From IMG/VR virus record IMGVR_UViG_2778261506_000002: a DNA stretch of 18,236 nucleotides; one strand, written 5' to 3'. Source of the stretch: a virus. Its lineage: Duplodnaviria > Heunggongvirae > Uroviricota > Caudoviricetes. The translations under genes were made by a program, and so were the position numbers. Each line of letters starts with the position of its first letter. Positions within the stretch are counted from its first letter, which is position 1. This document shows, in pieces, positions 1-18,236 of this stretch. A model generated the notes under the pieces. The model had not been told where the DNA came from and searched no databases. It saw only the letters and a program-made list of their open reading frames with translations.

Positions 1-569
1 ACGCGCATTTCACCGTACAGAACGGGCAGAACATTGCCCTGGGCAACCATGTTATCCAGTGAGGAGAAATAGGTGTTCTGTTTGCCGTTATCTGTACTTG
101 CTGCCGTGGGCGTCCTGGCTTTCGGTGCCAGCATCTGCGCCACTCCGCCCAGGATCATACTGGCCCCTGCCGCATACATGCCCGATACAGCCGCGGCACC
201 CAGCCAGCCCACAGGGTTCCACCATGCCACCGCAATCAGCGCCGCCCCCAGCACCACCTGAAACACACCGCCACTTTTAGCTCCCGCCAGACGCGGCACG
301 ATGTGGATCACGGCACCATTTGCCAGCGGCTCATTAAGACGGGCAGACAATTCGGTTTCACCTGCATCACGCCCGGCAATGCGTACCTGGTACCAGCCGT
401 CGCTCAGTTTCTGACGAAACGCCGGGATCTGCATGGCCAGCGCCCGGATGGCTTCGGACCCCGTTTTCACTCGAAGGTCGATGCGGCGGCCAAATCGTTG
501 TAAATCCCCGTAAAGGCAGATGCGTGCCATGCCCGGTGACGCCAGAGGGAGTGTGTGCGTCGCTGCCAT
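1..569 (-). CDS. I: Tail assembly protein I (lambda gpI-like), N-terminal ~190 codons; 3' end lies beyond position 1
   Basis: Manual minus-strand translation from ATG at 569 gives MAATHTLPLASPGMARICLYGDLQRFGRRIDLRVKTG...LPAFRQKLSDGWYQVRIAGRD...APKARTP...DNGKQNTYFSSLDNMVAQGNVLPVLYGEMRV, open to position 1. This closely matches my memory of lambda gpI. Not in the ORF track because it has no stop inside the window. Start is GAGAGG-N11-ATG; alternative in-frame ATGs at 530 and 434. Confidence 0.8.
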   Translation of the reverse strand, partial: MAATHTLPLASPGMARICLYGDLQRFGRRIDLRVKTGSEAIRALAMQIPAFRQKLSDGWYQVRIAGRDAGETELSARLNEPLANGAVIHIVPRLAGAKSGGVFQVVLGAALIAVAWWNPVGWLGAAAVSGMYAAGASMILGGVAQMLAPKARTPTAASTDNGKQNTYFSSLDNMVAQGNVLPVLYGEMR

Positions 570-1210
570 TTGTCGGTATACCTCTCTCGTTTACTCAGTT
601 GTTCAGGAATATGGTGCAGCAGCTCACCGTCGCCGCAGTAAATGGCGGCATGATTCGGCACCGATGAACCAAAACAGCACAGCAGCACATCGCCCGGTTG
701 TGCTGATGACAACGGCACCTGATACAGCCCTGTGGCCTCCAGATTATCCAGATAGAGATTCTGACCGTGACGCCACCAGTCATCCTCGCGATGAAAATCC
801 GGCATCTCAATCCCCGCCAGATGATAAGCATCCCGGAACAGCGTGTAACAGTCCGTCACCCCGTGCTCAAAGCGCCGCCCGGTGAGATGCGGCACACAGC
901 GGAACTTGTGAATCGCCCTCCGGCAGACCAGCCACCACGGCAAATCACTCTGCACCTGCAGCCGCCGGTCAGCCTCACTCAGCCAGGGCAGACCACCGGG
1001 ATGACTGTGGACCAGTGCCACAATCTCACCCTGCATCTCTGCCTGCAGCCAGTCCTCCGGAGCCATCCGGAAATAATCCTCCGGCTCACCGGAAATATTC
1101 ACGCAGGGAAAATATCTTTCCCCCTCCGGCGCTCTCACCACGAAGCCGCACGACTCCGCTGGCGCACATCGCCGGGCGTGCGCCAGAATCGCTGATTCTG
1201 TCTCTGTCAT
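467..1210 (-). CDS. K: Tail tip assembly protein K (JAB/MPN metalloprotease-like plus NlpC/P60-like domains)
   Basis: Track ORF 467..1252 begins at a TTG; first ATG is 1210 (MTETESAIL...), 4 nt after the L stop. Contains a JAMM-like motif (VHSHPGG...SEAD) and a Cys/His NlpC/P60-like C-terminal half. Sits between L and I as in lambda. Confidence 0.8.
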   Translation of the reverse strand: MTETESAILAHARRCAPAESCGFVVRAPEGERYFPCVNISGEPEDYFRMAPEDWLQAEMQGEIVALVHSHPGGLPWLSEADRRLQVQSDLPWWLVCRRAIHKFRCVPHLTGRRFEHGVTDCYTLFRDAYHLAGIEMPDFHREDDWWRHGQNLYLDNLEATGLYQVPLSSAQPGDVLLCCFGSSVPNHAAIYCGDGELLHHIPEQLSKRERYTDKWQRRTHSLWRHRAWHASAFTGIYNDLAAASTFE

Positions 1211-1214
1211 GGGA

Positions 1215-1913
1215 TTACTGCGAAAGTTTGTTAATGGAAAGGAAGCCGCCAAAGTTGCCGACGTTATTGCGAAACTTACAGCCGCTCAGGCATTTGCTGC
1301 ATTTATCCTTCGTGATATCGGACGTCGGCTGGTCATATTCATCCGCGACTGCCGGACCGTGATAACCGCACTCATCACCGCGATAGGTCCAGGTGCAGGT
1401 GTTGGCCAGCATGATACGTCCCGGAAAAACAGCGCCGTCCGTTTCCGTCGGCGTGGACAGTACAAAAGAGGCACTCACCGCGCTCAGTTCGCTGCACTGC
1501 TCAATGCGCCAGCGGCTGATCACCTCCTGCTCCGGATCGGCGTCACTGTTTCCGTTGACGAAGTTCACCGCATCCAGAAAACGGGCGTAAACCTTACGCC
1601 GGACCACCGTTCCGCCGACCAGACTCTGCAGATCTTCCGCCATCCCGGTGACCATACCGTACAGGTTAGAAACCGTCAGTGTCGGACGGGCAGCACTGCC
1701 CTTGCCGTTCAGTTCAAATCCCGTCCCCTGAATGGGGTATACCTGATACTGCCGCCCCTGCCAGATAACCGGCTCACCTTTTTCGTTCTGCTCATTACAG
1801 AAAAAATAACGTTCACCACCGACCTCTGTCAGATCGATTTCCCAGAGCACCACCTGGGCTGACTGAGTGAGGCGTGTCGTCTCATGATGTGTTTCCTGTG
1901 GAATATCCTGCAT
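1215..1913 (-). CDS. L: Tail tip protein L (lambda gpL-like, Cys-rich C-terminus)
   Basis: 232 aa, the same length as lambda gpL. Translation MQDI.QET...VVLWEIDLTEVGGERYFFCNEQNEKGEP...CSKCLSGCKFRNNVGNFGGFLSINKLSQ is near-identical to my recollection of lambda gpL. AGGAGG overlaps the M stop, 5 nt before the ATG. Confidence 0.9.
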   Translation of the reverse strand: MQDIPQETHHETTRLTQSAQVVLWEIDLTEVGGERYFFCNEQNEKGEPVIWQGRQYQVYPIQGTGFELNGKGSAARPTLTVSNLYGMVTGMAEDLQSLVGGTVVRRKVYARFLDAVNFVNGNSDADPEQEVISRWRIEQCSELSAVSASFVLSTPTETDGAVFPGRIMLANTCTWTYRGDECGYHGPAVADEYDQPTSDITKDKCSKCLSGCKFRNNVGNFGGFLSINKLSQ

Positions 1914-1922
1914 CAGAGCCTC

Positions 1923-2252
1923 CTATGCCACGACCTGTTCAAAATCTGCCGTTATGGTTACCCACAGCGCCCCCACGCTTGCCGACCATTTACGACAAAC
2001 CACCCTGATCGGTTTCCAGTCATAAGGTGGCGTCCACTGAAATGCACGGACGCCACCGTGCCGTTCCAGAAAGGCTTTTAAAGATGGGTGGTCACATTTA
2101 CGAACACGTATCGTCACGCTGTAAGTCGACAACTGGTTATTCAGTCCCGCCGCACGACGCTGTTCATAACCATCGCCCAGCTTCACTGTCACCACTTTCG
2201 GCTCTGATACCACATTCATATCCGGGCGCACTTTCCAGTGAAACGTCTCCAT
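1923..2252 (-). CDS. M: Minor tail protein M (lambda gpM-like)
   Basis: 109 aa, same length as lambda gpM. Start overlaps the tape-measure stop as TAATG. Lies between H and L. Confidence 0.85.
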   Translation of the reverse strand: METFHWKVRPDMNVVSEPKVVTVKLGDGYEQRRAAGLNNQLSTYSVTIRVRKCDHPSLKAFLERHGGVRAFQWTPPYDWKPIRVVCRKWSASVGALWVTITADFEQVVA

Positions 2253-5200
2253 TACCGATATGCTCCACTTAACCGACCACCATCACGGGCCTGCTGTTGC
2301 ATAAAGTCCACTGCCGCTTTTTTCCCGAGGTCATAAACCGCCTTCAGGGCAGCCGGACCTATCTGCCCGTTCGTGCCATCGTTATTGATCTCGATGTTGT
2401 ACTGCGGGGCAAACATCGCCATACCTGAACCACCAATATCCGCCACAACCCCCAGCTTACCGTCAGCACCACGACGCAGTGGCAGAATGGCTTCAGGTCC
2501 CGCTTCCCCCATCACACCCGCGCCTTTTGCAAAAGCAAAAAACGTCGGACGGTTAACCACCGTGCCACTGTAACGACTCAAATCAGCAGACTGATAAATC
2601 CCCCCATTGGCATTCAGGGAAAGGCTGCTGAGATCAAATCCCAGTACACTGCCAATCCCTTTTATCGATTTCATCATGGTTGCCTGCGCCAGGATTTTCG
2701 CCATATCTGACAGCACAGAAGAGGTGAAGGATTTGAAATTGAGTTTGCCGGTAGTGACAAAAGTTGCCAGGCCATTTCCCATGTTGCTGAAGGCTGACGA
2801 GAACACCTGTTCTGCTGTTCCTGCCGTATTATCTGCATCCACGGTAAAATTCTGAAATGCACGCAGGACTCCGTTTTTCCAGTTACCCTGCACAACTTCA
2901 AGCTGTTGCCAGTAACGGCGATTCTCATTCAGTTGTCGGTTCAGGCTCTCCGTCAGCGCCTGCTCGGCCTTTCTGTAGTCATCCGTGTTATATGTTCCTT
3001 TCTGCTCACTATCCCGCCTCAACTGCTCCAGCTGTTGCTGGTATTTCTGGCGAAGACTCAGTTGTACCTGATATCGCTGCCGCTGCTGATCACCCATACC
3101 CACCGTGGCGATATCCAGGTCATGTTGCTGACGCTGAGCGCGCTCTTCTTCAGCCAGTTGACTGGTCAGCTGAATTGTTTTTTTCTTCAGCTCGTTGAGT
3201 GCCGTCTGTTTCTGAAGCTCCTGCTGTTTTACATCCAGCAGCGTCAGTGCCTGAATCAGTTCATCTTTACGGGCCAGCACACTCTTTTCATCTGCCGTCA
3301 GTTTTTTCCCGTCCAGGTCGCTGATGCGCTGCTGCAGAGCCAGAAGCTGTTTATGCGCTTCTGTCATCCTTTCCGTGGCAATGCCTGCTGACTGTCTGGC
3401 AGCAGCAATCTGTCCTTCCACCTGTGCCTGTTGCTGACTGTACTGCAGCAATAACCGGGTGGCCTCATCATTACGGGGTTCGCGTGTTTTTTTCTTACCG
3501 GATGCCAGGGCTTTCTCGTAACGTTCATTTTCACGTTGTATCGCCGCATCCCTGACAGCCTGATCGGCGTACTGCATGGAATTAATACGCGCAATTTCAC
3601 GCTGATGTCGTGCTGCTTCCGTTTCATTCATCCGGTTCAGTGCAGCATTTTCAGCATTACGGCGTTTCTGTTGCTCCTGATAATTCTGCTCTGCCTGCTC
3701 TTTTGCATCCTGCAAATCCTTCTGGCGTTTTTTCTCCTGAAGCTCGTTAAGACGCTGCTGATCGTACTCAACCTGAGAAGATGATGCCGTCCAGGGGAGT
3801 CTTTTCGCCCGCGACACTTTCTCCTGTAAAGCGGAAATCTGTTCATCCAGCGAGTCTTCACGACCAATATTCATGGCCGCATCCCAGAAACGACTCCATA
3901 AATCAGACAGATACTTCAGCGTACTGCCCAGCGCATTGAGGTTATTATCAATATCCGCAGTACGCCGACCGGTTTCCTCTGCCAGTGCAGACATGGCTAT
4001 CCGTGCCGCATCACTGGACCGCCCCTGTTCCCCAAGGACGCGTATCTGCTCAAGCTGAGTGGCAGTAAGAAAATGCAGCTCATTGTCCAGAGCCTTCGCG
4101 GCATTTACAGGATCATCCTTCAGCCGCTTAAACTGATTTATGGTATCGCTGACCGACTGGCCAACCGATCGCTCCATCTGTGCGGCAGCTCTCGCCACCA
4201 TACCGATATCGTTTCCACGAAATGCACCACTCCCCACCACCTGAGCCAGCGCACCGGCTGCAGCATGTTGCGTGATACCATTCCCGGAAATAGCACGACT
4301 GAGCGTCCACAGCTGCCCGGCAGTGACTCCGGCATAATGCCCCGTCAGCGACAACTGGCGGTTAAATTCTTCCCCCTCCTTCTGACCATCATACCAGGCT
4401 TTACCCAGACCATAGACGGCCGCGGCAATACCGCCAATAACCCCGCCCAGCATCATGCCTTTCGGTGACATCAGTGTGTCTATCCATCCGGCACGGTTAG
4501 CCAGCGTTATCCCGGATCCCCTCAGCGCACCTAAATTGCCGCGAGCCAGTTCACCTATCAGAACGCCTATCTCCTGGCGGGCCGCTGCACTTTTCAGACC
4601 CAGCGAATGCGTGGCTTTTCCTGCCTGCTCCATTTTGCGGATATACACTTCTGCAGCACTGCTTACCCCCAGCTGGGCAGCCTTAGCACGAAGCAACTCA
4701 GAAGAAGAAAGATTCTGGCGGGTTGCCTGCTCTTTAAGCTGACGGATAAACGCCACTTTCTGTCGGGTAGCCTCTTCCTCAGCCTGTGTAAGAACACGGG
4801 TTTTCGCAGTAACCTCAGAAATCAGCGCCAGATAATCCTGCTGACCAATCCCGCCACTGTTTCTGGCCTGTCGGATCTGCTGCTGAATACGCTGTAATTC
4901 CTGCAGCCCCGCACTGGCCTGTTTCACACTGTCAATCTGACGATAAAACGCAGCAGCCGCTTTATCCTGAGCCTCCGCCAGAGCCATGGCCTGCGCCTGT
5001 TCCTCGCGCATTTTCTGGCTCAGTGCCTCCATGCGCTGGCGGGTTTTCTCCACCTCGCGGGCCATGCGTTCATGAGCCTGTGCGTTCTTCTCCACCGTCT
5101 GCGCATGGACGGATGCGGCTGTTGCAGCCGAAGAAGCTGCCTGCGTTGTCTGCCGGGCGGCCTGAGTCTGACGCTCCATAAAACGCTGCATACGGGCAGA

Positions 5201-5317
5201 AGACCGTTCTGCATCGCTGGCTGCACCATTCAGAAGGTTTTTGATACGGGGAATTTCATTTTTAAACTCTGCCGCATCAATCCCCAAATCAATGACCAGG
5301 TTGGCTATCTGGTCCAT
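2252..5317 (-). CDS. H: Tail tape measure protein (lambda gpH-like)
   Basis: Track ORF 2252..5347 starts at a TTG; ATG at 5317 is preceded by GGAGG at 8 nt. About 1021 aa, with a long Ala/Gln/Glu/Arg-rich coiled-coil core and a Gly-rich C-terminal region typical of tape measure proteins. Placed between G/T and M. Confidence 0.9.
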   Translation of the reverse strand: MDQIANLVIDLGIDAAEFKNEIPRIKNLLNGAASDAERSSARMQRFMERQTQAARQTTQAASSAATAASVHAQTVEKNAQAHERMAREVEKTRQRMEALSQKMREEQAQAMALAEAQDKAAAAFYRQIDSVKQASAGLQELQRIQQQIRQARNSGGIGQQDYLALISEVTAKTRVLTQAEEEATRQKVAFIRQLKEQATRQNLSSSELLRAKAAQLGVSSAAEVYIRKMEQAGKATHSLGLKSAAARQEIGVLIGELARGNLGALRGSGITLANRAGWIDTLMSPKGMMLGGVIGGIAAAVYGLGKAWYDGQKEGEEFNRQLSLTGHYAGVTAGQLWTLSRAISGNGITQHAAAGALAQVVGSGAFRGNDIGMVARAAAQMERSVGQSVSDTINQFKRLKDDPVNAAKALDNELHFLTATQLEQIRVLGEQGRSSDAARIAMSALAEETGRRTADIDNNLNALGSTLKYLSDLWSRFWDAAMNIGREDSLDEQISALQEKVSRAKRLPWTASSSQVEYDQQRLNELQEKKRQKDLQDAKEQAEQNYQEQQKRRNAENAALNRMNETEAARHQREIARINSMQYADQAVRDAAIQRENERYEKALASGKKKTREPRNDEATRLLLQYSQQQAQVEGQIAAARQSAGIATERMTEAHKQLLALQQRISDLDGKKLTADEKSVLARKDELIQALTLLDVKQQELQKQTALNELKKKTIQLTSQLAEEERAQRQQHDLDIATVGMGDQQRQRYQVQLSLRQKYQQQLEQLRRDSEQKGTYNTDDYRKAEQALTESLNRQLNENRRYWQQLEVVQGNWKNGVLRAFQNFTVDADNTAGTAEQVFSSAFSNMGNGLATFVTTGKLNFKSFTSSVLSDMAKILAQATMMKSIKGIGSVLGFDLSSLSLNANGGIYQSADLSRYSGTVVNRPTFFAFAKGAGVMGEAGPEAILPLRRGADGKLGVVADIGGSGMAMFAPQYNIEINNDGTNGQIGPAALKAVYDLGKKAAVDFMQQQARDGGRLSGAYR

Positions 5318-6016
5318 AACGCACACCTCCGGAAATACCTTCCCCAAGATGCATCAGTTCTTCGTCCGTTCGCTCCGGTATCCCGTTCTCTTCCGGTAAA
5401 AGGCTGAAATCAGCCACCGCAGCATCACTGCTACCGGACACCATTCTCACGATCAATGCCTTCAGCGAGGCAAACTGCGCATCCATCCACACATCACTGA
5501 AGCTCTGCATCCGGAAATAATCGCCCCACTCACCAAGCTCAGTGGCCGACATTTCCGACAGCATCCGCCGCCAGTCTGCCCGCCGGAACTCCCGGGCAAG
5601 CCGCATGACAAACTGCATTTCCCGCGTCAGGACTTTTCCGGCGTCAGCACCTCATGCTCCAAATCCCCGGCATTCTCAATGACTCCCATACCGCTCAGCG
5701 ACAGAACCATCTCCGCCCCCGCTCCCAGGGCATCATACGACCATGTTGTAATAACGGATGCGCAAAGCGTCTCAACATCCTGAGACTGTTCCGCATTCCA
5801 CAGTGAGCGGGAAACCAGCCAGGCATTGATATCCATCCCCATCCGCAGAAAAGCAATCTGTCGTTCAGCCTCCGGCAGTTCTCCCTCTTCGGCATCAAAC
5901 TTTGCCGTTCGCTGCTGAACAAACGCCAGATATTCAATTCTCTGCAGCCCGGACAGCTCACTGAGCACCACGGACTGCTTTTCATAATTAAACGTGCCCT
6001 GTTTCAGAAACATCAT
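5289..6016 (-). CDS. Tail assembly chaperone G-T fusion made by programmed -1 frameshift (shift site about 5633-5639)
   Basis: The ORF ending at 5289 (track 5289..5618) is in the -1 frame relative to G. That frame is open upstream to a TGA at 5652-5654, so it overlaps the last 8 G codons. The overlap contains the minus-strand heptamer G GAA AAG, one base different from lambda's G GGA AAG. G/T upstream of the tape measure gene is the conserved siphovirus arrangement. Confidence 0.6.
5627..6016 (-). CDS. G: Tail assembly chaperone G (lambda gpG-like)
   Basis: Track ORF 5627..6055 starts at a TTG; tandem ATGs at 6016 and 6013 follow GGTGGAG (spacing 3 and 6 nt). Lies between V and the T frame. 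The TTG at 6055 cannot be excluded as the start. Confidence 0.7.
   Translation of the reverse strand: MMFLKQGTFNYEKQSVVLSELSGLQRIEYLAFVQQRTAKFDAEEGELPEAERQIAFLRMGMDINAWLVSRSLWNAEQSQDVETLCASVITTWSYDALGAGAEMVLSLSGMGVIENAGDLEHEVLTPEKS
5633..5639 (-). other. Candidate -1 ribosomal frameshift slippery site (GGAAAAG) at the G/T junction
   Basis: Zero-frame codons CCG GAA AAG TCC TGA; -1 frame reads GCC GGA AAA GTC. This is the only A-rich slippery run inside the 24-nt G/T overlap. Confidence 0.45.
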
Positions 6017-6030
6017 GTTCTCCACCTGCA

Positions 6031-6053
6031 AAAAAGCCCCGGATAACCGGGGC
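6031..6053 (-). terminator. Intrinsic terminator-like hairpin between the major tail gene V and G
   Basis: Minus strand reads GCCCCGG-TTAT-CCGGGGC followed by TTTTT: a 7-bp GC stem, 4-nt loop and U-run. Sits 21 nt after the V stop and just before the G Shine-Dalgarno. Confidence 0.55.
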
Positions 6054-6073
6054 AAATGATGAGTATCGTCCTG

Positions 6074-6817
6074 TTAACCTGCGGCGCTGACAGCCACCGC
6101 AGCCACTGCCACAAAATCGCCGTCAGAAGTCATGCCCACAATGCTGACACTGCCCTGCTTCACGCCTTTCACCGTGGCCACAAGCCCGTTCAGGGTCACC
6201 GTGGCAGTCTGTGGATCTGTCGAATGCACACTGATCGCTTTGTCACTGGCTCCGTCAGGTTTTACTGTAAAGGTCAGCGTGGTGGTTGCTCCCACTTTTA
6301 CACTGGCAGATGCCGGTGCCACCGTCAGCCCGGTAACGCTCACTGTTTCAGTGCCTTCCTCTGCCAGATACGGACGCCCCACACCGCTGATTTTCACTGT
6401 GCGGGTCATCACGTCTTTTGAGGCAATGGTTTTACCCAGTGAGCTCAGCCAGCCACGGAAAACATCAACAGTGCCGTTGGGATATTTGATACGAAACGCG
6501 CAGACTTCACCGGAGTCGAACAACTGAACCAGTTTTTTCTGCCCGCTGTCACCCGGACGCCAGGCCAGCGTCGCCGAAGTATCACCGACGGATTTCTGCC
6601 CCTGGGTTGTCGTTTTCCAGTCTGCATCTTCATCATCGAGATAAGTGTCATCTTCTGCATCAGCGGTCATTTCGCCAGGTTGCAGATCCTTCACCATCGC
6701 AAGACGCAGCCAGTCAGTGTCCGATAAAGGGTTCGCAAACGCATCGCCCTTGCCGGTGTACATCCAGAACGTCGTTCCCGCACCTTTCGTTTTTGCCAGT
6801 GGATTTGGTGTGGTCAT
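6074..6817 (-). CDS. V: Major tail protein V (lambda gpV-like) with C-terminal Ig-like domain
   Basis: Track ORF begins at GTG 6823; ATG at 6817 is preceded by AGGAGG at 5 nt. Translation M(A)MTTPNPLAKTKGAGTTFWMY...LDDEDADW...YPNGTVDVFRGW... matches my memory of lambda gpV along its length. The Thr/Val/Ser-rich C-terminus resembles the Big_2-like domain. Confidence 0.9.
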   Translation of the reverse strand: MTTPNPLAKTKGAGTTFWMYTGKGDAFANPLSDTDWLRLAMVKDLQPGEMTADAEDDTYLDDEDADWKTTTQGQKSVGDTSATLAWRPGDSGQKKLVQLFDSGEVCAFRIKYPNGTVDVFRGWLSSLGKTIASKDVMTRTVKISGVGRPYLAEEGTETVSVTGLTVAPASASVKVGATTTLTFTVKPDGASDKAISVHSTDPQTATVTLNGLVATVKGVKQGSVSIVGMTSDGDFVAVAAVAVSAAG

Positions 6818-6828
6818 TGCCACCTCCT

Positions 6829-7230
6829 TTAATTCGTGTACGTGATCTGGTACGTGATTTCCGCCATCGCCCAGGTGGCCATCTCATTATCACGTTGATA
6901 GTTAAAACCGAGAGGGATCAGGGTGTCGATGAGTCCGGAAAGTGCCGGTATATCATTCAGGGCCGGGAAAATGGTGCTCTCCATCCACATATCCAGCTCT
7001 GAATCCGGTGCCTGTGCCCGGATGAAGACAGCAATATGCAGAACAGCCTGCCAGTCATCTTCATCCGTCATTTTTCCGGTGTACTGAGCATCACTCAGCC
7101 ACACCGCCACGGCAGGCAGTTCCTGCGCATCAATAAATGCCGGAAGCCCGTCAAAAAACGTGGCGCTGTCTCCACACTGTTCCCGAAGGCGTGCCAGTAC
7201 GGCCTGGCGGATTTGTGTATGTCGGTTCAT
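6829..7230 (-). CDS. U: Tail terminator protein U (lambda gpU-like)
   Basis: Track ORF starts at 7242; ATG at 7230 forms an ATGA overlap with the Z stop. From that Met (MNRHTQIRQAVLARL...ATFFDG...PAVAVWL...DSELD.WMES...DIPALS...ITY...) it is 133 aa and resembles lambda gpU as I remember it. Confidence 0.85.
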   Translation of the reverse strand: MNRHTQIRQAVLARLREQCGDSATFFDGLPAFIDAQELPAVAVWLSDAQYTGKMTDEDDWQAVLHIAVFIRAQAPDSELDMWMESTIFPALNDIPALSGLIDTLIPLGFNYQRDNEMATWAMAEITYQITYTN

Positions 7231-7805
7231 CGGGTCAGCCATAACCTCAGTTGTTGTTTCAGTGCATACCCCAGCTGTTTCGGCATTTCCGCAGCAATAA
7301 TGCGGTCGCGGGCATCTTCAAATGCCTGTGTCAGCGGTCCGGACAGCGGGACTTTCACCACATCAATGGGGTAACGATTTTTGCCATCAATACGCCGCAT
7401 CACATGCCAGCGACCATTCGCCAGTTGCTGAATAAACGCATCCCGGAAAAGATATTTACCCACCTTCAGCACACTGCCACGGTACTGCAGTTTTCCACCA
7501 CGCCGGGCCAGTCTGACCCGGGCTGTCCCCAGCTTAATAGCGGGCAGATTGCCCCGGTTAACGCGGATCCTGGCCGTCATTTTTCCTGACGGACTGGCTT
7601 TAAACACCCGGACACGCTGACGTACCAGTTTCAGGGGGATCCCTTTCACCTGGTTATCTCCCGCAACGGTATTCCCGGCAACCTGCCGGGTGGCGACCGA
7701 GACCGCTTTCTGTGCCACACGGTTTATCGCCCATGCGCTGGCCTGTGGCACCATACGGGTATCAAGGCTGTTCAGATTACGGATGGCATTCTCAAGCCCC
7801 TTCAT
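7227..7805 (-). CDS. Z: Minor tail protein Z (lambda gpZ-like, tail completion)
   Basis: 192 aa, the same length as lambda gpZ. Basic protein immediately upstream of U with the ATGA overlap. Confidence 0.75.
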   Translation of the reverse strand: MKGLENAIRNLNSLDTRMVPQASAWAINRVAQKAVSVATRQVAGNTVAGDNQVKGIPLKLVRQRVRVFKASPSGKMTARIRVNRGNLPAIKLGTARVRLARRGGKLQYRGSVLKVGKYLFRDAFIQQLANGRWHVMRRIDGKNRYPIDVVKVPLSGPLTQAFEDARDRIIAAEMPKQLGYALKQQLRLWLTR

Positions 7806-7816
7806 CCCACACCTCT

Positions 7817-8092
7817 TTACTCAATAAAGATCATTGGCTTACCGTTAAAACGTTCATGCCGTGTGACCGTCCATTGTTGTCCGTCATAAACAACGCGATC
7901 CCCGCGCCGTGGGCGGTATCCCGAAGAAAACACCACCAGAGAGACCGCAGGTCCGGACAGAGCATTCAGCTCTGCCAGTGTTTCTCCCGGGATCACAGTC
8001 ATATCGACATCATTAATCGAGGCTGTCTTTCCCATCTTTCTAACCGTGATAGCATCCATACGCGCTGCCAGCCGGGAAAAGGGATCAGACAT
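7817..8092 (-). CDS. Head-tail attachment protein (lambda FII-like)
   Basis: 91 aa between the head genes and Z. N-terminal FSRLAARMDAITVRKMG and central RRGDRVVYDGQQWTV resemble lambda gpFII motifs as I recall them. Start overlaps the upstream gene by 8 nt. Confidence 0.5.
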   Translation of the reverse strand: MSDPFSRLAARMDAITVRKMGKTASINDVDMTVIPGETLAELNALSGPAVSLVVFSSGYRPRRGDRVVYDGQQWTVTRHERFNGKPMIFIE

Positions 8093-8408
8093 TGAGTTTT
8101 ACCGGCACTTCTTCTGCACTGGTTCCGGCATCTGCCCAGACAACCCCGACCAGCGGATCAGAGCCGCTGTTAGTCAGCTGAACTTTTCCGGACTTCAGAT
8201 AAACCTTCTTACCCGTTTTCATGTCATCCGTTTTCAGCTTAGGCAGCATAAACACACCTTCGGTCATGCCGTCGCCTGTTTCACCCTGTGGAATATCGGT
8301 CAGCGCCACCGCAAAAACATCGCCCACCTGCACCAGATCTCCGCTGCTGATGGCTGCACTGGCAACAATCGCCACCGTTTTTCCTTCTTCTACAAAATTC
8401 TTTGCCAT
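8085..8408 (-). CDS. Small head-associated protein (DUF2190-like; decoration or head-completion role unresolved)
   Basis: Track ORF 8085..8453 starts at a TTG inside a terminator; ATG at 8408 is preceded by GGAG at 6 nt. 107 aa, Gly/Val-rich. Lies directly after the capsid gene. Confidence 0.45.
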   Translation of the reverse strand: MAKNFVEEGKTVAIVASAAISSGDLVQVGDVFAVALTDIPQGETGDGMTEGVFMLPKLKTDDMKTGKKVYLKSGKVQLTNSGSDPLVGVVWADAGTSAEEVPVKLNV

Positions 8409-8451
8409 AACTGTCTCCGCACAGCCCCGTTCAGGGGCTGATTTCAGGTAC

Positions 8452-8470
8452 AAAAAAAGCCCTTACGGGC
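8452..8470 (-). terminator. Intrinsic terminator-like element after the capsid gene
   Basis: Minus strand reads GCCC-GTAA-GGGC followed by TTTTTTT, 25 nt after the capsid stop (8495). A second perfect 7-bp hairpin (CAGCCCC-5 nt loop-GGGGCTG, plus 8422..8440) lies between it and the next Shine-Dalgarno. Confidence 0.45.
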
Positions 8471-8494
8471 CATCAGAGTTGTTGTCTGCGACGT

Positions 8495-10453
8495 TTACGC
8501 CGTACATTTCACCAGACCGCGGTGATCAACTGGCGCGACACCGGCGTCAATACGCACTTTCGTTGTCACGCCATCCACACTGAAGCCCTCCATCTGATCA
8601 ATATATGGCGTATCCACACCGTTGAGATAAGCCACTTCAATCGTATCGGAGCCTTTTGACGCAGCCAGGTAGAAGGTGGTCTGGCTGTTATCATCAAGAC
8701 GAGGCTCTGCAATAACGGTCGCAAAATCTTTCACCGGGTTAATAATACCGGCGTTAATGTCAGCCCCCTTGACACTTGAGGAGCGAATGACCTGGTTAGC
8801 AACAGACTCCATCGCCGTCGGTACCAGTACGAACGCAGGACGAATATTCAGATGACGCTCCCCCTCTTTCTGAACGCGCATCAACTGGCGGGCTTTATCC
8901 AGCGATGCCACGTCCATTGCAGCGCTCTCCAGTACGTTTGCATGTTTCGCTTTATCGAACAGACTTACATTATCTGTGGAGATTTTCGGGTTAGACGTCA
9001 GAATGGCATAAACCAGATCGGCAATAGTGGATTTCGCCGCACGGCCCAGTTTCATCGGGACATCGGTCAGCATATTCAGATCATCATTGATAATGGCCTG
9101 ACGGGTGATACTGAACAGCTCGCCATAGGTCGCCAGTGCAATAGTGGCCTGTTTATCTCCGGTGGTGACGTATTTATATTCCGCCCCTTCACGCACCTGA
9201 CGCAGAGCACTGAAGCCCCCCATACCCACACGATGGGCAATTTTAAAATCAGACAACTGACCTTTCCGCGTCCACTGTTCATAGGTTTCAGGGGCATCTT
9301 CCCAGCCCTGCAGAATGGCTTTGTTCGCAACATCCAGCAGAATATTACCGAAGTCAGACGTACTGTGTGTGAACGCCGCACCGACCATCTGCATCGGGTT
9401 ATAACCGGAAACCCCAATACCCCGTTCAGTTAGTGACATACGGGCATATTCACGCAGGGTCATCCCGTTGTAGACATTATCACGTTCGGTTTTTTCAAAT
9501 CCGGCACGCGCCATCAGCGCCTGGCGGATCCCGTCCCCCACAAAATTACCGTTACCGGCATAAATATGAGCCGGGGTATTTTTATTGGATGGCGTGGACT
9601 CGCGCCCCATCTCGTTCAACAGCTTTTCACGGGCCTGCTCCAGCGAACATTCAGGATCGGCAAGACACTGGGCCTGCAGCATCTGATAACGCCCGCCAAA
9701 CATGGCAAACAGATCATTAATACCGTTTACACGCGCTTTTTGCTCTGCCAGTACCTGCGCACGGATACTGTTTTCATCCACCACGGGTGCTGCTGCCTGC
9801 ACTGGCGTCCGGGAGGCTGCAGGTTCATCATCCTGTACGCGTGGAGCACTGTTGCGTGGCGGAGTAATCATGTTTCGAATGGATTCCGGCATCTTTTTAA
9901 ATTCCTCTGTACGTTTTGACTGAATACATGCCATTGCCTTAACGGCTGGTGTCACCTGATCAGCAAATCCCTGTGCCAGACATTCGGCACCGGACATCCA
10001 GGTCTCATCCGCCAGCATGGCAGCAATTTCATCGGTGGTTTTCCCGGTTTTCTGTGCATAAGCGGGTAACAGAACCGCCTCAACTTTATCGAGCAGGTCG
10101 GCATAGGTGCGCATGTCCTCCGCATCACCGCCCGTAAAGCCAAATGGTTTATGAATCATCATGAAGGAGTTTTCCGGCATAATGACCGGGTTTCCCACCA
10201 TCGCAATGACCGACGCCATTGACGCCGCCACACCGTCGACATAAACGGTAATGGACGCACCATGTGTTTTCAGTGCATTAAAAATGGCGATGCCTTCAAA
10301 GACATCGCCACCCGGTGAATTAATATGGAGATTAATGTGGGTGATATCGCCCAGTGCATTCAGATCACTGATAAACTGCTTCGCTGTAACACCCCAGAAA
10401 CCAATCTCGTCATAAATATAAATATCCGCGTCACTCTGGTGACCTGCCTGCAT
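8495..10453 (-). CDS. Prohead protease / major capsid protein fusion (ClpP/S49-like protease N-terminal domain, HK97-fold capsid C-terminal domain)
   Basis: Track ORF 8495..10714 overlaps the portal 3' end; first ATG after the portal stop is 10453, about 652 aa. N-terminal IYIYDEIGFWG...INSPGGDVFEGIAIFNALK...VDGVAASMASVIAM looks like a ClpP-family serine protease. A Pro/Ala/Gln-rich linker follows, then a roughly 350-aa capsid-like domain. Confidence 0.8.
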   Translation of the reverse strand: MQAGHQSDADIYIYDEIGFWGVTAKQFISDLNALGDITHINLHINSPGGDVFEGIAIFNALKTHGASITVYVDGVAASMASVIAMVGNPVIMPENSFMMIHKPFGFTGGDAEDMRTYADLLDKVEAVLLPAYAQKTGKTTDEIAAMLADETWMSGAECLAQGFADQVTPAVKAMACIQSKRTEEFKKMPESIRNMITPPRNSAPRVQDDEPAASRTPVQAAAPVVDENSIRAQVLAEQKARVNGINDLFAMFGGRYQMLQAQCLADPECSLEQAREKLLNEMGRESTPSNKNTPAHIYAGNGNFVGDGIRQALMARAGFEKTERDNVYNGMTLREYARMSLTERGIGVSGYNPMQMVGAAFTHSTSDFGNILLDVANKAILQGWEDAPETYEQWTRKGQLSDFKIAHRVGMGGFSALRQVREGAEYKYVTTGDKQATIALATYGELFSITRQAIINDDLNMLTDVPMKLGRAAKSTIADLVYAILTSNPKISTDNVSLFDKAKHANVLESAAMDVASLDKARQLMRVQKEGERHLNIRPAFVLVPTAMESVANQVIRSSSVKGADINAGIINPVKDFATVIAEPRLDDNSQTTFYLAASKGSDTIEVAYLNGVDTPYIDQMEGFSVDGVTTKVRIDAGVAPVDHRGLVKCTA

Positions 10454-10466
10454 CCTGAACCAGGAA

Positions 10467-11975
10467 TTATTCTTCGGACTGGTCGTCGGTGTGCTGCGGC
10501 TCCTGTCGTTTCGTTGCGGCACTGCTGCCTCCTTTATCACTGGCCGGATCGGTATCAAATACCAGATCCAGCTTGCGGTTTTCATCAATTTCGGCCTTGC
10601 GCCGACGTTTGACATCATCCGGATTACGACCACCTGCACGTACCCAGTCTGATTCTGTCGCCGCTCCACCACGAATCTGAATTTTCCAGGCCTCAGCCTC
10701 CTTAACAGGGTCAATCCACGGCATCACCGGTCCGGAATACACCGCGGTATACAGTGAAGATCGGTCCAGATCGCGGGGTAGCCTGATAACACCGGATGCC
10801 ACAGCCTGTTTCAGCCAGGCACGGTACATCGGGCGGGTGACGGCACCAATAAACCAGTCCTGCAGGATCAGGTAGCCATCAGTAGATTCAACCAGCTCCT
10901 GACGCTGGGCGCTGTAAGTGCCGTTATAGTTGCGCGCTGTACTGGAAAAACTCAGACGACTGCCCGCAGCCACGGCACGCAACTGACCATTACGAAAAGT
11001 TTCAAGGTTAGGATTGGGGCGATCCGACTTCACCATTCCGATTTCTTCGCCGGGTTTCAGATCGTCGTAAATAATGCCTGGCTGAATGGTAAGCTCGCGT
11101 TCATTCTCCTTGCTGTCATTACCATCCGTTTCATAGCTCTGTCCGTCGCCTTTCCGGATGTACATCCCCAGAGCAGCGGCGATCCTTGCTGCAGTCAGCT
11201 CAGAATCTTCATACTCTTTCAGAGCACTGAGGCGGATCAGCACACCGGACAACAAAGACGTCCCGCGCATCTGGTGCAGACGGCGAACAAATTTAAGATG
11301 CAGCATTCGCTCTGCATCCACTTCTTTGGTTTCCATCTGCCGCCCGGATACGGGACGGCTTTTATACACCAGATATTTTTCGGGACGCCCCCAGTCATCA
11401 ACAAACACGCCCTGATTCAGCCTGTTGCTCTCATCACTGGTCATGGGAATAAAGTCCGGCTCGAGCGCCTCCAGCCAGAAATGAACACCGGCAGAAGGCG
11501 TCAAGCTGTTTATGCGCCCGGAAACCATCTGGGCAAACACCTCACCATCGCGCAGCCAGGTACGCAGCATCAGACGTTCCAGCATCGGACGGGTAAACTG
11601 CCCGGTGACTTCCGGACTGACAGACCATTCACTCCATCGGGTGCGTATCTCCGCTGCCAGATCACGGGCAATGGCCCCATTGCGTAATACCGGATGTGGC
11701 TCGACAATAATCCCGTTTTTCCCCACCACCCGTTCTTCCAGCTTGTCAAATACACCAATGACCAGATCGTGGTTGTTATCAAGGTAACGGGCCTGCTCAC
11801 GTAACGACACGGCCCCGTACTGGCTTAACTGGTCGGCAGTTCGGTTCTCCCGTCGGGCTTTGTGTGTCCGCGTCGTTTTTACGGCCTCATAAGCCTGAAT
11901 CACCGCACGGGAACGCAGCCTTGCCGCTTTCCATCCTGGTGAAAAAACGCCAATCACATCATCAAGAATTGCCAT
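10467..11975 (-). CDS. Portal protein (lambda gpB-like)
   Basis: Track ORF 10467..12047; ATG at 11975 forms an ATGA overlap with the gpW-like stop. About 502 aa, between gpW-like and the protease/capsid gene. Confidence 0.8.
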   Translation of the reverse strand: MAILDDVIGVFSPGWKAARLRSRAVIQAYEAVKTTRTHKARRENRTADQLSQYGAVSLREQARYLDNNHDLVIGVFDKLEERVVGKNGIIVEPHPVLRNGAIARDLAAEIRTRWSEWSVSPEVTGQFTRPMLERLMLRTWLRDGEVFAQMVSGRINSLTPSAGVHFWLEALEPDFIPMTSDESNRLNQGVFVDDWGRPEKYLVYKSRPVSGRQMETKEVDAERMLHLKFVRRLHQMRGTSLLSGVLIRLSALKEYEDSELTAARIAAALGMYIRKGDGQSYETDGNDSKENERELTIQPGIIYDDLKPGEEIGMVKSDRPNPNLETFRNGQLRAVAAGSRLSFSSTARNYNGTYSAQRQELVESTDGYLILQDWFIGAVTRPMYRAWLKQAVASGVIRLPRDLDRSSLYTAVYSGPVMPWIDPVKEAEAWKIQIRGGAATESDWVRAGGRNPDDVKRRRKAEIDENRKLDLVFDTDPASDKGGSSAATKRQEPQHTDDQSEE

Positions 11976-12187
11976 CAGAACCTCGCCAGCCGGTACCCGG
12001 GATGCCCCCGTCGTCGTGTAATCAGAGCCGCAAGGCGGCGCTCCCACTCCTGCCGTCCCTGCCGGATCTCAGATAAGTTTTCCATGGTCATCTGCTGACC
12101 ATTAAAAGTGACGGATTTTCCGTCCAGCACCGCCATTTCAGCTTCCGTATAACGCTGAATCATGGCTTCAATATCATTCTGATTCAT
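11975..12187 (-). CDS. Head-tail joining protein (lambda gpW-like)
   Basis: 70 aa from ATG 12187, which has GGAGG 6 nt upstream and a 4-nt overlap with the terminase stop. Size and position match lambda gpW (68 aa). Confidence 0.65.
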   Translation of the reverse strand: MNQNDIEAMIQRYTEAEMAVLDGKSVTFNGQQMTMENLSEIRQGRQEWERRLAALITRRRGHPGYRLARF

Positions 12188-14283
12188 AACCATCCTCCGG
12201 AAGTCAGCCAGGGGTTAACATCGTCAGTTACTGTTTTCTTCCGTTTTTGTTTTTTAACAGGCGTGGATACCGGCTCCGGTGAGGGTGACGGTTCGGTACT
12301 GTCCGGGACACACTCCAGCCAGGTTTCCCGGCTCGCCCACTCCGGTGCATCCGGCCAGCGGATCTTTTCGTATCCATGCAGAATGACCAGCGCCTCGGCA
12401 TACACCATCAGGTCAAAAGCTTCGTTGGCACCGCGACCCGGCTTACTCCATTTCCCGTCACTGCTCCGCTCTTCATACGTCAGTTCGTCGTAAAACCAGC
12501 TCCCCAGCCAGTCAGGGAAATACACATAGCCTGGACCTGGCGAGTCACGCCATAACGCGTTATTCACCCGGTCTTTCAGGGCATCCGTCTGAAGAAGCCA
12601 GAGCGGCACATCACCTGCGGCCTGCGCCCGGCGGCCCGTTCGTCCGGTGTTATCAGGGAATGTACGGCTGATCAGTTTTGCGCGCCGGATGCTGTCGCCC
12701 TTAAACAGGTAAATACGTTTACCAAGGCCATCACGACGGCAACGACGCCAGAATTTATAGGCATTATCAGTGACCCCGTCTTCACCGCCGGAATCCACCG
12801 CCATTGCCATCAGTCGCATTTGTTGAGAAGGATCGGAGGCCAGCGGCCAGCTTTTATGAAAAACATCCGTCAGCAGGACATCCCAGTCTTCCGGATAGCT
12901 GGCCGGATCAATTCGCTGGCTCTCCCCGTCGCAGTCACTGCGCAATGACTGCGTGATGTTGTAACGATCAATAATCCAGCGTTCGCCACGGCTGCCATAG
13001 CCCGTTACCTGAACCACAAAACGGCGATGACGTCCCGCCTGCACATCCACTGTCGCCACAAGGAAATTAACGCCATCCGGAACACTGCGGGAAGGAACTG
13101 GCTCTGCCCGCTGCTCAAGCAGTTCACTTTTTCGTTGCTCCATGCTGGCACGAGGAAGATAAGGCAATCCCCAGTCGGTGTTGATAACCGCCCTGAGTGT
13201 TTCTTCGCTTCCTGTCGCTTCATACTCCTGTTCTGCAGTCAGTAATTTGTAAACCAGTTGCGCCCAGGTCTGATACGCAGCAGCTGGCCCTTCCATCCAG
13301 AAACTGGCGATACGGGAGCGGCGCGGTTCACCGGAAACGTTGCCGTTACGATCAATGACCTGACCTTCACGTAACCAGACTCCTGCACTATTGAGCTCAC
13401 GCTTTTTCTCCGCAGTGATAATGCCGCTGCAGTGCGGGCAAAGTAGATACGCCGCCTCACTGGCTTTAAAGGGATCCGGTTCATTACGGTAGCCGGTCAT
13501 GGCATCCATAGCTGGCTGAAAATATTCACCGCAGTGCGGACATGGCCAGTACCAGCGGCGGCGGTCACCACGATTGTAAAGGGAAAGAATACCAGTCGTC
13601 GGTGGCGCTTCATGAGGCGACTTACGTCGCCATTTGCTGTCGCAGATGTCACGTCCCGGCGAGCTCTCCACCAGAGTCATCCCGGCGGACATAAATGTGG
13701 TGGTACGTTTTGAGGCCAGGGAGAAACCATCACCCTCGCTGTCGATATTCTCCGGAAAACGGTCGTAATCGGTTAAGGCGACAAACCGGTAATCCGACGA
13801 CGACATAATGTTGACCGAGGGCCAACCAATTTTAAGGAACGAGCCATCCCTGAACGTCTTATCATGGACATTATTGTCGTTACGACGTGGACTCATTCTT
13901 TTCTTTACCGCCGCACTGCTTCTGAACGTTCTGTCGAGGCGCTTTTTAGAATGCTCGCGGGCCTTATCTTCGGTCATCTGCACAACGAGCATGTCCGAAG
14001 GATCGCAAACGATGGTATAGACAATCCATCCATCGATCAGACCAATGGTCTTCCCTGTTCGCGCAGGACCAACAAAAATCACCGCATCGTATTCACGCGA
14101 TGCCAGGCAGTTCATGGGCTCAATGATGTAGGGTGTCAGTTCAGGATCCCATGGCACCGAGTTACCAGCCCCCTTGGGAACACGCATGAATTTTTTAACA
14201 GCCTCCGAAATCGGCATGCGACGTGGTGGGGAAAATCCTGCCGATATGTCCCTTCCCAAATTTCGGGCTGATGAAAAACCCAT
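12184..14283 (-). CDS. Terminase large subunit (lambda gpA family)
   Basis: 699 aa. Walker A-like VGPARTGKT near the N-terminus, a CPHCG...CPHC zinc-ribbon-like motif and acidic nuclease-type C-terminal half. GGAGG lies 4 nt before the ATG. Confidence 0.9.
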   Translation of the reverse strand: MGFSSARNLGRDISAGFSPPRRMPISEAVKKFMRVPKGAGNSVPWDPELTPYIIEPMNCLASREYDAVIFVGPARTGKTIGLIDGWIVYTIVCDPSDMLVVQMTEDKAREHSKKRLDRTFRSSAAVKKRMSPRRNDNNVHDKTFRDGSFLKIGWPSVNIMSSSDYRFVALTDYDRFPENIDSEGDGFSLASKRTTTFMSAGMTLVESSPGRDICDSKWRRKSPHEAPPTTGILSLYNRGDRRRWYWPCPHCGEYFQPAMDAMTGYRNEPDPFKASEAAYLLCPHCSGIITAEKKRELNSAGVWLREGQVIDRNGNVSGEPRRSRIASFWMEGPAAAYQTWAQLVYKLLTAEQEYEATGSEETLRAVINTDWGLPYLPRASMEQRKSELLEQRAEPVPSRSVPDGVNFLVATVDVQAGRHRRFVVQVTGYGSRGERWIIDRYNITQSLRSDCDGESQRIDPASYPEDWDVLLTDVFHKSWPLASDPSQQMRLMAMAVDSGGEDGVTDNAYKFWRRCRRDGLGKRIYLFKGDSIRRAKLISRTFPDNTGRTGRRAQAAGDVPLWLLQTDALKDRVNNALWRDSPGPGYVYFPDWLGSWFYDELTYEERSSDGKWSKPGRGANEAFDLMVYAEALVILHGYEKIRWPDAPEWASRETWLECVPDSTEPSPSPEPVSTPVKKQKRKKTVTDDVNPWLTSGGWL

Positions 14284-14291
14284 TATTCCTC

Positions 14292-14819
14292 CTAGAGACT
14301 CTCTCCTTCCTCATCAGGAATTAATTCAGCAGCACAAGCCTCGTAGGATTTTTCCTGAAGAGTGTATCGCAGGTCATCAATGGCCTGCTGTACAACGCCG
14401 ACGGCCTGAGGAGTCAGGGCGCAATCGCGTTCAAGAACATCCGGAATTGTCTCCAGAACCTGGACGACAGCCTTTCTCATGGACGAATAGACGATGACTA
14501 CTTCATCAACTGGGATGAGTTTTCGCTGCTCCTTTTCCAGCTTGATCCTTTCATTTTCAGACTGGTACCAGTCTTTTCTCTCTTTCGGCTCCATACGGGA
14601 TGGATCATGAACAGAGTCTGCTGCCTCATGCTTCACACTAAACAGGGCGGGCCCGACATGCTGCAGGGCGTAAACGGGGTTCCCCCTGACAGTCGCAGCC
14701 ACAGGAGTGTTGGCCGCGAGGAGCCGTTTTTTTACTGTGTCCCGGTGAAGCCCAAAGGCCTCGGCGATTTTAAAAACACTCCAGTAATAAGCATCACCGA
14801 TCCCGCTCACATTTGACAT
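14292..14819 (-). CDS. Terminase small subunit (N-terminal helix-turn-helix, Nu1-like role)
   Basis: Immediately upstream of the large subunit. N-terminal SVFKIAEAFGLHRDTVKKRL is HTH-like. ATG at 14819 has GGAG 6 nt upstream; the track start 14831 has none. About 175 aa. Confidence 0.7.
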   Translation of the reverse strand: MSNVSGIGDAYYWSVFKIAEAFGLHRDTVKKRLLAANTPVAATVRGNPVYALQHVGPALFSVKHEAADSVHDPSRMEPKERKDWYQSENERIKLEKEQRKLIPVDEVVIVYSSMRKAVVQVLETIPDVLERDCALTPQAVGVVQQAIDDLRYTLQEKSYEACAAELIPDEEGESL

Positions 14820-14835
14820 AAGCAACTCCATCTGG

Positions 14836-14921
14836 CAGGTGAAAATCAGGTTTATTTATATATTTCAATTAATTGCAAACTGGTCTAATGACAGGGAGAA
14901 AAAATATTGTACAGGTGAAAA
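14836..14921 (-). repeat. Candidate cosB: three direct copies of TTTTC(A/T)CC(C)TG between cosN and the small terminase start
   Basis: Plus-strand CAGGTGAAAA at 14836-14845 and 14912-14921, with a degenerate CAGGGAGAAAA at 14892-14902. Spacing from the putative cosN resembles lambda R-site placement. An IHF-like TAATTTATTGATA is at 14939-14951. Confidence 0.35.
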
Positions 14922-15002
14922 GAGAAATAACTTTTAATTATCAATAAATTACCAAACATGCTGCCGCCGCCATGGAAATGCAAAAACTAGTCTTTTTCCG
15001 CG

Positions 15003-15014
15003 ACGCTCCCGCCC
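15003..15014 (-). other. Candidate cosN, predicted 12-nt cohesive end 5'-GGGCGGGAGCGT
   Basis: Minus strand reads GCCACG|GGGCGGGAGCGT|CGCGGAAAAAGA. From memory, lambda's cos junction is ...GTTACG|GGGCGGCGACCT|CGCGGGTTTTCGC, with identical flanks and 8 of 12 matching core bases. It is a GC island in AT-rich DNA, 184 nt upstream of the small terminase ATG (lambda: 190). Confidence 0.45.
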
Positions 15015-15043
15015 CGTGGCAGGGGCCCCCACCGGGAGGACCC

Positions 15044-15067
15044 GACAGCCTGACAGCCTGACAGCCG
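15044..15067. repeat. Tandem 8-mer GACAGCCT x3 (third copy GACAGCCG)
   Basis: Perfect tandem array 30-64 bp on the genome-end side of the putative cosN. GCCTGACAG recurs at 15318-15326. Confidence 0.6.
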
Positions 15068-15202
15068 TGATGAGCATCTGATACAGCGCTTTACATAATG
15101 GCATAGGAATAATTCAGAAGGACATCACAGCATGCCCACACAAATTAGTGTGAGTGTCCTGTTTCTTCCTACGCACAGGACTGACGAGCATGAGGGGAAA
15201 AT

Positions 15203-15370
15203 ATGCGAACCATAAATGCCTCATCTTCAGCAATGCAACAGGCATCCGAACAGGACGATATTGTAAATTCACCTAATTACGAGGACATTGCAGTAGTTGA
15301 ATTGCAGCTCTGTATTAGCCTGACAGTGACAGAATGCGATATTGACTCTGTCACAGGTGAAATAGTTTGA
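15203..15370 (+). CDS. Hypothetical small acidic protein (55 aa); real status uncertain
   Basis: ATG at 15203 preceded by GAGGGG at 5 nt; TGA at 15368-15370. Below the track's size cutoff. An overlapping 28-codon frame from ATG 15189 also exists. Confidence 0.3.
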   Translation: MRTINASSSAMQQASEQDDIVNSPNYEDIAVVELQLCISLTVTECDIDSVTGEIV

Positions 15371-15390
15371 ATGATTAGCAGTTATGGTGC

Positions 15391-15597
15391 TCAGTCAACC
15401 ACCAGGGAATAATCCTTCGAATTCTTATCGTGCTTCACCAACGCTGCCTCAATTGCCCTGAATGCTTCCAGAGACACCTGATGTTCTATACATGCAATTA
15501 CAACATCCGGGTAACTCATAGAAATGGTGCTATTAAGCATATTTTTTACACGAATCAGATCCAACGAGAGTTCATCAGCAGATTGTTCTTTATTCAT
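15391..15597 (-). CDS. Hypothetical protein (68 aa)
   Basis: Track ORF with a true ATG at 15597 and GGAG 7 nt upstream. Low GC. No recognisable motif. Confidence 0.45.
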
Positions 15598-15897
15598 TTT
15601 GTCGCTCCATGCGTTTGCTCGTCATCTAGCGGTTAAAATATTACTTCAAATCTTACTGCATAAAAGAGGAAAAGTATGAAAGTTTGAGTACATCGACCTT
15701 ACATACATCTGTCGGTTGCATATCCCTCCTGGATGCCAGCAAGGCTCAATTTTGTTACGCAATCAACACTATTCATCAAAAACAGGCTTAATATTTGACA
15801 TAAATCATCAACAAAACACAAAGAGGTCAGACCAGATTGAAACAATAAACACGATAATGCTAACTACGCGCCATCGTATCACATGGAAGGTTTACCA

Positions 15898-16308
15898 ATG
15901 GCTCAGGCTGCCATTTTTAAAGAAATATTCGATCAAGTGCGTAAAGATTTAAACTGTGAATTATTTTATTCTGAGCTAAAACGTCACAATGTCTCACTTT
16001 ATATTTACTATTTAGCCACAGATAATATTCACATTGTGTTAGAAAACGACAACATAGTGTTAGTAAAAGGACTCAAAAAGGTTGTAAATGTTAAATTCTC
16101 CAGAAACAAACATCTTATAGAGACCTCCTATAATAAGTTGAAATCAAAAGAAATCACATTTCAACAATACAGGGAAAATCTTGCTAAAGCAGGAGTTTTC
16201 CGATGGGTTACAAATATCCAGGAACACCAAAGATATTACTATGCCTTTGATAACTCATTACTATTTACTGAAAGCATCCAGAAAACTACACAGATCTTAC
16301 CACGCTAA
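15898..16308 (+). CDS. ydfO: DUF1398-family protein (YdfO/YbcV-like)
   Basis: Track ORF 15883..16308; second ATG at 15898 has GGAAGG 7 nt upstream, giving 136 aa (the size I recall for K-12 YdfO). It occupies the position ydfO has in the Qin prophage. A stem-loop follows at 16317-16345. Family and symbol are by size and synteny only. Confidence 0.5.
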
Positions 16309-16459
16309 ACCATAACGTCCGGCTTCTCTCACTCCTGAGCCGGACTGCATTGGTTTAATAAAAACCATCAACAATTGTGATTTAGATATTCGGAACCATT
16401 CAAATATAACAAAACCCCGTAAAAACGAGGTTTATGGATAAATTTTATTATTGAATACA

Positions 16460-16633
16460 TCAGATTAAATTAATCTTGACATCATAGCTTTCAAGACCCG
16501 TCATTTTTTCCCGTGCGGTAAACTGAATACTGGTAACTTCTTTCCCGGTCTTTTTCTTAAGTTCAATAATTTTTTTTGTTATATATTCAGAAATATCTGC
16601 TTCTGCTTTTGTTTTTAAGTTTTCAATATTCAT
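16460..16633 (-). CDS. gnsB: GnsA/GnsB-family small protein (57 aa)
   Basis: Manual translation MNIENLKTKAEADISEYITKKIIELKKKTGKEVTSIQFTAREKMTGLESYDVKINLI. The FTAREKMTGLESYDVKI core matches GnsA/GnsB as I remember them. Preceded by GAGGAA. Below the track cutoff. Paralog assignment is by Qin synteny only. Confidence 0.7.
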   Translation of the reverse strand: MNIENLKTKAEADISEYITKKIIELKKKTGKEVTSIQFTAREKMTGLESYDVKINLI

Positions 16634-16804
16634 CATTTCCTCTTTTAGTCTGTTATGACTTTCCAGTTACACAGTAAGTCGATTATATGGTGCAAACGTG
16701 TAAAAGATAAGATGAAACATCGCAATAATCAACATACGATAGTCTAAATTTTACACAAACAGACAAAGAGAATTTTCCTGAATTATCAATACAATAGCAT
16801 CAAA

Positions 16805-17035
16805 TCAACTCAAGAGCCTTATTGCTGCTTCCAGAATTTCTTCTGAAGTAACATGTCGATCCGCGGCTACATAAATGACTTTATGATCTCCGGTCAGAGA
16901 TGGAAACCCTGCGGCCATTACAGTAAGGTGTGTTTTTTCGCCATTTGGATATTCACGCATGATGGTGTTAACTCCAGTCATCGCTGGCACTACCACTGCT
17001 GGTTCAGAGTTAAAAAAAACTATGATTTTTTTCAT
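16805..17035 (-). CDS. Hypothetical protein (about 76 aa; start uncertain)
   Basis: Track ORF 16805..17077 starts at a TTG inside a terminator T-run. First ATG is 17035 (MKKIIVFFNSEPAVV...) with no clear Shine-Dalgarno. No recognisable domain. Confidence 0.35.
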   Translation of the reverse strand: MKKIIVFFNSEPAVVVPAMTGVNTIMREYPNGEKTHLTVMAAGFPSLTGDHKVIYVAADRHVTSEEILEAAIRLLS

Positions 17036-17079
17036 GATGTTACCGTAGTATGTGAGTATCCATCGAATAGATACCAAGC

Positions 17080-17099
17080 AAAAAAGCTCCCGAAGGAGC
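17080..17099 (-). terminator. Intrinsic terminator downstream of the cspI-like gene
   Basis: Minus strand reads GCTCC-TTCG-GGAGC followed by TTTTTT: a UUCG tetraloop hairpin with a U6 run. Confidence 0.55.
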
Positions 17100-17306
17100 C
17101 TTCATTTTCACTTTTTTAAATCCAACGACAGACGGCTGGCATTTAAGTATTGTGAAATATTATCAAATGTAATCATCATTGATTTACAAAAGATACATTT
17201 TGCCCCGAAAGGATTCATGTCAGAAACATCAAAAGATGATGTTCTATACTGGGAACCATGACAACACGGGCATCTAAAGTGAATATGGTTTGTAATATTG
17301 TCTACC

Positions 17307-17519
17307 TCAAAGCGCCACTACATGAACAGCGGCAGGACCTTTAGGTCCGTTCTCAATACCAAATTCAACTTCCTGATTCTCAGTTAATGTTTTGAAATCG
17401 TTGCTCTGAATTGCTGAGAAATGGACAAACACATCTTTGCTGCCATCTTTCGGCGTGATGAAACCAAAACCTTTTTCAGGGTTAAACCATTTCACTAAAC
17501 CAGTCATTTTGTTAGACAT
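17307..17519 (-). CDS. cspI: Cold shock protein, CspA family (CspI/CspB-like)
   Basis: 70 aa [38 protein letters not shown]..., with the RNP1/RNP2-like cold-shock-domain motifs. A long AT-rich 5' leader is typical of csp genes. The symbol is by similarity and Qin synteny; cspB-type cannot be excluded. Confidence 0.85.
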
Positions 17520-17623
17520 AATTATTACCTTTTGAAGAAATTAGCCCTTGGGCAGAATGGTCCGAAAAAAAATATCAGAGAGAAAAACCAACAAGGAAAT
17601 CTCAAGAGGTACAAATAATAAAA

Positions 17624-17629
17624 TTATAA
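17624..17629 (-). promoter_or_regulatory. Candidate sigma70 -10 box (TGT-TATAAT) for the cspI-like gene
   Basis: Minus-strand TATAAT with an upstream TG, about 100 nt before the cspI ATG. No convincing -35 box. Not verified. Confidence 0.3.
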
Positions 17630-17884
17630 CAATGACTGCTTCAGATAAATTTGTAACAAACCAGAACACCATTAACGCATGATTAACCACCCATAGCAAG
17701 GATTACTTTTGTAAAGAAAAACACAGCAATGAAAGAATAGCTTTATTTATTAATAAAACGTGTCATTCTGATTAAGACCTTTTATCTTACCCTTAAGATT
17801 TCAGGAATTTTGGCTCATGGAAGAGTCCTTTTTATTTAAATTTTACATTCCGCGATGTAAATGTTCCGATTTAATATTACCCTA

Positions 17885-18236
<352 letters not shown>

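What the first reader, a model, noticed from the sequence alone, without database searches (positions are those of the whole stretch)
5620..5655. G/T programmed frameshift present, with a non-canonical slippery heptamer
The T-frame ORF is in the -1 frame of G and overlaps its last 8 codons, as expected for the conserved tail-chaperone frameshift. The only slippery run in the overlap is G GAA AAG, not a canonical X XXY YYZ and one base off lambda's G GGA AAG. Either P-site re-pairing tolerates a G:U at the middle position or slippage is single-tRNA on AAA-G. This may change the G to G-T ratio.
Basis: partly seen in the sequence, partly recalled or inferred. Interest (0 to 1): 0.45.

Follow-up and report, generated by a model that had tools for sequence, protein, structure and literature searches.

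The report
Known tail-chaperone frameshift site, common variant
This is the well-known ribosomal frameshift that lambda-like phages use to make a small amount of a fused tail-assembly chaperone, and its "odd" slippery sequence G GAA AAG turns out to be the commonest form in this gene family and is already marked as the shift site in the public records of phages N15 and LLS.

Summary
On the minus strand, G (6016..5627; Pfam Phage_TAC_2) is followed by a T reading frame (open 5651..5289; Pfam Phage_tail_T). T is in the -1 frame of G, and the two overlap by 8 codons. The only in-phase slippery run in the overlap is G GAA AAG (5639..5633). It sits at the position that aligns with lambda's proven G GGA AAG.

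The site is not unusual for the family:
- GGAAAAG is the heptamer in 35 of 46 non-redundant lambda-type G/T loci from over 25 enterobacterial genera.
- Carriers share as little as 35% T-protein identity.
- It is annotated as the -1 slippery sequence in phages N15 and LLS.

Heptamer positions 1, 2 and 4-7 are almost invariant. Position 1 is a wobble base of G, yet it is G in 44 of 45 degenerate codons against 18 expected. This favours a two-tRNA slip: tRNA-Lys re-pairs perfectly and tRNA-Glu re-pairs with a middle G.U. Slippage of tRNA-Lys alone fits less well.

I found no supported downstream RNA structure. An SD-like GAGGTG lies 8 nt upstream of the heptamer, but it is not conserved. No frameshift rate was measured.

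Verdict: an ordinary, already-recognised feature.

The parts
5633..5639 (-). Shift heptamer G GAA AAG. The 0 frame reads GAA AAG (Glu-Lys). The -1 frame reads GGA AAA.
   Evidence: Sequence read. It aligns with lambda GGGAAAG. The same heptamer is annotated as the -1 slippery site in LLS and N15. Positions 1, 2 and 4-7 carry 1.65-2.0 bits in 46 non-redundant loci.
5627..6016 (-). Gene G, the tail assembly chaperone. It is 129 aa from ATG 6016; RefSeq uses ATG 6013. The TGA stop is at 5629..5627.
   Evidence: ORF list. Pfam Phage_TAC_2 at E 7e-40. It is 33% identical to lambda gpG. PGAP names it 'phage tail assembly chaperone G'.
5289..5651 (-). T reading frame, in the -1 frame of G, open from 5651 to the stop at 5291..5289. 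Only 5633..5292 would be translated, as the C-terminal 114 aa of a 242-aa G-T fusion.
   Evidence: Pfam Phage_tail_T at E 5e-15. It is 39% identical to lambda T, with the alignment starting at the GK of the heptamer. The fusion was translated.
5652..5654 (-). TGA that closes the T frame upstream. It sets the 5' limit of the window in which a shift can occur.
   Evidence: Sequence read. Frame analysis shows the T frame open 4 codons upstream of the heptamer in this lineage.
5648..5653 (-). Shine-Dalgarno-like GAGGTG, 8 nt upstream of the heptamer (10 nt from its GAGG core). It is a candidate stimulator specific to this lineage.
   Evidence: Duplex with the 16S 3' end is -9.2 kcal/mol. Only 8 of 382 9-mers in G pair this strongly or better, the three that span this site included. 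It is not conserved. Many close relatives have GAGGCG at -5.6 kcal/mol, and phi80-type loci have none.
5616..5618 (-). ATG that database records use as the start of a separate T gene. It is probably not a real initiation site.
   Evidence: cdtI and RefSeq annotate T from this ATG. T-frame residues upstream of it are conserved across the family, such as the Glu of the E-[LM]-x-F motif. In 27 of 46 relatives the first T-frame ATG lies 25 codons after the heptamer, inside the conserved domain.
2252..5317 (-). Tape-measure gene H. Its ATG at 5317 overlaps the end of T. It is the downstream neighbour that defines the G/T position.
   Evidence: Pfam TMP_2, Tape_meas_lam_C and TMP_4. The RefSeq start maps to 5317.
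6074..6823 (-). Major tail tube gene V, the upstream neighbour.
   Evidence: Pfam Phage_TTP_12 at E 6e-67, plus Big_2.

Best explanation
A small fraction of ribosomes translating G slip back one base on G GAA AAG (5639..5633). They read on in the T frame and make a 242-aa G-T fusion, with junction ...VLTPEK|VLTRE.... The rest terminate two codons later and make G (129 aa).

The slip involves both tRNAs. A-site tRNA-Lys (anticodon mnm5s2UUU) moves from AAG to AAA and re-pairs perfectly. P-site tRNA-Glu (anticodon mnm5s2UUC) moves from GAA to GGA. It keeps the first-position G:C pair and the third-position A:U pair and accepts a G.U in the middle.

By analogy with lambda, G and G-T then act as tape-measure chaperones, and the T part recruits the tail tube protein.

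What is shown here: the gene identities, the frame geometry, the homology of the site to lambda's, and nucleotide-level conservation of the heptamer. What is inferred: that slippage happens at all, its rate, and the two-tRNA mechanism.
For: G and T are lambda gpG and gpT homologues lying between V and H.

The heptamer aligns with lambda's G GGA AAG.

Across 75 loci recovered with peptide patterns unrelated to the heptamer, the aligned position always carries NNNAAAR. The counts are GGAAAAG 46, GGGAAAG 20, GGTAAAG 4, GGCAAAA 2, AGAAAAG 2 and GGGAAAA 1. Stx phages add AAAAAAG and a Vibrio phage adds CCCAAAA.

In some loci the T frame opens only 1-2 codons upstream of the heptamer. In others the G stop follows it directly. 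Taken across the family, the only shared place to shift is the heptamer.

Information content is 1.65-2.0 bits at positions 1, 2 and 4-7, against at most about 1 bit in the immediate flanks.

Position 1 is a G-frame wobble base following codons for 7 different amino acids. It is G in 44 of 45 degenerate codons against 18.3 expected. This is what P-site first-base re-pairing predicts and what a Lys-only slip does not.

GGAAAAG carriers share as little as 35% T identity and fall in 8 of 12 T clusters.

T cannot be made on its own in most relatives.

N15 and LLS curators annotate GGAAAAG as the -1 slippery sequence.

G_GA-type P-site codons are recognised natural shift sites (PMC5009743).
Against: No experiment on this sequence is available to me.

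In a purified E. coli system G GAA AAG gave mainly 0-frame product and was classed as 'less slippery', with only one tRNA able to slip (PMC6924986).

A_AAG alone is barely above background in vivo without a stimulator (PMC4066793).

I found no supported downstream structure. For the window z = -0.82 and +1.09. Across 36 loci the mean z was -0.05.

GGTAAAG and GGCAAAA relatives exist whose P-site tRNA would have a true middle mismatch. Middle-position pairing is therefore evidently dispensable.

Conservation of GG could in principle have another cause.
Confidence: 0.6

Rival explanations
1. The frameshift occurs at the same site, but only tRNA-Lys slips, from AAG to AAA on the A_AAG tetramer. 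The tRNA-Glu does not re-pair, and the GG at positions 1-2 is irrelevant to the mechanism.
For: In E. coli A_AAG is the most shift-prone tetramer, and it is used naturally at G_CGA_AAG in IS1222 and at A_CGA_AAG in B. subtilis cdd (PMC4066793; PMC5009743). The only fully invariant bases in the family are the AAA run and G2. Position 3 varies (A, G, T, C), and relatives exist with GUA or GCA in the P site. [quoted passage not shown]
Against: Position 1 of the heptamer is a synonymous site of G. It is G in 44 of 45 degenerate codons against 18.3 expected, and position 2 is always G. A Lys-only slip places no constraint on these bases. Without a stimulator A_AAG gives about 0.15% against a background of 0.11%. 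That looks too low for a chaperone needed at roughly 1 per 30 in lambda.
Confidence: 0.3
2. There is no frameshift. T is translated independently from the ATG at 5618, as annotated in cdtI and in RefSeq E. coli genomes.
For: An ATG exists at 5618. Public records annotate T as a separate CDS starting there.
Against: T-frame homology to lambda T and other relatives runs upstream of this ATG, right up to the heptamer. In 27 of 46 relatives the first T-frame ATG is 25 codons downstream, inside the conserved LAREF..RPDWR region. The sequence before the ATG (GCGGGAAATG) offers only a weak GGGA, placed too close to serve as a ribosome-binding site. The heptamer would not be conserved at synonymous sites under this model. 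From my own recollection of Levin et al. 1993, which I did not read here, lambda T is not made separately; the review only records that G-T is made by frameshifting.
Confidence: 0.04
3. The fusion is made by RNA polymerase slippage on the A4 run, or by a shift at another site or in another direction.
For: None specific. A run of A is present.
Against: Four A residues are far shorter than known transcriptional slippage runs; this rests on established knowledge and was not tested here. The 8-codon overlap holds no other in-phase repeat. The comparative limits of the two frames leave only the heptamer.
Confidence: 0.02

Closest known systems
Bacteriophage lambda G / G-T -1 programmed frameshift at G GGA AAG (Levin, Hendrix & Casjens 1993; Xu, Hendrix & Duda 2004, 2013, 2014)
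   Same: The protein families are the same (PF06894 and PF06223). The gene order V-G-T-H is the same, and so is the -1 direction. The shift site sits at the same aligned position, with tRNA-Lys on A AAG in the A site.
   Different: The third base of the heptamer is A rather than G. The P-site codon is therefore GAA (Glu) rather than GGA (Gly), and re-pairing has a middle G.U. The G stop lies 1 codon after the heptamer rather than 5. T is 114 aa rather than 146 aa. The window has an SD-like GAGGTG upstream that lambda lacks.
Phage N15 genes 14/15 and phage LLS genes 11/12. GenBank features read 'slippery sequence for -1 translational frameshift' and 'minus-one programmed translational frameshift site GGAAAAG'. 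Phi80 and Gifsy-2 carry the same heptamer.
   Same: The heptamer G GAA AAG is identical and in the same phase and position. The G/T architecture is the same.
   Different: The proteins are only about 43-54% identical in T. In the N15, phi80 and LLS type the G stop is 5 codons downstream and there is no SD-like element. As far as I could find, these are annotations rather than experiments.
A_AAG tetranucleotide/hexanucleotide shift sites (IS1222 G_CGA_AAG, B. subtilis cdd A_CGA_AAG) and G_GA / G_GU near-canonical heptamers (dianthoviruses, insect flaviviruses, T7 gene 10)
   Same: The A-site tRNA re-pairs fully, while the P-site tRNA re-pairs only in part (PMC5009743).
   Different: Those cases generally rely on strong stimulators such as pseudoknots or hairpins. 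None is supported here.
E. coli dnaX A AAA AAG with an upstream Shine-Dalgarno-like stimulator
   Same: tRNA-Lys slips on A AAG. In the window an SD-like element sits 8 nt upstream of the heptamer (10 nt from its GAGG core), close to the about 10 nt I recall for dnaX (describe the dnaX stimulators but not the spacing).
   Different: There is no downstream hairpin. The SD-like element is not conserved in the family or even among close relatives.

Membership tests
Lambda-type tail assembly chaperone G/G-T with conserved -1 frameshift | Two short ORFs lie between the major tail (tube) gene and the tape-measure gene. | tested here: met
   The order is V (6823..6074), G (6016..5627), T frame (5651..5289), H (5317..2252), all on the minus strand.
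Lambda-type tail assembly chaperone G/G-T with conserved -1 frameshift | Sequence homology to gpG and gpT. | tested here: met
   PF06894 at E 7e-40 and PF06223 at E 5e-15. BLASTP against lambda G gives 2e-16 and against lambda T gives 6e-29.
Lambda-type tail assembly chaperone G/G-T with conserved -1 frameshift | The second ORF is in the -1 frame and overlaps the 3' end of the first. | tested here: met
   T codons start one base 5' of G codons. The overlap is 5651..5627.
Lambda-type tail assembly chaperone G/G-T with conserved -1 frameshift | A canonical X XXY YYZ heptamer lies in the overlap. | tested here: not met
   G GAA AAG breaks the XXX rule at base 3. The same is true of 35 of 46 non-redundant family members and of the annotated sites of N15 and LLS. 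The strict rule is therefore not a good membership criterion for this family.
Lambda-type tail assembly chaperone G/G-T with conserved -1 frameshift | An in-phase site lets the A-site tRNA re-pair in the -1 frame, at the position homologous to lambda's site. | tested here: met
   A AAG is in phase. It aligns with lambda's A AAG. The AAA run (positions 4-6) is invariant in 46 of 46 loci and position 7 is G in 43 of 46.
Lambda-type tail assembly chaperone G/G-T with conserved -1 frameshift | The second ORF has no independent start and is made only as a fusion. | tested here: inconclusive
   The window does have an ATG at 5618. However, conserved T residues lie upstream of it, and 27 of 46 relatives have no ATG for 25 codons. 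Protein evidence is needed.
Lambda-type tail assembly chaperone G/G-T with conserved -1 frameshift | A G-T fusion is produced at a low, fixed percentage and is required for tail assembly. | not testable with these tools
   This needs a reporter assay, an immunoblot or mass spectrometry, plus genetics.
dnaX-type stimulated -1 frameshift | An upstream SD-like element at about 10-14 nt together with a downstream stem-loop. | tested here: not met
   The SD-like GAGGTG is present, 8 nt upstream of the heptamer (10 nt from its GAGG core), at -9.2 kcal/mol. It is not conserved. No downstream structure beats shuffled sequence.

The most novel reading that the evidence does not exclude
The near-cognate heptamer G GAA AAG, not lambda's textbook G GGA AAG, is the ancestral and selectively preferred shift site of lambda-type G/T chaperone genes. 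It would set a lower G-T fraction, or one tuned differently. Both slipping tRNAs (Glu and Lys) carry mnm5s2U34, so tail assembly would be coupled even more tightly than in lambda to the host's tRNA thiolation and sulfur status. Weaker variants such as GGTAAAG or those ending in A AAA would be compensated by an upstream SD-like element or an adjacent stop codon.
Probability: 0.2. Interest if true: 0.45.

Novelty: already known. Interest (0 to 1): 0.2.

Why it matters
For this window it matters little. It is the standard lambdoid tail-chaperone frameshift, in a prophage module found in about a third of complete E. coli genomes.

Two practical points follow. First, RefSeq/PGAP and most phage records annotate G and T as separate genes and miss the fusion. 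Frameshift finders that require X XXY YYZ will miss the majority form of this family.

Second, the family is a ready-made natural series for testing how much P-site re-pairing contributes to -1 slippage in bacteria. It offers GGA-, GGG-, GGU- and GGC-A AAG, plus A AAA AAG and C CCA AAA, all at one homologous position. It would also show how phages set the G:G-T ratio.

Tried and rejected
Downstream stimulatory RNA structure. Folding 53 and 93 nt after the heptamer gave z = +1.09 and -0.82 against shuffles. A 36-locus survey gave mean z -0.05, with only 1 locus below -2. A GCCAG...CUGGC long-loop hairpin recurs in some lineages, but it coincides with conserved T codons and is absent from the window. 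I rejected it as a general stimulator.

Upstream SD-like stimulator. The window's GAGGTG is strong, and the family shows a dip in SD-pairing energy 14-19 nt upstream. This dip largely reflects a conserved Glu codon (GAR). Phi80- and N15-type sites have none, and close relatives vary between GAGGTG and GAGGCG. I kept it only as a lineage-specific candidate.

Bare motif enrichment. GGAAAAG occurs 7 times in the window, which is not informative.

First IMG/VR scan. It returned 80 loci, all 100% identical in T, so it said nothing about conservation. I replaced it with the one-genome-per-species scan.

Literature. No open-access paper in the library links GGAAAAG with 'slippery'. Xu et al. 2004 (Mol Cell) is not held. 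I could not check whether it lists this heptamer or tested it.

Full report
WHAT IS THERE.

The window is a lambdoid (mEp460 / cdtI / Ayreon-type) morphogenesis region, 97.6-99.6% identical to 17 phage records over 5250..6080. The same module occurs at >=95% identity in 1841 of 5426 complete E. coli genomes.

All relevant genes are on the minus strand:
- V, 6823..6074. Pfam lambda tail tube, E 6e-67.
- G, 6016..5627. Pfam Phage_TAC_2, E 7e-40.
- T-homologous frame, open 5651..5289. Pfam Phage_tail_T, E 5e-15.
- H, the tape-measure gene, from ATG 5317.

Read 5'->3' on the minus strand, the end of G is GAG GTG CTG ACG CCG GAA AAG TCC TGA. The T frame is closed by TGA at 5654..5652. Its codons begin one base 5' of the G codons, so it is the -1 frame. 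It overlaps G over 5651..5627, which is 7 sense codons plus the stop.

Taking each G codon with the base before it, only A AAG fits Z_ZZN and none fits X_XXY_YYZ. G GAA AAG at 5639..5633 is therefore the only candidate.

IS IT MORE THAN CHANCE?

The bare 7-mer is not. It occurs 7 times in the window against 2.75 +/- 1.77 expected. One other copy (14538..14532) is even in slip phase inside another ORF, where the -1 frame stops after 10 codons. Significance comes from position and conservation.

Homologous position. Lambda's end of G reads GCG GGA AAG TGT. BLASTP and MAFFT alignments of the T frames start exactly at the Gly-Lys encoded by the -1 reading of the heptamer. The window's heptamer is therefore the positional homologue of lambda's shift site, which the literature records as demonstrated (PMC5009743; PMC3296357).

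Family survey. I scanned one genome per bacterial species with peptide patterns taken from the conserved middle of T (ARE[FM][GR]R[PA]DW and RxMLxxM...). These patterns are independent of the heptamer. The scan returned 78 loci, and I could place the frames in 75 of them. The heptamers at the aligned position were:
- GGAAAAG, 46.
- GGGAAAG, 20. About 17 of these are identical lambda DNA in non-host assemblies, which is contamination.
- GGTAAAG, 4 (Pantoea).
- GGCAAAA, 2.
- AGAAAAG, 2 (Morganella).
- GGGAAAA, 1.

After collapsing near-identical sequences, 46 remain, and 35 of them carry GGAAAAG. Stx1 phages have AAAAAAG, Stx2a phages GGGAAAG, and a Vibrio phage CCCAAAA at the same place.

GGAAAAG carriers span Escherichia, Citrobacter, Kosakonia, Serratia, Proteus, Providencia, Kluyvera, Klebsiella, Enterobacter, Sodalis, Salmonella (Gifsy-2) and others. 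Their T identity falls as low as 35% (median 48%). They occupy 8 of 12 T-protein clusters, and lambda's GGGAAAG is nested among them.

Pinning the site. In some relatives the T frame opens only 1 codon (Edwardsiella) or 2 codons (Pantoea, Providencia) before the heptamer. In others (Proteus, Providencia, Morganella, Kluyvera, Ewingella) the G stop follows it immediately. The only stretch shared by all in which a -1 shift can join the two frames is the heptamer itself.

Nucleotide-level selection. Information content is 1.85, 2.00, 0.91, 2.00, 2.00, 2.00 and 1.65 bits at heptamer positions 1-7, against at most about 1 bit in the immediate flanks. Position 1 is the wobble base of the preceding G codon. 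That codon encodes seven different amino acids (Ala, Leu, Pro, Lys, Thr, Val, Met). It ends in G in 44 of 45 degenerate cases, against 18.3 expected from the codon usage of the same genes.

T is not a separate gene. Database records, including RefSeq/PGAP and cdtI, start T at ATG 5618. But conserved T residues lie upstream of that ATG. In 27 of 46 relatives the first T-frame ATG is 25 codons past the heptamer, inside the conserved LAREF-RPDWR block.

HOW IT MOST LIKELY WORKS.

The best-supported reading is a -1 programmed frameshift on G GAA AAG. It yields a 242-aa fusion with junction ...HEVLTPEK|VLTREMQF....

E. coli tRNA-Lys (mnm5s2UUU) shifts from AAG to AAA and re-pairs fully. E. coli tRNA-Glu (mnm5s2UUC) shifts from GAA to GGA. 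It keeps C36:G and U34:A and forms U35.G in the middle. The anticodons are established knowledge, and one search confirms that both tRNAs are MnmA targets.

The near-invariance of G at positions 1 and 2 is what two-tRNA slippage predicts, because the tRNA for a GNA codon has C36 and can re-pair with G1. A Lys-only slip does not predict it. The variability of position 3 (A, G, U, C) shows that the middle P-site pair is dispensable. I put about 0.9 on 'functional -1 shift at this heptamer'. Within that, I put about two to one on two-tRNA slippage over a Lys-only slip.

RATE AND STIMULATORS.

Nothing here measures the rate. Lambda shifts about 4% of the time, giving about 30:1 G:G-T.

In a reconstituted E. 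coli system G GAA AAG gave mainly 0-frame product under conditions where G GGA AAG slipped readily. The authors called it 'less slippery' (PMC6924986). In vivo, A_AAG without a stimulator is barely above background (0.147 against 0.112%) and reaches 5.6% only with a pseudoknot (PMC4066793). The intrinsic rate here is therefore probably lower than lambda's unless something helps it.

I found no supported downstream structure. The window gave z = -0.82 and +1.09, and 36 loci gave mean z -0.05.

Upstream, the window has GAGGTG (5653..5648), which pairs with the 16S 3' end at -9.2 kcal/mol. It lies 8 nt before the heptamer (10 nt from its GAGG core), close to the roughly 10 nt I recall for dnaX. 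However, many near-identical relatives have the weaker GAGGCG. Phi80/N15-type GGAAAAG sites have no SD-like element at all. I treat it as a lineage-specific candidate only.

Two suggestive patterns appeared, both on small numbers:
- All four GGTAAAG (Pantoea) loci carry a strong GGGGAGGA at -11 kcal/mol at the same distance.
- All three enterobacterial heptamers ending A AAA are followed immediately by TAG.
These hint at compensation for weaker sites.

COMPARISON WITH WHAT IS KNOWN.

This is a member of the lambda G/G-T chaperone frameshift family. It meets every architectural and homology criterion I could test. It fails only the strict X XXY YYZ rule, which most of the family also fails.

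The exact heptamer is already annotated. In the N15 reference genome it is marked 'slippery sequence for -1 translational frameshift' (NC_001901, 10027..10033). In phage LLS it is marked 'minus-one programmed translational frameshift site GGAAAAG', with a joined CDS. Gifsy-2 and phi80 carry it too.

Near-canonical G_GA and G_GU P-site codons and A_AAG-only sites are recognised classes (PMC5009743).

I found no open-access paper discussing GGAAAAG as a phage slippery site. I could not read Xu et al. 2004. Whether it has been tested experimentally therefore remains unknown to me.

VERDICT.

The feature is ordinary and already recognised. The modest added value has three parts. The 'non-canonical' heptamer is the majority, and probably older, form in this family. 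Its first two bases are under nucleotide-level selection, which favours two-tRNA slippage with a tolerated G.U. And mainstream annotation still misses the fusion.

Noticed in passing
window 6027-6053, minus strand: A terminator-like hairpin, GCCCCGG-TTAT-CCGGGGC followed by T6, lies between the major tail gene V and G. The same spot is annotated as a terminator in Ayreon and mEp460 and as a putative rho-independent terminator in N15. It may lower G/T/H transcription relative to V.
   Followed up: partly
window 14532-14538, minus strand (inside ORF 14831..14292): A second G GAA AAG lies in slip phase within a 179-aa ORF. The -1 frame stops after 10 codons, so a slip there would only truncate the product. 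This is probably chance, and it shows that the motif alone means little.
   Followed up: yes
window 5616-5618 and 5289-5618; L165, L002: RefSeq/PGAP and the cdtI record annotate G and T as two separate CDS, with T starting at ATG 5618 and no ribosomal-slippage join. Ayreon starts its 'GpGT-like' CDS even further downstream. The module is present in 1841 of 5426 complete E. coli genomes, so the fusion is missed very widely.
   Followed up: yes
loci L139-L151, L158-L162 (genome contigs): About 17 assemblies of unrelated organisms hold short, low-coverage contigs identical to phage lambda across G/T. They include Kitasatospora, Neobacillus, Oceanobacillus, Shewanella, Leeuwenhoekiella, Enterococcus, Paenibacillus, Pseudoxanthomonas and Psychrobacter. 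This is almost certainly lambda DNA contamination of sequencing libraries, and it inflates the GGGAAAG count.
   Followed up: partly
loci L134-L136, L152 (Pantoea); L095, L097, L133: Weaker-looking heptamers come with possible compensation. All four GGTAAAG loci have a strong SD-like GGGGAGGA (-11 kcal/mol) about 10-12 nt upstream. GGCAAAA (two loci) and GGGAAAA are each followed at once by TAG. The numbers are small and were not tested statistically.
   Followed up: partly
window 5651-5653 (GAG codon, 13-11 nt before the heptamer) and the aligned column in 46 loci: A Glu codon (GAR) five codons before the Lys codon of the heptamer is conserved in about 41 of 46 loci, at 1.4 bits. It could be a protein-level feature of the G C-terminus or part of a weak SD-like element. 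I could not separate the two.
   Followed up: no
window 6074-6823, minus strand: The major tail protein carries a C-terminal Big_2 Ig-like domain (residues 163-241, E 2e-11), in addition to the lambda tube fold.
   Followed up: no

What the first reader, a model, noticed from the sequence alone, without database searches (positions are those of the whole stretch)
14990..15020. Candidate cosN with a lambda-like architecture but a different cohesive-end sequence
A GC island in AT-rich DNA reads on the minus strand GCCACG|GGGCGGGAGCGT|CGCGGAAAAAGA. Its flanks (ACG...GGGCGG and CGCGG) match what I recall of lambda's cos junction, while the central bases differ (GGGCGGGAGCGT versus GGGCGGCGACCT). 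It lies 184 nt upstream of the small terminase ATG. If correct, it gives the exact genome ends of this phage and predicts cos-type packaging with a 12-nt 5' overhang that is not lambda-compatible at 4 positions.
Basis: partly seen in the sequence, partly recalled or inferred. Interest (0 to 1): 0.55.

Follow-up and report, generated by a model that had tools for sequence, protein, structure and literature searches.

The report
Lambda-type cos site of a prophage

Summary
The sequence is as described. The minus strand at 15020..14991 reads GCCACG|GGGCGGGAGCGT|CGCGGAAAAAGA, an 83% G+C island next to 32% G+C DNA. It lies 184 nt upstream of the small-terminase ATG at 14819.

Anchored on lambda's cos junction, it shares ACG|GGGCGG, the CG pairs flanking both nick positions, and CGCGG. 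The 12-mer differs from lambda at positions 7, 8, 9 and 11. It differs from Salmonella phage Gifsy-1 (GGGCGGCAGCGT) only at position 7.

- An exact lambda cosQ heptamer, GGGTCCT (15043..15037), 22 nt before the nick.
- An A/T-tract I2-like block.
- An R3-like block that changes with TerS type.
- A perfect IHF consensus (14939-14951) in lambda's I1 orientation.

Downstream lie a DUF1441 small terminase (predicted winged HTH) and a gpA-type large terminase.

GenBank records for phage cdtI (2007) and phage Tritos both start at GGGCGGGAGCGT and end in ...GCCACG. Tritos has an identical TerS, ~98% nucleotide identity over 15 kb, and makes virions and plaques. The region is 100% identical to a prophage of E. 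coli ATCC 25922, and 2050 of 5426 complete E. coli genomes hold a match to it.

Verdict: interpretation supported by homology. No virion end-mapping was found for this exact 12-mer. Already known; low interest.

The parts
15037..15043 (-). cosQ-like heptamer GGGTCCT, 22 nt upstream of the top-strand nick (23 nt in lambda). Proposed packaging-termination signal.
   Evidence: Identical to the lambda heptamer at the same anchored position and to Gifsy-1. The combined pattern with cosN is unique in the window, 0.00 expected by chance. PMC4669245 states that the 7-bp cosQ is highly conserved among lambda-like phages. That lambda cosQ is bp 48473-48479 (GGGTCCT) is my recollection, not checked in a paper.
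15001..15016 (-). cosN core: CG|GGGCGGGAGCGT|CG. Predicted top-strand nick between 15015 and 15014; predicted bottom-strand nick between 15003 and 15002.
   Evidence: Records for cdtI and Tritos are opened exactly at 15015|15014. The record for the related phage yong2 is opened exactly at the equivalent of 15003|15002. The CG flanks are described as highly conserved in PMC4669245.
15003..15014 (-). Predicted 12-nt 5' cohesive end GGGCGGGAGCGT (left end of the virion chromosome).
   Evidence: It differs from lambda GGGCGGCGACCT at positions 7, 8, 9 and 11 and from Gifsy-1 GGGCGGCAGCGT at position 7 only. The same 12-mer is found in cdtI, Tritos, PhiR40_1, phi458 and contig L020.
14975..14997 (-). 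I2-like spacer with A5 and T5 tracts (AAAAAGACTAGTTTTTGCATTTC, cos bp 18-40). Proposed static bend between cosN and cosB.
   Evidence: Conserved as AAACGGCT.GTTTT...ATTT across 17 DUF1441-type cos regions. [quoted passage not shown] Bending was not tested here.
14957..14974 (-). R3-like block CATGGCGGCGGCAGCATG (cos bp 41-58). Candidate proximal TerS binding site.
   Evidence: It lies near the position of lambda R3, bp 50-65 (PMC9026076). Its sequence changes with TerS type:
- GGCGGCAGCATG with TerS at least 84% identical
- GTCAGCAGCAGGTG with TerS about 55% identical
- CATCATCATCAT-type with TerS about 41% identical
This is an inference; no binding data.
14939..14951 (+). IHF consensus TATCAATAAATTA (WATCAANNNNTTR, 0 mismatches), cos bp 64-76, I1-like.
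   Evidence: 2 matches in 18 kb, 0.69 expected. It has the same strand orientation as lambda's I1-region match at bp 79-91. ATCAA....TTA is kept at the same position in Providencia, Proteus and Xenorhabdus orthologues while the NNNN bases vary.
14832..14921 (-). Distal cosB. It holds two exact TTTTCACCTG copies (14921..14912 and 14845..14836), TTTTCTCCCTG (14902..14892), and a 35-bp block CCCTGTCATTAGACCAGTTTGCAATTAATTGAAAT (14896..14862). Candidate R2/R1-type TerS sites.
   Evidence: One search gives the positions. The 35-bp block and CCTGCCAG are kept in the cos regions with 84-86% identical TerS. Orthologues with 55% TerS identity carry GAGGTGACA/TGTCACCTC inverted repeats at the same places. 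The assignment as TerS sites is inferred.
14292..14819 (-). terS: DUF1441-family small terminase, 175 aa, with a predicted N-terminal winged helix-turn-helix.
   Evidence: Pfam PF07278, E 1.7e-44. 100% identical to the cdtI and Tritos TerS. The AlphaFold model has pLDDT 84 with an H-E-H-H-E-E-H N-terminal domain. The best Foldseek matches are MerR-type wHTH DNA-binding domains, but all have E>0.1. No significant sequence similarity to lambda Nu1.
12184..14283 (-). terL: gpA-type large terminase, 699 aa (ATPase plus endonuclease). The enzyme predicted to nick cosN.
   Evidence: Pfam GpA_ATPase 4.9e-81 and GpA_nuclease 6.2e-85. 24% identity to lambda gpA over 627 columns, E 3e-21.

Best explanation
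Window 15043..14832 (minus strand) is the complete cos site of an intact lambda-like siphovirus prophage of the cdtI/Tritos type.

Proposed mechanism, by homology with lambda:
1. The DUF1441 small terminase binds cosB through an N-terminal winged HTH. cosB comprises the R3-like block, the IHF-bent I1 site and the distal repeats.
2. This positions the gpA-type large terminase on cosN.
3. TerL nicks the top strand between 15015 and 15014 and the bottom strand between 15003 and 15002.
4. The result is virion DNA with 12-nt 5' overhangs, GGGCGGGAGCGT at the left end.
5. Packaging runs from the cosB/terS end toward lower window coordinates.
6. It stops at the next cos, where the upstream GGGTCCT (cosQ) is needed for the final cut.

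Shown here: the sequence architecture, its conservation pattern, and its coincidence with deposited genome ends.

Inferred: the nick positions, the 5' polarity and length of the overhang, and which cosB blocks TerS contacts.
For: Exact sequence and anchored similarity to lambda, including cosQ.

The cdtI and Tritos records start and end exactly at the predicted top-strand nick. The yong2 record is opened at the predicted bottom-strand nick position.

Phage LLS carries a misc_feature '5' extended single-strand cohesive site GGGCGGCGCGCT' at the homologous site, with the same TerS family.

Gifsy-1, counted among the lambda-like cos phages in PMC4669245, differs from the window's 12-mer at one base only.

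Seventeen related cos regions keep CCACG|GGGCGG and CGCGG while positions 7-12 vary. This matches the published functional asymmetry of cosN.

The IHF consensus is conserved in position and orientation.

TerL is gpA type, and TerL type predicts end type (PMC12315714).

Cr-LKS3 has a DUF1441-type TerS. Its paper reports cohesive ends with 5' extensions at a lambda-like cosN (PMC9303873).

Tritos has an identical TerS and 98.3% nucleotide identity over 15 kb. It makes virions and plaques (PMC9928086).
Against: I found no virion end-mapping for this 12-mer. The string occurs in no phage paper of the searchable library.

The Asakura 2007 cdtI paper could not be read. I therefore do not know whether the cdtI ends were measured or chosen by analogy. 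The LLS ends are explicitly 'inferred'.

TerS is not a Nu1 homologue by sequence, so the cosB mechanics are extrapolated. No clear three-fold R repeat was found by the repeat finder.

Overhang length is not fixed in this family: 9 nt in Cr-LKS3, and 10-, 11- and 14-bp spacings in 1720a-02, VT1-Sakai and Gifsy-2.
Confidence: 0.85

Rival explanations
1. The site is a genuine cos sequence but a relic. The prophage in this window is defective, so nothing is cut here in this strain.
For: No induction data for this strain were found. The window covers only part of the prophage. Related lambdoid prophages in E. coli are often degraded. VT1-Sakai and 1720a-02 show indels inside the 12-bp core.
Against: terS, terL, the portal gene and the protease-capsid gene are full-length open reading frames with complete Pfam domains. 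The 15 kb from cos to the tape-measure gene is 98% identical to Tritos and cdtI. Tritos forms virions and plaques. The cos core is identical to theirs.
Confidence: 0.1
2. Terminase cuts here, but with a different stagger or register than lambda, for example a 7-11 nt overhang. GGGCGGGAGCGT would then not be the exact cohesive end.
For: Cr-LKS3, which has a TerS of the same family, is reported to have a 9-nt overhang, and lambda-like overhangs as short as 7 nt are cited. Spacing between ACG and CGCGG varies from 10 to 14 bp in some relatives.
Against: Here the spacing between the two conserved CG flanks is exactly 12 bp, as in lambda and Gifsy-1. Independent records are opened at both predicted nick positions, cdtI and Tritos at one and yong2 at the other.
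Confidence: 0.04
3. The GC island is not a packaging site. It would be a chance lambda-like string, a transcription terminator, or a structured element between the lysis/moron region and the head genes.
For: It lies in an intergenic region between operon modules and contains the short palindrome GGGGGCCCC.
Against: The terminator scan found no terminator-like site. Single-strand folding is no better than shuffles, z = -0.53. There is no Rfam hit at this position. The composite pattern is absent from all 200 shuffles. The block is conserved at fixed distance from terS across Enterobacterales, Pasteurella and others.
Confidence: 0.01

Closest known systems
Bacteriophage lambda cos (cosQ-cosN-I2-cosB[R3-I1-R2-R1])
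   Same: - Identical cosQ heptamer GGGTCCT, with 22 vs 23 nt spacing to the nick.
- Identical ACG|GGGCGG left half.
- CG flanks and CGCGG.
- A/T-tract spacer.
- IHF site in the same orientation.
- terS ATG at cos bp 196 vs 191.
- gpA-type TerL.

   Different: - The overhang differs at positions 7, 8, 9 and 11.
- TerS belongs to DUF1441, not the Nu1 family.
- The IHF site is 15 bp closer to cosN.
- No lambda R-sequence (CGTTTCC...) is seen in the anchored comparison. The candidate TerS sites have a different sequence and are not proven.
Salmonella phage Gifsy-1 cos (cohesive end GGGCGGCAGCGT)
   Same: The 12-mer is identical at 11 of 12 positions. It has the same GGGTCCT, the same ACG| flank and the same 12-bp stagger. 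PMC4669245 lists it among the lambda-like cos phages.
   Different: Gifsy-1 has a Nu1/phage-21-type TerS and a lambda-like R3-I1-R2-R1 cosB. Position 7 is C, not G. The following flank is CGCAGG, not CGCGGA.
Phages cdtI (AB285204/NC_009514) and Tritos (OV696610)
   Same: Same 12-mer, same flanks, 100% identical TerS, and 97.9-98.3% nucleotide identity over 15 kb. Their records begin and end at this site.
   Different: Only point differences in cosB, for example AAAAAGG vs AAAAAGA. cdtI has a lambda-like sequence upstream of cosQ instead of the GGCTGTCA repeats. The window is the integrated form, as in E. coli ATCC 25922.
mEp213/LLS and mEp460-type lambdoid phages (DUF1441-type TerS)
   Same: Same cos architecture and TerS family. 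For the mEp460 type, the cosQ-cosN sequence is identical and TerL is about 96% identical at nucleotide level. LLS annotates a 12-nt 5' cohesive site at the homologous position.
   Different: TerS is only about 41-42% identical, and the R3-like block differs (CATCATCATCAT type). The LLS/mEp213 overhang is GGGCGGCGCGCT.

Membership tests
[quoted passage not shown] | [quoted passage not shown] | tested here: met
   8 of 12 identical to lambda and 6 of 6 in the left half. 11 of 12 identical to Gifsy-1.
lambda-like cos sites | Conserved 5'-CG-3' dinucleotides flanking both nick positions | tested here: met
   CG|GGGCGGGAGCGT|CG at 15016..15001. The criterion comes from PMC4669245.
lambda-like cos sites | A conserved 7-bp cosQ upstream of cosN | tested here: met
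   GGGTCCT at 15043..15037, 22 nt before the nick against 23 nt in lambda. The identity of lambda's cosQ heptamer is recalled, not read from a paper.
lambda-like cos sites | An I2 segment with A- and T-tracts (static bend) between cosN and cosB | tested here: inconclusive
   A5 and T5 tracts at cos bp 18-33, conserved across 17 relatives. This is comparable to lambda I2, bp 18-50. Bending was not measured.
lambda-like cos sites | cosB with an IHF site flanked by TerS-binding R sequences | tested here: inconclusive
   The IHF consensus is perfect and conserved in position. The R3-like block changes with TerS type, and TTTTCACCTG is repeated. However, no lambda-style triple repeat was found by the repeat tool, and there are no binding data.
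lambda-like cos sites | Site lies immediately upstream of terS-terL, with TerL of the gpA family | tested here: met
   terS 14819..14292 and terL 14283..12184. GpA_ATPase and GpA_nuclease domains are present. BLASTP against lambda gpA gives E 3e-21.
lambda-like cos sites | Virion DNA carries complementary 12-nt 5' single-stranded ends at this site | not testable with these tools
   Indirect evidence only. The cdtI and Tritos records are opened at the site. Cr-LKS3, with the same TerS family, is reported to have 5' extensions. The LLS ends are 'inferred'.
lambda Nu1-family small terminase system | TerS homologous to gpNu1 | tested here: not met
   Pfam assigns DUF1441 only. BLASTP against Nu1 gives E 4.6. 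The predicted N-terminal winged HTH is of the same broad MerR-like fold class, but Foldseek E-values are all above 0.1. The site therefore works like lambda's, but the recognition subunit belongs to another family.
headful (pac) or 3'-overhang cos (HK97-type) packaging | TerL of the P22/Sf6/T4 type or the HK97 type, with no lambda-like cosN | tested here: not met
   TerL matches only the gpA ATPase and nuclease families, and a lambda-type cosQ-cosN is present.

The most novel reading that the evidence does not exclude
The cos site is built from two independently exchangeable modules.

The first is cosQ-cosN, which travels with TerL. It is identical or nearly so in window-type and mEp460-type phages, whose TerL genes are about 96% identical.

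The second is a cosB-TerS cassette. TerS is only about 42% identical between those two groups, yet 84-86% identical to contigs with a different cosN subtype (CACCGAG|GGGGC...ACA|CGCGG).

If the R3-like block at 14957-14974 is the specificity determinant for the uncharacterised DUF1441 small terminases, these natural chimeras are ready-made specificity-swap experiments. The 4-base overhang difference from lambda might also limit end-joining between co-resident lambdoid genomes.
Probability: 0.3. Interest if true: 0.3.

Novelty: already known. Interest (0 to 1): 0.12.

Why it matters
The practical value is limited to three points.
- It fixes the genome ends and packaging mode (cos, 12-nt 5' overhang, left end GGGCGGGAGCGT) for a very common E. 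coli prophage lineage. That lineage includes the prophage of the reference strain ATCC 25922, the Cdt-I-converting phage and the LF82 phage Tritos.
- It lets annotators open such genomes consistently.
- It supports naming DUF1441 proteins as small terminases.

It does not change what is known about lambda-type packaging. [quoted passage not shown] 2017, cited).

Tried and rejected
Papers I could not read:
- Asakura 2007 (cdtI), by DOI and by PMC id.
- Casjens & Gilcrease 2009.
- Vahanian 2017.
- Wieczorek & Feiss 2001.

Consequences: the basis of the cdtI ends, and whether this 12-mer is listed in the cosN survey, remain unknown. The cosQ coordinates rest on my memory plus sequence identity.

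Searches that gave nothing useful:
- A full-text search for the 12-mer found only an unrelated paper.
- The Tritos paper does not say how the record's ends were chosen.
- I scanned IMG/VR for GGGCGGGAGCGTCGCGGAAAAAG, hoping for virome contigs that terminate at the site. It returned at least 120 contigs with internal matches, apparently mostly prophage regions of isolate genomes, so it gave no end evidence.
- The mEp460_4F5 assembly starts 5 nt before the nick and lacks 2 nt of the 12-mer. I read this as an artefact, not evidence.

Ideas rejected:
- Terminator or structured element.

Analyses that were inconclusive:
- The generic repeat finder did not reveal lambda-like R repeats. I found TTTTCACCTG x2 by eye and by script.
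- Sequence searches of TerS and TerL against the PDB gave nothing significant.
- Foldseek hits for TerS are all weak.

Full report
**Observation**

The minus strand of the window at 15020..14991 reads GCCACGGGGCGGGAGCGTCGCGGAAAAAGA. The proposed 12-mer GGGCGGGAGCGT occupies 15014..15003. The segment 14998-15050 is 83% G+C, against 32% for 14832-14997 and 44% for 15051-15400. The 'GC island' is therefore real.

Downstream on the same strand lie these genes:
- a DUF1441 protein
- a 699-aa protein with GpA_ATPase and GpA_nuclease domains
- a small W-like ORF
- a lambda-family portal gene
- a ClpP-protease/capsid fusion gene

The mechanical ORF for the small terminase starts at 14831. RefSeq starts it at 14819. 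Orthologues all begin MSN(I/V)S at the equivalent ATG. It puts the ATG at cos bp 196, against 191 in lambda.

**Comparison with lambda**

I fetched both ends of NC_001416 and laid the junction over the window without gaps. The identical parts are:
- ACG|GGGCGG
- the T at position 12
- CGCGG after the overhang
- further upstream, CGGGTCCT..CCGGTG

The 12-mers differ at positions 7, 8, 9 and 11.

The heptamer GGGTCCT (window 15043..15037) sits 22 nt before the nick, against 23 nt in lambda. From memory this is lambda's cosQ (bp 48473-48479). PMC4669245 confirms that cosQ is a 7-bp element that is highly conserved in lambda-like phages.

The composite pattern GGGTCCT-N15-30-CGGGGCGG occurs once in the window and never in 200 shuffles. 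The 14-base flank pattern ACGGGGCGGNNNNNNCGCGG matches once, exactly; even with 2 mismatches allowed, shuffles give a mean of 0.14 matches.

**Deposited genomes**

Megablast against 50,697 phage records found that phage cdtI (AB285204/NC_009514) and phage Tritos (OV696610) match from their base 1 onward. That base corresponds to window 15014.
- Both records begin GGGCGGGAGCGTCGCGGAAAAAGG and end ...CTGCCACG.
- Both encode a TerS 100% identical to the window's.
- They are 97.9-98.3% identical over the 15 kb from cos to the tape-measure gene.
- Tritos, a prophage of E. coli LF82, produces virions seen by TEM and forms plaques (PMC9928086).

The window's cos region is 100% identical to a prophage of E. 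coli ATCC 25922 and several other strains. A match to the region occurs in 2050 of 5426 complete E. coli genomes.

I could not find how the cdtI and Tritos ends were chosen. The cdtI paper is not held, and the Tritos paper is silent on this.

**Literature frame**

Feiss and colleagues define lambda-like phages by 12-base 5' extensions similar to lambda's. They list lambda, 434, phi80, 21, N15, Monarch and Gifsy-1. They make three points (PMC4669245):
- Natural differences cluster in bp 7-12. N15 differs at 9 and 12; Gifsy-1 at 8, 9 and 11.
- This reflects a functional asymmetry of cosN.
- The CG pairs flanking the nicks, and cosQ, do not vary.

I extracted the Gifsy-1 site. It reads GGGTCCTTTCCGGGAATTCTGCCTGTTACG|GGGCGGCAGCGT|CGCAGG. 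The window's overhang is one base (position 7) away from a member already accepted in that group.

A dedicated survey of natural cosN variation exists (Vahanian et al. 2017, cited), but I could not read it.

Phage LLS has a DUF1441-type TerS. Its record carries a misc_feature '5' extended single-strand cohesive site GGGCGGCGCGCT'. Its authors say the ends are inferred from TerL type and from the putative cos of mEp213 (PMC12315714).

For the cyanophage Cr-LKS3, whose TerS is also of this family, cohesive ends with 5' extensions at a lambda-like cosN are reported. Those ends are 9 nt long (PMC9303873).

**Comparative footprint**

I collected cos regions upstream of DUF1441 TerS genes from three sources:
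- phage records
- species-representative genomes
- metagenome contigs

Anchored at the nick, 17 of them share CCACG|GGGCGG, a variable right half, then CGCGG.AAACGGCT.GTTTT...ATTT..ATG. Across the wider set, the 12th base lies a near-constant 172-183 nt before the start of the TerS match in most enterobacterial and Morganellaceae loci. This is the conservation pattern expected of a functional cosN plus an I2-like spacer. Lambda's I2 spans about bp 18-50, contains poly-dA and poly-dT tracts, forms a static bend and is essential (PMC4856287).

The Hafnia phage yong2 record ends ...GAG GGGGCAGCGACA and begins CGCGGG. It is opened at the position equivalent to the window's bottom-strand nick (15003|15002). 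Deposited records therefore mark both predicted nick positions.

**cosB**

*IHF site.* A perfect IHF consensus, TATCAATAAATTA, lies at 14939-14951 (+ strand), cos bp 64-76. There are only two matches in the 18-kb window, with 0.69 expected. It has the same orientation as lambda's I1-region match at bp 79-91. In Providencia, Proteus and Xenorhabdus orthologues the ATCAA....TTA core is kept at the same place while the central four bases vary.

*R3-like block.* Between I2 and the IHF site lies CATGGCGGCGGCAGCATG (14974..14957, bp 41-58), near where lambda R3 sits (bp 50-65; PMC9026076). This block changes with TerS type:

| TerS identity to window | Block sequence |
|---|---|
| 84-86% | GGCGGCAGCATG |
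| about 55% | GTCAGCAGCAGGTG |
| about 41% | CATCATCATCAT-type |

*Distal cosB.* Beyond the IHF site are two exact TTTTCACCTG copies, a TTTTCTCCCTG, and a 35-bp block that is conserved in the closest TerS relatives. Orthologues at 55% TerS identity have GAGGTGACA/TGTCACCTC inverted repeats in the same places. I take these as candidate TerS sites. This is inference only, and the generic repeat finder did not pick out a lambda-style triple repeat.

**Proteins**

TerL is a gpA homologue: 24% identity, E 3e-21 against lambda gpA.

TerS shows no significant sequence similarity to Nu1 or to any PDB chain. An AlphaFold model from 33 homologues has pLDDT 84. It shows an N-terminal helix-strand-helix-helix-hairpin-helix domain followed by long helices. 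Its best Foldseek matches are MerR-type winged-HTH DNA-binding domains: RacA, BldC, TnrA, excisionases and a viral packaging-motor DBD (7lwr). All have E>0.1. This is compatible with Nu1-like DNA recognition but does not prove it.

**Rivals**

- *Terminator or structured element.* Excluded by the absence of terminator-like sites, a folding z-score of -0.53 and no Rfam hit.
- *Relic site in a dead prophage.* Unlikely given intact genes and near-identity to an active phage, but not excluded for this strain.
- *Different stagger.* Conceivable because overhang length varies in the wider family. However, the 12-bp spacing between the conserved CG flanks is the same here as in lambda and Gifsy-1.

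**Mosaicism (side result)**

mEp460-type phages (Ayreon, 569R4, PhiR47_1) share about 96% nucleotide identity with the window from terL onward, and mEp460-type relatives (phi458, PhiR40_1) carry an identical cosQ-cosN. Their TerS is only about 42% identical, with a different R3-like block. Conversely, the TerS closest to the window outside E. coli (84-86%) sits behind a different cosN subtype, CACCGAG|GGGGC...ACA|CGCGG, and an AAAGGTACTCC element in place of GGGTCCT. The cosB-TerS cassette and the cosQ-cosN(-TerL) module thus appear to reassort.

**Verdict**

The site is a lambda-type cos, predicted to give a 12-nt 5' overhang GGGCGGGAGCGT. It is identical to the ends used in the public cdtI and Tritos records and one base from Gifsy-1's. 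It is already known in substance. The remaining gap is a direct end-mapping experiment. Interest is low.

Noticed in passing
window 15044-15066: There is a perfect tandem 8-mer (GGCTGTCA on the minus strand, 2.9 copies, TRF score 46) directly abutting cosQ. Copy number differs among relatives: 3 in the window and Tritos, 2 in PhiR40_1 and mEp460_4F5, and none in cdtI and phi458, which read like lambda upstream of cosQ. CTGTCA also recurs in cosB (14894..14889) and in the R3-like blocks of orthologues. Function unknown.
   Followed up: partly
window 14292-14975 versus 12184-14283 and 14998-15043: There is a mosaic boundary inside cos. mEp460/Ayreon/PhiR47-type phages share terL onward (about 96% nucleotide identity) and an identical cosQ-cosN, but carry a TerS only about 42% identical, with a different proximal cosB block. 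The closest TerS relatives (84-86%) sit behind a different cosN subtype.
   Followed up: partly
L014 (VT1-Sakai), L016 (1720a-02), L010 (Gifsy-2), L017 (Chris1), L059/L009 (yong2), L021, L063: Natural cosN variants occur with the same TerS family. The spacing between ACG and CGCGG is 11 bp in VT1-Sakai, 10 bp in 1720a-02 and 14 bp in Gifsy-2. A second subtype, CACCGAG|GGGGC....ACA|CGCGG, also exists. Many non-E. coli members have AAAGGTACTCC where lambda has GGGTCCT, so the cosQ position is not invariant in this wider group.
   Followed up: partly
window 14819 vs 14831: The mechanical ORF for the small terminase starts at ATG 14831 (179 aa). RefSeq and orthologue N-termini (MSNVS/MSNIS) indicate ATG 14819 (175 aa). 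The cdtI GenBank record uses the longer form.
   Followed up: yes
window 17280-17665 (-) and 15883-16308 (+): There is an Rfam cspA thermoregulator hit (112.8 bits) upstream of a cspI-like cold-shock gene. In ATCC 25922 the region between the lysis genes and cos is annotated cspI, ynfQ, ynfR, ynfN, gnsB, plus an oppositely oriented DUF1398 gene. This is the moron cluster reported as highly expressed in Tritos lysogens.
   Followed up: no
L020 (JAGZPX010000007.1): A 22.9-kb contig labelled 'MAG: Veillonella parvula' carries a 99% identical TerS and the identical cosQ-cosN sequence. It is most likely a mis-binned E. coli prophage contig.
   Followed up: no
L007/L061 (LR595868.1, mEp460_4F5): The record is opened 5 nt upstream of the predicted nick and lacks 2 nt of the 12-mer (GGGCGGGAGCG--CGCGG). 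This looks like an assembly artefact at the physical ends of virion DNA.
   Followed up: partly
window 8495-10714 (-): A 739-aa ORF fuses a ClpP-type protease domain to a major-capsid domain. The LLS paper (PMC12315714) describes the same arrangement for Gifsy-2-type heads. It overlaps the end of the portal ORF in the ORF list.
   Followed up: no

What the first reader, a model, noticed from the sequence alone, without database searches (positions are those of the whole stretch)
15189..15597. Convergent pair of unannotated small ORFs next to the genome end
A 55-aa acidic ORF on the plus strand (GAGGGG-N5-ATG) and a 68-aa ORF on the minus strand (GGAG-N7-ATG) converge on a 20-bp gap and have no recognisable motifs. 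The plus-strand ORF is below the track cutoff and contains the inverted repeat and a CAGGTGAAAT copy in its 3' end. Moron positions next to cos commonly hold host-interaction genes in lambdoid phages. These are the least explained coding candidates in the window.
Basis: seen in the sequence. Interest (0 to 1): 0.5.

Follow-up and report, generated by a model that had tools for sequence, protein, structure and literature searches.

The report
ybcW gene plus a chance ORF
Of the two small converging reading frames beside the prophage's DNA-packaging (cos) site, the minus-strand one is the already named but uncharacterised lambda/E. coli gene ybcW (lambdap79), and the plus-strand one is most likely a chance open frame in non-coding spacer DNA, so the finding is ordinary.

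Summary
ORFs of 55 aa (15203-15370, +) and 68 aa (15391-15597, -) converge on a 20-bp gap, 189-583 bp from the prophage's lambda-like cos site (cosN 15003-15014).

The 68-aa ORF is not unexplained. It is the YbcW family (phrog_657), 91% identical to phage lambda lambdap79 and K-12 DLP12 YbcW, and RefSeq annotates it here as a hypothetical protein. It behaves as a real gene:
- no indels in 13 relatives;
- dN/dS 0.17-0.42 in the relatives about 10% diverged;
- an excess of third-codon-position changes;
- full-length homologues at 40-53% identity.

It is predicted to be an acidic three-helix bundle with no informative fold match. In lambda it lies in the late transcript and is non-essential.

It is intact only in relatives at least 99% identical. 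Every relative at 88-92% identity has 1-bp indels or a lost start codon. Substitutions show no codon-position bias, PGAP annotates no gene there in any RefSeq genome examined, and in lambda and DLP12 the homologous DNA is intergenic spacer between ylcI and ybcW.

The only notable spacer element is an 8-bp inverted repeat with invariant stems. Verdict: low interest, already known.

The parts
15391..15597 (-). ybcW / lambdap79-family gene: 68 aa, acidic (pI 4.9), predicted three-helix bundle
   Evidence: - phrog_657 match at E=5e-47 over 68/68 positions.
- RefSeq WP_001031431.1.
- 91% identical to lambda lambdap79 and K-12 YbcW.
- No indels in 13 relatives. dN/dS is 0.17-0.42 in the relatives about 10% diverged and 0.6-0.9 against lambda and DLP12, where only about 10 sites differ. 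Variable sites by codon position are 10/10/21.
- Full-length homologues P0199 (53-54% identity) and P0304 (39-41% identity).
- AlphaFold model has pLDDT 79.7 with helices at 4-21, 30-38 and 43-59.
15605..15608 (-). Shine-Dalgarno-like GGAG, 7 nt upstream of the ybcW ATG
   Evidence: Read directly from the sequence.
15203..15370 (+). 55-aa ORF, judged a chance open frame rather than a gene
   Evidence: - Intact only in L005 and Tritos, both at least 99% identical.
- Broken by 1-bp indels at about 15229, 15291, 15317 and 15339 in relatives at 88-92% identity. The ATG becomes ACG in the HannyBb group.
- The database 'homologues' switch between reading frames.
- No codon-position bias: 10/11/13.
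- PGAP annotates no gene there in any RefSeq genome examined.
- The single-sequence structure model is poor: pLDDT 59, pTM 0.16.
15015..15390 (.). Non-coding spacer between the right genome end (cos) and the ybcW stop codon
   Evidence: - No ORF conserved on either strand across the relatives aligned over 15150-15400.
- 15245-15390 is homologous to the ylcI-ybcW intergenic DNA of lambda and DLP12.
15326..15354 (.). Inverted repeat GTGACAGA-N13-TCTGTCAC: conserved hairpin or palindrome of unknown role
   Evidence: - Found by the repeat search.
- 0 of 16 stem positions vary, against 5 of 13 loop positions and 25% of spacer columns.
- RNA folding energy is about -14 kcal/mol, z-score -1.4 to -3.1.
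- There is no U-tract, and the terminator scan found none.
- No compensatory changes exist, so the sequence data give no covariation support.
15354..15362 (+). Third CAGGTGAAA copy, probably fortuitous
   Evidence: It is absent in HannyBb and EC1908, which share the same small terminase and at least one of the cos-side copies (two in HannyBb, one in EC1908). It is also altered in lambda and DLP12.
15003..15014 (-). cosN-like cohesive-end sequence (GGGCGGGAGCGT on the minus strand), marking the phage genome ends
   Evidence: The left and right ends of the phage Tritos record abut at window 15014|15015. That the overhang is 12 nt is inferred by analogy with lambda.
15037..15043 (-). cosQ-like heptamer GGGTCCT
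   Evidence: It is a single copy at the equivalent position in lambda, in the other related phages and prophages whose fetched DNA reaches cos, and in the satellite-like locus L054. The cosQ identity rests on my own knowledge of lambda.

Best explanation
The interval is the cos-proximal right end of a lambda-like (Qin/DLP12-type) prophage, identical to the one in E. coli ATCC 25922. It holds one real gene and one spurious ORF.

**1. The minus-strand 68-aa ORF is a member of the YbcW/lambdap79 family.**
- It lies on the late-operon strand, so it is presumably transcribed as the last ORF before cos and the terminase genes (inferred from lambda).
- It has its own Shine-Dalgarno sequence.
- It encodes a small acidic three-helix bundle. 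The most plausible mode of action is binding another protein late in infection, not catalysis or DNA binding (inferred).
- It is dispensable for plaque formation in lambda (literature).

**2. The plus-strand 55-aa ORF is not a gene.**
- It is an open frame that happens to exist in one young lineage, inside the roughly 375-bp non-coding spacer between ybcW and cos.
- In lambda, DLP12 and related phages the same DNA is the intergenic spacer between the convergent genes ylcI and ybcW.
- In this prophage ylcI is absent.

The conserved 8-bp inverted repeat inside the spacer is the only candidate functional element. It is most likely a 3'-end or RNA-processing hairpin for transcripts that exit ybcW, or that converge from the other side. 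This is inferred, not shown.
For: **Identity of the region**
- The interval is 100% identical to ATCC 25922, and PGAP annotates only the 68-aa ORF.

**ybcW family membership**
- phrog_657 match at E=5e-47.
- 91% identity to lambda p79 and K-12 YbcW. The neighbours are the same: a DUF1398 gene (ybcV/ydfO) on one side and cos plus terminase on the other.

**Evidence that ybcW codes for protein**
- No indels in 207 bp across 13 relatives.
- dN/dS 0.17-0.42 in the relatives about 10% diverged.
- Variable columns by codon position are 10/10/21.
- Full-length homologues at 53% and 40% identity share a conserved YPDVV-ACI...VS-E-F-AIEA-L core.
- The confident helical model has pLDDT 79.7.

**Evidence that the 55-aa ORF does not code for protein**
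- 1-bp indels and loss of the start codon in all 11 relatives at 88-92% identity. No alternative conserved ORF exists on either strand.
- Called proteins in the databases shift between two frames.
- No codon-position bias.
- The homologous DNA is intergenic in lambda and DLP12.
- No Pfam, NCBIfam or PADLOC hit.
- The structure model is poor.

**Literature**
- Lambda p79 is in the PR' late transcript and is non-essential. It scored as essential by CRISPRi only through polarity on downstream genes (PMC10695390).
- In K-12, ybcW-ylcI is listed as a convergent overlapping-transcript pair (PMC12288877).
- Hha induces ybcW transcription in K-12 (PMC2408971).
Against: - The 55-aa ORF has a good Shine-Dalgarno sequence (GAGGGG-N5-ATG), and a PHROG family (phrog_4035) exists for it.
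- The intact version is present in several hundred E. coli genomes that are at least 99% identical. A very young, lineage-specific micro-protein cannot be excluded from sequence alone.
- No expression data for this prophage were available.
- The structure prediction for the 55-aa peptide used a single sequence, so its poor score is weak evidence.
- The mode of action proposed for YbcW is an inference from size, charge and fold only. Fold searches gave nothing specific.
- dN/dS against lambda and DLP12 is 0.6-0.9, but it rests on only about 10 differences.
Confidence: 0.85

Rival explanations
1. This is the first reader's view: both ORFs are real small genes, a convergent pair of cos-proximal 'moron' genes for host interaction. 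On this view the 55-aa acidic peptide is a young, lineage-specific protein.
For: - A good Shine-Dalgarno sequence and an ATG start.
- A phrog_4035 match at E=4e-41.
- The ORF is intact in all relatives at least 99% identical. The intact 55-aa form, and a 57-aa form that begins in a different frame, have both been called on many contigs (P0127 on 58 contigs, P0145 on 838).
- In lambda and DLP12 a genuine plus-strand gene, ylcI, occupies the equivalent convergent position.
Against: - Frame-disrupting 1-bp indels and a lost start codon in every relative at 88-92% identity.
- The database 'family' is a set of frame-shifting variants.
- No third-position bias.
- No plus-strand promoter-like site nearby.
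- PGAP annotates no gene there in any RefSeq genome examined.
- No similarity to YlcI/YnfO or any other family.
Confidence: 0.07
2. The DNA under the 55-aa ORF is functional as nucleic acid. The invariant-stem hairpin at 15326-15354, with its flanks, would be one of three things:
- a cis element that ends or processes ybcW or late transcripts;
- an element that mediates interference between convergent transcripts;
- a protein-binding palindrome linked to packaging.

This reading is compatible with the main explanation and adds a function to the spacer.
For: - 0 of 16 stem positions vary, against 5 of 13 loop positions and 25% of spacer columns. That would happen by chance about 1% of the time if sites were independent.
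- The repeat is retained in phages with two unrelated small-terminase types, Nu1 and DUF1441, and in lambda.
- The minus-strand RNA fold has a z-score of about -3.
- K-12 ybcW-ylcI transcripts are reported to overlap (PMC12288877).
- The satellite-like homologue also has a hairpin just after its ybcW-like gene.
Against: - There are no compensatory substitutions, hence no covariation support.
- There is no U-tract, and the terminator scan found none.
- There is no Rfam match.
- Fold stability is modest, and z-scores for the lambda versions are only -1.4.
- Other invariant runs of similar length exist in the spacer.
- Overall spacer divergence (9-12%) is not clearly lower than ybcW synonymous divergence against lambda.
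- The satellite hairpin is unrelated in sequence.
Confidence: 0.3
3. YbcW is a packaging-linked accessory factor, or a phage protein sensed by a bacterial defence system, and not a generic late protein. Its constant position immediately upstream of cos would reflect a function tied to cos or terminase, or to helper-satellite competition.
For: - The order ybcW, then cos, then small terminase is kept with two unrelated small-terminase families.
- A 40%-identical homologue sits in a satellite-like element (DUF927 primase, PerC, capsid E, HDPD), about 45 bp upstream of a lambda-like cosQ and a Nu1-like gene.
- A 2026 bioRxiv preprint on DUF4062 'NIR' NADase defence (10.64898/2026.09.04.749371) contains 'lambdap79 gene' twice and 'co-expression of lambdap79' once, together with 'escape', 'trigger' and 'activator'. 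I could not read its text.
Against: - Lambda p79 is non-essential (PMC10695390).
- The second distant homologue, P0199, has no cosQ-like site nearby.
- Synteny could simply reflect co-inheritance of the cos module.
- The protein is acidic, with no DNA-binding fold match.
- What the preprint found is unknown to me.
Confidence: 0.2

Closest known systems
YbcW of the E. coli K-12 DLP12 prophage, and lambdap79 (NP_597782.1) of phage lambda (PHROG phrog_657)
   Same: - Same length, 68 aa, and 91% amino-acid identity.
- Same strand relative to the late genes.
- Same neighbours: a DUF1398 gene (ybcV/ydfO/lambdap78) upstream on the opposite strand, and cos plus terminase downstream.
- The 146 bp downstream of the stop codon are homologous, including the inverted repeat.
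   Different: - Here the small terminase is DUF1441-type, not Nu1-type.
- The convergent ylcI/ynfO gene found in lambda and DLP12 is absent and replaced by unrelated spacer.
- The N-terminal 20 residues differ most between alleles: 21 of 60 nucleotide columns vary there, against 20 of 144 in the rest.
YlcI/YnfO family (DUF3950), the genuine gene convergent with ybcW in lambda, DLP12 and Qin-type phages
   Same: It occupies the equivalent position and orientation to the 55-aa ORF: plus strand, converging on ybcW, between cos and ybcW.
   Different: - There is no sequence similarity, and the 55-aa ORF has no Pfam or NCBIfam hit.
- In phages that carry ylcI, the DNA homologous to the 55-aa ORF lies downstream of ylcI as intergenic spacer.
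PHROG phrog_4035 (unknown function)
   Same: The 55-aa ORF matches the whole 55-position profile at E=4e-41.
   Different: The family appears to consist of automatically called ORFs from near-identical DNA. Across diverged relatives the frame is not maintained, so the family itself is probably not a true protein family.
Lambda cos (cosQ-cosN-cosB) architecture
   Same: - The cohesive-end sequence GGGCGGGAGCGT followed by CGCGG resembles lambda's GGGCGGCGACCT followed by CGCGG.
- The GGGTCCT heptamer lies about 23-29 bp inside the right end, as in lambda.
   Different: - The cosB side is unrelated to lambda's and goes with a DUF1441-type small terminase.
- It carries two CAGGTGAAA copies that track the small-terminase allele.

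Membership tests
YbcW / lambdap79 family (phrog_657) | Full-length sequence match to the family profile and to the named members | tested here: met
   phrog_657 at E=5e-47, 68/68 positions. 91% identity to lambda p79 and K-12 YbcW.
YbcW / lambdap79 family (phrog_657) | Genomic position between the DUF1398 gene (ybcV/ydfO/lambdap78) and cos plus terminase, on the late-gene strand | tested here: met
   Window layout compared with lambda, DLP12, Tritos and PhiR30.
YbcW / lambdap79 family (phrog_657) | Reading frame maintained under purifying selection | tested here: met
   No indels in 13 relatives. dN/dS 0.17-0.42 in the relatives about 10% diverged. Variable sites by codon position 10/10/21.
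YbcW / lambdap79 family (phrog_657) | Protein is actually made | not testable with these tools
   Only transcript-level reports for K-12 ybcW were found (PMC2408971; PMC12288877). No proteomic or Ribo-seq data were examined.
Real protein-coding gene (55-aa ORF / phrog_4035) | Start codon and frame conserved in diverged relatives | tested here: not met
   1-bp indels at about 15229, 15291, 15317 and 15339. ATG becomes ACG in the HannyBb group. The ORF is absent in all 11 relatives at 88-92% identity.
Real protein-coding gene (55-aa ORF / phrog_4035) | Substitution pattern biased to third codon positions | tested here: not met
   Variable columns 10/11/13 for codon positions 1/2/3.
YlcI/YnfO (DUF3950) family, considered for the 55-aa ORF | Match to the DUF3950 / YlcI-YnfO models | tested here: not met
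   No Pfam or NCBIfam hit at E<=1. The YlcI ORFs of lambda and DLP12 lie outside the homologous DNA.
Moron (autonomously expressed accessory gene in a lambdoid late region) | Own promoter and own terminator flanking the gene | tested here: inconclusive
   The consensus scans found no promoter in the ydfO-ybcW intergenic region, no plus-strand promoter upstream of the 55-aa ORF, and no terminator. These scans are crude. K-12 reports show ybcW RNA in a cryptic prophage.
Intrinsic (Rho-independent) terminator, considered for the inverted repeat | GC-rich stem followed by a U-tract | tested here: not met
   The stem is 8 bp with 4 G-C pairs, the loop is 13 nt, and there is no T-run on either strand. 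The scan found 0 terminators.
Known RNA families (Rfam) | Covariance-model match in 14800-15900 | tested here: not met
   No match at E<=1. The only hit in the window is the cspA thermoregulator at 17280-17665.

The most novel reading that the evidence does not exclude
YbcW/lambdap79 would be a cos-linked accessory protein whose position immediately upstream of cosQ is functionally required.

**Support**
- The position is kept across two unrelated small-terminase types.
- It is also kept in a capsid-encoding, satellite-like element whose homologue is only 40% identical.

**What it might do**
- It might modulate packaging or helper-satellite competition.
- It might be the phage component that activates a NADase ('NIR', DUF4062) defence system. 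An unread 2026 preprint that co-expresses lambdap79 hints at this.

A weaker add-on: the invariant-stem hairpin downstream may be a conserved RNA-processing or interference element shared by lambda-like phages.
Probability: 0.15. Interest if true: 0.5.

Novelty: already known. Interest (0 to 1): 0.12.

Why it matters
The finding matters little as a discovery. It re-finds a named but uncharacterised gene of phage lambda, together with a chance ORF.

It has two uses:
- **A clean negative.** phrog_4035 and the many 55-59-aa 'hypothetical proteins' called at this spot are probably annotation noise. The spacer between ybcW and cos should be treated as non-coding.
- **A small open question.** lambdap79/YbcW remains one of the few conserved lambda late-region ORFs with no assigned function. 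Its tight linkage to cos, including in a satellite-like element, gives a concrete, testable lead.

Tried and rejected
**Family and structure searches that found nothing useful**
- Pfam, NCBIfam and PADLOC gave no significant hit for either peptide.
- The PDB sequence search with a YbcW profile gave no hit at E<=10.
- Foldseek against the PDB and BFVD gave nothing at E<=0.001.
- Rfam, in gathering and E-value modes, found nothing in the region.

**Searches for distant YbcW relatives**
- The exhaustive HMMER search and two word-indexed protein searches for YbcW returned mostly error-laden copies of lambda's 3' end. These came largely from contigs of about 3.5 kb, which I take to be the nanopore lambda control amplicon.
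- Only two credible distant homologues emerged, P0199 and P0304.
- The genome-contig scan was likewise dominated by lambda contamination in unrelated taxa.

**Ideas considered and rejected**
- That the 55-aa ORF is a diverged ylcI/ynfO. There is no similarity, and ylcI lies outside the homologous DNA.
- That the third CAGGTGAAA copy is a terminase-binding site paired with the two cos-side copies. It is not conserved in phages that share the same small terminase.
- That the AGCCTGACAG copy at 15317 relates to the tandem copies at 15047-15064. By my estimate about 0.4 ten-nucleotide repeat pairs are expected by chance in 900 bp, so this is not significant.
- That the hairpin is an intrinsic terminator. 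It has no U-tract.
- That the intergenic lambda mutations 'downstream of lambdap79' in PMC11666707 fall in the homologous spacer. They lie at +155 to +527, beyond it.

**Not readable**
- The preprint 10.64898/2026.09.04.749371.

Full report
**Context**

The window is 100% identical over 15100-15700 to the chromosome of E. coli ATCC 25922 and many other strains. It lies in a lambdoid, Qin/DLP12-like prophage. The gene order in window coordinates is:
- large terminase, GpA family, 12184-14283 (-);
- DUF1441-type small terminase, 14292-14831 (-);
- a cos region;
- the two ORFs of the finding;
- a DUF1398 gene (ydfO/ybcV-like), 15883-16308 (+);
- gnsB, ynfN, ynfR, ynfQ;
- cspI with its cspA-type thermoregulator;
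- the lysis genes (Rz-like rzpQ, lysozyme, holin), which PGAP annotates beyond cspI in the identical ATCC 25922 region.

Phage Tritos is 99% identical. The two ends of its record abut at window 15014|15015. This gives a lambda-like cohesive-end sequence, GGGCGGGAGCGT followed by CGCGG on the minus strand, at 15003-15014. A single GGGTCCT heptamer lies at 15037-15043, at the same distance from the end as in lambda. I equate this heptamer with cosQ from my own knowledge of lambda.

**Observation**

- the 55-aa acidic plus-strand ORF at 15203-15370, with GAGGGG-N5-ATG;
- the 68-aa minus-strand ORF at 15391-15597, with GGAG-N7-ATG;
- the 20-bp gap between them;
- the inverted repeat GTGACAGA-N13-TCTGTCAC at 15326-15354;
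- a CAGGTGAAA copy at 15354-15362.

Two claims need qualifying. 'Unannotated' applies only to the plus-strand ORF. 'No recognisable motifs' is true for Pfam and NCBIfam, but both ORFs hit PHROG families.

**The minus-strand ORF is ybcW/lambdap79**

It matches phrog_657 over its whole length, E=5e-47. It is RefSeq WP_001031431.1. It is 91% identical to lambda lambdap79 (NP_597782.1) and to YbcW of the K-12 DLP12 prophage, with the same neighbours.

I aligned 13 distinct, reliable relatives: lambda, DLP12, HannyBb, Tritos, PhiR30, an E. ruysiae prophage and seven further E. coli-type prophage copies, one of them on a contig labelled as a Veillonella MAG. In this alignment:
- the 207-bp ORF has no indel at all;
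- Nei-Gojobori dN/dS is 0.17-0.42 for the alleles about 10% diverged;
- variable columns fall 10/10/21 on codon positions 1/2/3;
- in the C-terminal 48 codons the split is 5/3/12.

Two truly divergent full-length homologues exist, P0199 at 53% identity and P0304 at 40%. They keep a YPDVV-ACI...VS-E-F-AIEA-L core. This is a real protein-coding gene.

The AlphaFold model, built from an 11-sequence alignment, has mean pLDDT 79.7. It shows three helices at 4-21, 30-38 and 43-59, with disordered tails. The protein is acidic, pI 4.9.

No search gave an informative relative:
- the PDB sequence search found nothing;
- Foldseek against the PDB and BFVD found nothing;
- PADLOC found nothing.

**What the literature says about ybcW and p79**
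- In lambda, p79 lies in the PR' late transcript and is non-essential. It scored as essential by CRISPRi only because the roadblock is polar on Nu1 through J (PMC10695390).
- In K-12, ybcW RNA is induced by Hha (PMC2408971).
- ybcW-ylcI is listed as a convergent pair with overlapping transcripts (PMC12288877).
- A 2026 preprint on DUF4062 'NIR' NADase defence mentions the lambdap79 gene and its co-expression. I could not open it, so this is only a lead.

**The plus-strand ORF is not conserved as a frame**

The state of the ORF across the 13 relatives:
- It is intact only in the two that are at least 99% identical, L005 and Tritos.
- Five relatives carry 1-bp deletions at about 15229 and about 15291, and their start codon reads ACG: HannyBb, E. 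ruysiae, SCPM, UTAK6 and EC1908.
- F11 also carries the 15291 deletion, and its homology starts only at about 15266, inside the ORF.
- Lambda and DLP12 carry other indels.

Further evidence points the same way:
- No alternative ORF is conserved on either strand across 15150-15400.
- The 40 database 'homologues' are products of whichever frame happens to be open. Several begin at the upstream ATG (15191) in another frame and shift into the 55-aa frame at different points.
- Variable columns fall 10/11/13 on the three codon positions of the frame.
- PGAP annotates no gene there in any of the eight RefSeq genomes I inspected.
- A single-sequence structure prediction is poor, pLDDT 59 and pTM 0.16. 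This is weak evidence on its own.

I conclude it is a chance ORF in one young lineage, with a residual probability of about 7% that it is a very recent micro-protein.

**What else is in the spacer**

About 25% of columns vary in the shared spacer, 15245-15390. This is not clearly less than at ybcW synonymous sites, so there is no general constraint.

The inverted repeat stands out modestly:
- 0 of 16 stem positions vary, against 5 of 13 loop positions;
- it is kept in phages with both Nu1-type and DUF1441-type small terminases;
- the fold is weak, about -14 kcal/mol, z-score -1.4 to -3.1;
- there is no U-tract and no terminator call;
- there is no Rfam match;
- there are no compensatory changes to test.

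I rate a nucleic-acid function, such as an RNA 3'-end or processing hairpin for converging transcripts, at about 0.3.

The CAGGTGAAA copy in the ORF is not conserved, even in phages that share this small terminase. The two copies at 14836 and 14912, on the cosB side, do track the small-terminase allele. I therefore treat the third copy as fortuitous.

**A lead on YbcW function**

The 40%-identical homologue P0304 sits in a 10-kb, satellite-like element. The order there is DUF927 primase, PerC, capsid E, head-decoration HDPD, the ybcW-like gene, a hairpin, the sequence ACGGGTCCTTTC (identical to lambda's cosQ region), and a 111-aa Nu1-like gene. The linkage of ybcW to cos is thus kept over large divergence and in a compact mobile element. 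That could mean a packaging-related or helper-satellite role, or it could be hitch-hiking with the cos module. The other distant homologue, P0199, has no cosQ-like site nearby. I give this reading about 0.15-0.2.

**Verdict**

Novelty is 'already known'. Interest is low, 0.12.

Noticed in passing
window 15003-15064: The cos site is lambda-like although the small terminase is DUF1441-type, not Nu1-type. It has cosN-like GGGCGGGAGCGT followed by CGCGG on the minus strand, and a GGGTCCT heptamer at 15037-15043. An 8-bp tandem repeat (GCCTGACA, about 2.5 copies) follows at 15047-15064. Relatives with the same cos have only one full copy of that repeat.
   Followed up: partly
window 14836-14844 and 14912-14920: Two exact CAGGTGAAA copies lie 76 bp apart between the small-terminase start and cosN. 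Both are present in HannyBb and one in EC1908 (the second there reads CAGCTGAAA); these share the same or a similar small-terminase allele. Both are absent, with a wholly different cosB, in prophages carrying the WP_000373425 allele. They are candidate small-terminase binding sites.
   Followed up: partly
L005-L041 (genome-contig hits), P0028-P0120: Most public 'homologues' of YbcW are lambda DNA in unrelated assemblies and metagenomes, for example records labelled Veillonella, Pseudomonas, Streptomyces and even a plant. Many sit on contigs of about 3.5 kb with sequencing-error variants, which fits the nanopore lambda control amplicon. This inflates the family's apparent diversity and host range.
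   Followed up: partly
L054/L055 1-4860: This is a satellite-like element: DUF927 primase, PerC, a 68-aa ORF, lambda-type capsid E, HDPD decoration protein, a ybcW-like gene, a lambda-like cosQ, and a truncated 111-aa Nu1-like protein. The ybcW homologue is only 40% identical to the window's.
   Followed up: partly
window 17280-17665 (-): Rfam cspA thermoregulator (RF01766, 112.8 bits) in the 5' leader of the prophage cspI gene, 17307-17519.
   Followed up: no
window 17997-18218 (-): A 73-aa ORF at the window edge resembles the C-terminal part of an IS1 InsB transposase, from my recollection of the sequence. That would suggest an IS element beside the prophage cold-shock gene cluster.
   Followed up: no
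window 15883-16308 (+): The DUF1398 protein (ydfO/ybcV/lambdap78 family) gave a weak PADLOC hit to a type II restriction-enzyme model, E=3e-4 and 18 bits. It is the only plus-strand, moron-like gene here and would be a better 'host-interaction' candidate than the finding.
   Followed up: no
lambda +155 to +527 downstream of lambdap79 (outside the window's homologous DNA): In a lambda-E. coli coevolution data set, clusters of closely spaced substitutions downstream of lambdap79 look like recombination tracts across the unannotated ylcI-like ORF of lambda. Two of them were scored as lowering infection efficiency (PMC11666707).
   Followed up: partly
L002 200-394 (+), i.e. about lambda 48109-48303 on the complementary strand: Phage lambda carries an intact 64-aa YlcI/YnfO-like ORF between p79 and cos. 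It is not annotated in NC_001416, but PGAP annotates it as ylcI in K-12 DLP12.
   Followed up: partly
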